Below are positions 1-64,000 of a stretch of 64,000 nt of DNA, piece after piece. The DNA is from a virus. The stretch's first letter is position 1; every line of letters starts with the position of its first letter. A program made the position numbers and the translations under genes. The DNA lies in IMG/VR virus record IMGVR_UViG_3300021371_000007, positions 17,947 through 81,946 of that record; one strand, 5' to 3'. Below the pieces are notes generated by a model. That model searched no databases and had not been told where the DNA came from. It saw only the letters and a program-made list of their open reading frames with translations.

Positions 1-2
1 AT

Positions 3-3000
3 GTTGCAGCTTTTGAAAAATTAGGTCAAGTAATTAGAAGTGATGATGGTAGTGTTACTACAACTACTGATAGAGCTGCAGAAGCAGTAAGAGAATTAAA
101 TCTTGCGGTAGCTAATAGAGAGTTTATGGAAAAATCTATTAAAGGTCTTTTATTAGGTCAAGTAGAGGCTGTAAAACAACAAACTAGAGAGCTTGAAAAG
201 CAATCAAGAATAGCTAGACAACAACTTCAACAGGCAACTTTAAAAGCAGAAATAGACATATCTAAGGCGCGACTTACTTCTCTTAATAAAGCTAGAGCAG
301 AAGAAATAAGTATTAGAAAAGTAAAAGCTGACGGTGCAGCAATATCTAGTGATCTAGCAGCAGCAGAGTTATCTATAGCTAGAGATATCTTATCTGAGAG
401 AGAAAAGTCTATAGATATACAACAAGAACAGCTTAAAATAGTATCTCAAATAGCAGAAGAAAGAATAAAAGGAGCTAAAGAAGAGCTATCAGCACAAAAA
501 CAAATGATATCTTTAGCTAAAGAGGGTCTAGCCTTTGATGACTCCTTCTTTGACAAAGATATTACTAAGATACTAAATTTACTTGCTGACATAGGATCAG
601 CTTCTTTAGACGTAGAAATATCTCAAAAAGAGACAGATTTAGCAGAAAAGCAAGCAGAAACAGCAGCTCAATTAGCAAAGTTAGAAGCAAATAAGCAAAC
701 TTTTGCAGCAGAAATACTGGCAAAAGAACAAGAACTATCTTTACTAGAGATAGACTCTAGAGTTGCAGATCTTAGTGCTCGTATAGAGATTTCAAGAGCA
801 GAGAGACAAAATGAAATTGATTCCCTCACTGAGAGACGCAGCATAGCTGAGTTAGAAGCACAACTAAAAAGAGAGACTTATGCAGCTAATCTAGAAAATA
901 AAAGAGAAGAGTTAAAAATACTAGACCAAAAAAGACAAGATACTATAAAACTAGTAGATTCTTTTAATAATCTAACTACTGATATGGGTACAGAGTTTGA
1001 TACCTTTATATCGGAATTACAAGCAACTTTAAGTACTCAAAAAATAGCACTAGAAGCAAAAGAGACTATTGTAGTAGACCCTTCTGATGACAAAAGTGCT
1101 GATCCTGTACAATCTAGTGCAGAGGCATTAAATAAATCCGCAGATTCTCTAGAAACTGTTGCTAAAGAAACATCTACTTTAGTAGAAGAAGTTACTAACA
1201 CAGGACAATCTTCTTTAGACTCTTTACAGGCGTTAGAAACTTCTGCACAAGCTACTAATGAGATAGCTAAAATAACTAATACTACGTTAGATACCACTAT
1301 TTCTAACAAAAAAATAGAAAATGATTTAATAAGTAAAAACGAAGATGAAAGACTTGCTGCTTTAGGAGCTGAAAGTGCTGCACTAAAAGAGAAACACGCA
1401 ATTGAGACTGAGAATAGTAATGCAGCACTAGAAACTGCAAACAAAACTGCTGAATTAGAAGAAGAAAAAGCCAAAAACGCCGAAGCTGCTTTACAAGCTC
1501 AAATAAAAGCAAACCAATTAGCTCAGAGACAAGCTGCTTTTCAGATTATGAATCAAACAGGAACCTTACTGAGAGAGCTATCAGTAGGTAGGGCTGAAAA
1601 AGCAAGAGATAAAGCAGCAGAGAGTAGAGATAAGGTACTGGATAAACAGGAGGAAGTACTATCTAGAGTAAGCTCTTTGAGAAGTTCTGAGGCCGATGCT
1701 ATGGCTGGAGCTGTTGATATTTTAAAAGAACGCAGAGCCTTAGAAAGAGATATAATTTCTTCTATTGCAGACAGTGATGCTAGTGGTTACTTAAAAACTA
1801 CAGAAGCTTATTTTCAAAACTTAAATGCCTTAGATGAGCAAACTAAAGTATTAAGTGAAGCTCAAGCTAATAGAGCTATAGCAGAAGCAGAGCTAGCTGT
1901 TCAAGACTATAAAGTTATAGAAGCGACTAATAACTTATCTAGTGCAGAAAAAGATTTAGAAAACGCACACAACAGTTTAGTAGGTAAAACAGGAGATGTA
2001 CTTCAAAAATTTGGAAGCTTAGGTAATAGTATGGTTAGCTTAGTAGGCTTAGCCCAACAACTAACGGGCGCCTTTACTACTCTAGGTAATACTTTAGTAG
2101 GCTCAGTAACTGGAGAGAGTAATAATCAAATTACTGAAGCAGTAAAAGATGGTTTTGATAAGTCAAAAGCTGCTGAAACTTCTGCTCAAGTTACAGGAAA
2201 TGTAGTTACAGACTTAAAAAACGTTCTTGTAGGTAGTGTAAGAGAGTTAGGTGGTGCATTTGAAAGATTTAATCAAGAAAGTATTGGAGCTGCAGGAGGC
2301 GCTGCTCAATATTTTGCAGAATCTGACGGTAGTTTAACAGATTTTGCTGCTGCGGGCTTAGGTAAAGCAGTTACTCCTATGATAACTGGGTTTATAGAAG
2401 ATTTTATTACCACAGCTTTAGGTCCTGTAGGTGGTATAGCTATGACTGCTATAGATTTTATAGCAGGAGACTTTATATCTGGAGTTATTGGTGACGCGCT
2501 AGAAGGTATTAGTAACTTTTTTGCTCCTCGTAAGTGGAATAGATCAACTGTTGATTTAACTACTGGTAATATAACAGATAGAAAAGATAGTGGAGTTGAT
2601 CTGGATCCTGTAGCTAAATCAGCATTTAAAATGAATCAAGCATTAGAAACTGTTACTGGAGGTCTTCAAAGATTTACTGAATCACAAGCAATACTAACCA
2701 CTAAAGGTTCAGATATTAGAGAAAGATTCTTAGAGCTAAGGGGCGGTGGAGCTGAGGCAGTTAGATTAGACTTTAATAGCGAAAACTTTGGTAAGGACTT
2801 ATTTGAAGGACTTATTAAAGGCTTAGATCCTAGATCTTTAACGGAAGACATGAAAACCGCTATAGGTAATATGGACTTCGGTAAAGAGATAGAAGATAAC
2901 ATGAAAGACCTTAATTTTGCTAAAGGCTTTGATGGTTTGATGACGCAATTAGAATCTGCAGGAGGTAAATTTACTAATCTTGGTGAGTTTATAGAATTAG

Positions 3001-6000
3001 TAAATATTAAAGCAGAAGCTGCAGCTGCTTCATTTGCGCAAGGAGCCTTACAGCAAGCATTAGACTTAATAGAAGAATCTGGAAGAGTGTTCGGAGAACA
3101 ATCTGAACAAGTACGAAGAGCAAAAGATGCAGCTCAGAATATGGTTTTAGCGCATTTAGATTTACATGTAGCGGAAGATCGCACTGTAAGCCTACTTAGT
3201 GATACGTCTACTAATTTGAGTGGCATGGCTATGGCTATGGAGACTGTAAAAGCAGAAATGAATGCTATGCAAGAAGCTATTGAGGCTACAGGGGTTAATG
3301 CTGACGAAGCTTCTAGAATAATAGAAGAAGGCATAACACTTAAAATTAGACAAATGGCTCAAGACTTTGGGGATGCGTTAAGTGACGTAATTCAGTTTGG
3401 TGATAGTCTAGAATCAAGCGCTGTTCAAGGATTAAAAGATGTTTTAGAATATCAACAGGCTATAGTAAGAGATGCTGCCCATATTCAAGAACAGCTAGGT
3501 AATGGTTATGATTTTATAGCTCGTGCAGAAAAAGCTTTAGCTATTCAAAGAGGTAATATAGTAGCTAAAGCTTCAGATCAAGAATTAAAAGCTCTTAGTG
3601 ATTTAGCAGGTGCAGGACAAGAATTTAGTAACGCTGCTATGAAAGCAGCTACTGATGCTGAAATAACTAGAAGAGTTATGAATAATATATTTGAGGGGGC
3701 AAAACAGCTTACTCAAGCACAAAGAAGTTCAAGATCTGTAGGAAGAGGTCTGGCTTTTGCTGAGGGAGGTTTTGTACCAGGTACCCCTGAACAACAAAAT
3801 AAAGACTCAGTGCCTGCATTACTAATGCCTGGAGAGTATGTATTAAATAAAGAAGCAGTTAAGAATGTTGGAGTAGGAACTTTAGCTGCTTTTAATTCTG
3901 GAGCTTTTAAAAAGATGGAAGCTGGGGGTAGTACTACTGGAGGAGTCATTACTCCTAATAAAATAGCTACTGATGCTTTTGGGGGTACTTTTGGTATAGA
4001 CCCTGCTACTCAAGCACTATTCAAAAACTTTAGTCAAGATATGACTACTACTTTAGAGTTTTATGAAGCTAGAGAGCTAGTTGCTCAAGCTAATATAGAA
4101 CTTTTTGAGACTTATTCAGACCTTAGAGAGGCTGCAGGGGCTAGCAATGATCTTATGAATGCTTTTGGTCTTATAGTAGATCATATAGAGCGAGGGGAAA
4201 TAGGTCTCGCTACTGCAGTATTTGATATAGCACATAATCTAACAGAAGCCACTAGCGCTACAGAAGCTTATACTCTTTCTCTATCTCAAAATCAAGCACA
4301 ACAAGCTTTAGCTTCTGCCGGTGTTAATTTACAAAATGAAAATATAGACACTTTAACAGATAACTTAACTAGTTTCTACACTAGTATAAATACGTCTTCT
4401 GTAACTGCTGGAGATTTAGAAGCTGTAATAAGTCAAATGAATATAGCGCTATCTCAAGGAGTTATATTTGGTAGTGAGTATGGATCAATACTAGATGATG
4501 TTACTTCAGATTTTGATAATGCTTTAGCAGCCTTAGATGAATATTCTTCTTTCTTCTTAGAGCTTCAAGATATTACTTTAGACCCTACAGGAATTATAAG
4601 CTCTATAAGATCTGTTCAGTATGCATTTGAAGATGGTATGAATACTATGACAGATGCGGTCACAGATGGATTTATAGATACAATAGAAGCTGCTACTGTA
4701 CAAGTTAGACTTAATAAAAGACTAGAAAAAGAAAGAATAGATTTAATTAAAAACTCTTCAGATGAGCAACTTAGAATAATTAGAGATACACAAGATTCAA
4801 TTGCAGACGCAACTTTTAAAACAGGCGCTATAGCAGAAATAGCTGTTAGAAAAATACTAGCAGTATCTTCTGCTTTTGGTACCTTTGAACAAGGATTAGT
4901 AGGTTTTTATAATAACTTAGTACAATCATCAGATAACTTTACTAGAACTTTAAGTGCTTCTGTAGTTAGTAGTATACAAGCAGCAGGTATAGTAATAGAT
5001 GATGAGTTAGATACTAATTTCTTAGGTACACTAACTAATTTTGCTACACTATCTAAAAGTGGTTCTTCAAGTGTTCAAGCACTATCTACTGCGTTAGAAC
5101 AATTAAATTATCAGTTAGAGATTGGAGAGACTATAGACACTGACACTTATAAAGAGGGAGTGGCCTTTTTACAGTCTTCCTTTATGGAGTTTTTAGATTT
5201 ATTTAGTGGTATGTCTAATGCCTTTAGAGAAGCAGAATCAAACCTTGATAATTTTAAAACTACTTTACACTCTTCTTTCACCTCTATAACTGATGAACTA
5301 GAAGCTTTACTTAAAACTTTAGTAACTACTTATAGAACTACTTTAGCAGATGTTAAGACTATGTATCAAGAAGCAGTATCTCAACAAAAAGAAGCAGAAG
5401 AGTCATTATATGGAGTATTATTTAGTGCGCAAAATGCCTTTATAGATGCTGGAGGACATTTAGATGGTCACATATCTAGAATAGATGATATTGTAAAAGG
5501 TTTAGATCCTACATATCAGGGATATGCAGGATTAGATCAGTATTTAAAACAACTTCAAATAGATGTTCAAGCAGGTATCACTTCTTTAGGCGATATAAAC
5601 ACATCTCAATCTTTAGCAGCACTACAAACTAATCTTTCTAATAGTTTAGCAGACTTAGCCATACTTCAAACACTTCCTGATTCTGCAGATAAATTTGTAA
5701 AAATAAGTAGAAAACTTTCAGAAATAGATGATATTAATAATCAAATATCTGCAGGAACTCAATCTACAGACGCACTAAAAGAAGCTACGTTAGACTTACT
5801 AAAAGTTGAAGAAGAGCTAAACTTTAATAATACTACTGCAGGACTACAACAAGTAGACTTAACCTTACAAGGTATAAGTCAAGATTTGCTTCAAAATGCT
5901 ATAGATGCTAGAACTGCATTTAATACTTCTAATCAACTTTTAGATGATTTCACTACAGCTTTAAACGCTAATTTTACTCCTAATTTAGTAGCTTCTACTA

Positions 6001-9000
6001 CTGCTGTTAATAGCAGCACATTAAGTCTGTCTTCCTTTATAGCAGAGATGCAATCTGCTAATCAAGTATTTTCAGACATAACTACTGCGGTTTCTGCTAT
6101 AAATGCTACAGGAATTCAAGAAATAATAGATACCTTAGATGTAATATCTAACCCTACGGATGAAGTGAATGTAGATGTAGTAGATACTAGTTATAGAGGT
6201 ATTTCAGATTTAAACGATATTTTAAGTAACTTTACTGGCATAGTCGCTGCCAAAACTGCTTTTGAAAATCTATATGGATCAATAGCTGCAGTAACTCCTG
6301 TTTTACCTTTACAAGAATTTAATGACTTAAATGCTGAATTTATAAATTTAGAAAATACAATAACTTCATTACTAGGTACTATGGGTAATAATAGTATTGC
6401 GGATATGGATGCAACTTTTGAGCAATTTGTATTAGACTCTATAGCTTTATTACAGAATCCTTTAACTTTATCAGGAGTTTCTACTTCAGGTTCTACAACT
6501 AATATAGCTGCTCAAGCTATTACAGGTTCAGGAGCTGTTAATAATCCTCAAATAAGTACTCAAACTTCTTTACTTCAACAAATTTTAACTCAAGGTTTAG
6601 GGGTTCAGAGTCCTGGCTACTTATTCTACACTAATCAAATATTAGAGCAAATAAGAACAGTATTAGAAGATATGTTAGTATTACAAGGAGGCACTCTACC
6701 TACTTATGCTAATATCACTTCTACCTTTACTGCTCCTACAGCAACTGGAAGTACTACTACTGCTACTGTGCCTACAGGAACTACTACAGGATTACCTAGT
6801 TTAAATCAATCAGGAATACTAGGCCTTACGGGTCAGCTATTTGAAGTAGAAGAGCCTATAACTAGACCTGCTGATTATTTTTATATTGTAATACCTAAAC
6901 TTGTTGCTATAGACGAATTTTATATAGTAGACCCTATTGAAGTAGATTATGAGTTTTTCTTTGATCTAACTCCTGTATCTGTTACTTCTATAGACACTGG
7001 TAATGGAGGGGATCATTTCTTTAATATAACTACAGTAGATACTGATTTTGATAAATGGTTTAATGCTCCAACTTTAATAGACACTGAATATAGTAAATGG
7101 TTTAATGATCCCACTGTAATAGATACTAACTTTAATAAGTGGTTAAAAATTGTAGAAGAAGAAACAGGTATTTTTGATTGGGTCACAATAACTAAGTCTG
7201 CAGCTAATTATCAAACATTCTTTGAGGCACCTACTAAGGTAAATCACTCTGTAGCTACTTGGTATAACTTACCTACCAAGTTAGATAATACAGCTAATTT
7301 ATGGTATAACTTACCTACCAAGAAAGATATAGACTATACAGATTGGTTTACGTTAAATAAAGTAGCTGTTAAATACTCGCAGTTTTTTGATCCCGAAGAT
7401 AAAATAGCTTTAACAGATCATATAGATCCTGTTACAGTAGCTGCAGATTCTTTATTTACTATAAACAAAAACTCAAAAGATGCTGATGATTTATACTCTA
7501 TAAACTCTATAGAAAAAGACTATTCAACCTTCTTTAAAATAACAGCTAAAGATTTTGATTATACAGATTTCTTTAAAATAGTTGAAAAAGATATTACTGA
7601 TTTTATACAAATATCAAAATCCACAAAGACGGCTATAGAGCTATTCACTATTCAAAAAAGTGAAGTAACAGGTAGCACTTTATTTTCTATAACAGCAGAT
7701 TCAGTAGCAGCGTCTACACTTATAACTGTAAAGGCCAATAATAGAATACAAGTAGGAGCAGATGAGATATTTGATAAACCTACCTCAAAAATGGCTTTAA
7801 GCTTGTCAGATATATTTAGTAATTATGAAAGCGGTGCTTTTGATTGGACAAAAGCTGTAATAAGTGTAGGCCAAGTAATTAATGAGGACAAGCTTAAAGA
7901 AGGTCTGGCAAATAAGGCTATTCTTGCTACGGGTGATATTTTTGATAACTGGAACGGTTCAGGCTTTGATATTGATAGTGTTGACATTAGCTACTTAGAT
8001 TTATTTAACTTAGCAGTTACAGATATAGAATATACAACACTATTTAAACTGCCTAATGATGCAGGCAAAGAAAGTTTACACTGGAGTAGCTGGTTTAAAG
8101 TAGATCCTGCAGATAAAATGGATGCAAGAGATTTATTTACTTTTATATCTCCTGAACCCGTATCCGCCCTTGATTTATTTAATCCTACATCTCAATCGGT
8201 AGATGGGTCTGCTCTTTTTGTATTAAGTAATACTTTACAAAAAATAGATGCTAATAATCTTTATGACATTGAAAAAGAAACTAAAGCGGCTACTGACTTC
8301 TTTACTATTACAGGAGTGCAACTTAAAGGCGCAGACTTTATTGATTTAAGTTACTTAGCCGACTCTAAATATATAGCAGAAGCTAAGAATGTATTAGACG
8401 TTACCGGTAAGCTTACTGTTCAATCTTCTGATGTATTCAAAGTATCCGGTACTTTAGATAAAACAGCTAATCAAGTATATAATATAACCAAGAGTGATAA
8501 AGCAGGAGCTGCTTTCTGGGAAGTTACTGCTAGTGAGCAATCAGGGGCTTCTTTCTTTACGCCTACTAAAAGTGAATTAGCAGGTTTAAATTTCTTTAGT
8601 CCTACTCAAAGCACTATAACAGCTAACGATTTATTTAACTTTAATAAAGTAAAAATAGATGTTAGCACTATGTTTGAATCTGAGTTATCTACTCTAACAG
8701 ATGCAGTTAATGATCAAGATAGCTACTTAATTACTAACTATGGCAAATTAGAAACTATAAAAAGTTATACTAAAGTATCTAGTGAGAAGCTTACAAATAT
8801 CGCAAAAGCAGATTCAGATTTTCATGCTGCTATATTAGAAGATACTGCCTACTTAGAAACTATTGCTACCTCTTTAGGAGATTTAGCTGATATTAAAGCT
8901 AATACTGCCGATATTAAAACTAATACTTCTGTAAACGTATCTAAGCTTACTAAAATAGAAAATAATACAGACGGTATAGAAGAGAAATTAGATCATATTT

Positions 9001-10373
9001 CTGATGATTTAGATGGTATTGCAAAAGACTTGGCAGATAAATTAGATCATATTTCTGATAATTTGGATACTTTAGAAAAAACTGCAAACGCTATTGAAGG
9101 GTATGTATTATATCTACCTGGCATGTCTACAGAGCTTACCGATCAAGGAAAAACTTTGGTTACTATAGATAGTGTATTAGACGCTATAGAAATAGACACT
9201 TCAAATATGGTTACCTACCTAGAAAGCATAGCTACTAATAGTGCATATCTTAAAACAATAGATCAAGATACAAGCCATTTAAAAACTAATGCAGATAATA
9301 AAATCTCTCATATTTCTGGTAATTTAGATGATATAATAAGTAATACAGATAAGAACAGAACTCGCTATAAATACTCAGGCGCTACATCAGTTAACTTAGC
9401 AACTGGAGGTCCTGTAGTGGGGCCAGGAACTTCTACTAGCGACTCTATTCCTGCCAACTTGTCCAACGGTGAGTATGTAATAAAAGCTTCTTCTGCTAAA
9501 AGTATGGGTAGAGAGGTGTTAGACATGCTTAATTCTACAGGGTCTATATCCTCACTAGGTAGAAAAGGAGATACAGAATTAGCGCATATTAACACTGTAG
9601 AAGCACAAATGCTTAAGTCAATAGGTGGTTCAGGCTCTAAAAATCCTCTTTCTGGTCTTAAAGAGTTTTTCTTTGATGACTTTAATCCTTTAACAGGTCT
9701 TAAAGACGCTGCACTCTCTGCTGCTAAATCAATTATAAGTAACACAAATAATCCAGAAGGTTATAGGCCAGAAAAAATAGGTAGTAATGCTAGTTGGAAT
9801 ACCGCAAACTTTGCTAATAATACTTTTGCTAAAAAAGTACTAGTAGAGCTTACAAGATATATAGCAGCTAATAGAGATGGAAAAGCCTTTACTCACTCTC
9901 AAGCCTTTAACTCTATTTCTGATGCATGGTTTGAGTATGATAAACCTAATATTATACAATTTAATAGAGGTTCCTCGTTTAACAACGGTATCAGAGGTAC
10001 AAGTAGTATAAGTAGCTTAATAACAAGACTTCAAAATGCTTATCCTTCTTTTGCTAACGGTGGTGAGATTTCAGGTGCTGGTACTAGTACTAGTGACTCT
10101 ATAATGGCTATGTTGTCGGACGGTGAGTATATTATTAGAAATTCATCTGTTGACAATGTGGGGGTAAATACTTTAGACTATATAAATAATACGGGACAAC
10201 TACCTCAAGGCGACACTAATGTAGAAGTAAATATTACTAATAATGGGTCTCCAGTGGACGTAGAAGCTGAGCCTAAAGTTAGTATAATAGACGGTAAGGT
10301 AGTGGTAGATGTTATACTTAAAGATTTAAGAACTAATGGTCCTATTAAGAAGACTATTAAGAAGATAAAGTAG
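3..10373 (+). CDS. Giant tail tape measure-like protein (5' end outside window)
   Basis: Frame is open from nt 3 (VAAFEKLGQ...) into the 3415-aa ORF. Ala/Glu/Leu-rich coiled coil; three FAxGG...D.(V/I).A.L..GEY(V/I) motifs typical of TMP C-termini; lies directly before tail-tip genes. Confidence 0.85.
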   Translation, partial: VAAFEKLGQVIRSDDGSVTTTTDRAAEAVRELNLAVANREFMEKSIKGLLLGQVEAVKQQTRELEKQSRIARQQLQQATLKAEIDISKARLTSLNKARAEEISIRKVKADGAAISSDLAAAELSIARDILSEREKSIDIQQEQLKIVSQIAEERIKGAKEELSAQKQMISLAKEGLAFDDSFFDKDITKILNLLADIGSASLDVEISQKETDLAEKQAETAAQLAKLEANKQTFAAEILAKEQELSLLEIDSRVADLSARIEISRAERQNEIDSLTERRSIAELEAQLKRETYAANLENKREELKILDQKRQDTIKLVDSFNNLTTDMGTEFDTFISELQATLSTQKIALEAKETIVVDPSDDKSADPVQSSAEALNKSADSLETVAKETSTLVEEVTNTGQSSLDSLQALETSAQATNEIAKITNTTLDTTISNKKIENDLISKNEDERLAALGAESAALKEKHAIETENSNAALETANKTAELEEEKAKNAEAALQAQIKANQLAQRQAAFQIMNQTGTLLRELSVGRAEKARDKAAESRDKVLDKQEEVLSRVSSLRSSEADAMAGAVDILKERRALERDIISSIADSDASGYLKTTEAYFQNLNALDEQTKVLSEAQANRAIAEAELAVQDYKVIEATNNLSSAEKDLENAHNSLVGKTGDVLQKFGSLGNSMVSLVGLAQQLTGAFTTLGNTLVGSVTGESNNQITEAVKDGFDKSKAAETSAQVTGNVVTDLKNVLVGSVRELGGAFERFNQESIGAAGGAAQYFAESDGSLTDFAAAGLGKAVTPMITGFIEDFITTALGPVGGIAMTAIDFIAGDFISGVIGDALEGISNFFAPRKWNRSTVDLTTGNITDRKDSGVDLDPVAKSAFKMNQALETVTGGLQRFTESQAILTTKGSDIRERFLELRGGGAEAVRLDFNSENFGKDLFEGLIKGLDPRSLTEDMKTAIGNMDFGKEIEDNMKDLNFAKGFDGLMTQLESAGGKFTNLGEFIELVNIKAEAAAASFAQGALQQALDLIEESGRVFGEQSEQVRRAKDAAQNMVLAHLDLHVAEDRTVSLLSDTSTNLSGMAMAMETVKAEMNAMQEAIEATGVNADEASRIIEEGITLKIRQMAQDFGDALSDVIQFGDSLESSAVQGLKDVLEYQQAIVRDAAHIQEQLGNGYDFIARAEKALAIQRGNIVAKASDQELKALSDLAGAGQEFSNAAMKAATDAEITRRVMNNIFEGAKQLTQAQRSSRSVGRGLAFAEGGFVPGTPEQQNKDSVPALLMPGEYVLNKEAVKNVGVGTLAAFNSGAFKKMEAGGSTTGGVITPNKIATDAFGGTFGIDPATQALFKNFSQDMTTTLEFYEARELVAQANIELFETYSDLREAAGASNDLMNAFGLIVDHIERGEIGLATAVFDIAHNLTEATSATEAYTLSLSQNQAQQALASAGVNLQNENIDTLTDNLTSFYTSINTSSVTAGDLEAVISQMNIALSQGVIFGSEYGSILDDVTSDFDNALAALDEYSSFFLELQDITLDPTGIISSIRSVQYAFEDGMNTMTDAVTDGFIDTIEAATVQVRLNKRLEKERIDLIKNSSDEQLRIIRDTQDSIADATFKTGAIAEIAVRKILAVSSAFGTFEQGLVGFYNNLVQSSDNFTRTLSASVVSSIQAAGIVIDDELDTNFLGTLTNFATLSKSGSSSVQALSTALEQLNYQLEIGETIDTDTYKEGVAFLQSSFMEFLDLFSGMSNAFREAESNLDNFKTTLHSSFTSITDELEALLKTLVTTYRTTLADVKTMYQEAVSQQKEAEESLYGVLFSAQNAFIDAGGHLDGHISRIDDIVKGLDPTYQGYAGLDQYLKQLQIDVQAGITSLGDINTSQSLAALQTNLSNSLADLAILQTLPDSADKFVKISRKLSEIDDINNQISAGTQSTDALKEATLDLLKVEEELNFNNTTAGLQQVDLTLQGISQDLLQNAIDARTAFNTSNQLLDDFTTALNANFTPNLVASTTAVNSSTLSLSSFIAEMQSANQVFSDITTAVSAINATGIQEIIDTLDVISNPTDEVNVDVVDTSYRGISDLNDILSNFTGIVAAKTAFENLYGSIAAVTPVLPLQEFNDLNAEFINLENTITSLLGTMGNNSIADMDATFEQFVLDSIALLQNPLTLSGVSTSGSTTNIAAQAITGSGAVNNPQISTQTSLLQQILTQGLGVQSPGYLFYTNQILEQIRTVLEDMLVLQGGTLPTYANITSTFTAPTATGSTTTATVPTGTTTGLPSLNQSGILGLTGQLFEVEEPITRPADYFYIVIPKLVAIDEFYIVDPIEVDYEFFFDLTPVSVTSIDTGNGGDHFFNITTVDTDFDKWFNAPTLIDTEYSKWFNDPTVIDTNFNKWLKIVEEETGIFDWVTITKSAANYQTFFEAPTKVNHSVATWYNLPTKLDNTANLWYNLPTKKDIDYTDWFTLNKVAVKYSQFFDPEDKIALTDHIDPVTVAADSLFTINKNSKDADDLYSINSIEKDYSTFFKITAKDFDYTDFFKIVEKDITDFIQISKSTKTAIELFTIQKSEVTGSTLFSITADSVAASTLITVKANNRIQVGADEIFDKPTSKMALSLSDIFSNYESGAFDWTKAVISVGQVINEDKLKEGLANKAILATGDIFDNWNGSGFDIDSVDISYLDLFNLAVTDIEYTTLFKLPNDAGKESLHWSSWFKVDPADKMDARDLFTFISPEPVSALDLFNPTSQSVDGSALFVLSNTLQKIDANNLYDIEKETKAATDFFTITGVQLKGADFIDLSYLADSKYIAEAKNVLDVTGKLTVQSSDVFKVSGTLDKTANQVYNITKSDKAGAAFWEVTASEQSGASFFTPTKSELAGLNFFSPTQSTITANDLFNFNKVKIDVSTMFESELSTLTDAVNDQDSYLITNYGKLETIKSYTKVSSEKLTNIAKADSDFHAAILEDTAYLETIATSLGDLADIKANTADIKTNTSVNVSKLTKIENNTDGIEEKLDHISDDLDGIAKDLADKLDHISDNLDTLEKTANAIEGYVLYLPGMSTELTDQGKTLVTIDSVLDAIEIDTSNMVTYLESIATNSAYLKTIDQDTSHLKTNADNKISHISGNLDDIISNTDKNRTRYKYSGATSVNLATGGPVVGPGTSTSDSIPANLSNGEYVIKASSAKSMGREVLDMLNSTGSISSLGRKGDTELAHINTVEAQMLKSIGGSGSKNPLSGLKEFFFDDFNPLTGLKDAALSAAKSIISNTNNPEGYRPEKIGSNASWNTANFANNTFAKKVLVELTRYIAANRDGKAFTHSQAFNSISDAWFEYDKPNIIQFNRGSSFNNGIRGTSSISSLITRLQNAYPSFANGGEISGAGTSTSDSIMAMLSDGEYIIRNSSVDNVGVNTLDYINNTGQLPQGDTNVEVNITNNGSPVDVEAEPKVSIIDGKVVVDVILKDLRTNGPIKKTIKKIK
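7260..7322 (+). repeat. Intragenic 21-nt direct repeat, 42-nt period (WYNLPTK x2)
   Basis: TGGTATAACTTACCTACCAAG at 7260-7280 and 7302-7322. Confidence 0.9.
8985..9059 (+). repeat. Intragenic 21-nt direct repeat, 54-nt period (KLDHISD x2)
   Basis: AAATTAGATCATATTTCTGAT at 8985-9005 and 9039-9059. Confidence 0.9.
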
Positions 10374-10379
10374 AGGGAC

Positions 10380-10760
10380 ATGGCAACATACACATATCCA
10401 GATGATGCGTCAATGGACGATAGAAAACCAGATAGGGGCTATAGCATTGCTAGAGCCCCTAATAATACATCTTTTAGCTCTGTTTTAGGCTATGAAAAAA
10501 GAAAAAGATTATCTAGAAAGGTACTAAGAAAATTTACTTTTAGCTATACAAATATAAGTGAGGCTAGAAAAACTAGTATTGAAAATTTTTACTTAGACAG
10601 AGGTGGAAACTTTGAGACTTTTAAATTAGACTTAGCTCATTTTGGACTATCAGGAACCGCTAATGTTAAGTTTTCTGAATCTTTAGATATAAACCATGTA
10701 ATCTCTGGTGATAATACTGATATATTTAACATATCTCTAATACTAACTGAGGTGGCTTAA
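10380..10760 (+). CDS. Distal tail protein (Dit / lambda gpM-like)
   Basis: 126 aa directly after the TMP; GYEKR and FY..RGG.FETF patterns. Confidence 0.7.
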   Translation: MATYTYPDDASMDDRKPDRGYSIARAPNNTSFSSVLGYEKRKRLSRKVLRKFTFSYTNISEARKTSIENFYLDRGGNFETFKLDLAHFGLSGTANVKFSESLDINHVISGDNTDIFNISLILTEVA

Positions 10761-12550
10761 TGTCTTCTCGTTCGTATGATTTTATACTTACACTGGCTGA
10801 TACAAGTAGCTTTTCTGTAGGAAATTCTGTGCTAGGAGTTTCTTCTAATGCTTTTGGTCAAGTAATATCTAAAGATAGCAGTAATCTAAAAGTAAAAGTA
10901 GCTAATTCTAAACACTACTTTATTTCTTCAGAAAATATAATTTCTAATGTGACAGTCAATACGTCTGCTACATATCAACAATCTTTTACTTCTACTCCTA
11001 TAGTAATAGACAGTAATTCTTATTCTATAAACGGTACAAGTAATACTTTTGCGCTACCTCATGTCCCCTTACATAAAGCAGAAATTGAAATATATGCTGA
11101 TAATGTATTTATAGAATCTGAAAAATATGTATGGCCTAGTACAGTTTTAGATGATGTAGGTGTAGATTTTAAAGACATAGAGATAATAACTTTTCCCGCA
11201 GCAAATGATAGAGCTATAGTATCTAGTGCTAATTTTCCTACTACGGGTACTAATAATTTAACCTTAAAAGTATCTACAGGAGATAAAGATTCTTTATCTT
11301 TTTTAGGCTCTAACACGCCTACTACTCAAATACAAACAGGAGCTAGTACCATAACTACTATACATCCTTCTAATTTTGTGCTAAATAGAAATGCTTTTGA
11401 AGAAGAACCTATTGTAAGATTATACTCTATTTATTATCCAGGAGAGTGGTATCCTGCTAATGATAAGGGTAATCCAACAGCAGAGGGTACAGGAAGACCT
11501 TGGCCTTACGGTTTTCCTATTAGATACGCAGAAATAATAGGAGAAGACTTTTCTATTGATGACTATACAATAACTCATCAAAGTAATAATTATGTATCTT
11601 TTCCTATTAACTATCCTGGAATATCTATTAGTTCTGATGGGTCTATAGGAGAGATAGACTTAGAAATAAGTAGTATTGATTTATCTCTACCTACCTTAGT
11701 AGAAGATCCGTTTTTAGTAGGCTATAATAATACTTCTGCAATATCTAGCACAGTTAATGGTGAAGTACTAACTAATATTGATCCAAGGACTGTACTTTCT
11801 AATCCTTCTTATGACGCAAATATAGTAGATTCTAGAGGAGAAAACCAGCCTTATGATCATTCTACTACTATTTCTCTAGGAGAAGAATGGGTATCTTTGA
11901 TGCCTGATAGTAGAGACTTACTAGGAGCAGTAGTAGAGGTAAGAAGCTACTATGCATCTTCACTAGAGTATTGGCCTGAGTTTTCTATTATAAGTAGTGT
12001 ATCTGGAAACTCTATAGGCTTAGAATCTACAGCTCCTTATAGAGTAGGAGACACAGTTAATAGTAATGTAAGTACTAGCACTGCTACTATCACTGCTGTA
12101 TATAGTAATAACTATATAAAATTAGATCAGTCTATTTCTGGTGCTGTGATAGGAGATAAGCTTTTAATAAATAATAGTAATTATGATCCTGATGCTTATG
12201 TAGAAAGAAAATTTACAATTAATAAACTTAACTCATATAATGATTCTTCTATTAGTTTCAACTTAGGAAGCAGAACAACTAATTTGCTAAAAGAAGTCCC
12301 AAGAAGAAAATTTTATAAAAACACTTGTCCTTGGAAATATAAAGGAGTAGAGTGTAAGTATCCTAGTGGTGGCACAGGAGTAATTAGCAATAGTATACTA
12401 CCTAAAACTGCTAATGGTATGTTTACTATAAACAATGTAGCTACTTCTGATCCCAACTTAGATAAATGTTCTAAAAGTATATCTGCTTGTAGATTAAGAA
12501 ATAATCTGTTAAATTGGGGAGGGTTTCCTGGTGTTAGAAACAAAATTTAA
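10760..12550 (+). CDS. Tail tip protein, lambda gpL-like, enlarged
   Basis: C-terminal CPWKYKGVEC...DKCSKSISACRLR...WGGFPG four-Cys signature of gpL. Confidence 0.8.
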   Translation: MSSRSYDFILTLADTSSFSVGNSVLGVSSNAFGQVISKDSSNLKVKVANSKHYFISSENIISNVTVNTSATYQQSFTSTPIVIDSNSYSINGTSNTFALPHVPLHKAEIEIYADNVFIESEKYVWPSTVLDDVGVDFKDIEIITFPAANDRAIVSSANFPTTGTNNLTLKVSTGDKDSLSFLGSNTPTTQIQTGASTITTIHPSNFVLNRNAFEEEPIVRLYSIYYPGEWYPANDKGNPTAEGTGRPWPYGFPIRYAEIIGEDFSIDDYTITHQSNNYVSFPINYPGISISSDGSIGEIDLEISSIDLSLPTLVEDPFLVGYNNTSAISSTVNGEVLTNIDPRTVLSNPSYDANIVDSRGENQPYDHSTTISLGEEWVSLMPDSRDLLGAVVEVRSYYASSLEYWPEFSIISSVSGNSIGLESTAPYRVGDTVNSNVSTSTATITAVYSNNYIKLDQSISGAVIGDKLLINNSNYDPDAYVERKFTINKLNSYNDSSISFNLGSRTTNLLKEVPRRKFYKNTCPWKYKGVECKYPSGGTGVISNSILPKTANGMFTINNVATSDPNLDKCSKSISACRLRNNLLNWGGFPGVRNKI

Positions 12551-12908
12551 ATTACTGTTAGACGCTATAGGAAAATATTCTCAGTCTCAATATCCTTTAG
12601 AGGCTTGTGGGATAATTACTTTAGATTTTGAGTTTATACCTAGCAATAACTTAAGTAATAATCCTAGACATAGTTTTATAATCGATCCTATTATTGTTAA
12701 TAAGTATGATGGAAATATATGGGGTATTTTTCACTCTCACACAGATGAAAAGTTCGAGACCCCCTCCGAGTTAGATATGTCTTTAACAGTATATCCAGAC
12801 ATAAAATTTATATTATTCAATAATAAAAATTATTACATATATTGGTACGACACAGATAAAAATATTAAAAGGTACGAAAAGTTTAATGAAGATCACTGTA
12901 AATATTAA
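12531..12908 (+). CDS. JAB/MPN metalloprotease, gpK N-domain-like
   Basis: EACG...FHSH...PSELD JAMM motif; position after the gpL-like gene. Confidence 0.8.
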   Translation: MLETKFKLLLDAIGKYSQSQYPLEACGIITLDFEFIPSNNLSNNPRHSFIIDPIIVNKYDGNIWGIFHSHTDEKFETPSELDMSLTVYPDIKFILFNNKNYYIYWYDTDKNIKRYEKFNEDHCKY

Positions 12909-13503
12909 TAAGCCTCTTAGATCTTTCTTTGATGATAGATCTTCTATAATACTAGATGCATCAGACTATTTTGATATATACTCTGGTCTTAAGAATATGT
13001 TTCCTAAATTTAATAAGTTACTAAATTCTATAAAAAATACAGAGTCTAAATTTCAAGACGTAGTATTTATAGAAGATAATAAAATTATAGACGTATCTAA
13101 ATTTAAACTAATAATTAAAGAAAACTTAGCAGTATCGTTAACTCCCGTATTTTTTGGCGCAGCTCCCTCTTATACTTTTTCTAATCTATATAGCGATATC
13201 AAATCTAGTTTTATGTATCCTTTATTCGGTTTATCTACTGCTAGTACAGAGTCTTCTGACTTTGAAGGATTAGATAAAAGAATACTAGACTCATCCTTAT
13301 TTGGAAGAGCAGAAGAAGTATATGCAGCAGGTATGAGAACAGAAAATGATGTATTTGGAGAATTACAAATTAATACTAATGCAAAACTACCTATAGGACT
13401 TCACTATGGTCTTGTAAGAGTATCAGGTACTTTAATAAATAACTACACTAAAACATATAGATGTGATCCTGATGTGTTTAGAGTAAAGGATGTAATACCT
13501 TAA
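12886..13503 (+). CDS. Tail assembly protein, gpI-like
   Basis: Ubiquitin-like N-part ending LTPVFFGA; C-terminal PIGLHYGLVRVSG; position between the K-like and J-like genes. Confidence 0.65.
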   Translation: MKITVNINKPLRSFFDDRSSIILDASDYFDIYSGLKNMFPKFNKLLNSIKNTESKFQDVVFIEDNKIIDVSKFKLIIKENLAVSLTPVFFGAAPSYTFSNLYSDIKSSFMYPLFGLSTASTESSDFEGLDKRILDSSLFGRAEEVYAAGMRTENDVFGELQINTNAKLPIGLHYGLVRVSGTLINNYTKTYRCDPDVFRVKDVIP

Positions 13504-15992
13504 TGGCTATTTCACCACTAACCCTGTCTGTAGGTCAAAATCAAACATTTCAAAAGCAATTAACTAAACTAAATACAGATATTCAGTTTAGTCATGTCGC
13601 TATTGGTGAAGGACCTATATACAGAATAAATCCTAACGGTGTTCAAGATATTAGAATAGATGGTAAGTTTATTGATGATTTAATAACTGTTAATAATGAA
13701 CCAGATCCTTATGTTTTTCAATATAAAAGTACTACTGGCAGTATTAATCAGCAAGTACTTACTCCTTTTAGTGACGAAGTAACAAACAATATAAGGTTTT
13801 CCTCTCCTATTGTTCTTAAATCTGGACAGATAAAAGGTGTTGTAACAGGAGTGCCTGAAGCTAATGTAGTATTTTTTCCTACTTCTGCTTCTGTAGGGGA
13901 TAATCCTATAGACACTTTAGTGTTTAAATTTTCTGTAGAAGAACTATATAAACAAGATACTAATAATAACTCTACTACAGGGCCTCAGAATCAAAGATTA
14001 GATTTAAGAATAGTAGTACACGACAGGAATGAAACAACTAACATAAATAATTATATTGCTTTAGTACAGCACTCTTTCACTGAGACTATTACTTTTGATA
14101 CTATATTAGAGGTGCCTATAAGCATACCTTCAGCTAATCAAAGCGAAAATGGATATAGAGTATCTGTATTAAAAGGCTCTGACGACACTTTAGATTCTGA
14201 GATTAGTTCTGAAGTTTCTTTTTTAGGATTTAATGAAATATCCCACGAACCTTTCTCTTATCCTAGAACAGCTAGTATAGGCTATGCCTTAAAAGCTACA
14301 GGACTGAGATCAGATGCTGTTTTAAATTACTCTAGTTTAGTAAAAGGTCTTATAGTCAAAGTTCCTTCTAATTATGATCAACCTATATTAAGTAATGGAG
14401 AAGTAGATTGGAGAGAAGTAGAAGTTGATGCTATAACTTCTACCGGGTACGAACTTCAATCCTCTCCAGGAACTATTCAATTTGATGCTAATCCTGTAGT
14501 TTATAAAGGTATTTGGGACGGTACTTTTAAGTATGATTGGACTCAGAACCCTGCATGGATTATATATGATTTATTAACTAATACTTCTTACGGCTATGGA
14601 ATACCCGAATCATATGTAGACAAATATAACTTTTATAAAGCTTCACAAATATTTGACGCAGTAGAGCCTGAAACAGGAAAATTTATAGGTGTTGAAACAT
14701 ATGCTGACGGTAGTATACGTCATAAACCTAGAGGACAATTTACTTCTATACTAGAAGATCAAATAGGTTTATCTTCATCTAAAATAATAAAAGAAAGAAG
14801 AATAGTATGTGATCTTAGTGTTACAGACTCTATAGAAACTTATGATCTTATAAATAAAATAGTAGCATCTGCCAAAGGTTATTTAGAAATTAGTAATGAT
14901 AAGATAGGATTGGTGTTAGACTATCCTAATTCTCTTCCAGAACAAATGTTTAATGAGGTTAATTTAACAGAAATAAAATACTCAGGAAATAGAGCAGAGG
15001 ATTACGTAACGGCGGTAGAAGTTTCTTTTAATGATGGTGCTAATAATTATAATAAAGACTTAATAAAGATATATGATCCTGATTCTGATATGCTAGAAGA
15101 AAAAGTAGCTAGTATAGACTTAATAGGCTGCTCTAGAAGAAGTGAGGCTATTAGATTTGCTCAATACATATTAGCCTCTAAAAAATATGTAAAAAGAAAA
15201 GTAGAATTTTCTACTTTTGTAACTACATCAGATTTAACTCCTGGAACTATTGTTTCTTTATCTACTCAGACAGTAGGATCTATATACGGATACAATGGTA
15301 TTATTCAAGATAACTCTGCGGCTAGCAGCGCTACAACAAATTTAAAACTACAACACATTTCTTATCCTCCAATTTCTAATGCCGTATTTGAAAGTAATAC
15401 TCAACCTCTAGCGTTACGTCACTACAGTCAAGAAAGTGGTAAATCTGAGCTTTATATTATAAGTAACACTCAAGTTTCTTACGCTACTACTGGTAATGTA
15501 CAAGGATCTTTGTCTGGCTATGATTTTATAGAAGTTAAAGCTTTAAGTAAATGGGACCCTTTAGTAAATACTTTTGTAGGAATTAGTACTTTTGATCCTT
15601 TTAATACTCCTAAAGAAAAAGATTTATGGGCTCTTGGAGAAATAGACCCTAGTAACTATTACTCTACTAACGCTGCAAAGTTATTTAGAGTAGACTCTAT
15701 ATATATGCCCTCTGGTGCAGAAACTAGTATTTCTGCTAGTGAATATGTACCAAAAGTATATATAGACAGTGAAAATATTATAAACTTTGAGCCTATACCT
15801 ATTAAAACAATAGCTAATCCTCTTATAAAACCTGCCCCTCCTATATTTTCTATTAGCCCTGTTTATACTAATACAGGTGCTGGTAATCCAATTTTAAACT
15901 TTTTATTTAATGTACAAAGCAGCTCGAATATTCAAATAGCTCAAGCTTTTATACCTAGTTCAAGCTTTGTACCTGTATTGGGGGCTATATAA
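13503..15992 (+). CDS. Baseplate hub / tip attachment protein, gpJ N-terminal-like
   Basis: IGEGPI, YPRTA, KVPSNYD, WDGTFK..WTQNPAWI.YDLLTN..YG, GC.RRSEA.R motifs. Confidence 0.85.
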   Translation: MAISPLTLSVGQNQTFQKQLTKLNTDIQFSHVAIGEGPIYRINPNGVQDIRIDGKFIDDLITVNNEPDPYVFQYKSTTGSINQQVLTPFSDEVTNNIRFSSPIVLKSGQIKGVVTGVPEANVVFFPTSASVGDNPIDTLVFKFSVEELYKQDTNNNSTTGPQNQRLDLRIVVHDRNETTNINNYIALVQHSFTETITFDTILEVPISIPSANQSENGYRVSVLKGSDDTLDSEISSEVSFLGFNEISHEPFSYPRTASIGYALKATGLRSDAVLNYSSLVKGLIVKVPSNYDQPILSNGEVDWREVEVDAITSTGYELQSSPGTIQFDANPVVYKGIWDGTFKYDWTQNPAWIIYDLLTNTSYGYGIPESYVDKYNFYKASQIFDAVEPETGKFIGVETYADGSIRHKPRGQFTSILEDQIGLSSSKIIKERRIVCDLSVTDSIETYDLINKIVASAKGYLEISNDKIGLVLDYPNSLPEQMFNEVNLTEIKYSGNRAEDYVTAVEVSFNDGANNYNKDLIKIYDPDSDMLEEKVASIDLIGCSRRSEAIRFAQYILASKKYVKRKVEFSTFVTTSDLTPGTIVSLSTQTVGSIYGYNGIIQDNSAASSATTNLKLQHISYPPISNAVFESNTQPLALRHYSQESGKSELYIISNTQVSYATTGNVQGSLSGYDFIEVKALSKWDPLVNTFVGISTFDPFNTPKEKDLWALGEIDPSNYYSTNAAKLFRVDSIYMPSGAETSISASEYVPKVYIDSENIINFEPIPIKTIANPLIKPAPPIFSISPVYTNTGAGNPILNFLFNVQSSSNIQIAQAFIPSSSFVPVLGAI

Positions 15993-18900
15993 TGGCTAAT
16001 TTAACTTTCTTAGTGGCTAACACCACTCCTTTTGTAGGGCAGCCTTCTGCAGCCTTATTTGGTAAAAACGGGTCTAAGTCCTCTTTAGGTACTGTAAAAC
16101 CTTTAGTTCTAAACACAGAATTAATAGATACTAGTATTACTTTTTCTGTTTCTAATCTGCACTTAATGTATGATGATAACTTTGACTCTCACTTACTAGA
16201 GGCTAGAAATAATACTCAGCTAGTAACTCTTAAAGGTCAGTCGCCAGATAACTTATTAAGGTATAATTTAAATATAAAATCAGCGTCTAATACCGCAGGA
16301 GTAGCTGAAAATACAGTAGGTCACGATTCTACCTTAGTTGCTTTAAGCTCTAATATAACTTCTTTTGATATTACAGCTAATACTTTAACTATAGACTATA
16401 ATACTGCAGAGGTAGCGACAGTAGTTAAAAATGCTTTACTACCTTCTCCTTTTTATGTTGAGCTTCAACAATTAATAGAGCCTACAATATCTAGTTCTAA
16501 TACTTTTTTTATATCTGGTGATCTTAATATCCTATCTAATACGCATAACGTAGCCAATCAAGCAGGAACTATGCTTTTACCTATAGGAGTAGCCCCTCCT
16601 GCTAAAGGTCTAATAAGTACTTTTGTGAATGGGAGCTTAGTTGAAGAAGAAGTAACTGAGTTTTCTTGGTCTGCAGGAGATAATTATATAAACCATAATA
16701 TATCATCAAGCGACTTAGAAATAATTACTTCAGTAGAAAACTACTCTTCTCCTGCATTTGAATCTAAAGATAATATATTTATAGTTGATAATGAGCAATT
16801 AAATACAATAAATTCAGTATCTTATATAGCTAGCTCTCCCACGTATAACACATCTTTAACTGCCTCTGATTTTTTTAAAGTAACGCTTACAGATAATATT
16901 GCTTCTTCAGTGGGTAAGACTACTATAATGAACACATCAGAAGATTTAATTGCTGATATTAGTTCTATTGACACTATAAACAAACAAGTGACCCTTACCT
17001 ATGACGAACTTAAATATGATAAAGGATATGAGCTTGCAAATAATGGTGTTTATATATTATGTCCTTTTAGCTATAATGACTTTAACTCTGTAACTTTAGT
17101 AGACAACAAAATACAAACTCCAGCTACAGCAGGCGTATTTGTATTTCAGGTATCTGCCGTAAATGAGTTTAATAGGTCTAGTGTGCCTATTACTCAATCT
17201 GTAGCTACAGCTTATCCACCATTAGGACAAGTATCTGAGACTGAAGTGGTGTTAACTGAAAACTTATTTAGAGATAGAACTAAAGGAGTAATGTCTAGAG
17301 TAATTGGGCAATTTCCTCACATTATAAATAGAAATGTAAAAACATACGATATAAGCTATAAAATAGTTCAATTATCAGGAGCAGATTCTCATCCTAGTGG
17401 TATGACTAATTTTACTAGTTTTATGGTAGATGCTAATGAGGCCGGAGAAGACGGTAACATTCACTTTGTTATAAGTAACTTAGATTTAGGACAAGCAGGA
17501 AACACTTACTCCCTTCAAGTAAAGATTTTACCTATAAATGGTCTTATATCTGGAATACCAGTATATAAATCTTTAACGCTATCAGGTAAATCTGATAGGC
17601 CTTTAGAATTAAATAGTTTTAACATAACCCAAACTAATGACTCTATAGTTTTTGATGTAGAATATCCTGTAGATTCACAAAATAATTTAGATGAGTTAGA
17701 TATCTTACATACAGAAGTAAGATCTTTAAAACCTGTAGTAGGAATAGACAATCAAAACAATATTAATGATGCTTTTTTAAGGGGAGATAAAGTAATGCTA
17801 TTACCCCATCCTTTAAGTAGGGCTGAAGTATCTTTAGACAGATTTACATCAGGATCCTATACCTTTACTGCTAAGACTGTTGATACTAGCGGTAATTATT
17901 CTTTAAATGCTTTAGCTAGAAATTTACAAGTAGAAATATCTACACAAACTGATACGCTAGCTATTTGGAATGAGGCTGCTCCTAATACTAATATATCTTC
18001 TTCAGTAGGGAACTATAACTATGGGGATAACGTTTTTGTAGGAGTTACAGAAGTAGATAACGGAGGATTAGTATATCACATAGATCCTATAACTTCTCCT
18101 ATACTAGGAGTAGATACTCCGTCCAGCTTAGCAGAAGATGCTAATGCTTCTGCTAATGGGTTTTCATGGGCGCAAGGCCAGAGTCAAGGCTTTGATAAAA
18201 CTGACTTACTTATTACTTCTGCTAACTCTGTTTATATTAGCCCTGTTAGAGATTTAGGATCTGTAGTAAGAGGTAATATTGTTGTATCTAGTTTAGTTAA
18301 TTCTTCATTGTTAGAAAAGTTTTTAGAAGTATCACAAGATTTAATAGTGGGAGTATCTGAAGGACATAGTTCTCATGCTAATGTTTTATTTGATTCTGAT
18401 TTTGAAATAGGTACTGTAACAGGCTATAATAATTCAGAATCTTCTTTTTCCTTTAGCAATACTCATAATACTATTATTGACGGTTCTGCCAATAATAAAG
18501 TATTTGTAATTGTAAATCCAGGACAGGAAGTCATAGGTTCTATGGACGCTGCAGACGATGTTTCTAATATACATAGTTATGCTCTTATAGCAGGCGCTAT
18601 AAATACTAATGCTATAGAACTCAGTGCCGTATACTATGCTAATGGAAAGCCCGTGCCTACAGGCAACTCTACTAATAGTACTGCTCTTTCTAACATAACT
18701 CAATCTGGCAGTACTTATAAATTAGTAGATATGAATCAATTTGTAGATGCTTTTGGAGCTAGAGACTTTTCTCCTGATGTAGAAGTATCTAAAAACGTTT
18801 ATGTGAGATTCTCATCTGCTAATGTTTTTGAAACTTCTGATAATGTTTCTTCTAAACCTCATGGAAATGTTAACATTTCTTTGTTTGATGAAGGGGATGA

Positions 18901-19291
18901 TGATGAAAACTGGCAATCAAACTACTTTGGTTTAAGACGCTTTAGATATTTTCAAGTTAAAACTGAATTTGATATAAATGATTACGGAGACTCAGCAAAT
19001 ACCTTTATAGATGAACTAAACTATGAAGTTAGGGGCATAAAAAAAGAATTTACAACAGTTGTGAGCTCTGCTAATAAAGTTCAAGGAAACTTAGTAGTAG
19101 ACTATAGCAGTGCAGAATTTTTTAGAACACCTACAGTGTTTACTCAAATACTATCGGCTAATACCAGCCTCATATCTAGAACTAGCGATTTGACAAATGA
19201 AAGTTGCAATGTTACTATATTTAATACACAGAATGGAAATGTTGTTGACAATGCAGATGTCGAAATAACTATTTCAGCTACAGGAGCATAA
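15992..19291 (+). CDS. Tail tip / central fibre protein (FN3-like, gpJ C-terminal-like)
   Basis: Beta-rich 1099 aa; VSAVNEFNRSS, AKTVDTSGNYS and RFRYFQVK segments typical of J C-terminal regions. Confidence 0.6.
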   Translation: MANLTFLVANTTPFVGQPSAALFGKNGSKSSLGTVKPLVLNTELIDTSITFSVSNLHLMYDDNFDSHLLEARNNTQLVTLKGQSPDNLLRYNLNIKSASNTAGVAENTVGHDSTLVALSSNITSFDITANTLTIDYNTAEVATVVKNALLPSPFYVELQQLIEPTISSSNTFFISGDLNILSNTHNVANQAGTMLLPIGVAPPAKGLISTFVNGSLVEEEVTEFSWSAGDNYINHNISSSDLEIITSVENYSSPAFESKDNIFIVDNEQLNTINSVSYIASSPTYNTSLTASDFFKVTLTDNIASSVGKTTIMNTSEDLIADISSIDTINKQVTLTYDELKYDKGYELANNGVYILCPFSYNDFNSVTLVDNKIQTPATAGVFVFQVSAVNEFNRSSVPITQSVATAYPPLGQVSETEVVLTENLFRDRTKGVMSRVIGQFPHIINRNVKTYDISYKIVQLSGADSHPSGMTNFTSFMVDANEAGEDGNIHFVISNLDLGQAGNTYSLQVKILPINGLISGIPVYKSLTLSGKSDRPLELNSFNITQTNDSIVFDVEYPVDSQNNLDELDILHTEVRSLKPVVGIDNQNNINDAFLRGDKVMLLPHPLSRAEVSLDRFTSGSYTFTAKTVDTSGNYSLNALARNLQVEISTQTDTLAIWNEAAPNTNISSSVGNYNYGDNVFVGVTEVDNGGLVYHIDPITSPILGVDTPSSLAEDANASANGFSWAQGQSQGFDKTDLLITSANSVYISPVRDLGSVVRGNIVVSSLVNSSLLEKFLEVSQDLIVGVSEGHSSHANVLFDSDFEIGTVTGYNNSESSFSFSNTHNTIIDGSANNKVFVIVNPGQEVIGSMDAADDVSNIHSYALIAGAINTNAIELSAVYYANGKPVPTGNSTNSTALSNITQSGSTYKLVDMNQFVDAFGARDFSPDVEVSKNVYVRFSSANVFETSDNVSSKPHGNVNISLFDEGDDDENWQSNYFGLRRFRYFQVKTEFDINDYGDSANTFIDELNYEVRGIKKEFTTVVSSANKVQGNLVVDYSSAEFFRTPTVFTQILSANTSLISRTSDLTNESCNVTIFNTQNGNVVDNADVEITISATGA

Positions 19292-19292
19292 G

Positions 19293-19919
19293 ATGGCTAT
19301 AACTACTTCAAATACTTTTCATACAGCTGCTATCTCTGACACTATATCAAGTGCCAGAGGATATTGGAATTCTAGTTTTCAAGCACTGCTAAGAAATTTT
19401 AATAGTGCCAATGCTACTCCTAATTCTAATAATTTAAATTTTGAAGGAGCACTCACTACTGAGCCTGACGGTATGTTATATTATAATAATACTACTGGAG
19501 GGATGTACTTACATACTACTAAGTTTGGTCAAGGTCCTTACGGTAATTTTAGAAGAGCAGGACTAGGCACTAGACCCTACACTACTGTAGCAGCTGCTGC
19601 ACTAGATAGTGCTGCATTAGACCCTGGAGAGTTAATAGTAGTAATTAATGATACAGGAGGCACTGCTGCTAATAATAGAGTTTATTTAGTATCAGATGAT
19701 AATAAACATTTAATTGATGTAGGAATACCTACTACAGACGGGGTTATAGCTAATAATACTATAGTATCGAAAAGTATTACAGGAAATGAAATAGCAGATA
19801 ACGCTATTACTTCAGATCACATAGCTCCAGGTACTGTTATTGAAACGGATTTTGCAGATGAGTCAGTTACAGATAGTAAATTAGACTCTTCCCTAGTTAT
19901 GTTGAGCATGGTACTATAA
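19293..19919 (+). CDS. Putative tail fibre/adaptor protein
   Basis: In the tail module; IADNAITSDHIA/FADESVTDSKL repeats common in phage fibres. Confidence 0.45.
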   Translation: MAITTSNTFHTAAISDTISSARGYWNSSFQALLRNFNSANATPNSNNLNFEGALTTEPDGMLYYNNTTGGMYLHTTKFGQGPYGNFRRAGLGTRPYTTVAAAALDSAALDPGELIVVINDTGGTAANNRVYLVSDDNKHLIDVGIPTTDGVIANNTIVSKSITGNEIADNAITSDHIAPGTVIETDFADESVTDSKLDSSLVMLSMVL

Positions 19920-20272
19920 TGTTTTCAAAAGTTTTATTTGGATTTTTGTTAGCTAGTCTTACTGCTTCTGGATTTTTATTTTGGCAAAATAACGTCTTAA
20001 AAGAGAATCTAGTGAAAATAGAAGCAGTTTATGAGCGTCAAAAAACGACTATTTTAAAAATGGAAAAAAGTTTTTCAACTTCTGTTGAAGAAAATTCTAG
20101 ATTACAAAAAGCTTTAACAGCACAAGAAAACGCTATAGATAGTTTACGAAAGACACTAACTAAACATGACTTAACTAAGATTGCTAAATCTAAACCAGAA
20201 ATATTAGAAAAGAAGATAAATGATGCGACTAACGAATTATTTAATGATATTACCTCTTTTACTAGCGACTAG
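19919..20272 (+). CDS. i-spanin (Rz-like)
   Basis: N-terminal TM followed by coiled coil; overlaps a lipoprotein gene. Confidence 0.65.
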   Translation: MFSKVLFGFLLASLTASGFLFWQNNVLKENLVKIEAVYERQKTTILKMEKSFSTSVEENSRLQKALTAQENAIDSLRKTLTKHDLTKIAKSKPEILEKKINDATNELFNDITSFTSD

Positions 20273-20570
20273 TTGTGGTATAATACCTAGAGAAATAGAA
20301 GTTGTTGAAACTGAAATAGAAATTCCTATTATTTTTCAAGACTCTCCTAAGCCTGTTGAAACTTATCCGATAAATTTTAAAGTTATCAATGAAGAGAACT
20401 TAGAAGCTTTTTTAAATGAGCTTAGATCTTTAGAAGGTGAGGTAGTTTTTGTGGCTTTAGATGTTAGAGACTATGAAAAATTAGCACTAAATACTCAGGA
20501 TCTAGTTAGATATATAAAACAACAAAAAGAAATAATAATTTACTATGAAACACTATTAGAGGGAGATTAA
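20220..20570 (+). CDS. o-spanin (Rz1-like lipoprotein)
   Basis: Lipobox LLATSC; Pro-containing linker; overlaps the upstream gene. Confidence 0.65.
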   Translation: MMRLTNYLMILPLLLATSCGIIPREIEVVETEIEIPIIFQDSPKPVETYPINFKVINEENLEAFLNELRSLEGEVVFVALDVRDYEKLALNTQDLVRYIKQQKEIIIYYETLLEGD

Positions 20571-20632
20571 AGTGTTACATTAATATAAGGCTTTAAATAA
20601 TATATTATTTATAGCATACGGAGGCGATATAA

Positions 20633-21115
20633 ATGATAGATCCAATAACGGCTATTAGCGCAGCAACAGCTGCGTTTAATGGTGTGAAAAAGCTTGTTGC
20701 TGCCGGTAGAGAGATAGAAGATGTAGTAGGTCAACTAGGTAAATGGTATGGCGCAGCTGCTGACTTAAACCGAGCAGAGCAACAAAGAAAAAACCCCCCT
20801 ATATTCAGTAAACTATTCAATGGGGGTTCAATAGAAGAAGAAGCTTTAGGTATAATAGTACAAAAGAAAAAATTAGAAGAACAAGAAAAGCAACTTCAAG
20901 ACTTACTAAACATAAGATTTGGTTTTGGTACTTGGAAAGAGATGGTAGAACTTCGTCGCAAAATTAAAAAAGAACGAGAAGAGACTATGTATAAACAAGA
21001 AGAGCGTAAAGCGGCTTTTTTTGAGGGGTTACTTCTTATATTTTTAATCACTTTAGGTGCAGGAGTCATAGGTATAACTACATTTTTAGTGGGTACCGGC
21101 GCTGGTTGGTGGTAA
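20633..21115 (+). CDS. Membrane-anchored hypothetical protein
   Basis: GGAGG RBS; MIDPITAISAATAAF N-terminus, coiled coil, C-terminal TM. Confidence 0.6.
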   Translation: MIDPITAISAATAAFNGVKKLVAAGREIEDVVGQLGKWYGAAADLNRAEQQRKNPPIFSKLFNGGSIEEEALGIIVQKKKLEEQEKQLQDLLNIRFGFGTWKEMVELRRKIKKEREETMYKQEERKAAFFEGLLLIFLITLGAGVIGITTFLVGTGAGWW

Positions 21116-21285
21116 TATGGCCTTTAGTCTACACTACTCTAACTATGATCTTTATTGATAATCAACCCCCTTCAACCTTAGTACGAGTATGTAGATATCA
21201 ACATCCAGAAATTGTATGGAAAAAGCGTCAATACTGGATATGGGAGTGGCAGCAATGCCCTCCAGGAATTATTAGAGATAATTAA
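21109..21285 (+). CDS. Small hypothetical protein (58 aa, not in ORF track)
   Basis: GTG start overlapping the previous stop; VVIWPLVYTTLTMIF...CRY...QCPPGIIRDN; fills the gap. Confidence 0.45.
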   Translation: MVIWPLVYTTLTMIFIDNQPPSTLVRVCRYQHPEIVWKKRQYWIWEWQQCPPGIIRDN

Positions 21286-21304
21286 TTTCAAAGGAGAACT
21301 ACAT

Positions 21305-21673
21305 ATGGCAGCAGCAAAAACACTACAGCCTGACTCTATTTTTGCAGAGCTAGATACAGATGGTGATGGAGTTATTACAGACGAAGAAATGGCACGCGCA
21401 AAAGAAATAGCTGAATTTGAACATAAGCGTAAAATGCAAGAAAATGAAGATAAGAAAGAAGATCAAATCAGAGCTATGGCGTGGTTTGCTCTTTGGGGCA
21501 TGCTATTATATCCTATATTAATACTAGCAACTTCTTTCTTAGGAGTAAAAGACGCCGCACAATTAATAGGAGATATAGCTCCTACTTATTTTGTAGCTAT
21601 TGCAGGATTAGTTGCAGCATTCTTTGGTGCACAGGCGTATTCAAAAAATAAAGCTAATGCTGATAAAAAATAA
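21305..21673 (+). CDS. EF-hand-containing two-TM membrane protein (holin-like)
   Basis: AAGGAG RBS before ATG 21305; DTDGDGVITDEE loop; two hydrophobic helices and a basic tail. Confidence 0.6.
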   Translation: MAAAKTLQPDSIFAELDTDGDGVITDEEMARAKEIAEFEHKRKMQENEDKKEDQIRAMAWFALWGMLLYPILILATSFLGVKDAAQLIGDIAPTYFVAIAGLVAAFFGAQAYSKNKANADKK

Positions 21674-21687
21674 AAGGAGATAAGAAA

Positions 21688-21915
21688 TTGGAAAATAAAT
21701 ATCAAAAATGGATAGACATGGCAACAGCTGTAGATTCTTGGAGAATTTTTCCTAGACTATTTATTACTACTTATATATACTTATTATATAAAGTAGTTGT
21801 ATGGTATATGGGAATAGAAGATCCTACGATGGAGCAATCAGGCCTAGTAAGCATAGTAGTTGGTGCTGGGGCTGCATGGTTTGGTTTATATACCGGATCA
21901 GGAAAAACTAAATAA
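21688..21915 (+). CDS. Small two-TM membrane protein (holin candidate)
   Basis: AAGGAG RBS, TTG start; WRIFPRLF...VVGAGAAWFGLY. Confidence 0.55.
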   Translation: MENKYQKWIDMATAVDSWRIFPRLFITTYIYLLYKVVVWYMGIEDPTMEQSGLVSIVVGAGAAWFGLYTGSGKTK

Positions 21916-22079
21916 AAAAAGTAAATGTTACTATAGAAGATTTAATTCTGTTTATAGTAATTTTAATTGTATGGTTAGATACCTCTTGGTTGGATATATA
22001 CTATTCAAATCATATACTTAGAGTACAAGAGTTTGTTTTAAGTATCTTTCCTTTTATATCTGTTTTATTATATTAAACT

Positions 22080-22109
22080 AAAAAGAGGGCTTTCGCCCTC
22101 TTTTTTTTT
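22080..22109. terminator. Bidirectional intrinsic terminator between convergent modules
   Basis: AAAAAGAGGGC-TTTC-GCCCTCTTTTTTTTT. Confidence 0.85.
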
Positions 22110-22497
22110 ATCCAGTTGCTTCTTTCATAGTTGAAAAATAGTTTCTTGAGTAGTAACTTTCAAGTTCTTTATAACTTCCTAGTAGCTTACCGTTTTGATA
22201 AATACAAGGGGAATAGTTTAAACCTTTTCCTATAGCTTCTTGAGCAGAAGACTGACTATGTGTTTGATGATGAATATGTTGTTCTCCATGCTTTCTTAAT
22301 AAATCTAAGGCTTTTTGAGACCAGTCACAGTTTGGAATAGACACCATACTCCAAACTACTTTTTTGGAGTTATCTTTTAGCCAGCTTGCTGGCTTAGGCG
22401 GAGACGGTATAGTCTCTTCTTTTTTTATGGGTGTAGCCTTCTTAATAGTATTACTCTTATTAGTAGTTTTAGGTGTTGTAATAGTTTTTTCTGTCAT
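22108..22497 (-). CDS. Glutaredoxin-like protein (CxxS)
   Basis: PNCDWSQKA, YSPCIYQNGKLLGSYKEL; low-complexity N-terminal extension. Confidence 0.55.
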   Translation of the reverse strand: MTEKTITTPKTTNKSNTIKKATPIKKEETIPSPPKPASWLKDNSKKVVWSMVSIPNCDWSQKALDLLRKHGEQHIHHQTHSQSSAQEAIGKGLNYSPCIYQNGKLLGSYKELESYYSRNYFSTMKEATG

Positions 22498-22508
22498 AAT
22501 TAACTCCT

Positions 22509-22796
22509 TTAGTGTACTATGCCTAAAATATCAGATTCTTTTACTATTAGAAGATCTTCTCCATCAATAGTTACTTCTGTTCCTGACCATTTACCAAACA
22601 AAATAGTATCTCCAGTAGATACAGATAAGGGTATTAATTCTCCGTTATCTTTTCTTAGTCCTTTACCACAAGCTACTACCGTACCCTCTGCAGGTTTTTC
22701 TTTAGCACTTTCAGGAATTATAATACCCCCAGAAGTAGTTTCTTCTACTTCTGTTCGCCTAATAAGTACACGATCTTGAAGAGGTGTTAATGCCAT
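22509..22796 (-). CDS. groES: Co-chaperonin GroES
   Basis: PLQDRVLI...[15 protein letters not shown]...[10 protein letters not shown]...ESDILGI. Confidence 0.97.
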
Positions 22797-22808
22797 AATA
22801 TTTTCTCC

Positions 22809-23474
22809 TTATGTTAATTTATTTACTATCGGGAATATAGATGCAATAGCCTTTGCACAAGCATGTGCAATATCCATATGCTCCTGCTGTGTACCATTAG
22901 CACCACGTAGTTCAATGTAATGTACCCAACTACGTAGAGTTCCATTCATATATAAACGTGTTTTAGTATTTCCTTCTGGTAATACTGCACGAGCTTGTTC
23001 TTTGGCAATACCATTCGCAATTGCCCAGTCGTATGCGTTTGATGCAGCCGCCCATACATTTCGTTGATGTTGTTCCCATGAAACATGTAAATTTACATCA
23101 TCTGTAATTATACTGTTTTGTCTGTTCTTAGTGTCTTGTAATCGTGCTTTACGCATTACAAATGCATTTCCCATCTCTGAGGGTTCTGCATAGCGTTGGC
23201 TAAATTCTTGAAATGCAAATGAACGATGACGCACTATCTGGTGTGCAATATCACGTGTTGTTTCTATCTCCATTACAGCATTTGCCATTTCTAAGGGTGA
23301 CCAATGTTGATGCTTAATTAAATACTTAATAAGTCTTTCACTGGTTTCTGTATTGATCTGTGCGCTAGGGTTTGATACTTTTGCACAAAAAGCAATTAAT
23401 TCTTGTAAGTTAGTTAATCCTTCTTCTTCAAATATATCTGTAGCCTTACTATAGCTTATTAATCTTACTTTCAT
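22809..23474 (-). CDS. thyX: FAD-dependent thymidylate synthase
   Basis: HWSPLE, RHRSFAFQEFSQRY, KEQARAVLP, TQQEH. Confidence 0.96.
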   Translation of the reverse strand: MKVRLISYSKATDIFEEEGLTNLQELIAFCAKVSNPSAQINTETSERLIKYLIKHQHWSPLEMANAVMEIETTRDIAHQIVRHRSFAFQEFSQRYAEPSEMGNAFVMRKARLQDTKNRQNSIITDDVNLHVSWEQHQRNVWAAASNAYDWAIANGIAKEQARAVLPEGNTKTRLYMNGTLRSWVHYIELRGANGTQQEHMDIAHACAKAIASIFPIVNKLT

Positions 23475-23476
23475 TA

Positions 23477-24328
23477 TTATACCTTTGCTAGGGCTTCGCC
23501 CATTATTGTTTTTATAACTTCAGGGTTTTCTGACATATTAATAGCTTCTTCTAAATAAGTATTTAGATCCATTAGTTGTTTATTAAGTAATAATATTTCT
23601 TTACCACTATTCAAGTTTTGTATATATTTAGCTTTACCTGCTATAGGTAGATTGTTTATTAAATTATCTAGACTTTTGTATTCTTTTACTAAGGATTGAC
23701 TACGTTTTTTACCTATACCATCAATACCCATAATACCATCACTCTTATCGCCCTCAATAATCCTAGAAAATAGAAACTCTTGAGGAGTAAATTGCCAATC
23801 TTCGTGTAAAGAGTCTAGAGTTATCTCTTTTCTAGAGAATAGATTGAATATATTAACATTATGGTCTAATAGTTGATATAAGTCTCTATCACTAGAGACA
23901 ATCCATACGTTATCGTATTGCTCTTTTAAATTATTTGCTAAATAAGTTATTAGGTCATCAGCTTCAATACCTTTGAACTTATAGTGTTCAAAAGGTAATA
24001 ATTCTGTAGTGTCTTTTAAACAGTTGAAAAAACCTGTGAATCTAATTTTTTCTTCTTCTGTTCTCTCTACTTTTCTATTTTGTTTATACCCAGGATAAAT
24101 AGCTTTTCTATAAGAAGAAGCACCTACATCAAAACAGCAAACTATTCTTTTTGCAGAATAGCTTTTTCCTAAACTACTAATAGTCTTAATATATTCTTGA
24201 GAGTAGTCATCAAAATTAGGTCTATGTAGGTATCTGAAAGCTACATTATTAGCATCAATCAAAAGAAGGTTATTTTCTTCGTATTTATTTTGTTCTAGTT
24301 CGGCTAGATCATTCCAACTTGCACTCAT
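23477..24328 (-). CDS. Flap endonuclease / 5'-3' exonuclease (T5 D15-like)
   Basis: LLIDANN, YKQNR, EADD, SSDRD, GDKSDGI.GI.GIGKK; T5 synteny. Confidence 0.92.
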   Translation of the reverse strand: MSASWNDLAELEQNKYEENNLLLIDANNVAFRYLHRPNFDDYSQEYIKTISSLGKSYSAKRIVCCFDVGASSYRKAIYPGYKQNRKVERTEEEKIRFTGFFNCLKDTTELLPFEHYKFKGIEADDLITYLANNLKEQYDNVWIVSSDRDLYQLLDHNVNIFNLFSRKEITLDSLHEDWQFTPQEFLFSRIIEGDKSDGIMGIDGIGKKRSQSLVKEYKSLDNLINNLPIAGKAKYIQNLNSGKEILLLNKQLMDLNTYLEEAINMSENPEVIKTIMGEALAKV

Positions 24329-24353
24329 TAAATTTTCTCCATATTTATACTTT

Positions 24354-24382
24354 ATAATATAATATATTTAATCACTAAGCAA
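24354..24382 (-). promoter_or_regulatory. Sigma70-type promoter
   Basis: TTGCTT-N17-TATTAT upstream of the D15-like gene. Confidence 0.55.
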
Positions 24383-24394
24383 GTTAAATCTAAC

Positions 24395-24841
24395 TTAAAT
24401 AGGTTCTAATTTTACAGCCTCTAATACCCACTCATCAAATAAACCCATTTTAAAATATAAGTCATCCACTCTAACAGTTATTTGATTACGCACTTCAACC
24501 TGATTAGACCAGCAACAGTATATTTTACTCCTATCCCACTTATATATTAATAGTGGTTCTTTTTTCATAGTATCGGCTTCTCTTATAGTTTGTTTCCAAA
24601 AATCTAATAGTAGCGCAGATTTTTTAGCTGTTAATAAGTTATTCCAATTTATTTCTTTATGATGTTTAGCCTCTATACAATATGTAAAATTTGGAAGCCA
24701 AGGACAATAGACATCACCCTTAAGATACTCTAATGCTCCTGATAACGGTACTCTTTCAAACTTATTATTAAAGTGATTAGAAAAAAGATCTCTAACTACA
24801 TACTCAAAACTTCTTCCTTTAGTCTTACTTTTACTACTCAT
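24395..24841 (-). CDS. T5 D14-like PD-(D/E)xK nuclease / Holliday junction resolvase
   Basis: SKTKGRSFE...RVPLSGA...KGDV...IEAKH; synteny. Confidence 0.8.
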   Translation of the reverse strand: MSSKSKTKGRSFEYVVRDLFSNHFNNKFERVPLSGALEYLKGDVYCPWLPNFTYCIEAKHHKEINWNNLLTAKKSALLLDFWKQTIREADTMKKEPLLIYKWDRSKIYCCWSNQVEVRNQITVRVDDLYFKMGLFDEWVLEAVKLEPI

Positions 24842-24897
24842 AATATCTCCTTTGTATAATACTAATATAAAAAAGAACCATAAGTCTAATATAATAT

Positions 24898-24926
24898 AAA
24901 AAAAGAGCCCTTATTGGACTCTTTTT
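24898..24926 (-). terminator. Intrinsic terminator closing the small-gene island
   Basis: Minus strand GAGTCC-AATAA-GGGCTC-TTTTTTT. Confidence 0.7.
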
Positions 24927-24935
24927 ACTTTTATA

Positions 24936-25109
24936 CTATAAATACTTACCATCAATGCTATGAGTTCTTGAGTTATACCAAGCCCATATAAAACAATTAA
25001 TCTTACTATAACGACTATACCAAGGGCCTGTGTGTGTTACTCCAAGACACCAGCCTTGATATCTTAAGTGATAATACCAGTCAAGAATTCTTTTATATCG
25101 TAGGATCAT
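24936..25109 (-). CDS. Small Trp/Tyr-rich hypothetical protein
   Basis: GGAG RBS before ATG 25109 (MILRYKR...). Confidence 0.5.
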   Translation of the reverse strand: MILRYKRILDWYYHLRYQGWCLGVTHTGPWYSRYSKINCFIWAWYNSRTHSIDGKYL

Positions 25110-25281
25110 ACTGTTCTCCATTATAGCCTGGATACGTATCTTTATCTTGAACACCAGAGTTGCATCCTACAACTACAATTAATAAAAATACTATAGACCA
25201 TAACGTTACTCTTTTGCTCCACACTATAAACGCATTAAAAGTATTCTCTGCTTCTATTTGTGCTTGCTCTCTAGGAGTCAT
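25093..25281 (-). CDS. Single-TM protein resembling aa3-type cytochrome c oxidase subunit IV
   Basis: AAGGA RBS; MTPREQAQIEAENTFNAFIVWSKRVTLWSIVFLLIVVV. Confidence 0.45.
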   Translation of the reverse strand: MTPREQAQIEAENTFNAFIVWSKRVTLWSIVFLLIVVVGCNSGVQDKDTYPGYNGEQYDPTI

Positions 25282-25282
25282 T

Positions 25283-25465
25283 TTATTTCCTTTTGTTACG
25301 CATTTCTTGAACCTGTAATATACAACGTTTCGCTTCCTCGTGATATCCCATTCTTGCGAGCTCCGCTGCCGCTCTGGAGTACCCAATCGTCTGCGTAAAC
25401 CGATCGAAGGAAGACCACAAACCCGATAAGGGTGAGAATACATAATTGCTTACCAATGCTGTCAT
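25283..25465 (-). CDS. Small helical hypothetical protein (possibly DUF1127-related)
   Basis: GGAGG RBS; SRAAAELARMGY; coupled to the DUF1127 gene. Confidence 0.5.
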   Translation of the reverse strand: MTALVSNYVFSPLSGLWSSFDRFTQTIGYSRAAAELARMGYHEEAKRCILQVQEMRNKRK

Positions 25466-25698
25466 TATAGTCCCTCCCTATTTTTAATATTAGATCCTGA
25501 ACGAGCTACAGCATAAATGTCACCCCGTGTAAGACCTATGTCTTCTAAATCATAATCTGATAATCTAGATAATTCTTTAATAGTTTGTTTAGCTATACGC
25601 TTATCTCTACGGTATTCTACAAGAGTTCGTAAAGATTCAATTAAGTTTTCAATTATTCTTGTAGAAAAACTATGTGCTATTAATATGTGTTGTGTCAT
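25465..25698 (-). CDS. DUF1127 (YjiS-like) small RNA-binding protein
   Basis: TIKELSRLSDYDLEDIGLTRGDI signature. Confidence 0.88.
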   Translation of the reverse strand: MTQHILIAHSFSTRIIENLIESLRTLVEYRRDKRIAKQTIKELSRLSDYDLEDIGLTRGDIYAVARSGSNIKNREGL

Positions 25699-25859
25699 TA
25701 TACCCATCCTCTTAAATTAGGATTCATATTTCCGTATATTAATTTTTTTTGTCTTCTCTCTAAGTCTACTAAGTCAGTAGATTTAGCTAAGTATTCTGTA
25801 ATTCTTTCTTGTTCTGTTTTCGGTTTTAACTTGTTAAATAGTTTTCTTAAAAGTTTCAT
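25698..25859 (-). CDS. DUF3563-like small protein (53 aa, not in ORF track)
   Basis: AGGAG RBS; MKLLRKLF...EYLAKSTDLVDLERRQKKL...NPNLRGWV; TAATG overlap with the next gene. Confidence 0.65.
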   Translation of the reverse strand: MKLLRKLFNKLKPKTEQERITEYLAKSTDLVDLERRQKKLIYGNMNPNLRGWV

Positions 25860-25931
25860 ATTTTTCTCCTTCTATAATTATAGTATATAATAAAAAGCTT
25901 CAAAAAACAACTATAATTATGTCAAACCCGG

Positions 25932-25948
25932 TATGCACAGTTTGCATA
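25932..25948. promoter_or_regulatory. LysR-type (T-N11-A) palindromic operator
   Basis: TATGC-ACAGTTT-GCATA about 75 nt upstream of the island's first gene. Confidence 0.5.
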
Positions 25949-25970
25949 GCTTAGAGGTAAAAAACGCTAA

Positions 25971-26002
25971 AATAAAATAACCAGAGAATGCTCTCTGGTT
26001 AT
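25971..26002 (-). terminator. Terminator after tRNA-Thr
   Basis: Minus strand ATAACCAGAGA-GCAT-TCTCTGGTTAT-TTTATT. Confidence 0.7.
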
Positions 26003-26008
26003 AATTAA

Positions 26009-26084
26009 TGGTGCTCCCACACGGACTCGAACCGCGGACCTATTGATTACAAATCAATTGCTCTACCAGCTGAGCTATAGGAGC
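26009..26084 (-). tRNA. tRNA-Thr(TGT)
   Basis: GCTCCTATAGCTCAGCTGGTAGAGCAATTGATTTGTAATCAATAGGTCCGCGGTTCGAGTCCGTGTGGGAGCACCA; 76 nt cloverleaf with encoded CCA. Confidence 0.97.
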
Positions 26085-26085
26085 T

Positions 26086-27216
26086 TTATAAACTAAATCC
26101 TTCGAAGGATTTATCGCTAACATCTTTTTTTGTACCGCCAATAACGTAGCTAGAAATTTCAGTTTCTTGAGGAGCCACTTGAACTTCTGCCCCGCTTATC
26201 CATTTTTGAGTCCAAGGAAGAGGGTTAGCTCTAGGAACACTAAAGTCAGGTTTTACACCTGCAGCTACTAGTCTTTTATGAGTTATCCACTCTACATAGT
26301 CACTCAGTAATTTAGCATTTAAACCGATCATAGAGCCATCTTTAAATAAGTACTCTGCCCATTGTTTTTCTTGCTCCATAGCTTCTGTAAACATACTTCT
26401 AACAGTACTTTCACACTCTGGAATAATAGTAGCATAATCAGGATCATCTTTAGGTAATAACTTAATCATTTGCTGTGTAGATGCAAGATGTAAGTTTTCG
26501 TCGCGGGCAATTAACTTAATAATCTTAGCATTACCTTCCATCTTCTTTAATTCGGCAAATGCCCAACTACATGCAAAGCTTACATAAAAACGAACACCCT
26601 CTAAAATATTAACACTAGCTATACAAAGATACAATAATTTTTTAAGCTCATACATATCAACTATATACTTTTCACCGTTAATTGTGTGGGTTCCTTCACC
26701 AAACAATTGATATAATTTGCTTAATTTTAAAAGTTCATCATAGTACTTAGTAATGTCAGAGGCGCAGTCTGTTATTTCGGTGACGTTCATCATTTCATCA
26801 AATATAACACTAGGATTAGTATAAATATTTCTAATAATATGAGTATAGCTACGAGAGTGAATAGACTCACTAAAAGTCCAAGTTAAAATCCAATTTTCTA
26901 ATTCTGGAAGCCCTACTATACCCCCAAAAGCTTCTACAGGGGCTCTTCCTTGAACAGAGTCTAGTAAGATTTGACGTTTTAAGTTCGCAGTAAAAATATG
27001 CTGCTCGTGTTCTGTTAAACCTCTAAAATCTTTACTATCTTTAGTTACGTCTATTTCTTCTGGTCGCCAAAAGAAACCTAACTGTTTGTCTGTAAGCTTG
27101 TCAAATTGTTTATACTTTAAAGTATCATACCTCTGAATGTCTACTCCTCCTTCTGGATCTAAAAACATTAAAGAGGTTAAGTGCTTATTTCTACTATTTT
27201 CATTTAATACTGACAT
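26086..27216 (-). CDS. nrdB: Class Ia ribonucleotide reductase beta subunit
   Basis: FFWRPEE, QILLDSVQGR, ESIHSRSY, LEGVRFYVSF, RDENLH. Confidence 0.96.
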   Translation of the reverse strand: MSVLNENSRNKHLTSLMFLDPEGGVDIQRYDTLKYKQFDKLTDKQLGFFWRPEEIDVTKDSKDFRGLTEHEQHIFTANLKRQILLDSVQGRAPVEAFGGIVGLPELENWILTWTFSESIHSRSYTHIIRNIYTNPSVIFDEMMNVTEITDCASDITKYYDELLKLSKLYQLFGEGTHTINGEKYIVDMYELKKLLYLCIASVNILEGVRFYVSFACSWAFAELKKMEGNAKIIKLIARDENLHLASTQQMIKLLPKDDPDYATIIPECESTVRSMFTEAMEQEKQWAEYLFKDGSMIGLNAKLLSDYVEWITHKRLVAAGVKPDFSVPRANPLPWTQKWISGAEVQVAPQETEISSYVIGGTKKDVSDKSFEGFSL

Positions 27217-27227
27217 AATTTTTTCCT

Positions 27228-29543
27228 TTATAATACACAACTTTCACAATAGTCATCATACTCTTCATCTGAGTCAAAACTATCTCTGTCTAATTCTTCT
27301 TTATCTTCTAAGCTATTTAAGTCTAGTTCGCCTTGACCATCATAGGTATTAAAGTAATATAATTGTTTACCTCCATACTTATAAAACATTAATAAGTGTT
27401 GTAACATTAAACTCATAGGTATTTTTTCTTCTTCAAAATACTGAGGGTTATAGCTTGTATTAACACTAATACCTTGATCAATATATTTTTGTAGTACAGC
27501 CATAATCTTAATATATCCTTCTGGAGAACGTTGGTTCCATAATAAATCATATTTATTTTTTAGCTTGTGTATTCCAGGAACTACTTGTTTTAATACTCCA
27601 TGTTTAGATTGCTTAATACTTACTAAGCTTCTAGGAGGTTCAATACCATTAGTACTATTACTTATCTGAGCACTAGTTTCTGCGGGCATAAGAGCCATTA
27701 GCGTTGAGTTACGGATACCTGTTGTTTTTAGTTGTTCACGTAGTCCTGACCAATCCATACGTTCTATGTGTGGGACTAGCTCGTCTACGTCTTTCTTGTA
27801 TGTTTGATTAGGGGTAATACCATGTCCATATTTTGTTTCCATAACTCCTGGGCATGCACCTTTATCAACGGCTAAATCTGCACTTGCTTTAATTAAGTAA
27901 TAACTCCATGCTTCTGCCCACTCATCTATAAGAGATAATCCTTGCTCATCTATATCTTGATAATTAAGATTATTTTTAGCTAACCAATACGCAAAATTAA
28001 TAATACCAACGCCTAAAGGTCTTCTTTTTTCTGTAGATAACTGTGCTGCACGTAAAGGGTAATCTTGATAGCTTAGTAGGGCGTCTAAACCTCTTATGGC
28101 TAAAGCCCCTACTCTCTCAAAGTCTTCTTTACATTTTACATTACCCCAATTAACAGCACTTAAAGTACATAGGCTTATCTCTCCTTCTTCATCGAATATA
28201 TCTTTTAAAGGCTTGGTAGGTAAGTCTATCTCTGCACATAAATTAGACTGATGAATAGGAGCTACTTTCTCATCAAAACTAGAATGTGTATTAGCATGGT
28301 CCACATTTTGTAAGTATATACGTCCTGTATTTTTACGTTCTTCCATAAATGAAGAAAATAAGTCAATAGCACTTACAGTTTTCTTTCGTAGCTTTGTATT
28401 TTTTTCTGCTCCCTCATACATTATTTTAAAAGTATCAGGATCGTTAAAGAATGAGTCATACAACCCTGGAACATCGCTAGGAGAAAATAGAGTTATATCT
28501 CCTCCAGTAATTAAGCGTTCGTAAAACAACTTATTAAATTGTACGCCATAATCCATATGTCTTACACGATTTTCTTCTGTGCCTTTGTTATTTTTTAGTA
28601 CGAGTAAGTCTTCAACCTCTAAGTGCCAAATTGGGTAATATAAAGTTGCTGCTCCATTTCTAACACCGCCTTGAGAACAGCTCCTTGTAGCTGCTTGAAA
28701 CATCTTATAAAAAGGAATTACCCCTGTGTGATAGGCATCTCCTTTACGTATGGGAGAACCGATAGACCTAATTCTTCCTGCTCCAATACCAATACCTGCT
28801 TTTTGACTGACGTACTTAACAATACTAGAACTAGTAGCATTAATACTGTCAAGACTATCATCAGCTTCAATAAGTACACAAGAAGAGAATTGTCGTTGTG
28901 GAGTACGCAGACCCGCCATGATAGGAGTAGGCAAGCTAAGCTCATGTAAACTAATAGCATCATAGTAATCTTTTACCCATTTTAATCTAGTTTCTTTAGG
29001 ATAGTTAGCAAATAGTGTCATAGATATTAACATATAGGCTACCTGAGGAGTTTCATATATAATCTCTTCAACTCTATTTTGTACTAAATATTTACCTCTA
29101 AATTGCTCCATAGCAACATAAGTTAATTTATCATCTCGTACATGTTTGATATATTTATTAATAGTTGAAAATTCTTTTTTAGAGTAAGTTTCTATAAGCT
29201 CACGATCATAAAACCCTAATTTTACATTTTTTTCTACTATAGAATACAGATCAGGAGGATCAAACTGCCCATATACCTCTTTACGAAGGTTGTAGTTTAT
29301 TAGTCTTCCTGCAACCCATTGATAATTAGGAGTTTGCTCTGAGATTAAGTCTGCGGCACTTTTTATAAGTGTTTCTTGTACGTCTGATGTTTTAATACCA
29401 TCAAAAAACTGTATTTTACTTTTAATCTCTACCTCACTAGGGCTTACTCCTGCTATACCCTCACAAGCTAAAAAAACTACCTTATGTAGTTTTTCAATGT
29501 TTAGATCTTCTTTTTTACCTGTTCTTTTTATAACTTGTATCAT
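27228..29543 (-). CDS. nrdA: Class Ia ribonucleotide reductase alpha subunit
   Basis: ATP cone, PTPIM, FSSC, SNLCAEI, YY and C-terminal CESC. Confidence 0.97.
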   Translation of the reverse strand: MIQVIKRTGKKEDLNIEKLHKVVFLACEGIAGVSPSEVEIKSKIQFFDGIKTSDVQETLIKSAADLISEQTPNYQWVAGRLINYNLRKEVYGQFDPPDLYSIVEKNVKLGFYDRELIETYSKKEFSTINKYIKHVRDDKLTYVAMEQFRGKYLVQNRVEEIIYETPQVAYMLISMTLFANYPKETRLKWVKDYYDAISLHELSLPTPIMAGLRTPQRQFSSCVLIEADDSLDSINATSSSIVKYVSQKAGIGIGAGRIRSIGSPIRKGDAYHTGVIPFYKMFQAATRSCSQGGVRNGAATLYYPIWHLEVEDLLVLKNNKGTEENRVRHMDYGVQFNKLFYERLITGGDITLFSPSDVPGLYDSFFNDPDTFKIMYEGAEKNTKLRKKTVSAIDLFSSFMEERKNTGRIYLQNVDHANTHSSFDEKVAPIHQSNLCAEIDLPTKPLKDIFDEEGEISLCTLSAVNWGNVKCKEDFERVGALAIRGLDALLSYQDYPLRAAQLSTEKRRPLGVGIINFAYWLAKNNLNYQDIDEQGLSLIDEWAEAWSYYLIKASADLAVDKGACPGVMETKYGHGITPNQTYKKDVDELVPHIERMDWSGLREQLKTTGIRNSTLMALMPAETSAQISNSTNGIEPPRSLVSIKQSKHGVLKQVVPGIHKLKNKYDLLWNQRSPEGYIKIMAVLQKYIDQGISVNTSYNPQYFEEEKIPMSLMLQHLLMFYKYGGKQLYYFNTYDGQGELDLNSLEDKEELDRDSFDSDEEYDDYCESCVL

Positions 29544-29552
29544 GGCACTCCT

Positions 29553-31376
29553 TTATACTATCCTACTCATATTATTTTCTTTTACTATCTCTATCTTAGG
29601 TATTAGAGGGTGGTTATAGTCGTGACTAATAAGAAAAACATTTAATCCTTCTTCTACAGATAAAACTTCAAATAGCTTTTCTTTTCCTGCCTCGTCTAGT
29701 ACACCTGTTATCTCATCTAAAAATAGTAGATTTAAACTATTACCGCCTATTTTAGAAAGAGTAGATCTTACTGCGAGTAATACGCTTGTTTGTACCCTAC
29801 TAAACTCTCCCCCTGATAAAGACTCTATAGTTACTTCCTTACCTTCATTAATAACAATTACATTCAGTTTTTCTCCTGTTAATCTAAATAGTACTGAAAA
29901 CTGACCGTCAGACAGTATAGATAAATATTTATTAATAGTTTGTTCTAAATCTTTTGCTACATTCTCTAGTTTAAATGCTACAATACCCGAAGAAGAAAAC
30001 GCTTTTTTAAGTATTTGAATATTGTTAACCTTATCTTGAAGATTTAGTATATCATTTCTTAATACTAGCTGTCTAGATAAAAATTTTTCCTTTTCCTCTG
30101 AAAATAGATCTACTTTTGTGTTGTGCACCCTAATATCTTCGTTTATTTTTTCTGTATAATTTTTTTCTGTTTTTTGAATTTTTAAGGTATTTTTTAAAGT
30201 ACTTAATTCTGCTTGTATTTCTCTCTTATCAGGAACCTCAGTAGGAAGAGTCTTATCAATTAGATTAGAAATAGTCTCAAACTTTTCTATATTTTTTTGA
30301 TTTATTTCATATTTTTTAAGTAAAGATTTATACACATCATTTTTAGCGGTTAAAGAAATAAACTTATCTTTATAGTTACTATAAATAATCTTACTATCTT
30401 CTATTTGTTGCTCAAATTTATTTTTTTGTATTATAGATTGAGATATATCTAATTCTTGACCACATGCATAACATTTATCTTCTAAGTCTAGACCTTTTAA
30501 TTTTTTATTAGTATCTTCAACAACTCTTTTAGCATTATTAGCCGTTTCTCTGGCCTCTTGTATTTCTTTATCTAAGTTTGGGTCTTCTGGCTTTTCTAAA
30601 GACACATCAAAATAAATAGATTCTAACTCTTTGATATTTATATTATTCTTGTCTATCTGTCTAGTATCTTTTTCTAGATTAGATAGAGAAGCTTCTAGCT
30701 TAATAATTTCTTCTTCTAAGGAGGGGTCTATATCTATTATCTGTACAAATTCTTTTTTACTTCCTATATTTATATTTGAAATACTAGTTTCTACTGCTTT
30801 TTGTTCGCCTTTAAAAGAAACTAATTTTCGTTCTTCTTCTGTTCCTGTCTTTTTTATCTCTTCTCCAATAGTTAAATATTTTTCTAAACTAAATAGATTT
30901 ATTAAGAACTTTTTTCTGTTAGAGTCTGTAGCTTTTAAAAAGTCTAGTAAGTCTGTTGAGCTTTGATAAGATAACTGAGAAAATACTTCAAAAGTCATAC
31001 CGAATAGAGAGTGTAGTTTCTTATAAGTATCTAGAACTTTATGTTCTGATATATCTTCTTTTCCTTTATATAAAACTACTTTAGTCTGTGCCCCTGATCT
31101 TTTAACATCTAACGCGTACTCTATAGAATCGACAGAAAAAATTAAGTTAGCAGACCAGTTTTTTGAGTTGGAATACTTGTTTAGTATATCCCCCTTTTTA
31201 ATTCCTTTAATATTTTTATTAAAAAGTATTTCTTGTAGTATAAAAGCAATAGAGCTTTTACCGCTACCGTTAGGCGCAGATAATTGAGTTATTTTTTCTT
31301 TATCTAACTGTATAGATATATTTTCTCCATAACTATACATATTACTAAATTTTAAAGTTTTTAGAATAATAGACAT
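29553..31376 (-). CDS. SbcC/Rad50-like ATPase (T5 D13-like)
   Basis: PNGSGKS, CYAC hook, LSGGE, FLDE. Confidence 0.92.
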   Translation of the reverse strand: MSIILKTLKFSNMYSYGENISIQLDKEKITQLSAPNGSGKSSIAFILQEILFNKNIKGIKKGDILNKYSNSKNWSANLIFSVDSIEYALDVKRSGAQTKVVLYKGKEDISEHKVLDTYKKLHSLFGMTFEVFSQLSYQSSTDLLDFLKATDSNRKKFLINLFSLEKYLTIGEEIKKTGTEEERKLVSFKGEQKAVETSISNINIGSKKEFVQIIDIDPSLEEEIIKLEASLSNLEKDTRQIDKNNINIKELESIYFDVSLEKPEDPNLDKEIQEARETANNAKRVVEDTNKKLKGLDLEDKCYACGQELDISQSIIQKNKFEQQIEDSKIIYSNYKDKFISLTAKNDVYKSLLKKYEINQKNIEKFETISNLIDKTLPTEVPDKREIQAELSTLKNTLKIQKTEKNYTEKINEDIRVHNTKVDLFSEEKEKFLSRQLVLRNDILNLQDKVNNIQILKKAFSSSGIVAFKLENVAKDLEQTINKYLSILSDGQFSVLFRLTGEKLNVIVINEGKEVTIESLSGGEFSRVQTSVLLAVRSTLSKIGGNSLNLLFLDEITGVLDEAGKEKLFEVLSVEEGLNVFLISHDYNHPLIPKIEIVKENNMSRIV

Positions 31377-31379
31377 AAT

Positions 31380-32345
31380 TTATTTTATACCTAACTCTTT
31401 AAATTGATTTATAATAGGTTCTTTATCTTCTATTTTTATATAAGATAAGTACTCTTCTAATTCCTCTACCAAGCTTTTATTTCTAAGATCCAACTTAGAG
31501 TCTTCTGCAGGCTGTATAGCTATTTTTTTATCTATTAAGTCTGAGTTCTCTATCTTAGATACTTCATCTATAGACCCTGTAATTTCATATATTACATGGT
31601 CGTAGTCATGAGGAATTATGTCTTTTTGTTTAGATACTGTTTTTCTAATTAATTTAGGAAGCTTTAAATCAACAAATTCTCGTGAATAGTTTTGAGAATC
31701 TATACAGTTAAATATATCTATACCATATTGCCTTTTAAAATCTCTATCGAAGTGAGTGTTTAAAGGGCTGCCAGGATAGTAAGCATTATAATCTTTATAC
31801 TTATGATTAAAATGTAAGTCTCCTAGTAATATTAAAGGCCAGTCTCTTAACTGTTCAAAATCAAACTCTTCACTTACATGAGGAGGAACTTCTCCTCTTA
31901 TATGTGTTACTAAAATATCATCTTTTACATATTTAGGTATATTACCTATTTGCATTTCCCCATAAGGAAAAAACTGAAACCATTTGTTATGTGACGAATA
32001 TCTAGCATTTTTTGTTACTATTTTTACTTTCGTATTAGTTATAGCATTATCTTGATTAAAGTACTCTAAAAAGGTTTCTCCTTTTTTAGTAGCTTCATGA
32101 TTTCCTGGTATTATAAAAGTATCTATAGTTACTGAGTTAATATAACTAAGAAACAGACAAATCTCATCGGGTTCAGGTTTTTTATCAAAAACATCTCCTG
32201 CTATAATATGAATGTCACAAGAAGATTCAAGCTCACGCAACTTTTGAAACATGAGCTTAAATCTATTTTCTTGCCAAGCATATGGCACTTTCTTTTTTCT
32301 TAATAGTATATGCCAGTCTGCGCTGGAAAGAATTTTAACCGCCAT
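31380..32345 (-). CDS. SbcD/Mre11-like nuclease (T5 D12-like)
   Basis: ADWH, GDVFD, GNHE, GDLH, YPGS. Confidence 0.92.
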   Translation of the reverse strand: MAVKILSSADWHILLRKKKVPYAWQENRFKLMFQKLRELESSCDIHIIAGDVFDKKPEPDEICLFLSYINSVTIDTFIIPGNHEATKKGETFLEYFNQDNAITNTKVKIVTKNARYSSHNKWFQFFPYGEMQIGNIPKYVKDDILVTHIRGEVPPHVSEEFDFEQLRDWPLILLGDLHFNHKYKDYNAYYPGSPLNTHFDRDFKRQYGIDIFNCIDSQNYSREFVDLKLPKLIRKTVSKQKDIIPHDYDHVIYEITGSIDEVSKIENSDLIDKKIAIQPAEDSKLDLRNKSLVEELEEYLSYIKIEDKEPIINQFKELGIK

Positions 32346-33348
32346 AATTAAATATTTTGTTTAAGTTTCCTTGAAAAGTAAAAGAACCAACATGATTAAG
32401 TTTAGTATTAGGATCTACCCATATTTTACCACCTAAAGCTTGCCATCTTCTACAGAAAGTATAGTCCTCAGATAAATATCTATTATCTTTAGGATCGTGT
32501 ATTGTATCAAATAGAGAGTAGCAATACTTATTAAACTTTGGATCTATAGAGCTATCATTCTTATAAAATAAGTCTGGATACGCTTCAAACATCGCTTTAA
32601 CTACTTCTTTTTTTACTATAAAGAATCCTGTAGAAGCATCTAATACTTCTACGGCACCGTCTGAACTCGCTACTTTTTTAGTTTCTCTATTTTCAAACTT
32701 TAAATTTATAGCATACTCAGCACCAAAAGTTGCAGGGTCTTCTTCTTTTCTTTCTACTGCTCTACTAACTCCTGCCCAATCTACTGTTTTCTTTGGGTAT
32801 GCAGCAGCAGTTATATTTTTATTCATGGCTAACATTCTTAATACTGAGTCAGCCTCGAATTCTATATCAGCATCAATAAACATTAAATGGGTAGCTGATT
32901 CATCTGCCATAAACATAGCTGTTAATATGTTTCTAGCTCTAGTTACTAAGCTTTCATTTCTTAAGGTTGTAATTCTAAAATTAATACCATTTTGAATCAT
33001 AGCTTGAGACAGCTTAAACATACTTAAAAAATATTGATCTGTAACCATCCCCCCATAACAAGGAGTAGCAAAGAATATATTCATTTTTTTAAGCTCTTCA
33101 GAGTCTAACTTTACTTGTTGAGGGCCTACTTGATTAAAATACGCTTTTCCATCTTCAGGTATTTTTACGCCCTCTAAAGAGGGATTTCCTATTCCTTTAG
33201 GAGTAGATAGTTCTTTAAAAGCTTTAGTATCAATAGATATTTCTGATTGAGCTGCTTTAGGTTTGTTATTAGCCTCAGAAGAAGTTTTAGGGGAGCTGGA
33301 AGGCTCCCCTTTACTACCTGAGTACTCAGATAATTTTTTCTTAGTCAT
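32335..33348 (-). CDS. GT-A fold glycosyltransferase
   Basis: ATPCYGG, ESLVTRARN, MFIDADI (DxD), SEDYTFCRRW, HVG. Confidence 0.75.
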   Translation of the reverse strand: MTKKKLSEYSGSKGEPSSSPKTSSEANNKPKAAQSEISIDTKAFKELSTPKGIGNPSLEGVKIPEDGKAYFNQVGPQQVKLDSEELKKMNIFFATPCYGGMVTDQYFLSMFKLSQAMIQNGINFRITTLRNESLVTRARNILTAMFMADESATHLMFIDADIEFEADSVLRMLAMNKNITAAAYPKKTVDWAGVSRAVERKEEDPATFGAEYAINLKFENRETKKVASSDGAVEVLDASTGFFIVKKEVVKAMFEAYPDLFYKNDSSIDPKFNKYCYSLFDTIHDPKDNRYLSEDYTFCRRWQALGGKIWVDPNTKLNHVGSFTFQGNLNKIFNYGG

Positions 33349-34016
33349 TAAATATCTTCCATTCTTTCATCATCATCTACTCTTAAATCAGCAGCTACTG
33401 CTTCTGAAAAGTAGGCGGTATTGCGAAGTAAAAATTCTTTTTGAGCTTCATATGTTGGACGTTTAAATATCTTCTCTAGCTCAAAAAGTTCAGCATTTTT
33501 TTCTTCATCTGTAAGAGGTACAGTTCTTCTAGAAGGGATACAAGTATATTTTACATTCATAACTTGTGGTCCAGTCTTTTCTTTCTTGATAGTAATATCG
33601 TATCCTTCTTCTGTATCTGAAGGATTACCGTACTCTGGGTTCATAGCATAGTCTAAGATTTGTCTATATATAGTAGGCTTAAGATCAAATAATTTAATAG
33701 ACCCGTCTTTTCTATCTACTGCATTACACACATAAGAAAATACAGGTTTATCTTGATAGATGTCAGGATCAATTTCTTTTACAGGATCAATACCTTCCTG
33801 TTCTTGGAAAGTTTCGTTTTCTCTTACGAAACTTAGACATTCAATAGGGGTTCTTTTTCCTTCGTTATTGGTTACCCAATAAACAAAACGAGGCATTACA
33901 TCCCCAATTAATCTAATCTTATTTTCTCCTTCTGTGAGCTTAATACGCTCAATATTTCTATTCCCACCACTATTATTTGCGGGTTGTACTTTTAAGTTTG
34001 TCCATTGTAAGGCCAT
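33348..34016 (-). CDS. T5 D11-like (putative ssDNA-binding) protein
   Basis: GENKIRLIGDVMPRFVYW...KTGP..MNVKY; acidic tail; synteny. Confidence 0.75.
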   Translation of the reverse strand: MALQWTNLKVQPANNSGGNRNIERIKLTEGENKIRLIGDVMPRFVYWVTNNEGKRTPIECLSFVRENETFQEQEGIDPVKEIDPDIYQDKPVFSYVCNAVDRKDGSIKLFDLKPTIYRQILDYAMNPEYGNPSDTEEGYDITIKKEKTGPQVMNVKYTCIPSRRTVPLTDEEKNAELFELEKIFKRPTYEAQKEFLLRNTAYFSEAVAADLRVDDDERMEDI

Positions 34017-34017
34017 A

Positions 34018-34470
34018 TTATTTCTCCAATATAAGTTTTATTTTCCGATCAGAATGATTTATAAGAGGATTTTTATGATATTTTGTATCTACAAAGTAAT
34101 CAGGTAAAAATCTATTTTTATTATCTAAACTTCTCTGACCAAGGATATGTAAGTAATCGCTTTTGATATTACTAGGAAGAGAATAGTGTAGCCATGAACC
34201 GTTTGTCATATAACACTGAGGCTCTTCTATTGTAAATCTAGAGACGATTTTATCAGGATATTTATCAAAATATCCTTTAGTAATAAGAAATTGTGGAAAG
34301 TTATCTATTTTTAACTTTTCTTTTAGGTTATAAAAGTTATTAGATATTATTTTATTAGGTCCTATAGCTAAAGCAAAGGTTAATAAAATTTCTGCGTCTT
34401 TGATATTTTTAGCAGCTTTTTTTATTTCTAATATATTTAATAGTATACGCTTCATGAGACCTGCTGTCAA
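34018..34470 (-). CDS. Hypothetical protein in the T5-like D10-D11 interval
   Basis: ORF fills the interval; NPLI C-terminal motif. Confidence 0.55.
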   Translation of the reverse strand: MTAGLMKRILLNILEIKKAAKNIKDAEILLTFALAIGPNKIISNNFYNLKEKLKIDNFPQFLITKGYFDKYPDKIVSRFTIEEPQCYMTNGSWLHYSLPSNIKSDYLHILGQRSLDNKNRFLPDYFVDTKYHKNPLINHSDRKIKLILEK

Positions 34471-34472
34471 TA

Positions 34473-35780
34473 TTAATTTGAATTTATATGAAATTGTTGC
34501 TTATCATACCATTGTAATCTTTTTTCTTGCATGTTTTTTACTATAGGTCCTCGCAACCAAAAGTCTACAATTAGAGGAAATTTCTTTTCTTCGTGTTCTC
34601 TTACTATTCTTCCTATTCTCTGTTCCAGTTTAGCATAGTTATTTTGAGGACAAGTAAAAAATATAGTATCTAACCTATGGCAAGATATTCCTTCATCAAA
34701 TATCTTTGTACTCAATATAGCATTAACAGATTTACCAGCGTTTTCTAGTATAGATTCTCTATCAGAGTTTTTAGTCGCACCTACTAAAAGTCTAGAGCCT
34801 TCTAGTTTTTCATGTATACCGTTTAACATATCAATTCGCTCACTTACTATTAGTATACATCTACCTAATGCTATTTTTCTTCTAGCCGTGTCACATATTA
34901 AATCTATATAGTTGTCATTTCTGGCTAAAGTGTTTAAAGCTAGTGCCCAGTCTCTAGCAGGGTTTCTTATTCTAAAATTAATATCTGTACGTACAACCTC
35001 TACTGACGGCGTAAGCCGTGCTTTGTCTACTGCAGTTATTCTATTAGGACCAAAATAGTCAGATAGGACTATGTGCATACCATCTTTTCTAGTTGGGGTA
35101 GCAGATAACGCTATTTTAGTTCTAGCACTTAAACCATTAACTACTCTACTAAACATTTCAGCGGGGCATAAATGTGCTTCATCTACTAGTACTACTTCAA
35201 AATTATTTTTTAGCGTATCTAAGTGATTTATAAGAGTCTTATATATAGCTACTGTAATATCTTTTACTTGTAACTTGCCATCTCCAATAAAGCCTATATC
35301 TTCTCCAGGTATTAGCTCTTTTAAAGAGTCATACCATTGATATGCTAGTAGCTTAGTATGTACTATAATAACAGTAGGCTTAGAGTTATTAGCTATCAAA
35401 TAGCAACCAAGAAAAGTTTTACCCCAACCACAAGGAGCTTTTATAAGACCGTTATACAGTCTTTCATTTTTATATATTTTATTAGCTACTTGTTGTTGTT
35501 CTGTTTTTAAAATACCTTTAAACTTCCAATTTCTTCTGTTAAAAAGAGGTCTATTGTCTACGACATTTTTAAAATCTATTTTGTAGAAAGACCCTGAAGG
35601 TATAGAATGAACATCTTCTCCCTCTTCAGGAAACTGAAAAGTAGTAGCAAATTCATCACCTATTTTATAATGAAAATGATCATAAAATATATCATCCACA
35701 TCTTGTTCTAAATCTTCTTTTTTGAAATAGATTTTATCTGAGATTGTAGCATTTTTTAAGACAAATTTAGTATAGCTCAT
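34473..35780 (-). CDS. SF2 helicase (T5 D10-like)
   Basis: APCGWGKT, DEAH, SATP.RKDG, QRIGR. Confidence 0.92.
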   Translation of the reverse strand: MSYTKFVLKNATISDKIYFKKEDLEQDVDDIFYDHFHYKIGDEFATTFQFPEEGEDVHSIPSGSFYKIDFKNVVDNRPLFNRRNWKFKGILKTEQQQVANKIYKNERLYNGLIKAPCGWGKTFLGCYLIANNSKPTVIIVHTKLLAYQWYDSLKELIPGEDIGFIGDGKLQVKDITVAIYKTLINHLDTLKNNFEVVLVDEAHLCPAEMFSRVVNGLSARTKIALSATPTRKDGMHIVLSDYFGPNRITAVDKARLTPSVEVVRTDINFRIRNPARDWALALNTLARNDNYIDLICDTARRKIALGRCILIVSERIDMLNGIHEKLEGSRLLVGATKNSDRESILENAGKSVNAILSTKIFDEGISCHRLDTIFFTCPQNNYAKLEQRIGRIVREHEEKKFPLIVDFWLRGPIVKNMQEKRLQWYDKQQFHINSN

Positions 35781-36301
35781 AATCTTATTCTATCCTTTTT
35801 ATTATAGAAAGCGCTAAATTCATAAATATGCCAACAAAAATCTATGTATACTAATCCTGCCCATAAGTTTTTTAAATTTTCAATATTAAGTAAAAATTTA
35901 GGTAGCTCAAAAGGATGACTTATATTTTCTACCCAAAAAGCAGTCTCTTTTACTTTTATTATTTTTCTATAACTCATTTTATAGTGCTTATAGTAATTAT
36001 CAAAGTAGTGAGTATTTAAATTACTGTCATACCCCCAATTACTTTTACTAAGTAGTAATGCGCTTAAATTTGTACAAGTATAATCATATTTTATAGTATA
36101 ATTATTAACACTATTTAAATATTCTAATCTCTTTAAATAGTTATCATCAGACATATTGTCCCAGCTATCTACTAATAGCAAACTATCAGAGGAAATAAAA
36201 TCCTTTTTAATAAATAACTTTTTATCTCTAAATATCTCATCTACGGGAGAATTTTTTAAAGTAAATATAGGATATTTTATATTATAAAATTTACTTCTCA
36301 T
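35777..36301 (-). CDS. Hypothetical protein (T5-like, downstream of polymerase)
   Basis: Position; YPIF N-terminus and acidic-aromatic C-terminus ending RIRL. Confidence 0.55.
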   Translation of the reverse strand: MRSKFYNIKYPIFTLKNSPVDEIFRDKKLFIKKDFISSDSLLLVDSWDNMSDDNYLKRLEYLNSVNNYTIKYDYTCTNLSALLLSKSNWGYDSNLNTHYFDNYYKHYKMSYRKIIKVKETAFWVENISHPFELPKFLLNIENLKNLWAGLVYIDFCWHIYEFSAFYNKKDRIRL

Positions 36302-36932
36302 AGCCTCTTAGTCTTAACCAATTATTTAGTCTGCTGTTATATTTATAGTTTTTTTCAGATAGGTAATTTTTAAAATCTGTATGTTTTAGATTGATATGAT
36401 TATGATGATACATAGTAATAGGATCTTGCTCACCTGTACTTAATTTATTTGCTATCAGTATATTCTTTTGTATAGTGTTACTATCAGATAACTCATCTAA
36501 TATATACTTAGGCAATAATAAATTTAAGTGCCTAACTATTTTATAAATTGCTCTATCTATATTTAGAATATCATACTCATACCTAAGACTAAGTATTTTT
36601 AAATCCTCTTTTAAAGCTTTATCAAATACTAAATAATCATACTCTAGTAAGAAGTCAAACCAATCTTTAAAAGTATTTACATTAAATTGCTTATACGACC
36701 ACTCACAAAATTCTTCTTCTGTTAAGTTTCTTTTTCTCATAATAGATGCAGTTATAGATCTTAAGTCTCTATAGGAATATATATTAAAGTCTCTATCACT
36801 TACAGGATACGTTATCCACTTTTCATGACATTTTTTTACGTTTGTAACTATAAATCTTTTATTTATTAACTGTTTACAAATATTAAAAGAAACAGTAGTT
36901 CCGCTTCTATAAAGCCCGTTTACATATATCAT
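36291..36932 (-). CDS. PAPS-dependent sulfotransferase-like protein
   Basis: 5'-PSB-like GLYRSGTT, KCH, 3'-PB-like YRDLRSITAS, LRYE. Confidence 0.7.
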   Translation of the reverse strand: MIYVNGLYRSGTTVSFNICKQLINKRFIVTNVKKCHEKWITYPVSDRDFNIYSYRDLRSITASIMRKRNLTEEEFCEWSYKQFNVNTFKDWFDFLLEYDYLVFDKALKEDLKILSLRYEYDILNIDRAIYKIVRHLNLLLPKYILDELSDSNTIQKNILIANKLSTGEQDPITMYHHNHINLKHTDFKNYLSEKNYKYNSRLNNWLRLRGYEK

Positions 36933-39172
36933 CTATAGTCTTTAAGCTCCCCCCAACTAGGACCTACTTCAATATCTACTTTAATAGGTTTGCCCTCGAT
37001 AAACACGCCTCTATCTTTTTGTAAATTCAAAGATAAGTTATCTGCATAGATATCTATATAGTCTTCTCTAACTTCTGCAATAGTAGAATCATGTACTGTA
37101 GCAAAAATTCTAATGTTATCCTGATGCTGATTATCTTGTACCCATTTAACGGTATCTACAATACCTAATAAGTTAATGTCTGATGCGACACTTTGAATTA
37201 AGAAGTTTAGACCAGATCTCTCTGCATGAGCGGCCACCCCTCTAGAATCAGCGCCTGCTTCTGGAAGACGTCTTTTACGACCGAAGGCGCTGTAAGTAAA
37301 GTGATTTTCTTTAATAAAAGAAATATTACCATCAATCCATCTTTTTAAGTCTTTTGCTTGAGTAAAGTACAATTTGATAAAGCGTTTAGCTTCCTCAATA
37401 GATACATTAGCAGTTTCTGCAATTTTAGACGGCCCAGCACCATATAAAATACCAAAAGTAATAGCTTTTGCGTTTTGTCTTTCAGCAGCGTATAAATTTT
37501 TTACTTCATCAATCTCACAAGGAAGTTTAAACATACTGTGAGCTACATAAGAGTGAAAGTCTAATTCTTCTACAAAAGCTCGCTGTAAAAAAGAATCTTC
37601 AGCTAACGCCGCAGCTACATATACTTCTGCTGTTCCTAAGTCTGCTTGTACTATTTTAAATCCTGGAGAGGCTTTAAAAAACTTTTTAATACCTGAATCT
37701 TTATCTCTAGGAAGATTTTGGTAATTAAGAACTCCAGAAGACGATAGACGTCCTGCAGCAGTTCCAATAATATTAAAACTAGAGCGAAGCCTATTATCTG
37801 TATCTACTCCGTTCTTGATATTTTTAATATAAGTTGTAGAAAGTTTTACTTTCTTACGGAGGTCAAGGATAGCATCTGCAAGAGGATTATTCATTTCAGA
37901 AAGCACTTCTGCATCTGTAGATTTAGCACCTGTTGCAGTTTTCTTAGTAGAAGGAAGTTTTAATATGTTAAATAGCACCTCTCGTAAGTGAAAAGTACTA
38001 TTAGGATTAAAAGTCTTTTTCTCTTGTTCTTCAAAAATTTTAATAGCAGGGTGCATAGATATTTCAGCCATACATTCTTCAATATCAATTTTAAAATCTT
38101 CTTCAATATCAGTTAATACTTGAAGTTCAATAGGCCCTCCAGTATCTTCTAAATACATAAGAGCTTCAGTCGCAGGTTTTAATAGTTCTTTGTATACATA
38201 AGAAAATTTAGAGTTCTTATCTATTAAAGGCTTAAATTTATCATAAAGCTGAAAAGTAGCATCGGCGTCTTTACAAGCATATGGAGATAAAATATCTAAA
38301 GGCAGCATACCATAGTTAAAATCTGCTAGTAAGATTTTATTTTTTCTACAAAACTCTTTCTTATAATCATGTAGGTCTTTGTCATAATCTCCTAAGTCTG
38401 TGAATTTCATAGCTAACTGTTTTAACCCGTGAGAGCCTACTGTTTCATCTAAGCAATAGTGCATAAGAATAGTATCTTCAAATTTTGGAAATTCAAACTT
38501 CAATGCTTGATACATAAACTGTACATCAAATTTAGCGTTGTGTAATACAATAGTTTTGTCTATAAACATTTGTTTTACTTCATCATAAAACTCTTCTATC
38601 ACATCACAAGCTACAAAAATACCTTGATGAGCTCTAGCAGACATAGCTATACCAATAATAGAACCTTTTCTAGCAGATAAAGCAGTAGTCTCAATATCTA
38701 CAACTAAAGTATCTGCATTGTTAAACTGCTCTAAATAGGGTAAAAACTCTTCTGAAGTACTAACATAAGCATAGTCTTTTTCATATACTAAAGGCTGTTC
38801 TCCTGCTAAAACACTTCTTACCTTATCAAAACATTTTTGCAATTCTAATCGGTATTGAGGCTTTATAGATAACATATTAGGATCAATAATAGGTATGTAC
38901 TTTTCTTCTACTATCTGACCTGCATACTTAAGTATGCCTGTAAGACCGGAAGTATATTTTAAAGATTCTGCACCCACAGGACAAATAATATCATACTCAT
39001 CTAGAGTGGTTAAGTCTAGATCTACATTTTTCTTTAGAATTTTTTCTAAAGGTTCAGAAGATAGATACTTCACTTCAAAATCAATTCCCTTAGAGAAAGA
39101 TTTTAATTTTGATACAGTATCTGCTTTTAAAGGATTACTAAGCACTAAAGCTACTTTTAAATCTTTACTCAT
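36929..39172 (-). CDS. polA: Family A DNA polymerase with 3'-5' exonuclease
   Basis: DIETT, HNAKFD, YACKDAD, GRLSS, ADLGTAE, RQNAKAITFGILYG, TVHDS. Confidence 0.95.
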   Translation of the reverse strand: MSKDLKVALVLSNPLKADTVSKLKSFSKGIDFEVKYLSSEPLEKILKKNVDLDLTTLDEYDIICPVGAESLKYTSGLTGILKYAGQIVEEKYIPIIDPNMLSIKPQYRLELQKCFDKVRSVLAGEQPLVYEKDYAYVSTSEEFLPYLEQFNNADTLVVDIETTALSARKGSIIGIAMSARAHQGIFVACDVIEEFYDEVKQMFIDKTIVLHNAKFDVQFMYQALKFEFPKFEDTILMHYCLDETVGSHGLKQLAMKFTDLGDYDKDLHDYKKEFCRKNKILLADFNYGMLPLDILSPYACKDADATFQLYDKFKPLIDKNSKFSYVYKELLKPATEALMYLEDTGGPIELQVLTDIEEDFKIDIEECMAEISMHPAIKIFEEQEKKTFNPNSTFHLREVLFNILKLPSTKKTATGAKSTDAEVLSEMNNPLADAILDLRKKVKLSTTYIKNIKNGVDTDNRLRSSFNIIGTAAGRLSSSGVLNYQNLPRDKDSGIKKFFKASPGFKIVQADLGTAEVYVAAALAEDSFLQRAFVEELDFHSYVAHSMFKLPCEIDEVKNLYAAERQNAKAITFGILYGAGPSKIAETANVSIEEAKRFIKLYFTQAKDLKRWIDGNISFIKENHFTYSAFGRKRRLPEAGADSRGVAAHAERSGLNFLIQSVASDINLLGIVDTVKWVQDNQHQDNIRIFATVHDSTIAEVREDYIDIYADNLSLNLQKDRGVFIEGKPIKVDIEVGPSWGELKDYR

Positions 39173-40046
39173 ATTCTTCTCCAAATAATTTCATTAATTC
39201 TGACTTATTTAAGTCTCCGGCATCTCTGCCTTCAGGGGGCTGAACAATAATAGTTTCTATATCTCTAGCCTCTAGTAGTGCAGTAATATTTTCTGCAGCT
39301 TTGTTACCACTTATATCATTATCCATGAATATAGTAACTCTGGTACACCCTAAGTTATCTATCATAGACGCTTTTTCCTTACGAAAATTGTTTGTTCCGA
39401 AAATACAAACTGTATTTTTATATCCGTGTTGCCATAAGTTTAACATATCAAATAAGCCTTCAACAAGTATTAAATGACTTTTATCTACTATTTTGTCTAT
39501 AGGGAATAATAAATCACTGGTAGCAGCGTTTGAAGGCTTTCTCATATATCTTGGACTTTGTGTTTTGACGTTTAATATTTTGTATCTTCCTTCTATAAAT
39601 CTAAGCTTTCCTTGTTGATAAACAGGAAAACATAAGTAGTCTACTAATCCTAATTGTCCCGTAGTGAAACTTTCAAACTCTTTCATTATAGAACCATTTA
39701 CTCCTTTAAAATCTAGAGTAAAATTTATCTTATCTGAAGGCAATATTATATTCATTCCAAAAAACTTAGAATGAAGTTTATTTTTTAGCTTTTTAATCTT
39801 ATAAGTCTGTTTAGTTTCTATTTCTACAGAAGAATCTTCTCCTATAGCTTTTAGCAACTTTTTATAGCTTCCTCCAAACCCACAAGAAAAACAATTAAAT
39901 ACGTTTTTATCTAAGTTAAATCGCATACTAGGATTGGAATCTTCATGCAGACCGCTAACACACTTAATAAGAATTTCTTCACTATGATTAGGATTATTTT
40001 CGTACTCAATTTGTTTTTTATCTAATATAGAGTATATATCATGCAT
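39165..40046 (-). CDS. DNA primase
   Basis: CHC2 zinc finger (C..LHED.NPS...CFSC) and TOPRIM (VEGLFD, DND). Confidence 0.9.
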   Translation of the reverse strand: MHDIYSILDKKQIEYENNPNHSEEILIKCVSGLHEDSNPSMRFNLDKNVFNCFSCGFGGSYKKLLKAIGEDSSVEIETKQTYKIKKLKNKLHSKFFGMNIILPSDKINFTLDFKGVNGSIMKEFESFTTGQLGLVDYLCFPVYQQGKLRFIEGRYKILNVKTQSPRYMRKPSNAATSDLLFPIDKIVDKSHLILVEGLFDMLNLWQHGYKNTVCIFGTNNFRKEKASMIDNLGCTRVTIFMDNDISGNKAAENITALLEARDIETIIVQPPEGRDAGDLNKSELMKLFGEEYE

Positions 40047-41422
40047 TAACCTAAATCCCTGCCCTGCTCTTTACTATCATCGCCATACTTATTTAGTATC
40101 CTACCGCCAATAGCCTTAGACTTATTAGAGTCTATTCTTAGACAATCCCAATCCATATGTACGTTAAACTTTATAGCTTTACCATTTCTAATCTTAGCTA
40201 CTTCAAAAGGTAAGGCAGTAGGATCTTCTGATAAATCACTAGGCATAAACCTAAAACTTTTATCAGCACTATCAAGAACACCTTTAGCAAATCTAGCTTC
40301 TCCTGACGCATCAATTTGATAGGGAGAGATCATAATAACTTTATACTTTCTTGCAAGAGTTTTTAGAGAATCAGATATATTAATTTGACTCTTCCAATCC
40401 ATACGGTCTTCTACTTTTACAATGTTTAAATAATCAATAACACACATTTTAATATTATGTTTAGTAGTCATCATATTTAGATAGTGATCTATTCTAGCGA
40501 GACTTAATTGTACATCATCAATAATATGAAAACGATTATCTTTAAAAGGAACTATCCCTCTTTTAAGCTCTTGATCAAAATTATTAAAACTACCAGAAGT
40601 CAACAGATTACTGTATACAGAATCAGATGCTTCACCCGGTTTATAAAAAGTATTCAATTTACTTTTAGCTATAGAAAACTTCTGATCTTTAGTTAAATTA
40701 TTAAGCATAAAATCACTAAAAGGCACACCACTAATCATACTCATGAGACGATAGTACACTTCTACATAGCGCATTTCAATACTCATGAACATTACAGAGT
40801 TATTAAGCAAGAAGTTATTTAAAGCCATATTCAAAGTGATAATAGACTTGCCTGATCCTCTTCTGCCTCCAAAAAGCACTAGCTCTTCTAAGCCAAAACC
40901 TCCATTTGCAGAATCAAAGTCAGTGCTTAGACCACTAGGAAACATAACAAAGTTATCTTCTTTAGGTACTGTTTCAATAGTTGCTACATCAAACAGTTCT
41001 TCTCCTTCTGGAATAAACTTTTGTACAGATAATACATGTTCTTGAATTTTATCTATAATCTCAGTCTGTTCTAAATTCTCTAAGTCGTCTATAAATTTAT
41101 CAATAAAACTAATAGTTTCTTCTCTTATATAATAATCTTGTAATTGAGAAGAAATAAAATTAGAATCAATAGAAGTTTCACCTTCTAAAGTAATATCTAT
41201 TAATTCTGAGCGCAAGTAAGCTTTAGAGCTTTCTTGTTTTTGTATTTCATAGAACTCCTGCATAGAAGGAATTCTTAAGTTTTTAGTATAGAAATTGTTA
41301 ATTTTTCTAAACAGCACAAGATTATTACCTGTGAAATATTTATTCACAAGTTTATTGAAAAAATCAGGGCTCTGAGTTGTTAATAGCCTTTTTAAGGCCA
41401 ACTTTTGTAAATCTACTGACAT
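40046..41422 (-). CDS. Replicative DnaB-like helicase (T5 D6-like)
   Basis: GGRRGSGKS, SIEM, IDYLN, PYQID..GEARFAKG.LD.AD. Confidence 0.9.
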   Translation of the reverse strand: MSVDLQKLALKRLLTTQSPDFFNKLVNKYFTGNNLVLFRKINNFYTKNLRIPSMQEFYEIQKQESSKAYLRSELIDITLEGETSIDSNFISSQLQDYYIREETISFIDKFIDDLENLEQTEIIDKIQEHVLSVQKFIPEGEELFDVATIETVPKEDNFVMFPSGLSTDFDSANGGFGLEELVLFGGRRGSGKSIITLNMALNNFLLNNSVMFMSIEMRYVEVYYRLMSMISGVPFSDFMLNNLTKDQKFSIAKSKLNTFYKPGEASDSVYSNLLTSGSFNNFDQELKRGIVPFKDNRFHIIDDVQLSLARIDHYLNMMTTKHNIKMCVIDYLNIVKVEDRMDWKSQINISDSLKTLARKYKVIMISPYQIDASGEARFAKGVLDSADKSFRFMPSDLSEDPTALPFEVAKIRNGKAIKFNVHMDWDCLRIDSNKSKAIGGRILNKYGDDSKEQGRDLG

Positions 41423-42178
41423 CTATTTTTTAATTACCGGAAATAATTCATGACGAGGAACAAACATTCTTTGGTGAGAATAATCACCTTCTATCCATAA
41501 AAGATAGCTTTCTCTTCCATAGTCTTCAATATGTTTTAATACAGCCTTAATATGATTTTTTAAAGAAGGAAGTTTCCACGTTACTCCATCTTCTAAAATC
41601 CAATAAATATTAAAGTGTACATCTTCTATAGGCTCTTTATGTTTTTTATAGTCAAAAGGGATAAGCTCTACATATTTTTGTATTCCTTGCTGTAAGTACT
41701 CTATATAATCTTCATCCATAGTTTTTTCTATAACAGCGAAACAATTAGTAGGACCATGAAATACTTTATCACCCTTAGAAAATCTAATATCTAAGTCTTG
41801 AACAACGTGATCTGTTTGAGCGGGAGCACTCTTTTTTCTAGAACGAATAGGCACTCCTAGTTCTAGTAAAAAAGATTTTACTTTTTGAGAAGATATATAG
41901 TTTCTCTTTGCTATACCACTTACACTATCTCCATCTTGATAGTCTTTAGCCATAGCCGTTTTTTCTGCGTTAGTAAACTCTTTAGTTTTAGCAGCTTTTT
42001 TAAGTCTAAGAGTTCTCTCTTCTTTTTCTAAAAAGTCATTAATAATATTATCTAATCTTTTAGTATTATATGCGATACCTAAATGTTCACAAATAGCCTT
42101 CTTAGTTTTTTTACTTTTAATCATCCAAAGAGCTTGACGTATTTTTGCTTCTGGAATTTCTACATTTTTAATAACCAT
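41423..42178 (-). CDS. T5 D2-like protein
   Basis: EIPE...TKKAICEHLGI...YQDGDSVSGIAKRNY matches the recalled D2 pattern. Confidence 0.75.
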   Translation of the reverse strand: MVIKNVEIPEAKIRQALWMIKSKKTKKAICEHLGIAYNTKRLDNIINDFLEKEERTLRLKKAAKTKEFTNAEKTAMAKDYQDGDSVSGIAKRNYISSQKVKSFLLELGVPIRSRKKSAPAQTDHVVQDLDIRFSKGDKVFHGPTNCFAVIEKTMDEDYIEYLQQGIQKYVELIPFDYKKHKEPIEDVHFNIYWILEDGVTWKLPSLKNHIKAVLKHIEDYGRESYLLWIEGDYSHQRMFVPRHELFPVIKK

Positions 42179-42204
42179 TTAAGCCTCCATATTAACTTAA
42201 TACC

Positions 42205-42234
42205 AGTATATAGTATAGAAGGTCTAAGTGTCAA
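42205..42234 (-). promoter_or_regulatory. Sigma70-type promoter
   Basis: TTGACA-N18-TATACT, followed by a GGAGG RBS. Confidence 0.55.
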
Positions 42235-42242
42235 TATATAAT

Positions 42243-42563
42243 TTAATTAATCTGATACTTATACTCTGCCATCATAAAATATAAGTCATTACTTAACTCT
42301 CTAACTAGTCCTGTTTTTGTGTATACACAGGTAAAAGAGTCGGCTATTTCTTCGTCTTGTCTAAATACATACTCTAAAGCAAAACTAGCATTATATGCTT
42401 TTATTAATCCTTCAAACTCTTCTGCAGACTCTACGTCTGGATAAAATCTCTTTATTAAATTGGTAAAGTACATTATTTTATCTTCTCCAGACATATTTAA
42501 AATATCTTGAAGTACCTTATCAGGTAAATTATGTAAAAATAAAGAACTGTCACTATTACTCAT
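42243..42563 (-). CDS. Hypothetical protein
   Basis: GGGG RBS before MSNSDSS; acidic 106 aa. Confidence 0.55.
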   Translation of the reverse strand: MSNSDSSLFLHNLPDKVLQDILNMSGEDKIMYFTNLIKRFYPDVESAEEFEGLIKAYNASFALEYVFRQDEEIADSFTCVYTKTGLVRELSNDLYFMMAEYKYQIN

Positions 42564-42576
42564 TTGATTACCCCAT

Positions 42577-42607
42577 AAAAAAGGGCACGACAATTGCTTG
42601 CCGTGCC
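42577..42607 (-). terminator. Terminator after D5
   Basis: Minus strand GGCACGGCAA-GCAA-TTGTCGTGCC-CTTTTTT. Confidence 0.8.
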
Positions 42608-42633
42608 AGTTATTGCAGTTAATATTATAATTC

Positions 42634-43329
42634 TTAGGCTTCTAAAGCTTTTGGAGTATAATCTGTTGCAGAAATTCCGCGACGAGTTAACACAGTTTTA
42701 ACACCGCGCTCACTTTTGCCAAATTGATCTGCTAACTCTGCAACACTCATACTGGTTGCCATATCTTCAATTCCTTCATAGGAATCGCTCTTAGCTGCTT
42801 TTTTATCACGCTGAGGTGCTTTAAGCTGCATAGAAAGAAGTTTTCCGCGAACGGAGTTTACAGATTTGCCAAGGGCTTCTGCAATATCTTCTAAGAAAGC
42901 GCCCGAACCCGCCATATCAGAAATCTGAGCTTCTTCCGCCTCTGAATAGGTGCGTGGAGCTACTTTTTTCTCAGCCGGTTTAATATGAGCTGTCATTTCT
43001 AATGAAAGAGCCTTACCGTTAACTTGACGAGAAGTTACGTCACGACCCCACTCAGCACTAAAGTGAGTTGCAATTTCTTCCGCAGTGTGTACACCGCTAT
43101 TGCTTTCTAGAAATGATGTTAAAGCGGCTGTTTCGTCTGCATCAAATGCAGGAGCTGCTTTAGGTTTTGTTGGAACGTCGTAACCAAGTTTACGAAGTTT
43201 CGCAGTTACAGAGCGACGTGGAAAGTCAAACTCATCGCAAAGAGCGATAATAGTATCTTCCGTAATGCCGCCTGCACATACTTGCTCCATACGAGCAACC
43301 ATGTCTTCAGTATATTCAAATTTTGCCAT
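42634..43329 (-). CDS. T5 D5-like DNA-binding protein
   Basis: RSVTAKLRKLGY, GKALSLEMT, GKSERGVKTVLTRRG repeated HTH units; higher-GC codon usage suggests high expression. Confidence 0.88.
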   Translation of the reverse strand: MAKFEYTEDMVARMEQVCAGGITEDTIIALCDEFDFPRRSVTAKLRKLGYDVPTKPKAAPAFDADETAALTSFLESNSGVHTAEEIATHFSAEWGRDVTSRQVNGKALSLEMTAHIKPAEKKVAPRTYSEAEEAQISDMAGSGAFLEDIAEALGKSVNSVRGKLLSMQLKAPQRDKKAAKSDSYEGIEDMATSMSVAELADQFGKSERGVKTVLTRRGISATDYTPKALEA

Positions 43330-43399
43330 TTTTATTCCCCTCTGGTTTCAAATGTTTTGTGTTATTAATAAATGTGAAACTTTTTGTTTCGATAAGATG

Positions 43400-43428
43400 A
43401 TATTATCAAATATCAGTATACTTAGCAA
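43400..43428 (-). promoter_or_regulatory. Sigma70-type promoter
   Basis: TTGCTA-N17-TGA-extended TAATAT upstream of D5. Confidence 0.5.
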
Positions 43429-43503
43429 GAAAAATATGAAAGTGTTTTTGTTTTTTGGTTGTTATTTTATAAATTGCTAAATTCATATATTTGTAATTTT
43501 ATC

Positions 43504-43818
43504 TTATATTACTATCTTACCTTTTAAAGCATCAACAAGCAACTCTAAATTTGCTTTTTTTGTCAGGTTTAGACCTTCTATTTCAATTTCTAACATTTCT
43601 TCTATGTCTCTAATCATAGTTTTGACACTACGCTTATCTTCTTTTTCTTCTTCTGGTTTTCTATATATCTTCATTTGGACTAGTTTACTTATTACACTTC
43701 TGTGTCCTTTTTTAAAGTGATCTGCTACGTCATATACGTCTAGCCCTTCATCTACATATAATCTTGTTAGAATCTCTTCTTCTTCATCACTCCAGGCTTT
43801 ATTAGATTTAGTTGCCAT
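43504..43818 (-). CDS. T5 D3-like protein
   Basis: AWSDEEE...RSVISKL...IY.K pattern; synteny. Confidence 0.65.
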   Translation of the reverse strand: MATKSNKAWSDEEEEILTRLYVDEGLDVYDVADHFKKGHRSVISKLVQMKIYRKPEEEKEDKRSVKTMIRDIEEMLEIEIEGLNLTKKANLELLVDALKGKIVI

Positions 43819-44102
43819 TAAGATTCTCCTTCATCTTCAAATAATTCTAATTGTTTACTTTTAATTTTACTTAAATAAGTCTTGGTAAGTATATCTCCCG
43901 CCTTATCTAAAAGGTGAGCAGCCATATCTACAAACTCTGGTCTTAGCGCTAGTCCTTTTTTAGTAGGAAACCAGTTACCTGTATCTCCATCTTTCATATA
44001 CTCTCTTATATGAATGTACTCTTGCCCTCTAAACTCGTTTATAGTTATTTTTATAGCTTTATCTTCTGTTATATATCCTACAAAACCTAAATCAATTTCC
44101 AT
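43818..44102 (-). CDS. PC4-like ssDNA-binding protein
   Basis: INEFRGQEYIHIREY...WFPTKKGLAL. Confidence 0.85.
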   Translation of the reverse strand: MEIDLGFVGYITEDKAIKITINEFRGQEYIHIREYMKDGDTGNWFPTKKGLALRPEFVDMAAHLLDKAGDILTKTYLSKIKSKQLELFEDEGES

Positions 44103-45225
44103 GAACTCTTTTTATCCTTGGATAATCATGTATCTTTTTAAGAGCATGATTATACATAATCCCTGCTTCTTCCCAGTTTTTTATCTTACTACTTTTAGGA
44201 ATAGCACGTTTCTTGCTATCGTATAACATTTTCATTTTGGATATCAAGTCTTGAACTTCTGGTTCTAATAACCAAGTATGAGAACCCATTAAGTTAAAGC
44301 TATCTCCTGGTTTACCTGCAAAAATGTTATTAATGTCTACGATTTTTTGAGAAGACTTTATTTTATAGTCTGTAACAAATTCATCGGTACAGCCTCCTCC
44401 AGTAACTAAAGGAATAGTCCCACAAGCTATTGCTTCTTGAACAGGCATTCCAAAACCCTCACCCCTATAAGGATGAACTAACACGTCAACACTTCTATAT
44501 AGATCTGCCATATCTTTTTCGGAATAGGAATCGTCTATATAAGTTATTTTAGCTAAGTTATTAGTATACTGTAATTTAATTAATTGTTCTTGTAATGATG
44601 TTTTTCCATAAACTTGAGGAGTATCTTTTACTATAAGTTCTACATTATCTTCTTTTTTAAATGTATTAGCCCATGCTTGTAGTAGTATATCAAAACCTTT
44701 TCTATACTGGTCGCATCCTACAAATAGAAAAGTGTACTTACTTCTCTTAGAAGTGTCTCTGTCTACATAAAATATATTTGGATCATACCCTATTGGAATA
44801 CAAAAAAGCCTTTCTGGGTTAATACCCCCTTCTTGGTACACTGCACCTGTCCAACGAGTAAAAGTAATAAGAGCATCAGCAAAAGTTTCAAATTTATACT
44901 GCCACTCAAAGGGTACTTTTGTAAATTCCCAAGGTTGTATGTATACTACTTTTGTATCATTAGAATGAGGCCATCTCCATATAGGAGGATAACTATGTCT
45001 TATTTGTATGTCAGGAACTACAGCAGTTTCTTCTTTAGGAAGTAAATTTTGTAAGCTTTGTAAGGTTTCTTGACTAATCTTAGCCTCTGAAGAAAAACTA
45101 TCTATAGGAGAAATAACTACATTATTATACTTAGATAATTCAATAGCTAAGTACCTATTTACAATAGACAAAGAGTGGTTATCATAAAATTTACCTATAA
45201 TTTCTAAATTAATATTATTTTGCAT
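44092..45225 (-). CDS. GT4-family glycosyltransferase
   Basis: FLFVG...RKGFDIL, HPYRGEGFGMPVQEAIACG. Confidence 0.88.
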   Translation of the reverse strand: MQNNINLEIIGKFYDNHSLSIVNRYLAIELSKYNNVVISPIDSFSSEAKISQETLQSLQNLLPKEETAVVPDIQIRHSYPPIWRWPHSNDTKVVYIQPWEFTKVPFEWQYKFETFADALITFTRWTGAVYQEGGINPERLFCIPIGYDPNIFYVDRDTSKRSKYTFLFVGCDQYRKGFDILLQAWANTFKKEDNVELIVKDTPQVYGKTSLQEQLIKLQYTNNLAKITYIDDSYSEKDMADLYRSVDVLVHPYRGEGFGMPVQEAIACGTIPLVTGGGCTDEFVTDYKIKSSQKIVDINNIFAGKPGDSFNLMGSHTWLLEPEVQDLISKMKMLYDSKKRAIPKSSKIKNWEEAGIMYNHALKKIHDYPRIKRVHGN

Positions 45226-46042
45226 ACATAATCACCGCTTGCTCTTTACAATATTCTAATAAATCTTTTTCTTTAATTTTTAATAAAGATTCCCATTGAG
45301 GGCCCATATTACTAGTTTTAAAGTTTTTTAATTGTGTGTAGTTGTTAATATCTACTTTAGCTTGTATATCATAAAACGGGTCTTGCTTACTTTCAATACT
45401 GTGTCCAAAGTTATTAATTTTTAAATCTAACTCGTCTTCTGGTCTGCAGAAACTCCAATGCAATATTGCCAAAGGAGATTGAATTCTTTTTTGATTATTA
45501 GTCCATCTACAATAATTAAAGGTATTATGTTTTAAAGTAGTAAAACCTTGAACTTCATTATTAGGAATACTTTTTCTATCTTCTTTAGATATCACTAGTA
45601 TTTCACCGTCTCCAACTCTTTTATAAGGTAAAACCCAATAAAACATTAAATCTACATCATAATTCTCTACTATAGGACAAAACTTATTAAAAAAGTCATC
45701 TGCATTTATTAGTATTTCATCAGCATCAAAAGAAAAAATCCAGTCATTAGAGCATTGCTCTTTTAAAAAGTTTCTTTCATAGTTATCATTTTCAATAGGC
45801 ACAGCACTCCTATGAAAATTTCCTTCTACTACTTCTATCTTATTGTCACCATCAATATTACTTAGCTCTTTCCACAATTTATCTTCGTCAAAAGAAAACT
45901 TATTACGGCTCCAAGATATTCTATCTCTGTCTAAGCCTAATACTATTTCATCTACATAATTGTAATAACTTTTTATAGAATTTACTAAATAACTAGCATC
46001 ATAAGATATTAGACTAATTACACTTTTTTTACGCATTTTCAA
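45215..46042 (-). CDS. GT-A (GT2-like) glycosyltransferase
   Basis: VDEIV, ERN, DWIFSFDADE, LHWSF. Confidence 0.7.
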   Translation of the reverse strand: MKMRKKSVISLISYDASYLVNSIKSYYNYVDEIVLGLDRDRISWSRNKFSFDEDKLWKELSNIDGDNKIEVVEGNFHRSAVPIENDNYERNFLKEQCSNDWIFSFDADEILINADDFFNKFCPIVENYDVDLMFYWVLPYKRVGDGEILVISKEDRKSIPNNEVQGFTTLKHNTFNYCRWTNNQKRIQSPLAILHWSFCRPEDELDLKINNFGHSIESKQDPFYDIQAKVDINNYTQLKNFKTSNMGPQWESLLKIKEKDLLEYCKEQAVIMYAK

Positions 46043-46799
46043 CTACTCTATCTACTGTTTCAAATTCTTTTTTACCTATCCACTTATCCATAAATATAGA
46101 TCTATTTATAGACCATTTTTCTTGTAGATTTGGATTTTGAGCTAATAATCTTTTGTTATCTTTTCCTTCAAAATGAAGTAACGGTATACCCGTTTGATAA
46201 ATTTTATGACCAGCGCGGCGGGCAGAAAGACACCAATCCACATCACGATAGTAAGTCCAATAGAACTCAGGATCAAAATTACCAACGGAAGCCCTAACAG
46301 AAGCTTTGAGGTAAACTCCGCCCATTGTAACCCAGGCAACTTCTCTGACTTTGTCGTATTGGCCCTCATCGACTTCCAATTCTTGATTTGCTTTTCCATC
46401 ATAGAGGTTAAGTCCTCCTCCGAAATGTACTGCTTCACCATTTTTACTAAATCTCCCGCCAGCGTGCTGAATTATATATTTATCTTCCTCTGTTTTTTGA
46501 GGATATAAAAGTTTCATTCCAAATATATCAGCTTCTGGATATTTAACTACAGTATTTATTAATTCTGTATACCATTTATTTTCTGTGTCCTCTTGTAGAG
46601 GCAACATATCTGCATGTAATATAATTACATCTCTATCTTTATGTTTATTCCATAAATATTGATAAGCCATATCACTGCCTATCTGACCTGTATCTTGCCA
46701 AAACTCATATTCAAGCTTCCATCCAAGGGCGGCTTTTAGTTGTTGTATCTCTTGTTCAAATAAATAAGGAACTATAATAATAGGATTAGGAGTTGTCAT
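46029..46799 (-). CDS. GT2-family glycosyltransferase
   Basis: ILHADM, KLLYP...IQHAGG, WVTMGG, FDPEF...DVDWCL, LLHFEG. Confidence 0.8.
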   Translation of the reverse strand: MTTPNPIIIVPYLFEQEIQQLKAALGWKLEYEFWQDTGQIGSDMAYQYLWNKHKDRDVIILHADMLPLQEDTENKWYTELINTVVKYPEADIFGMKLLYPQKTEEDKYIIQHAGGRFSKNGEAVHFGGGLNLYDGKANQELEVDEGQYDKVREVAWVTMGGVYLKASVRASVGNFDPEFYWTYYRDVDWCLSARRAGHKIYQTGIPLLHFEGKDNKRLLAQNPNLQEKWSINRSIFMDKWIGKKEFETVDRVVENA

Positions 46800-47775
46800 T
46801 GTAAATATCTAACCAATTTTTAAATTCTTCTAATACGCTTTCAGCATTATGAGTTTTAGTACATGCAAAACTAGTACTAGTATGAGGACAATGTCTTGGC
46901 CAAAAAGTAAAATTAGCTGTAGGATTACCGGGTTCTATATTAGTATCTGCATCTTTACTTAATTTAGGAACTATGCACTTAAAATCCCCACAATGATTAT
47001 CAGTAGATGGTTTTATAGTTTTGTGATACCCGTCAGAGTAAAACTCAGGACTATCATATTCTATAGGAAAAACACTAGGAATACTAATAGTATTTACGTT
47101 CATAGCTGCCGAAGCATGAACTAAAGATCCTAAAGGAGATATAAATAAGTCTTGTCGCTTTAATATCTGTAAAGACTGATATAAATTAAAATTTCCACAC
47201 TCTATACCTAAAAAAGATAATTCATGTTCTATATTTTTATTATTTAGTATCTCTCTTATACCCTGTATTATATCTAATCTCATTGTTTCTGACTGTAATT
47301 TTCTGTTCCAATCTAGAGGGCCTGACATTCCTATTCTTAATATTTTATCATCGGGCTTAACAGAGTCTATGTTTAGTATAGTATTACCATCTAAAAACTG
47401 ATCTTCAGTAATATATTCTTTTATAGGTAAATTAGCACTTTTAGAAATTCCTAAATCTGAGAACCAACGCCAGTGTAAAAACATTTTATCTACTTTTTTA
47501 AACTGCTCTTCACTCTTATTTAGATTTACGTTTTTTACTTGACCCCTATTATCAAACTCTATCAGTCCTATAGAATCTAACCAAGGCTGTTTACTAATAA
47601 CTTCTAAAACTTCTGATATTCCGCTAGGTTGTTCATGAGTAGTAAGCATAAAATTACTTCTTAAACAATAACTTACTAAATGATCAGGGTTATTTTCTTT
47701 ATATCGTCTAGCCGCATTTATGCCTAGAATTACGTCTCCAAATGCTTGTGTATTTGCAAATAGTACATGAGTCAT
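46786..47775 (-). CDS. GT9 (heptosyltransferase)-like glycosyltransferase
   Basis: FGDVIL...RRYKE.NP, DLFISPLGSLVHASAAM, Cys-containing tail. Confidence 0.6.
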   Translation of the reverse strand: MTHVLFANTQAFGDVILGINAARRYKENNPDHLVSYCLRSNFMLTTHEQPSGISEVLEVISKQPWLDSIGLIEFDNRGQVKNVNLNKSEEQFKKVDKMFLHWRWFSDLGISKSANLPIKEYITEDQFLDGNTILNIDSVKPDDKILRIGMSGPLDWNRKLQSETMRLDIIQGIREILNNKNIEHELSFLGIECGNFNLYQSLQILKRQDLFISPLGSLVHASAAMNVNTISIPSVFPIEYDSPEFYSDGYHKTIKPSTDNHCGDFKCIVPKLSKDADTNIEPGNPTANFTFWPRHCPHTSTSFACTKTHNAESVLEEFKNWLDIYNDNS

Positions 47776-48803
47776 TTATTAAATAGCCTATCTGTCCATG
47801 TTTTAGGTGTTTTATCATTTATTATTTCTAAATCTATATGATAATCAAAATCTCTAGTAGTTTGGTCTCTCATCCACACTACAGTATCTCTTATAGTTTC
47901 TTCAATATCTGTGTCGGCTTTATAGTTTAGTATATCCTCTGCCTTATCAGTAGATACCCAAGCATTTTTTACTTCTCTAGGTCTTTCAGGGACAAAGTTT
48001 ATTTCTGCAGTTTTGTTAAAATATTTAGCCACTTTATTTGCTAGAGTGGCTATAGAAGTCTCAGTCCCATGACTTGGACCTATATTAAATACTTCTTTGC
48101 TTTCTATTATATCTCTTTTATTATAAACTGTTACAAAAGCTTCTACACAATCTTTTACATGAGAAAAAGATCTTTTTTGAGTGCCATCACCATAAATATA
48201 CACAGGTTTATCTTTAGATATTAGATTTGCAAAAATACTCATAACATTCCTAAAAGGATCACTATAACACTGATGGGGGCCACATACATTATGAGGAACC
48301 ATGTGAAATACTTTTATACCATGAATATCACTCATTAAGTTTAAGTGTTGCTCTGCGTGTAACTTAGCTAACCCATAAGGATCTACGGGATTAGGAATGT
48401 CATTTTCTTGAAAAGGAGGATTTCCTTCTCCATATCTTGCCATAGAAGTAGTATTTATAAATATAGGTACATTATTACTTACAGAAGCACTACATACAGA
48501 AGCTGTTCCTGCATATATATTCTCAACTATTTTTTTAGGAGAAAAAACACTCAAGCCTTCGTGTGCTAAAGCAGCACAGTGTATTACAAGCACGGGAGAA
48601 TAAATACTCATTACATTAGATAACTCTTTAGTATCTAATATATCTTGTTCATAATAAAAAAAGTTTTTATTATCAGGCATATTAGTTATATAACCGCCTA
48701 TTAAACAATCTATACCTATTACTCTATATCCCAACTCTAAATACTTATAACATAGATGACTACCTATTAAGCCTGCAGATCCTGTAATTACCACTGATTC
48801 CAT
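47772..48803 (-). CDS. NAD-dependent nucleotide-sugar epimerase/dehydratase
   Basis: TGSAGLIG, HCAA, YGLAK, GDGTQKRSFSHV. Confidence 0.92.
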   Translation of the reverse strand: MESVVITGSAGLIGSHLCYKYLELGYRVIGIDCLIGGYITNMPDNKNFFYYEQDILDTKELSNVMSIYSPVLVIHCAALAHEGLSVFSPKKIVENIYAGTASVCSASVSNNVPIFINTTSMARYGEGNPPFQENDIPNPVDPYGLAKLHAEQHLNLMSDIHGIKVFHMVPHNVCGPHQCYSDPFRNVMSIFANLISKDKPVYIYGDGTQKRSFSHVKDCVEAFVTVYNKRDIIESKEVFNIGPSHGTETSIATLANKVAKYFNKTAEINFVPERPREVKNAWVSTDKAEDILNYKADTDIEETIRDTVVWMRDQTTRDFDYHIDLEIINDKTPKTWTDRLFNK

Positions 48804-49561
48804 ACGTCATTCCAATCTACTAAGGGGGTTACACAATTATCTTGTAGGTGAGTAGCAGTACCAGGTAAAGGACAAACAGCTACATTTTGTCTAAAAGCTT
48901 TCCAAGTCCAAGAATCGTCTGAAAACAGACCTGCTTGTAATATAGAAAACTTAAACGGTAAGAATGTTTTTCCTTTTGCAGCTAAAGTTAATGTTGCGCT
49001 GCTAACTGTTTTTAAGTGACAATCAGGGCCTACTAATACTTCTACCATTCTATCTTTATCAAAATATCTATCTGGGTAATCATAAGGCAAATAAAAACCT
49101 TCATACCCTGCTTTAAAAACATTTTTCATAGTTTTTATGGCAGTTTTAGTATGAAGGTAGTCGTCTTCGCATAAATATATTAGCTCTTCAGTATTTGCTT
49201 CTGCTATTTCTATTAAGTTTTCCATTAAAGGAATACAAGTATTTACTGTAACAGGATGATACTGAGGGTAAGGATGCTCTCCAAAAGGAGGCACTTCAGT
49301 TCTGTTTGGTATATCTTTTATTTCTAATTTAGTAGGTATAGAACACGTTTCTCGCATCCAAGATTTAGTTTCTTCAGTAACTGTATCTGCTAATACTATA
49401 ATTTTATCATCCCAGCCTTCTAAATCTTGCTGTAAAGAAAGCCAACATTTTCTAAAGATCTCGTCTTTCTTTTTTCCATTCCATCTGGGCTTATCTTGTG
49501 AGCCGTCTGATGTACTTCCTGGAGACTTATTAGCTTCTGAAGCTCTATATACTATTATCAT
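48788..49561 (-). CDS. GT-A fold glycosyltransferase-like protein
   Basis: IYLCEDDYLH, YDYPDRY, PLPG.ATH. Confidence 0.6.
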   Translation of the reverse strand: MIIVYRASEANKSPGSTSDGSQDKPRWNGKKKDEIFRKCWLSLQQDLEGWDDKIIVLADTVTEETKSWMRETCSIPTKLEIKDIPNRTEVPPFGEHPYPQYHPVTVNTCIPLMENLIEIAEANTEELIYLCEDDYLHTKTAIKTMKNVFKAGYEGFYLPYDYPDRYFDKDRMVEVLVGPDCHLKTVSSATLTLAAKGKTFLPFKFSILQAGLFSDDSWTWKAFRQNVAVCPLPGTATHLQDNCVTPLVDWNDVWNQW

Positions 49562-50154
49562 TTTGTTACTTTTTTTCTTGAGAAATTTCTATACTCATCA
49601 ATAATACTTATAAGATAAGGATCTAAAGGTTCTATACCTTCTCTTACAAATTTTTCTATCTCATCTTTTTGTGTATTATTAAAGTTATTTTTATAAATAG
49701 AAGAACGATATACTCCTCTTGTTTTAGAAGGATTACCAAACACTTTAGAAAAAGGTTTTACGTCTTTTATTATAGGAGAAAATGTTCCTATAAAAGAATG
49801 ACTACCTACTGTAGAATAATTTTGTATATGAGCATTATACTCTATATAAACATTATTTTGAATAACACTATGAAAACCTAAGTAACAACAACCTGTTATA
49901 GTATTATTATTGCCTATCAAAGTATCACTATTAATAGTAGTACTTGGGCCTATATAATTGCCACTTCCTATAACAGTACTTTCTCTATAACCAGTTGCGC
50001 AGTTAATAACACATGCTGAAAGTATAGTATTGTTTTTACCTAGTGATATTCCATATTTATCATCTTTTACTAAAAACACAACTGAAGGGTCAATAGTATT
50101 AGAAGAATCTATAGAAAATTCTATAATAGCTTTGGAGGCAGAGTATACTTTCAT
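49558..50154 (-). CDS. Left-handed beta-helix protein, LpxA-like
   Basis: Hexapeptide repeats plus KDVKPF..V.GNP...RG and a helical C-domain as in LpxA. Confidence 0.7.
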   Translation of the reverse strand: MKVYSASKAIIEFSIDSSNTIDPSVVFLVKDDKYGISLGKNNTILSACVINCATGYRESTVIGSGNYIGPSTTINSDTLIGNNNTITGCCYLGFHSVIQNNVYIEYNAHIQNYSTVGSHSFIGTFSPIIKDVKPFSKVFGNPSKTRGVYRSSIYKNNFNNTQKDEIEKFVREGIEPLDPYLISIIDEYRNFSRKKVTK

Positions 50155-50175
50155 AGTGTTATTCAAAATAATGAG

Positions 50176-50482
50176 TGTCACTTTTTCTGTTGCTAGGCAA
50201 GTGACCAGCCCCCTTAATTATGCAGCTAGTGCGTAATTAGATGGTGCAAAGTTATCGTTTGCATTTGTAAAGTTTGGCTGAATATCGTAGGCCAACACGG
50301 TAATCTACTCTCATCTCTTCACGTCAGTCGATCCTAGTTCAGCCCCATCAAAAACACACTGTTGCTCAAGGTTGCGATCCTACAAGACTTACTGACGCCT
50401 AAACGTACTCAGTGTGCTTATGGTGGAGCTGCGCGGTACTGCCCCGCGGTCCTGTCCATGTGTTGACTTGTATCAACGATTA
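50176..50482 (-). ncRNA. ssrA: Circularly permuted (two-piece) tmRNA, alphaproteobacterial type
   Basis: Acceptor piece ends GACCGCGGGGCAGTACCGCGCAGCTCCACCA at 50421; 74-nt intervening segment; coding piece starts GGGGCTGAACTAGGATCGAC at 50346; tag frame 50262-50218 = ANDNFAPSNYALAA*. Outer ends approximate. Confidence 0.93.
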
Positions 50483-50483
50483 C

Positions 50484-50530
50484 AAAAAAGAGGTTTAATA
50501 CGATAGAGATATCGCAGTTAGTGACCTCTT
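50484..50530 (-). terminator. Hairpin plus U-tract immediately upstream of tmRNA
   Basis: AAGAGGT...TGCGATA-TCTC-TATCGTA...ACCTCTTTTTT. Confidence 0.5.
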
Positions 50531-50637
50531 AATTCCTTATTTATTTTTTGTCTTATCTTCTTATTAGACAGCTGTTTTAGTTTCTTTTTCCATGACTTAG
50601 ATAGTGCATGAGGTATTACTCCATTTTTAGGATTCAT
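50518..50637 (-). CDS. Small basic protein (39 aa, not in ORF track)
   Basis: AGGAG RBS; MNPKNGVIPHALSKSWKKKLKQLSNKKIRQKINKELRGH. Confidence 0.6.
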   Translation of the reverse strand: MNPKNGVIPHALSKSWKKKLKQLSNKKIRQKINKELRGH

Positions 50638-50646
50638 TATATTCTC

Positions 50647-50814
50647 CTATAAAGAAACTATACTAGTACTTCCTTTTTCTTTATTGGTAATTCTAGCATT
50701 ATAGTTTCTAAGCCTATTAAACCGGCTAGGCCGTTTATAAGGTGCAAACTTCAAAGGATTATTATGGAGTTTTTCTACAGCTTCGTTAATAATTTTATCT
50801 TTTTCAGTATTCAT
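50647..50814 (-). CDS. Small basic protein (55 aa, not in ORF track)
   Basis: MNTEKDKIINEAVEKLHNNPLKFAPYKRPSRFNRLRNYNARITNKEKGSTSIVSL; follows a promoter-like sequence. Confidence 0.55.
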   Translation of the reverse strand: MNTEKDKIINEAVEKLHNNPLKFAPYKRPSRFNRLRNYNARITNKEKGSTSIVSL

Positions 50815-50843
50815 GCGGTACTCTCTTTTTTATTATATAGTTA

Positions 50844-50872
50844 ATATTAACACTAAAAATAGTAGTTAGCAA
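50844..50872 (-). promoter_or_regulatory. Sigma70-type promoter
   Basis: TTGCTA-N17-TGT-extended TAATAT, the same pattern as the D5 promoter. Confidence 0.5.
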
Positions 50873-50885
50873 CAAAAATTTAAAT

Positions 50886-51152
50886 TTAAGATTTGGAGTT
50901 TGGTGTATTTTTTTGCTTCTTTGTGTAGCCTGCTTTTCTTTCTAACTTTTGCATTAGCGCTTGTCTTTTAGCTTCTGCTTTTCTGTATCTAGCTTTACCA
51001 GCTTTTTTAGCTTCTCTAAGCTTTTCAGATTTAGAAATATAGTAACTTTGTCTTTTAGCATCTGTATAAAACCCATCAGCATTTAATTTTCTCATCATAA
51101 TTTTATATGCTTTAGAGACGTCATTATTATATTTTTTTATACTTATTTTCAT
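50886..51152 (-). CDS. rpsU: Ribosomal protein bS21 homologue
   Basis: MKISIKKYNNDVSKAYKIMMRKL..DG....K.QSYYISKSEKLREAKK..KAR; start at ATG 51152 after AAGGT. Confidence 0.82.
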   Translation of the reverse strand: MKISIKKYNNDVSKAYKIMMRKLNADGFYTDAKRQSYYISKSEKLREAKKAGKARYRKAEAKRQALMQKLERKAGYTKKQKNTPNSKS

Positions 51153-51460
51153 TAATTTACCTTTATATAGTTTTGTATCCAGGAAGATAAGTGACCTGCA
51201 CAATATTTACCTATAAGTTTGGATATAATTCCATTATTTTTAGTTACCACAAACATAGGTGTTGTAATATTTTTTGAGAGGTCCGCACTGTTTACACTTT
51301 CTGTATTAATTCCTAGATCTTGCAGTGTGAGCAGTTCTCGTTGCACATAGGTTTTATTAAATTTGTTAAAATATCCTGTAACCTTCTTCAACTTGTTTCT
51401 CCTATTAGTCTGACACTTTTTAAGAGTAGACATATTTTGATTTAATTTTATTCTTGCCAT
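51152..51460 (-). CDS. Thioredoxin-fold-like protein lacking CxxC (start may be TTG 51391)
   Basis: ITTPMFVVTKNN..ISKLIG...LSSWI resembles a thioredoxin C-half. Confidence 0.4.
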   Translation of the reverse strand: MARIKLNQNMSTLKKCQTNRRNKLKKVTGYFNKFNKTYVQRELLTLQDLGINTESVNSADLSKNITTPMFVVTKNNGIISKLIGKYCAGHLSSWIQNYIKVN

Positions 51461-51511
51461 TTATAATTTTTCATGCTAATATTAATTTATAACAACAGGT
51501 AAGCAAATAAT

Positions 51512-51751
51512 ATGAAAGATTATCAGAATGAATTGAGCCGTTGTCTATCCGTAGTAAAGTGGAATCCTAATGAAGCACTCTCTGAGATGAACCTCTTAAG
51601 AGACGAAGCATTAAGTTCTCCTTTAAAAGAAAAACTTTGGAAGCGTAAGGCTCGTGAAATAAATAACTTTTTAGATTCTTTAGAAAACACTCGTTACTAT
51701 AAAGAATCTGAATTCTGGAAAAACTCAAAACCAAGTAGGTTAATAATATAA
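51512..51751 (+). CDS. Hypothetical protein
   Basis: First ORF after the strand switch; coupled to the next ORF. Confidence 0.55.
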   Translation: MKDYQNELSRCLSVVKWNPNEALSEMNLLRDEALSSPLKEKLWKRKAREINNFLDSLENTRYYKESEFWKNSKPSRLII

Positions 51752-52086
51752 TGAATAAGTATCAACAAGACTTTAACTCTTTAAAAACACTATTAACTAG
51801 CCCTTTTACCTCTGTAGAAGATGTTGTAAAGCTAGTTAAACCACTTTTGTTAAAGATGAATAATCCAACCTTTTATAAAAAGTATTTATACACTAAGCCC
51901 GAAGAGGCTTACGGGGGAGTAGGGAGTTATTCCAATAATATGTTTACCATATTTACTAACGAGTGTATCAAAATTATTAATGAATGTCAAGACTTAAATG
52001 AAATGCTCAGGAAGCTACAAGTAGAATACTCATGGACAAATCGACACTCCGAGCCCTACTGGTTTAAAAATACAAAAAATACTTAG
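51751..52086 (+). CDS. Hypothetical protein
   Basis: TAATG coupling; followed by a terminator. Confidence 0.55.
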   Translation: MNKYQQDFNSLKTLLTSPFTSVEDVVKLVKPLLLKMNNPTFYKKYLYTKPEEAYGGVGSYSNNMFTIFTNECIKIINECQDLNEMLRKLQVEYSWTNRHSEPYWFKNTKNT

Positions 52087-52104
52087 TATAAGTACAAATA
52101 AAAT

Positions 52105-52135
52105 CAGCTGCAGGCCACTCTTGCGGCTGTTTTTT
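52105..52135 (+). terminator. Intrinsic terminator
   Basis: CAGCTGCAGG-CCACT-CTTGCGGCTG-TTTTTT. Confidence 0.75.
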
Positions 52136-52157
52136 ATTAACATAAGGGGAGTAGTGT

Positions 52158-52631
52158 ATGATAAAATCAATAACTATTTTTTTATTATTACTTGGTGCAA
52201 AAAGCGCATTAGCGGATACAAGTAAAGAAATAGAATGCTTGGCAAAAAATATTTACTTTGAATCTCGTAACCAATCAGTAAGAGGTCAAATAGCTGTAGG
52301 AAATGTAACCATAAATAGAGTAAAAGATAGTAGATTTCCAAACTCAGTGTGTAAGGTAGTAACTCAAGCCAAAAAAGACAAAAATAATAATATAATACTT
52401 AACAAATGCCAATTTAGTTGGTATTGTGATGGTATAAAAGATACTATGTTAAACAAAGAAGTAAAAGAATTTTCTTTTAAACTAGCTAAGGCGTTAATTT
52501 TAGGGCAAATATCAGACGTAACAAACAACTCAACGCATTATCATAGTAAAAAAGTCAAACCTTATTGGAGTAGACACCTATCAAAAACGGTTACTATAGA
52601 AGATCATCACTTTTATAGGTGGGAAAAATAA
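52158..52631 (+). CDS. SleB/Hydrolase_2 cell-wall hydrolase with signal peptide
   Basis: CLAKNIYFESR, NRV...RFPNSVC.VV, QFSWYCDG, THYH, HHFY. Confidence 0.9.
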   Translation: MIKSITIFLLLLGAKSALADTSKEIECLAKNIYFESRNQSVRGQIAVGNVTINRVKDSRFPNSVCKVVTQAKKDKNNNIILNKCQFSWYCDGIKDTMLNKEVKEFSFKLAKALILGQISDVTNNSTHYHSKKVKPYWSRHLSKTVTIEDHHFYRWEK

Positions 52632-52641
52632 AAATTTAAGA

Positions 52642-52671
52642 TTGACTAACATAACAAGCGTTTGATAAAAT
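52642..52671 (+). promoter_or_regulatory. Promoter, probably driving a leaderless mRNA
   Basis: TTGACT-N18-TAAAAT with TG extension; ATG begins 6 nt after the -10 box. Confidence 0.5.
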
Positions 52672-52676
52672 AAAAA

Positions 52677-52988
52677 ATGATAGAAGAAAGTGACTTAACT
52701 GACGACATCAAAAAAAATATAAACTGGCTACACGAAAGGTCACAGAAAACAAAAAGCGATTTAGAAACTCATGAAGCTGTGTGTGCTGAGCGATATATTC
52801 ATATTAGTCAGTCTTTAGCCGCCTTAAATACAAGCATAGAACAAAGTAATATAAGGATACAAGAACTCCATGACACTGTATCAGCTAGTAAAGTAAGTTT
52901 AAAAACTCTAATGTTTATAGGTTCTTTCATATTAGCAGTTTCAGGATTTATTTATACTATTATAGGGATACTTAATCAAACACAATGA
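52677..52988 (+). CDS. Coiled-coil protein with C-terminal TM
   Basis: LETHEAVCAERY motif; hydrophobic C-terminus. Confidence 0.6.
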   Translation: MIEESDLTDDIKKNINWLHERSQKTKSDLETHEAVCAERYIHISQSLAALNTSIEQSNIRIQELHDTVSASKVSLKTLMFIGSFILAVSGFIYTIIGILNQTQ

Positions 52989-53335
52989 CTAGAGAAAAAG
53001 AAAAAGAATTATTAAAATATCTGCTATCTAGTCCTCCTATGGATGTTTACAATGAAGATAACATGGATATTCAAGAAAGTAATTTAGAATTAGTAGAGCC
53101 TAGACCTATTAAAGCTACTGAGGAAGAGCTAGAGTCTAGAGAGATTGGTTCAGCTAATTTGTTTTTAGCTTCAGCATTTTTGAGCACTATAAATGACATT
53201 GATTTACCTGCTAAATCAGACGAAGACGTAACTAAGGCTCAAAAACTATGGCAACAATGGATGACAGAGCTTAAAGAAGATAATTTCTTACGAGAAAAAC
53301 CTAATACATTACGAGAAAGTTTTAAAATTGTTTAA
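52985..53335 (+). CDS. Hypothetical acidic protein
   Basis: Overlapping, coupled ORF. Confidence 0.55.
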   Translation: MTREKEKELLKYLLSSPPMDVYNEDNMDIQESNLELVEPRPIKATEEELESREIGSANLFLASAFLSTINDIDLPAKSDEDVTKAQKLWQQWMTELKEDNFLREKPNTLRESFKIV

Positions 53336-54020
53336 CTATGAAAAGTGTTTAGAAGCGTATAATATAGATAAAGAATCTGGAAGAGTATATAAAACTCCAG
53401 ATGGGGAGTATCCTAGCATAACTACTATTTTAGGAGCTACCTCAAATAATTCTTTTTTACATAAGTGGAGAGAAAGAGTAGGAGAAGAAGAAGCTAATAG
53501 GATATCTAAAGAAGCTACTGATAGAGGTACTGCGGTACATGACTATATAGAACAGTACTATTTACAAGAAGATAGAGTTTTTAGCGATTGGTTTGTATCT
53601 TCTGGACTTTCCAAAGAGCCAAGAAAAATTAAACAACCTGCTAGAGACATTATAAAAGAGTGTGATAGAAATAATTTTACTCCTTATGCCCAAGAAATAC
53701 CTTTATGGCATCCTAAACTAAAATTTGCAGGAAGAGTAGATGGTATTGGATTATGGAATGGCGTATTATCTATAATAGATTTTAAAACTTCAAAAAAGAA
53801 AAAGTACACCTCTCAAATAAAAAACTACTATATACAAGCTACTGCATATGCTGTTGCACATAATTACTTATTTAATACTGCTATAAATAATTTTTCAATA
53901 GTTATTGGAGTAGATGAAAAAGAATCTCAATGTTTTACAGGTAAAGTAGTAAATTTTATACCTGAGCTTAAATACAGAGTCAGATCTTTTTACACTCAAC
54001 AGAAAGGAATTGAATATTAA
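53328..54020 (+). CDS. PD-(D/E)xK exonuclease (Cas4/RecB-like)
   Basis: YPSITTIL, RGTAVH, AGRVD, IIDFKTS, QATAY. Confidence 0.88.
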   Translation: MFNYEKCLEAYNIDKESGRVYKTPDGEYPSITTILGATSNNSFLHKWRERVGEEEANRISKEATDRGTAVHDYIEQYYLQEDRVFSDWFVSSGLSKEPRKIKQPARDIIKECDRNNFTPYAQEIPLWHPKLKFAGRVDGIGLWNGVLSIIDFKTSKKKKYTSQIKNYYIQATAYAVAHNYLFNTAINNFSIVIGVDEKESQCFTGKVVNFIPELKYRVRSFYTQQKGIEY

Positions 54021-54705
54021 GAACTCTTCAAAACAACAAGAATACTATCGTCTAATAGAAAAATACGACTTATTATTTTTAACAGGCGCCGCTGGAACCG
54101 GAAAAACTTATGTAGCGTGTAACTCAGCTTTAAATTTTTTAGAAAGAGGTCTTATTGAAAAAATTATTATAACAAGACCTGTTGTAGCTACAGAAGATAT
54201 AGGTTTTTTGCCAGGAACTTTAGAAGAAAAAATAAATCCTTTTATGGACCCTATAGTAGGGGTATTATCTGAGATTTATAACTCTAAAGAAATAAAAAAG
54301 ATGATTGCTAATAACGTAATAGAGGCAGTTCCTTTAGCTTATATGAGAGGAAGAACGTTTTCTAACTCTTTTATAATACTTGACGAAGCTCAGAATACTA
54401 CTCAAAAACAAATGAGTATGTTTTTAACTAGGTTTGGTAGAAATATTAAGTGTTGCATAACAGGAGACTTATTACAGTCAGATTTACCTACTAGAGAAAA
54501 TGGACTAAACTGGGCATCGTCAAAACTAAGTCCCTCAGACTTAGTAGCTTTTCTTACTTTTACTAGTGATCACGTTGTAAGAAGTCCTTTAGTCAAAGAA
54601 ATTATGAGATATTTATATGCAGAAGAAACGTCGTATCCCATTAAAAAAGCTTTTAGAGCTGGAAGCCTTGAGTCTATTGCCCCGAGAGAGGTCGTTAATA
54701 GTTAG
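54010..54705 (+). CDS. phoH: PhoH-family ATPase
   Basis: GAAGTGKT, GFLPG, MRGRTF, DEAQN, GD..QSD. Confidence 0.95.
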   Translation: MNIKNSSKQQEYYRLIEKYDLLFLTGAAGTGKTYVACNSALNFLERGLIEKIIITRPVVATEDIGFLPGTLEEKINPFMDPIVGVLSEIYNSKEIKKMIANNVIEAVPLAYMRGRTFSNSFIILDEAQNTTQKQMSMFLTRFGRNIKCCITGDLLQSDLPTRENGLNWASSKLSPSDLVAFLTFTSDHVVRSPLVKEIMRYLYAEETSYPIKKAFRAGSLESIAPREVVNS

Positions 54706-54808
54706 CATTAAAAAGGCTCAAAGAGACTACCCTCAAATAACTCCTAAAATGTATGCAGCGTTTAATGGTATATACGATAGCTATTTTTATACAGGAGAAG
54801 ATCAATGA
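54617..54808 (+). CDS. Small hypothetical protein
   Basis: ORF overlapping the phoH end; supplies the RBS for the next ORF. Confidence 0.45.
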   Translation: MQKKRRIPLKKLLELEALSLLPRERSLIVSIKKAQRDYPQITPKMYAAFNGIYDSYFYTGEDQ

Positions 54809-54966
54809 TAAGTAAAGAAAGATATTGTAAGTCTTGTGGGCATAGATGCCACTGTTATTCTCCTGATTGTTCTGAATGTAAAAATGATGTATGCATAAGC
54901 TGTAAATGCTCTTCTAGTGAAAAGAGCTTTTGGCCTGATAATCCAGGGGAAGCGTACTCTATTTAA
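54805..54966 (+). CDS. Cys-rich metallothionein-like peptide (53 aa, not in ORF track)
   Basis: AGGAG RBS; MISKERYCKSCGHRCHCYSPDCSECKNDVCISCKC...; 9 Cys and 2 His. Confidence 0.6.
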   Translation: MISKERYCKSCGHRCHCYSPDCSECKNDVCISCKCSSSEKSFWPDNPGEAYSI

Positions 54967-54976
54967 GGAGATTTTT

Positions 54977-55111
54977 ATGCCCGTAAAAAAAGTAAAAGGT
55001 GGCTATAAGTGGGGAACCACTGGAAAAGTTTACAAAACTAAAAAAGCTGCAACTAAGCAAGCTAGAGCCGCGTATGCAAACGGTTATAAAGGTAAAAAAA
55101 GGAGAAAGTAA
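54977..55111 (+). CDS. Small Lys-rich protein
   Basis: AAGGAG RBS; MPVKKVKGGYKWGTTGKVYKTKK...KKRRK. Confidence 0.7.
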   Translation: MPVKKVKGGYKWGTTGKVYKTKKAATKQARAAYANGYKGKKRRK

Positions 55112-55112
55112 T

Positions 55113-55265
55113 ATGCCTAAAATGAAAACAAAAGCCCCTAAATATACAGCAGGTAAGAAACCAACAAAAAAAGATACAGCAAAAAAAGGACTTACTGCTG
55201 CTCAAAAAAAGCTTCCCCCAGCACTTCAAAAAGCTATACTTAAAAAAATGAAAGCCAAGAAGTAA
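55113..55265 (+). CDS. Small Lys-rich protein
   Basis: AGGAG RBS; MPKMKTKAPK...GLTAAQKKLPPALQKAILKK. Confidence 0.7.
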   Translation: MPKMKTKAPKYTAGKKPTKKDTAKKGLTAAQKKLPPALQKAILKKMKAKK

Positions 55266-55280
55266 ATTTATATATTATAA

Positions 55281-55961
55281 ATGGTTGAAGAAGACTTTCA
55301 AGCGTGGCAAGCTTATCCTGAGCTTAGGTGGGTATTTAATAAACTAGATATTAGTTTAAAACTGGGATATAGTTGTGGGCCCGCAGGAGTTCCTATATCT
55401 AAAAAAGGTATGTATATAATAAGACCCATATATAATCTTTATGGTATGGGAATTGGAGCGCATAAAAAATATTTAGACCCTGATTTACATTCAAAAGATA
55501 TGATAGCGCACAAATATATACCTCCTGGTTATTTCTGGTGTGAATGGCTAGAAGGTGTTCATCAAAGTATAGATTTTATCAAACATAACGATAAGTGGGA
55601 ACCTTTTAGTACTATGATAGGCATTCATGAGTCAGAAGATAATTTAGTCACTTTTAAACAGTGGGAAGTTATTAATAATTCTTTTATTCTTCCCGACTGG
55701 GTACATAGTATAAATACAGAAAAGTATTTAAATATTGAGACTAAAGGTAATAATATAATTGAAATACATTTAAGAAGTGGTAATGACCACATATGGGACT
55801 TACCAATAGGAACAAAAATAATACCTGTATGGGAAGGTAAAGATTATTCTGAGTACCACCACTTAAAGTTTATAGGCAACCTACATTCTGATACTTTTTT
55901 ATATAAAGCAGATGGTCATTTATCTAATATAAGAAAGGGTTATTATATACAACCCGTTTAA
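55281..55961 (+). CDS. Hypothetical protein, possible ATP-grasp-like fold
   Basis: NKL, IIRPIYNLYGMGIG, FWCEW.EG.H.SID, NIE...IIEIHLR. Confidence 0.5.
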   Translation: MVEEDFQAWQAYPELRWVFNKLDISLKLGYSCGPAGVPISKKGMYIIRPIYNLYGMGIGAHKKYLDPDLHSKDMIAHKYIPPGYFWCEWLEGVHQSIDFIKHNDKWEPFSTMIGIHESEDNLVTFKQWEVINNSFILPDWVHSINTEKYLNIETKGNNIIEIHLRSGNDHIWDLPIGTKIIPVWEGKDYSEYHHLKFIGNLHSDTFLYKADGHLSNIRKGYYIQPV

Positions 55962-55974
55962 AAAGGAACAATAC

Positions 55975-56151
55975 ATGGCATCAAAACCAACTAATCCAAG
56001 CCTATGGTCAAGAGCTAAGACAGAGGCAAAAAAGAAATTTAATGTTTATCCTTCAGCATATGCTAATGCGTGGGCCGCAAAATGGTATAAGTCTAAGGGC
56101 GGTAAATGGAAAGGTGCTCCTACTAATAAAGTGAGAAAAAAAAGTGGCTAA
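55975..56151 (+). CDS. Small Lys-rich protein (58 aa, not in ORF track)
   Basis: AAGGA RBS; PTNPSLW...AKKKFNVYPSAYANAW..KWYKSKGGKW. Confidence 0.7.
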   Translation: MASKPTNPSLWSRAKTEAKKKFNVYPSAYANAWAAKWYKSKGGKWKGAPTNKVRKKSG

Positions 56152-56371
56152 GGGCGGATTAGGTAAATGGTTTTCAGAAGAATGGGTAGATGTTAAAACA
56201 GGTAAACCTTGTGGTCGTTCAGGAAAAAAAGATAAGAGAAAATATCCTGCTTGTAGACCTAAAGCAGTAGCTTCTAGAATAACAAAACAAGAAGCTTCTA
56301 AGAAAAAAGGCCGTAAAAAAGTAAAATGGTCTGTGACGTCTTCTGGAAAAAGAAGAAAGTCTAAAAAATAA
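56144..56371 (+). CDS. Small Lys-rich protein
   Basis: GGLGKWFSEEWVD.KTGKPCGR...YPACRP. Confidence 0.7.
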   Translation: MAKGGLGKWFSEEWVDVKTGKPCGRSGKKDKRKYPACRPKAVASRITKQEASKKKGRKKVKWSVTSSGKRRKSKK

Positions 56372-56383
56372 AGGAGAATCATA

Positions 56384-56551
56384 ATGATTACTAGAACATT
56401 ATCGTGGATAAAGTCAAAACTAAAAGAAAGAACTTCATGGGATGGCGCTGCTTTAATAGCTACCGGAATAGTTATGCTTATGATGCCTATAGACTTAGTA
56501 GCCTATGCAGCTATTGCTTGGGGTATATGGACTATATGGAAAAGTGAATAA
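56384..56551 (+). CDS. Small two-TM membrane protein (55 aa, not in ORF track)
   Basis: AAGGAG RBS; WIKSKLKERTSWDGAALIA...AWGIWTIWKSE. Confidence 0.65.
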   Translation: MITRTLSWIKSKLKERTSWDGAALIATGIVMLMMPIDLVAYAAIAWGIWTIWKSE

Positions 56552-56557
56552 ATATTT

Positions 56558-56836
56558 ATGTGGGATATGATTGAACGTATGTCTTCAGACAGATTATGGT
56601 TATATACTGCTTTAGCAGGAAGTATTTTTGGTGCTATATTTGTAGCCTATATTAGTACTACTAGGTTAGGGCTATGGTGTTATTCAAAAATAGATATAAT
56701 ATTAGATATCTTGATAGTTAAATTAGGATGGAGTTGGTTACAACAACCAAAAGAAGTTTGGAGAACTAAGCTTCCTGCTGGTCTTATAAAAAAAATAGAT
56801 GATATGGAGACACGAATAAAACATTTAGAAAAGTAA
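56558..56836 (+). CDS. Membrane protein
   Basis: DRLWLYTALAGSIFGA TM segment; C-terminal coiled coil. Confidence 0.6.
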   Translation: MWDMIERMSSDRLWLYTALAGSIFGAIFVAYISTTRLGLWCYSKIDIILDILIVKLGWSWLQQPKEVWRTKLPAGLIKKIDDMETRIKHLEK

Positions 56837-56844
56837 TAATTACT

Positions 56845-56873
56845 TTGCTGGCTAGGTTAATATGTGTTAAAAT
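56845..56873 (+). promoter_or_regulatory. Sigma70-type promoter
   Basis: TTGCTG-N17-TGT-extended TAAAAT, followed by AAGGAG. Confidence 0.45.
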
Positions 56874-56885
56874 AAGGAGATAATT

Positions 56886-57245
56886 ATGGCAAAAGCAAAA
56901 GATGCTAGAAGGCTGCCTAGTGGAAAAATAGAATACAGAGGGGAAAGCTATCCAGGGTTTAACAAACCTAAAAGAAATACCTCTTCTTCAAAACACAAAC
57001 AGGTTGTACTAGCAAAAAAAGGTGATGAAATAAAAGTAGTAAGATTCGGTCATAAAGACTATGGACATAATTATTCTGAAGAAGCTAGAAAGAACTATCT
57101 TCAAAGAAGTGCAGGAATTAAAGATAAATCAGGAAGACTTACTAAAGATGATAAATTTTCTGCTAACTATTGGGCAAGAAAAAAACTATGGGCAGGAGCA
57201 GGGGGTTCTAAAAAGTCCCCTAAAAAAGGAGGTCCTAGAAAATGA
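56886..57245 (+). CDS. Lys-rich basic protein
   Basis: GFNKPKR...VVRFG...ARKNY..R...SANYWARK.LW. Confidence 0.75.
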   Translation: MAKAKDARRLPSGKIEYRGESYPGFNKPKRNTSSSKHKQVVLAKKGDEIKVVRFGHKDYGHNYSEEARKNYLQRSAGIKDKSGRLTKDDKFSANYWARKKLWAGAGGSKKSPKKGGPRK

Positions 57246-57829
57246 AAATAAATAAAAATGGGCATACAGATGTATCTTCCTCTCGAAGAATGTGTGATAT
57301 GATTATTGAAGATTCTCAAGAAATATTAGCTGCTTTACCCTCTAATTCAGAAGCATCTTTACCTACTTGGTGGACTAATAAGCTAGCTGTTTGTTCAGCA
57401 TATATGAATAGTTCTAGAGACTATTTAGTACACATGGAATCTTCAAGTGTTGCTTTAGATTATGAAAATACTAAAGAGCATACAGAAAATGAATCTGTAC
57501 AGGTTGGAGAATATGTAACTAAACATTTTGATATATGTCCGAGCGCTCAAGAGTTGTACTCTGATATTACTAATAAAACAGATATGATTCATCTAGTAGT
57601 AGAGGCTGCTATGCTACATGACTTGTTTTTTAAAAGAGAAAAACAAATCATAGCTATGGGAGCTGCAGATCAAGACTCAGTTGATAAAGCTCAACACTAC
57701 GCAGATATGATTATTAGTTTAGCAGAACAAATGAATTTAGTTAGTGAACATTCTTATATAGAAGACGTACACATGGCAAAAATTAAAGATATAGCTAATC
57801 AAGAAGCTTCTATAGAAATAATCATGTAA
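57242..57829 (+). CDS. Hypothetical two-domain protein
   Basis: GHTDV...LPTWWTNK and TKHFDICPSA motifs; AGGAGG RBS. Confidence 0.6.
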   Translation: MKINKNGHTDVSSSRRMCDMIIEDSQEILAALPSNSEASLPTWWTNKLAVCSAYMNSSRDYLVHMESSSVALDYENTKEHTENESVQVGEYVTKHFDICPSAQELYSDITNKTDMIHLVVEAAMLHDLFFKREKQIIAMGAADQDSVDKAQHYADMIISLAEQMNLVSEHSYIEDVHMAKIKDIANQEASIEIIM

Positions 57830-58243
57830 ATGAGTAACTCATACTTAACTTTAGAAGCATTTAACAATGTCTTTTGTAACTTAGCACCTTCACCTATTCA
57901 TGGTGTGGGTGTTTTTGCTCTGAAAGATATACCAAAAAATATAGTTATTTTTTCTCCTATAGCATGGGAAAAATTAGATAATTTTACATTAAAAAAATTA
58001 GATGATAATATTTTTTCTACCTATAAAAAAACATTTAAAATAACTAATAGCGGTATGAATATACCTTCTAAAGGCTATAATTCAATAGATTTTAGGTTTT
58101 ATATTAATCATTCTTATTCTCCTAATCTTAATTATGATTCAGAAAATGATTTAATAATTACTAAAAATACTATACCTAGTAATACAGAGTTAACAATTAA
58201 CTATAAAGCTTACGGATTTTATATTGATAACAGTTTTCACTAA
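57830..58243 (+). CDS. SET-domain protein (putative lysine methyltransferase)
   Basis: SPIHGVGVFALKDIP, YINHSYSPN, ELTINY. Confidence 0.85.
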   Translation: MSNSYLTLEAFNNVFCNLAPSPIHGVGVFALKDIPKNIVIFSPIAWEKLDNFTLKKLDDNIFSTYKKTFKITNSGMNIPSKGYNSIDFRFYINHSYSPNLNYDSENDLIITKNTIPSNTELTINYKAYGFYIDNSFH

Positions 58244-58622
58244 TGGATGTTATGATATACTACATCCTGGTCATATAGATTTATTTAATTATGCTTCTAC
58301 ATTAGGAGATAGGTTAATAGTGTGTCTAGACAGCGATGATAGAGTAAGAAAAAATAAAGGTCTTTGCAGGCCTATAAACACTTTAGCCATTAGATCTAAA
58401 ATTATAAGCGCTTTAAAACCTGTAACATCAGTAATATCTTTTGATTCTGATGAAGATTTATGTTCTATATTTGATACTTATAATGCAGACTTACTAGTCA
58501 TTGGAGAAGAATATAAGTATAAAAATATTGTAGGCGAAGATTTTGTAAAGAAAGTTATATTTTATGAACGAGACACTAGATACTCAACAACTAACATCAT
58601 TAAAAATATTAATAATAGGTGA
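58224..58622 (+). CDS. Nucleotidyltransferase, HldE/RfaE domain II-like
   Basis: FTNGCYDILHPGH, DSD..VR..KG..RPIN, YSTT. Confidence 0.88.
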   Translation: MITVFTNGCYDILHPGHIDLFNYASTLGDRLIVCLDSDDRVRKNKGLCRPINTLAIRSKIISALKPVTSVISFDSDEDLCSIFDTYNADLLVIGEEYKYKNIVGEDFVKKVIFYERDTRYSTTNIIKNINNR

Positions 58623-59358
58623 ATCTTGTCTAGACGAGTATAGACTAGGTTCTGTAACTAGAATATCTCCAGAGGCTCCTGTGCCTGTTATACAGTTTAA
58701 AGAACTGAATACTGTAGAAGGCATGGCTGCTAATGTTAAAAATAATGTTAAAGCTTTTAACATATCTAAAATAGATTTGATAACTAATACTTCTAAAATT
58801 ATTAAAAGAAGATTTATAGATATAAAATCTAATCAACAACTACTACGAGAAGATATAGGAGATTCTGTCTCTTCTTTGATAGACTATAATATTAAAGTGA
58901 TGAATTCTGAGGATTATGATATAGTCATAATTTCTGACTATTGCAAAGGGCTACTAACACCTGATACTGCCAAACTAGTATGTGAGAAATTCAAACATAA
59001 AGTGTATGTAGACACTAAAAAAGAAGACTTAAGTTGTTTTCCAAACTCTATTATAAAAATAAATGAGTATGAGGACAATAGCAGTTATAATCTACCAATA
59101 TCTTCTACTAAAATAGTAACTTTAGGATCTAAAGGTTCAGTATGTGAGGGTGTATTCTCTAGACCTTCTCCTGTAAAAGTTCATGATGTTACAGGAGCAG
59201 GAGATGTATTTTTAGCCTCTCTTGCGGTATTAAACAGGTTTAAGTCTATTCATGAATCTATAGACTTAGCAAATAAACTTGCATCTTACTCAGTAGAACA
59301 CTTTGGAACGTATGTTATAAATCAATTAGATATAGAAAGGGCTTTTAATGAGACTTGA
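58564..59358 (+). CDS. PfkB sugar kinase, HldE/RfaE domain I-like
   Basis: RISPEAPVPV, AANV, ISDYCKG, DVTGAGD. Confidence 0.88.
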   Translation: MNETLDTQQLTSLKILIIGESCLDEYRLGSVTRISPEAPVPVIQFKELNTVEGMAANVKNNVKAFNISKIDLITNTSKIIKRRFIDIKSNQQLLREDIGDSVSSLIDYNIKVMNSEDYDIVIISDYCKGLLTPDTAKLVCEKFKHKVYVDTKKEDLSCFPNSIIKINEYEDNSSYNLPISSTKIVTLGSKGSVCEGVFSRPSPVKVHDVTGAGDVFLASLAVLNRFKSIHESIDLANKLASYSVEHFGTYVINQLDIERAFNET

Positions 59359-59701
59359 AGGTTTTGTAAAAAAAGGATGGGGTCACGAACTTATTTGGGC
59401 AACAAATGATAAATATTGTGGCAAGCTGATGAAGTTTAATGAAGGTGCTAAGTTTTCTATGCATTTTCATAAAAATAAAGAAGAGACTTGGTACGTATTA
59501 GAGGGAGAGTTTATAGTTCACTGGATTAATACTTTTGACGCTTCTAAGATAAGTACAAAAATTAAACAGGGAGATACTTGGCATAATGAGCCTTGCAGCC
59601 CTCATCAATTAGAATGTTTAAAAGAGGGGACTATATTAGAAGTTAGTACTCCTGACAGCGTAGAAGACAATTATAGGGTGTCTCCTGGAGATTCTCAATG
59701 A
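59348..59701 (+). CDS. Cupin (sugar isomerase-like)
   Basis: KGWGHELIW, SMHFH..KEETWYV, EVSTPDSVEDNYRV.PGDSQ. Confidence 0.8.
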   Translation: MRLEGFVKKGWGHELIWATNDKYCGKLMKFNEGAKFSMHFHKNKEETWYVLEGEFIVHWINTFDASKISTKIKQGDTWHNEPCSPHQLECLKEGTILEVSTPDSVEDNYRVSPGDSQ

Positions 59702-59711
59702 TACAATTAAT

Positions 59712-59740
59712 TTGACACTTACTTTTTTATTAAGTATTAT
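59712..59740 (+). promoter_or_regulatory. Sigma70-type promoter for uvsE
   Basis: TTGACA-N17-TATTAT. Confidence 0.6.
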
Positions 59741-59765
59741 ATAGTATAACCATATAGGATACACA

Positions 59766-60833
59766 ATGGAATATTTCAATAAAACTAGTGAAGACTGGAG
59801 AATCTCTCAGTGCTGTCAGTTTCACGATAAAGTAAAAGCTAAAGCTTACAATTTTGGAACTACTACTAAAACTTATGCACTAAAAGAAGGCGGAAAAGAA
59901 AGAGTACAACAAAAAGCTTTGCATAACTGTAATCAGCTTTTATCTGTGTTAAAAAATTATTTTCCTACACAACCTAAAAATCTAAGAGCTTGGAGAATAT
60001 CTTCAGAGCTTTTTCCGTGCTATACTCTAGATTTTACTAAGCCTTGGTATGAAGAAATTTGGGATGATATTTGTGCTATATTAGAAGAGTGCGGCAGGCT
60101 AGCAAAAAAACATGAAGTAAGACTGAGTGTACATCCTGGTCAATATACTGTTCTAGCCTCTAATAAAGCCGAAGTAGTAGAAAATTCTATTAAAGATTTA
60201 GAATATCATGCTCTATATGGAAGTTTGATGGGATTACCGGCTAAAGACTTTGTTATGAACATTCATCTTCAAGGTCTTTATGGAGGAAAGCATGAAGACG
60301 GTATAAAGCGTTTTGCTACTAATTTTCCTTACTTATCTGACTATGCTCAACAATGTCTAACCGTAGAAAACGAAGATAAACCTAATGGATATGATATAAG
60401 ACACACCATAGAATTGTCTAAGCGCATACCTATTCGTTGTTGTTTAGATACTCATCACTATGCGTGCCATAGAATGAGAGAGTCAGAAAAAGTCGTACTA
60501 GAAGGTAAAACTGTTAATAGGAAAATTAGAGATGTAGAACATATTACTTACATGCATGAGTATTTTGTTGAAGCTGTAAAATCTTGGAAAGGCGTTAGAC
60601 CTTTATTTCATGTATCTCAATCTTTTCCACCAGAAAATTCTGCATATTGGATGAAACCTAACGCGCACTCAGAAGTATTTTGGGATGAAGAACTTATGGC
60701 AAATCATGTACCTATGTTACAGTATGCAGACTTTGATATAGAAGCTAAACATAAAGAAGTAGCTGTACTAGGTTTTTACAATTTTATAAAAGAAGAAGAA
60801 GAGCTAGCAGGAGAGCCTTTAGTAGCGATATGA
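59766..60833 (+). CDS. uvsE: UV damage endonuclease
   Basis: RISSELFP, RLSVHPGQYTVL, NIH, VENED, DTHH, AHS, DIEAKHKE. Confidence 0.88.
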   Translation: MEYFNKTSEDWRISQCCQFHDKVKAKAYNFGTTTKTYALKEGGKERVQQKALHNCNQLLSVLKNYFPTQPKNLRAWRISSELFPCYTLDFTKPWYEEIWDDICAILEECGRLAKKHEVRLSVHPGQYTVLASNKAEVVENSIKDLEYHALYGSLMGLPAKDFVMNIHLQGLYGGKHEDGIKRFATNFPYLSDYAQQCLTVENEDKPNGYDIRHTIELSKRIPIRCCLDTHHYACHRMRESEKVVLEGKTVNRKIRDVEHITYMHEYFVEAVKSWKGVRPLFHVSQSFPPENSAYWMKPNAHSEVFWDEELMANHVPMLQYADFDIEAKHKEVAVLGFYNFIKEEEELAGEPLVAI

Positions 60834-61102
60834 TAGATTATAAATTTAATGAAGATCAATATATAAAAGAGCTTAAAAAGTACGTTGATTCCACTTATGG
60901 TCAACACTATTCTAATAATAAATTTCAATCTACTGAAGTAATTATTGATAGGGGACATGGAACAGGTTTTTGCATGGGAAGCATAGATAAATATTCTAAT
61001 AGATACGGTAAGAAGGGTACTGCAGCAGACGCTCGTAAAGACTTAATGAAAATATTACACTATACGCTACTTCAATTATATATACACGATAGTGATTATT
61101 AG
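60830..61102 (+). CDS. DUF3310-like (T7 gp1.7-related) protein
   Basis: HYS...GFCMG.I.KY..RYGKKG...DL.K..HY. Confidence 0.7.
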   Translation: MIDYKFNEDQYIKELKKYVDSTYGQHYSNNKFQSTEVIIDRGHGTGFCMGSIDKYSNRYGKKGTAADARKDLMKILHYTLLQLYIHDSDY

Positions 61103-61110
61103 AGGAGTTA

Positions 61111-61509
61111 TTGATGACTAAATATTTATTCAGAAACCCAGAAGTTCCAGGACAAGTAGAACGAGAAATAATTGCTAGAAATCTAGTAAGAAATCTAGAA
61201 AAGCTAGGCAAGTTTCAAATAGAACAGTTATCTGGAGAAAGCTGGACACATTTAAAAATACACGCACCCGATAACTTACTTAAAATATTTAAAGGAATAA
61301 AAAGTACTAAGTATAAACCTATTATAAAAGGTAAATATGTATTTATGTATATAGATAGTAATGTTACCTCATTAGACGTTAGAATGTTTATAGGAGAGTT
61401 AATAGAGTGTATAAATACTAAGAATAATAAATTATCCCATAGAATTAGAAGAAAAATAGGAATTTTTCTATTTAATTTAGCAAAACTAATATACAAACCT
61501 AAAAAATAA
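61111..61509 (+). CDS. Hypothetical basic protein
   Basis: GAGGAG RBS; intact ORF. Confidence 0.55.
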   Translation: MMTKYLFRNPEVPGQVEREIIARNLVRNLEKLGKFQIEQLSGESWTHLKIHAPDNLLKIFKGIKSTKYKPIIKGKYVFMYIDSNVTSLDVRMFIGELIECINTKNNKLSHRIRRKIGIFLFNLAKLIYKPKK

Positions 61510-61518
61510 GGAATAACT

Positions 61519-61788
61519 ATGTCAGAAAATAAAGATGTGAAAAAACCTATTAAGGCTATTAACCCAGAAGATGTAGCAGAGCAGCTAGATATTATTGTGT
61601 CTTTCTTAGGAGCAATAGAAAACTCCAGAGATGAAATTAATAAAAGAGTAAAGCATTTAAAAGACGAATACGGCTTACAGTCAACAGCTGTTAGAGCTGC
61701 TGCTACTGTTTTACATAAGCAAAATCAAGAACAGTTAGATGAAAAAGAGTCTCAAATTAGAAACATTTTAGATATTTGTAAAGGTTAG
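61519..61788 (+). CDS. T4 DsbA/GapR-like dsDNA-binding protein
   Basis: Helical; IENSRDEIN...LKDEYGL...A..LHKQN pattern. Confidence 0.5.
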   Translation: MSENKDVKKPIKAINPEDVAEQLDIIVSFLGAIENSRDEINKRVKHLKDEYGLQSTAVRAAATVLHKQNQEQLDEKESQIRNILDICKG

Positions 61789-61791
61789 AAT

Positions 61792-62601
61792 ATGTCTAGT
61801 ATAGTACTGGTTACTGGAGGTTTTGACCCTCTTCATTCTGGGCATATAGCTTATTTTAAAGAAGCTAAAAGATTGGGACAAAAATTAGTGGTAGGACTAA
61901 ATAGTGATGATTGGCTAACAAGAAAAAAAGGTAGACCATTTATGAGCTGGTCTGAAAGAGCTGAGATACTTGAAAACATAAGCTGTATTGATAGAGTTAT
62001 TAAATTTAATGACTTAGATGATACTGCTAATGATGCTATATATAGAACCTTAAAAATGTCTCCCGATAGTAGAATAATTTTTGCTAATGGAGGAGATAGA
62101 ACTATGGGTAATACTCCTGAGGAAAAAACTTATGGAGGAGTTCCTTGGGTTAGATTTGAGTGGGGAGTAGGAGGAGAGAATAAAGTAAATAGTTCTTCTT
62201 GGATTCTAGACCAATGGAAAACTCAAAAAACAGAAAGAGATTGGGGATACTGGAGAGTTTTAGATGATAAACAGCCAGAGCTACCTCAAAAGATAAAAGA
62301 GCTAGTTATTTATCCTAATTGTAGCTTATCTGATCAAAAACATTTACATCGCTCAGAGCATTGGTATTTATTGGAAGGTGATTTACAAATAGAACTAGAG
62401 TATCCAGATGCTTCTTGGAAAATAATGGTTCTTAGCCCTCATACTACCTTTGTTATACCTACTAATACTTGGCATAAAACTACTAATATAGGCAGTTTTA
62501 ACGCTCATGTGCTTGAAGTACAATACGGAACTAAATGTATTGAGTCAGACATTGAGCGAAGGCAGATACTTAATGAAAAGAATAAACGAGACGACGTATA
62601 A
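61792..62601 (+). CDS. Cytidylyltransferase-cupin fusion
   Basis: TGGFDPLHSGH, FANGGDR, K.NSSSWIL; C-terminal R.WG...QKH.HRSEHW...EVQYG...ESDIER. Confidence 0.85.
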   Translation: MSSIVLVTGGFDPLHSGHIAYFKEAKRLGQKLVVGLNSDDWLTRKKGRPFMSWSERAEILENISCIDRVIKFNDLDDTANDAIYRTLKMSPDSRIIFANGGDRTMGNTPEEKTYGGVPWVRFEWGVGGENKVNSSSWILDQWKTQKTERDWGYWRVLDDKQPELPQKIKELVIYPNCSLSDQKHLHRSEHWYLLEGDLQIELEYPDASWKIMVLSPHTTFVIPTNTWHKTTNIGSFNAHVLEVQYGTKCIESDIERRQILNEKNKRDDV

Positions 62602-63067
62602 TCAGTCTACCTATCCTACAGAGGTAGAAAACTTAATAATAGAACACCTAGATAATACAGATAAATTAATATTCAGCTGGGGAAGAGATAGTTCTACTTT
62701 TTGGCTAGCTAGACGATGTACTTCTATGTGTATAGTAGAACATGATCTTGCATCCTTTAATGCAACAAAAGACTTTTTATCTTTTAAAAATATTAATAAT
62801 ATAAAGACTAGGTATTCAAAAGAAAATTATGTAGATAGTATAAAAGAATATCCAAGTAATATATTTGATACTATTATTATAGATGAGCACGAAAAAGAAA
62901 AGTGTTTTGTGTCTGCAATATCAGAAGCTAGATCAGGAGGTATTATAATAGCTCCTTATCTCAATATAGACTTATTAGAAGAATATTCTAATAGAGTTAA
63001 AAGCTACTCATCTTTCTCAGGAAAAGGGTATATAAATGAAGAAACGGTTATTATCCGGAAAAAATAA
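62573..63067 (+). CDS. SAM-methyltransferase-like protein (degenerate motifs)
   Basis: IFSWGRDSSTFWLA, VEHD, FDTIIID, GGIII. Confidence 0.5.
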   Translation: MKRINETTYNQSTYPTEVENLIIEHLDNTDKLIFSWGRDSSTFWLARRCTSMCIVEHDLASFNATKDFLSFKNINNIKTRYSKENYVDSIKEYPSNIFDTIIIDEHEKEKCFVSAISEARSGGIIIAPYLNIDLLEEYSNRVKSYSSFSGKGYINEETVIIRKK

Positions 63068-63443
63068 AACTATTCCTTTTATACCTTTTTATATAAGAAG
63101 AGCAGGAGGATGGGTAATACCTACTGCGTATGATATATTTACAGACAAAAAAAGTTTAATTATTTTTTTAAAAGGTGCATATATAGATAGTAAATTATTA
63201 GTTCATTATGATAATTCTGATTTAATATCGAATTATAATAATACTTATTGTTGTTGCCCTAATGACTCCTATGTAATGAATCAATGGGCTACTGACTTAA
63301 ATATTAAAAATATAGATATGTTACCTGACGGTAATAAAGAATTTTTTGACTATTTAGACTTACTAGAAAAAGAAACTCCTATACGTCAAAAGATAGAAAT
63401 AAGTAATTCAGAAATAAAGTATTTAGGAGATGTAAGTGTCTAA
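63036..63443 (+). CDS. Hypothetical protein
   Basis: Coupled ORF; supplies AGGAG for the next gene. Confidence 0.5.
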   Translation: MKKRLLSGKNKTIPFIPFYIRRAGGWVIPTAYDIFTDKKSLIIFLKGAYIDSKLLVHYDNSDLISNYNNTYCCCPNDSYVMNQWATDLNIKNIDMLPDGNKEFFDYLDLLEKETPIRQKIEISNSEIKYLGDVSV

Positions 63444-63696
63444 AGTTATAGTTTATTCTTTACCTAGCTGTATAGCATCTAATGATTTTATTATATACTG
63501 TAAGAGTAAGGTACGTGACTTAGAAACCTATGTAGTAAAAGACTCTTCTTGGCCCCAGATTAGACATGATATAACTATAGACTCTTTAGAGAGTAAGTAT
63601 AATAGAAAATTTTTTAGTTATCCTATTATATATATAAACAATCAATATGTAAATTCAATACAAGAAGCAAAGAAGATTATAACAAAAGGACTATAA
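63436..63696 (+). CDS. Glutaredoxin-like protein (CxxS)
   Basis: VIVYSLPSCIAS...SYPIIYINNQYV. Confidence 0.55.
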   Translation: MSKVIVYSLPSCIASNDFIIYCKSKVRDLETYVVKDSSWPQIRHDITIDSLESKYNRKFFSYPIIYINNQYVNSIQEAKKIITKGL

Positions 63697-63697
63697 T

Positions 63698-63925
63698 ATG
63701 GATATACTTATATACTCTAAAACAAACTGCAACTTTTGTGTGAAGGCAAAAAACTTATTAAATATAAAAAATCTAAAATTCACTGAGAAGGTACTAGATA
63801 AAGACTTCACTAAAGAACAATTATTAGAGATATTACCTAATGTAAAAACATTACCACAAATACAAATAAATGGCAAGCATATAGGTGGTTATAGAGAATT
63901 AGAAAACTATTTAAATACTAATTAA
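63698..63925 (+). CDS. grx: Glutaredoxin
   Basis: IYSKTNCNFC...TLPQI.INGKHIGGY. Confidence 0.9.
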   Translation: MDILIYSKTNCNFCVKAKNLLNIKNLKFTEKVLDKDFTKEQLLEILPNVKTLPQIQINGKHIGGYRELENYLNTN

Positions 63926-63938
63926 TGTAACTTATTAG

Positions 63939-63967
63939 TTGCTTAATAGTTTATATTTAATTATTAT
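63939..63967 (+). promoter_or_regulatory. Promoter; ATG at 63974 may be leaderless
   Basis: TTGCTT-N17-TATTAT. Confidence 0.45.
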
Positions 63968-64000
63968 TATATAATGGAAAATTTATTTAACGCTTTTATA

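What the first reader, a model, noticed from the sequence alone, without database searches (positions are those of the whole stretch)
50176..51460. Compact ribosome-control module: bS21, two unannotated basic peptides and tmRNA
Seen: rpsU, then a promoter, a 55-aa ORF, a 39-aa K/R-rich ORF and the tmRNA, all co-oriented at the head of the minus-strand region. The 55-aa ORF has a weak by-eye likeness to ArfA (NEAVEKLHNNPLKF...NKEKGS versus recalled DNAIEALLHDPLF...NKKGKGSY). Known: phage bS21 and phage tmRNAs are each documented, and ArfA is the backup rescue factor to tmRNA. Inference: the cluster may be an undescribed system coupling initiation control and ribosome rescue, with the peptides acting as ribosome-binding factors.
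Basis: partly seen in the sequence, partly recalled or inferred. Interest (0 to 1): 0.75.

Follow-up and report, generated by a model that had tools for sequence, protein, structure and literature searches.

The report
Phage bS21–tmRNA locus with two leader peptides
A marine phage carries a ribosomal protein S21 gene and a complete split tmRNA gene, and two real but orphan small basic protein genes lie between them, apparently in the tmRNA's own transcript; they are not detectable relatives of the rescue factor ArfA, and what they do is unknown.

Summary
All four elements are real. bS21 (50886-51152) passes the Pfam and NCBIfam cut-offs. The tmRNA (50174-50524) is a complete permuted alpha-type gene with tag ANDNFAPSNYALAA. 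ORF55 and ORF39 are intact in 7 of 7 relatives and under purifying selection (dN/dS 0.03-0.25).

The ArfA reading fails. The Pfam ArfA model gives no hit. The KGKGS hallmark is not conserved. A 19-residue local likeness (P about 0.001 against enterobacterial ArfA) falls to P 0.045 against a diverse ArfA profile. An exhaustive profile search finds ORF55 only in this phage clade.

The wider pattern is that bS21 followed by a tmRNA recurs: 31 of 80 related bS21 loci, all apparently in one broad phage group with a T5-type DNA polymerase. The stretch between the two genes is a variable slot. The nearest outgroup has nothing there, and its tmRNA lies directly behind the same promoter-like element that precedes ORF55 here. 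So the peptides sit in the tmRNA precursor's leader, as a clade-specific insertion. A ribosome role is possible but is inferred only from co-transcription and basicity.

First-stage notes of this scan flagged the same module on two other genomes.

The parts
51152..51460 (-). orf102, a 102-aa protein of no known family. Its stop overlaps the bS21 start (TAATG).
   Evidence: ORF list. No Pfam or NCBIfam family. Intact in 7 relatives; in L015 the alignment-based read from the window's ATG stops after 7 codons, but a 93-aa form from a later ATG is intact. An 80-aa homologue lies upstream of bS21 in outgroup L237.
50886..51152 (-). Phage bS21 (rpsU homologue), 88 aa.
   Evidence: Pfam PF01165 30.5 bits against cut-off 27. 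TIGR00030 30 bits against 28.95. dN/dS 0.03-0.23 against relatives.
50844..50872 (-). Promoter-like element TTGCTA-N17-TGtTAATAT (extended -10 type).
   Evidence: Read from the sequence. Unchanged in the ~91-99% relatives and nearly so in L015. The same element lies directly in front of the tmRNA in outgroup L237, and similar ones precede the first slot gene in L246, L249 and L243. Not listed by the generic scan.
50647..50814 (-). ORF55, a 55-aa basic protein (pI 10.3) of an orphan family.
   Evidence: Intact in 7 of 7 relatives, with an in-frame 6-codon insertion in L015. dN/dS 0.13-0.25. The only relatives among 1.84 billion representatives belong to the same clade.
50518..50637 (-). ORF39, a 39-aa very basic protein (pI 11.4). 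It starts 9 nt after the ORF55 stop, behind an AGGAG.
   Evidence: Intact in 7 of 7 relatives. The first 31 residues are nearly invariant. dN/dS 0.03-0.19. It is the most basic of 19 small ORFs in the window.
50174..50524 (-). Two-piece (circularly permuted) alpha-type tmRNA gene. Acceptor piece about 50483-50421, excised variable segment about 50420-50347, coding piece about 50346-50174, tag frame 50262-50218.
   Evidence: Rfam RF01849 97.8 bits and RF04321 112 bits. ARAGORN tag ANDNFAPSNYALAA. The intervening segment is hypervariable while both pieces are conserved. Compensatory changes in the T-arm across lineages. Relatives all score above threshold.
50149..50173 (.). Arm 1 of a perfect 25-bp inverted repeat. 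It starts 1 nt after the tmRNA model ends and covers the RBS and ATG of the next gene.
   Evidence: It closes a 273-nt domain in the RNA fold.
49851..49875 (.). Arm 2 of the 25-bp inverted repeat, inside the hexapeptide-transferase ORF.
   Evidence: L011 keeps the pairing through one double (A-U to G-C) change and two G-U changes.
49558..50155 (-). Hexapeptide-repeat transferase gene downstream of the tmRNA (context).
   Evidence: Pfam Hexapep 2.9e-11. A homologue lies downstream of the tmRNA in L237 too.

Best explanation
This is the translation-related gene cluster of an uncultured marine phage whose DNA polymerase is T5-like.

Shown:
- a bS21 gene, translationally coupled to the gene before it;
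- a complete two-piece tmRNA gene whose structure is under constraint;
- between them, two real, selected protein genes for very basic peptides of 55 and 39 residues.

Inferred from comparison with the nearest outgroup:
- The promoter-like element just after the bS21 stop is the tmRNA promoter.
- In this clade a two-gene cassette (ORF55-ORF39, tightly coupled) lies between that promoter and the tmRNA. The peptides are therefore translated from the 5' leader of the tmRNA precursor, and the tmRNA pieces are then cut out.
- bS21, then promoter, then a variable slot, then tmRNA is a conserved layout of a broad phage group. Slot contents differ from lineage to lineage.

The peptides are a clade-specific orphan family and not ArfA relatives. 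My odds for their function:
- about 55%: cargo using a strongly expressed slot, with a role unrelated to ribosomes;
- about 35%: small RNA- or ribosome-binding proteins that act with the tmRNA or bS21;
- about 10%: something else.
For: Element identities.

Coding status:
- Both ORFs are intact in 7 of 7 relatives, with frame-preserving indels in the 78%-identical L015.
- dN/dS is 0.13-0.25 for ORF55 and 0.03-0.19 for ORF39, against 0.03-0.23 for bS21.
- Both are called as genes on dozens of public contigs.

Leader position:
- In L237/L238 (bS21 73% identical; DNA polymerase of L238's record 82% identical) the order orf102-like, bS21, tmRNA, hexapeptide transferase is kept. Only 24 nt (to the nhmmer match start) separate the bS21 stop from the tmRNA.
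- The element TTGCTAAGTGGTATTTTTTATGTTAAATT lies there, aligned with the window's element upstream of ORF55.
- No room or motif for a promoter was seen between ORF39 and the tmRNA.

Recurrence:
- 31 of 80 related bS21 loci have a tmRNA acceptor piece downstream on the same strand, and none upstream or on the opposite strand.
- The count is 29 of the 75 loci that hold at least 1000 nt downstream, and 12 of 18 bS21 clusters at 70% identity.

Slot variability.

Orphan status.

Basicity: ORF39 ranks first and ORF55 third among 19 ORFs of 100 aa or fewer.
Against: - No direct transcript mapping. The promoter is a 4/6 + 4/6 consensus match that the generic scan did not list.
- The RNA-library contigs that bridge ORF39 and the tmRNA start (X15, 243 nt, identical; X18, 312 nt, from a relative) could come from contaminating DNA. 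One RNA-library contig also runs across the divergent region at 51460-51512.
- The direction of the event (insertion here or loss in L237) is not rooted.
- The tmRNA-linked records in which a polymerase was found (8 of the 15 tmRNA-linked records searched; none in the 3 unlinked ones) all share one polymerase type at 55-82% identity. The linkage may therefore be plain inherited synteny in one phage group, not repeated selection.
- The 80 loci are the best 80 of 131 relatives of this bS21, so they are not an unbiased sample.
- ORF39 could not be searched in the large protein libraries: it is too short for one, and the single job of the other went to ORF55.
Confidence: 0.6

Rival explanations
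1. One reading: the two peptides are ribosome-binding (or tmRNA-binding) factors that work together with bS21 and the tmRNA as one initiation-plus-rescue control system.
For: - They are co-oriented with the tmRNA and probably co-transcribed from its promoter.
- Extreme basicity relative to the phage's other small proteins.
- Near-invariant N-terminal 31 residues of ORF39 across both subclades.
- The commonest slot occupant in other lineages has a weak match to an Sm-like SH3 barrel family (WYL_2, E 0.007, below cut-off), a fold class that often binds RNA. That last point is my own knowledge.
Against: - The nearest outgroup keeps bS21 and the tmRNA without the peptides.
- Slot contents in other lineages are unrelated and mostly acidic.
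- No likeness to bS21, SmpB or any PDB ribosomal chain.
- No binding test was possible.
Confidence: 0.25
2. ORF55 is a divergent ArfA-type alternative rescue factor that recruits a release factor to stalled ribosomes.
For: - hhalign of the ORF55 profile against E. coli ArfA or an enterobacterial ArfA alignment aligns ORF55 residues 4-22 with ArfA residues 7-25: 37% identity, P 0.0026 and 0.0015.
- 0 of 300 column shuffles reach the score.
- ArfA homologues do occur in phages: GenBank phage records and HTVC027P gp30, seen in passages of PMC12753301.
- Both proteins have a basic C-terminal half.
Against: - The Pfam ArfA model gives no hit at E<=1 on the protein or at E<=10 on the six frames of the record.
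- Against a diverse 9-sequence ArfA profile (bacteria and phages) the score falls to 13.5, P 0.045, probability 1.2%.
- KGKGS is invariant in the enterobacterial set and present as KGKGS or KGRGS in 8 of 9 diverse ArfAs. In ORF55 variants it reads KEKGS, KEKES or KEKVS, 22 residues further on, and it is absent in the L015/P0005 subclade.
- ORF55 ends in a conserved stop with a coupled downstream gene, so there is no non-stop layout.
- The likeness was picked by eye after reading the sequence.
Confidence: 0.04
3. The two ORFs are not translated; the stretch is only a structured or spacer leader of the tmRNA precursor.
For: They are short, lie in a leader, and have no homologues outside the clade.
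Against: - Synonymous changes outnumber non-synonymous ones per site several-fold.
- Indels keep the frame, and both stops and starts are kept at 78% DNA identity.
- A good AGGAG precedes ORF39.
Confidence: 0.05

Closest known systems
Phage-encoded two-piece tmRNA (ssrA) of Methylophilales phage Melnitz and pelagimyophages (Buchholz et al. 2022, PMC9004378; abstract, passages and section 8 read)
   Same: A complete, circularly permuted, alpha-type tmRNA in a marine phage, said there to lie just downstream of an early promoter. 53 predicted two-piece tmRNAs among phage isolates, 50 of them from marine or aquatic phages.
   Different: That paper never mentions S21 (0 occurrences). It describes a glutamine riboswitch at the 3' part, which Rfam does not find here at gathering scores. 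The phage here has a T5-type polymerase and a J-type tail fibre, not a T4-like layout. Leader-encoded peptides are not described there. Its Table S1 could not be seen.
Phage bS21 (Pelagibacter phage HTVC008M; Mizuno et al. 2019, PMC6375957, passages seen)
   Same: A small viral S21 homologue. The viral protein was shown there to enter ribosomes.
   Different: No tmRNA is mentioned there (0 occurrences). Zaragoza-Solas et al. [quoted passage not shown] Here and in 30 further loci it is followed by a tmRNA.
ArfA (YhdL, Pfam PF03889), including phage copies
   Same: Size, basic C-terminal half, and a short N-terminal likeness to the enterobacterial sequence.
   Different: No model hit, no conserved KGKGS, no non-stop layout, and the likeness fades against a diverse profile.
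   Same: Small basic protein genes riding on a phage tmRNA precursor; variable content between relatives.
   Different: There the slot is the excised segment between the two tmRNA pieces. Here it is the 5' leader between promoter and tmRNA, and the excised segment (about 74 nt) holds no ORF.

Membership tests
ArfA (PF03889) | Significant match to the family model | tested here: not met
   hmmscan found no hit at E<=1. Six-frame search of the whole record found no hit at E<=10, while the E. coli control scored above the cut-off.
ArfA (PF03889) | Conserved KGKGS(Y) motif in the channel-binding tail | tested here: not met
   Invariant in 15 enterobacterial ArfAs and present as KGKGS or KGRGS in 8 of 9 diverse ArfAs. 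In ORF55 the nearest string is KEKGS, KEKES or KEKVS, and it is missing in the L015/P0005 subclade.
ArfA (PF03889) | N-terminal hydrophobic segment ending in P-x-F | tested here: inconclusive
   19 columns align at P 0.0015 with enterobacterial ArfA, and 0 of 300 shuffles reach the score. Against the diverse profile P is 0.045 and probability 1.2%.
ArfA (PF03889) | Expression from a truncated, stop-less mRNA (feature of E. coli arfA, recalled) | tested here: not met
   A conserved in-frame stop is followed 2-9 nt later by the coupled ORF39.
ArfA (PF03889) | RF2-dependent release on stalled ribosomes | not testable with these tools
   Needs biochemistry.
Ribosomal protein bS21 (PF01165 / TIGR00030) | Score above the curated cut-offs | tested here: met
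   30.5 bits against 27; 30 bits against 28.95.
Ribosomal protein bS21 (PF01165 / TIGR00030) | Incorporation into the 30S subunit | not testable with these tools
   Shown for HTVC008M bS21 in PMC6375957 (passages), not for this protein.
Two-piece (permuted) tmRNA (RF01849, RF04321) | Covariance-model score above gathering, over the full model length | tested here: met
   97.8 bits against 50 (positions 1-355) and 112 bits against 47 (positions 1-213). The same holds in 8 related loci.
Two-piece (permuted) tmRNA (RF01849, RF04321) | Tag reading frame ending in a hydrophobic ALAA-type degron | tested here: met
   ANDNFAPSNYALAA*. Related tags in other lineages all end in LAA.
Two-piece (permuted) tmRNA (RF01849, RF04321) | Acceptor piece before coding piece, joined by a dispensable segment closed by a helix | tested here: met
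   The segment at about 50420-50347 is replaced or resized in relatives while its flanks are kept. A flanking helix is seen in L235 and L237.
Two-piece (permuted) tmRNA (RF01849, RF04321) | Base pairs kept by compensatory change | tested here: met
   T-arm variants CGCGG/CCGCG, TCGGG/CCCGA, CTGGG/CCCAG, TGCGG/CCGCA, CCGGG/CCCGG and GCGGG/CCCGC across lineages.
SmpB (PF01668) | Match of either peptide, or of any frame of the record, to SmpB | tested here: not met
   No hit at E<=1 in the record, which is 73% complete. hhalign of A6 and A5 against E. coli SmpB gives P 0.15 and 0.49.

The most novel reading that the evidence does not exclude
The layout 'bS21, promoter, variable slot, two-piece tmRNA' is a conserved ribosome-takeover operon of a large group of marine phages. 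The tmRNA leader would be a dedicated place for small proteins that act on the ribosome or on tmRNA. ORF39 (near-invariant, pI 11.4) and ORF55 would then be a new family of such factors, for instance steering trans-translation or bS21-modified ribosomes towards or away from host messages.
Probability: 0.2. Interest if true: 0.75.

Novelty: new variant of a known kind. Interest (0 to 1): 0.45.

Why it matters
Phage bS21 and phage tmRNAs are each in print, but I found no paper that links them. Passages of PMC6375957, PMC9004378, PMC8163748 and PMC7029224 were also checked. One of these papers states that phage S21 belongs to no gene cluster.

A conserved bS21-then-tmRNA layout with an exchangeable leader slot gives a concrete, testable unit for asking how abundant marine phages reshape host translation. 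It also points to a set of small proteins, including ORF39 and ORF55, that are expressed together with the tmRNA.

The case also shows that a by-eye ArfA likeness can pass a shuffle test and still fail when the family profile is broadened.

Tried and rejected
- **ArfA kinship:** rejected.
- **ORF55 as a shortened bS21, or ORF39 as bS21-like:** hhalign P 0.38 and 0.22.
- **SmpB-tail mimicry:**
- **Known families:** Pfam, PHROGs and NCBIfam gave nothing for either peptide.
- **PDB by sequence:** only chance-level rows. The best was KRIPP9 at E 0.018 for ORF55 and selenoprotein S at E 0.087 for ORF39.
- **ESM Atlas:** no usable hit for ORF55, and only unnamed 'hypothetical' clusters for ORF39.
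- **Exhaustive profile search for ORF55:** 4 rows. Two belong to the same clade. Two are repeat-rich eukaryote-like proteins that matched through 9-11 short repeats, which I treat as spurious.
- **Phage GenBank records:** no DNA match to the module and no tblastn match to this bS21 at E<=1e-3. No cultured phage shows the L243-type layout.
- **The 12-bp palindrome GTTAATATTAAC in the promoter region:** unique in the window, but 59 of 100 shuffles give at least one match, so nothing follows from it.
- **T4-type capsid model on 16 records:** nothing rang anywhere, controls included, so it is uninformative.
  - Only 5 showed this bS21 type in the DNA held, and none showed ORF55, ORF39, orf102 or the transferase.
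  - Of the first 50 whole records, 5 have an S21 match. By my arithmetic these lie about 0.45, 4.8, 9.3, 16 and 92 kb from the tmRNA.
  - So adjacency is not general among tmRNA-bearing viral contigs. Most of those records are fragments under 25% complete.
- **Search for diverse ArfAs:** the one genome-contig scan returned only Enterobacteriaceae-like copies of 81% identity or more. A sample of 201 genomes of E. coli's class gave 3 with ArfA.
- **RNA-library contigs:** parts without cover, and the depth figures, say nothing. The higher word depth over the tmRNA sums other organisms' tmRNAs.
- **Host:** not determined.
- **Supplementary files:** never requested. Table S1 of PMC9004378 (phages with tmRNA) may bear on whether the S21 adjacency is listed somewhere.
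Full report
**What the window is.** The window is part of an 81.9-kb IMG/VR virus record judged 73% complete.
- Its large genes are a J-type central tail fibre, family-A DNA polymerase, DnaB helicase, SbcC-like nuclease and ribonucleotide reductase.
- The polymerase is 38-40% identical to those of Providencia, Proteus, Vibrio and Enterobacter phages of 97-122 kb. I recall these as T5-like.
- Near-identical DNA occurs in public runs from 13 studies, mostly labelled marine or seawater.

On the minus strand, from the divergent point at 51460/51512, the order is as follows.
- orf102 (51152-51460). Its stop overlaps the bS21 start.
- bS21 (50886-51152), above the Pfam and NCBIfam cut-offs.
- A 71-nt spacer with TTGCTA-N17-TGtTAATAT at 50872-50844.
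- ORF55 (50647-50814).
- Nine bases holding an AGGAG.
- ORF39 (50518-50637).
- A complete circularly permuted alpha-type tmRNA: RF01849 97.8 bits at 50174-50524 and RF04321 112 bits at 50218-50483. The tag is ANDNFAPSNYALAA.

No SmpB is encoded in the record held.

**The two small ORFs are genes.**
- Eight related viral contigs were fetched. Seven cover the ORFs, at 78-99% DNA identity.
- Both frames are intact in 7 of 7. In the most distant one (L015), ORF55 has a six-codon in-frame insertion and a changed C-terminus. ORF39 changes only at its last residues.
- Nei-Gojobori estimates give dN/dS of 0.13-0.25 for ORF55 and 0.03-0.19 for ORF39, like bS21 at 0.03-0.23.
- Public gene callers already list both. 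The window's exact ORF39 sequence was seen on 49 contigs, the longest about 173 kb, and one member of its cluster carries the name 'hypothetical protein'.
- In a crude set of 77 ORFs, ORF39 (pI 11.4) is the most basic and ORF55 (pI 10.3) the third most basic of the 19 ORFs of 100 aa or fewer.

**The peptides belong to no known family.**
- Pfam, PHROGs, NCBIfam, PDB sequences and the ESM Atlas gave nothing usable.
- A profile of ORF55 scored against 1.84 billion representatives found 4 proteins at E<=0.001. Two are its own clade (55-aa and 61-aa forms). Two are repeat proteins matched through many short stretches.
- ORF39 is too short for the word-indexed library, so its wider search is incomplete.
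- Neither peptide occurs a second time in the record, nor in the held parts of the nearest outgroup contigs.

**ArfA.**
- ORF55 residues 4-22 align with E. coli ArfA residues 7-25 at 37% identity, P 0.0026. Against 15 enterobacterial ArfAs P is 0.0015 and probability 17%. No column shuffle out of 300 reaches the score.

It does not behave like homology.
- The Pfam ArfA model misses ORF55 at E<=1, and misses the whole record in six frames at E<=10.
- I assembled a diverse ArfA set of 9 sequences. It holds E. coli, two divergent bacterial copies found with the Pfam model, and six phage copies from GenBank records, two of which are annotated ArfA.
- In that set the common core is P-x-F-R...K-G-K-G-S-Y, with KGKGS or KGRGS in 8 of 9.
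- Against this profile the ORF55 profile scores 13.5, P 0.045, probability 1.2%.
- ORF55 also ends in a conserved stop, with ORF39 coupled behind it.

I put ArfA kinship at about 4%.

Phage ArfA genes do exist. One is HTVC027P gp30 (PMC12753301, passages). Earlier notes of this scan on other genomes also report them, which is why I tested further instead of dismissing the likeness.

**The tmRNA is functional-looking.**
- Both pieces are conserved in relatives. The segment between them (about 50420-50347) is replaced, shortened or lengthened, as expected for the excised part of a two-piece precursor.
- A helix flanking that segment is kept.
- The T-arm shows six different fully paired versions across lineages.
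- Eight related loci score above Rfam thresholds.
- Two-piece tmRNAs in marine phages are already described (PMC9004378).

**What recurs is bS21 followed by a tmRNA.**
- A search with a six-sequence bS21 alignment returned the best 80 of 131 viral loci, each with 1.5 kb on either side.
- ARAGORN finds a two-piece tmRNA in 17 of them.
- An nhmmer profile of the acceptor piece finds 31 of 80, every one downstream of bS21 on the same strand.
- That is 29 of the 75 loci with at least 1000 nt downstream, and 12 of 18 bS21 clusters at 70% identity.

Caveats apply.
- The 80 loci are chosen for likeness to this bS21.
- In a separate search of 18 records (15 tmRNA-linked, 3 not), a polymerase was found in 8, all tmRNA-linked and 55-82% identical to the window's, and in none of the 3 unlinked records.
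- So this is probably one broad phage group, and the linkage may be inherited synteny.
- Sampling from the tmRNA side shows that adjacency is not general. Among the first 50 of 120 tmRNA-bearing viral records, 5 have an S21, at about 0.45 to 92 kb.

I found no paper that links the two genes.
- Mizuno 2019 and Buchholz 2021 hold no 'tmRNA'.
- Buchholz 2022 holds no 'S21'.
- Zaragoza-Solas 2020 says S21 is part of no gene cluster.

**The slot.** Contents between the bS21 stop and the tmRNA differ by lineage.
- This clade has ORF55 plus ORF39.
- L237/L238 (bS21 73% identical) have nothing: 24 nt lie between the bS21 stop and the nhmmer match start.
- Most other lineages have an acidic 82-87-aa protein (MKAYKG.FKKK...GMELVWDLE), alone or with further small genes.
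- Others have a 140-aa acidic protein or membrane-like ORFs.
- hmmsearch with the ORF55 and ORF39 profiles over all ORFs of the 80 loci finds significant hits only in the 7 loci of the own clade.

**The leader model.**
- L237 keeps the order orf102-like, bS21, tmRNA, hexapeptide transferase.
- After its bS21 stop comes TTGCTA-N17-TGtTAAATT, and then at once the start of the tmRNA.
- The window has the aligned element after its bS21 stop, but then ORF55 and ORF39 follow before the same tmRNA start.
- Similar TTGCTA elements follow bS21 in L246, L249 and L243, ahead of the first slot gene. In most lineages the last slot ORF runs up to the tmRNA.

I infer that this element is the tmRNA promoter and that slot genes, here ORF55-ORF39, are translated from the precursor's leader.

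Weak support comes from two contigs in RNA libraries of two studies that bridge ORF39 and the tmRNA start. One is X15 (243 nt, 50429-50671, no differences). The other is X18 (312 nt, 50461-50756, from a relative). DNA carry-over cannot be excluded.

**Verdict.**
- Observation: confirmed.
- Interpretation: partly supported.
- The peptides are real and co-expressed with the tmRNA on present evidence.
- They are a clade-specific insertion, orphan, and not ArfA.
- Whether they touch the ribosome is open, at about one chance in three.

Noticed in passing
window 49851-49875 and 50149-50173: A perfect 25-bp inverted repeat. One arm starts 1 nt after the tmRNA model ends and covers the RBS and ATG of the hexapeptide-transferase gene. 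The other arm lies 273 nt on, inside that gene. The RNA fold closes the whole domain with this helix (z -2.8). Six relatives keep 24-25 of 25 positions paired (Watson-Crick or G-U): L011 by one A-U to G-C double change plus two G-U, and L015 with one mismatch although its flanks are about 20% diverged. It could be an RNase III-type site that separates the tmRNA precursor from the next message, a block on that gene's start codon, or a DNA inversion site. L237 has only a weak analogue (19 nt, 79% complementary).
   Followed up: partly
window 49877-50121: In RNA run X18 a 290-nt contig with Illumina adapter letters at both ends covers exactly the inside of the two repeat arms, at word depth 180 against about 5 around it. 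It is seen in one library only and may be a PCR jackpot.
   Followed up: no
L243:1807-2070, and the same gene in L239-L242, L244-L246, L248, L249, L251, L261, L262, L267, L270, L282 and L292: An acidic 82-87-aa protein (MKAYKG.FKKK...GMELVWDLE.D.FR.FNW) is the commonest gene between bS21 and the tmRNA in other lineages. It has a weak, sub-threshold match to Pfam WYL_2 (Sm-like SH3 barrel, E 0.007) and to phrog_1086 of unknown function.
   Followed up: partly
window 51152-51460; L237:1262-1504; L245:1247-1504; L254:1244-1495: The gene before bS21 recurs in several lineages. Its C-terminal part (…TPMFVVTKNNGIISKLIGKY…) reminds me of the second half of a thioredoxin fold without a CxxC; that is recalled, not tested. 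In the window its stop overlaps the bS21 start.
   Followed up: no
L246:2182-2352, L249:2115-2297: Cys-rich 56-60-aa ORFs (C..CGHRCHC...) lie just before the tmRNA in two lineages. Pfam finds no family for the L246 copy, the only one scanned.
   Followed up: no
window 3-10373: One open frame of at least 3456 aa runs off the window's start. It was not examined.
   Followed up: no
literature: [quoted passage not shown] The bS21-then-tmRNA layout in 31 of 80 loci does not fit that statement for the phage group sampled here.
   Followed up: partly
window 26009-26084: A single tRNA-Thr (TGT) lies next to the ribonucleotide reductase genes.
   Followed up: no
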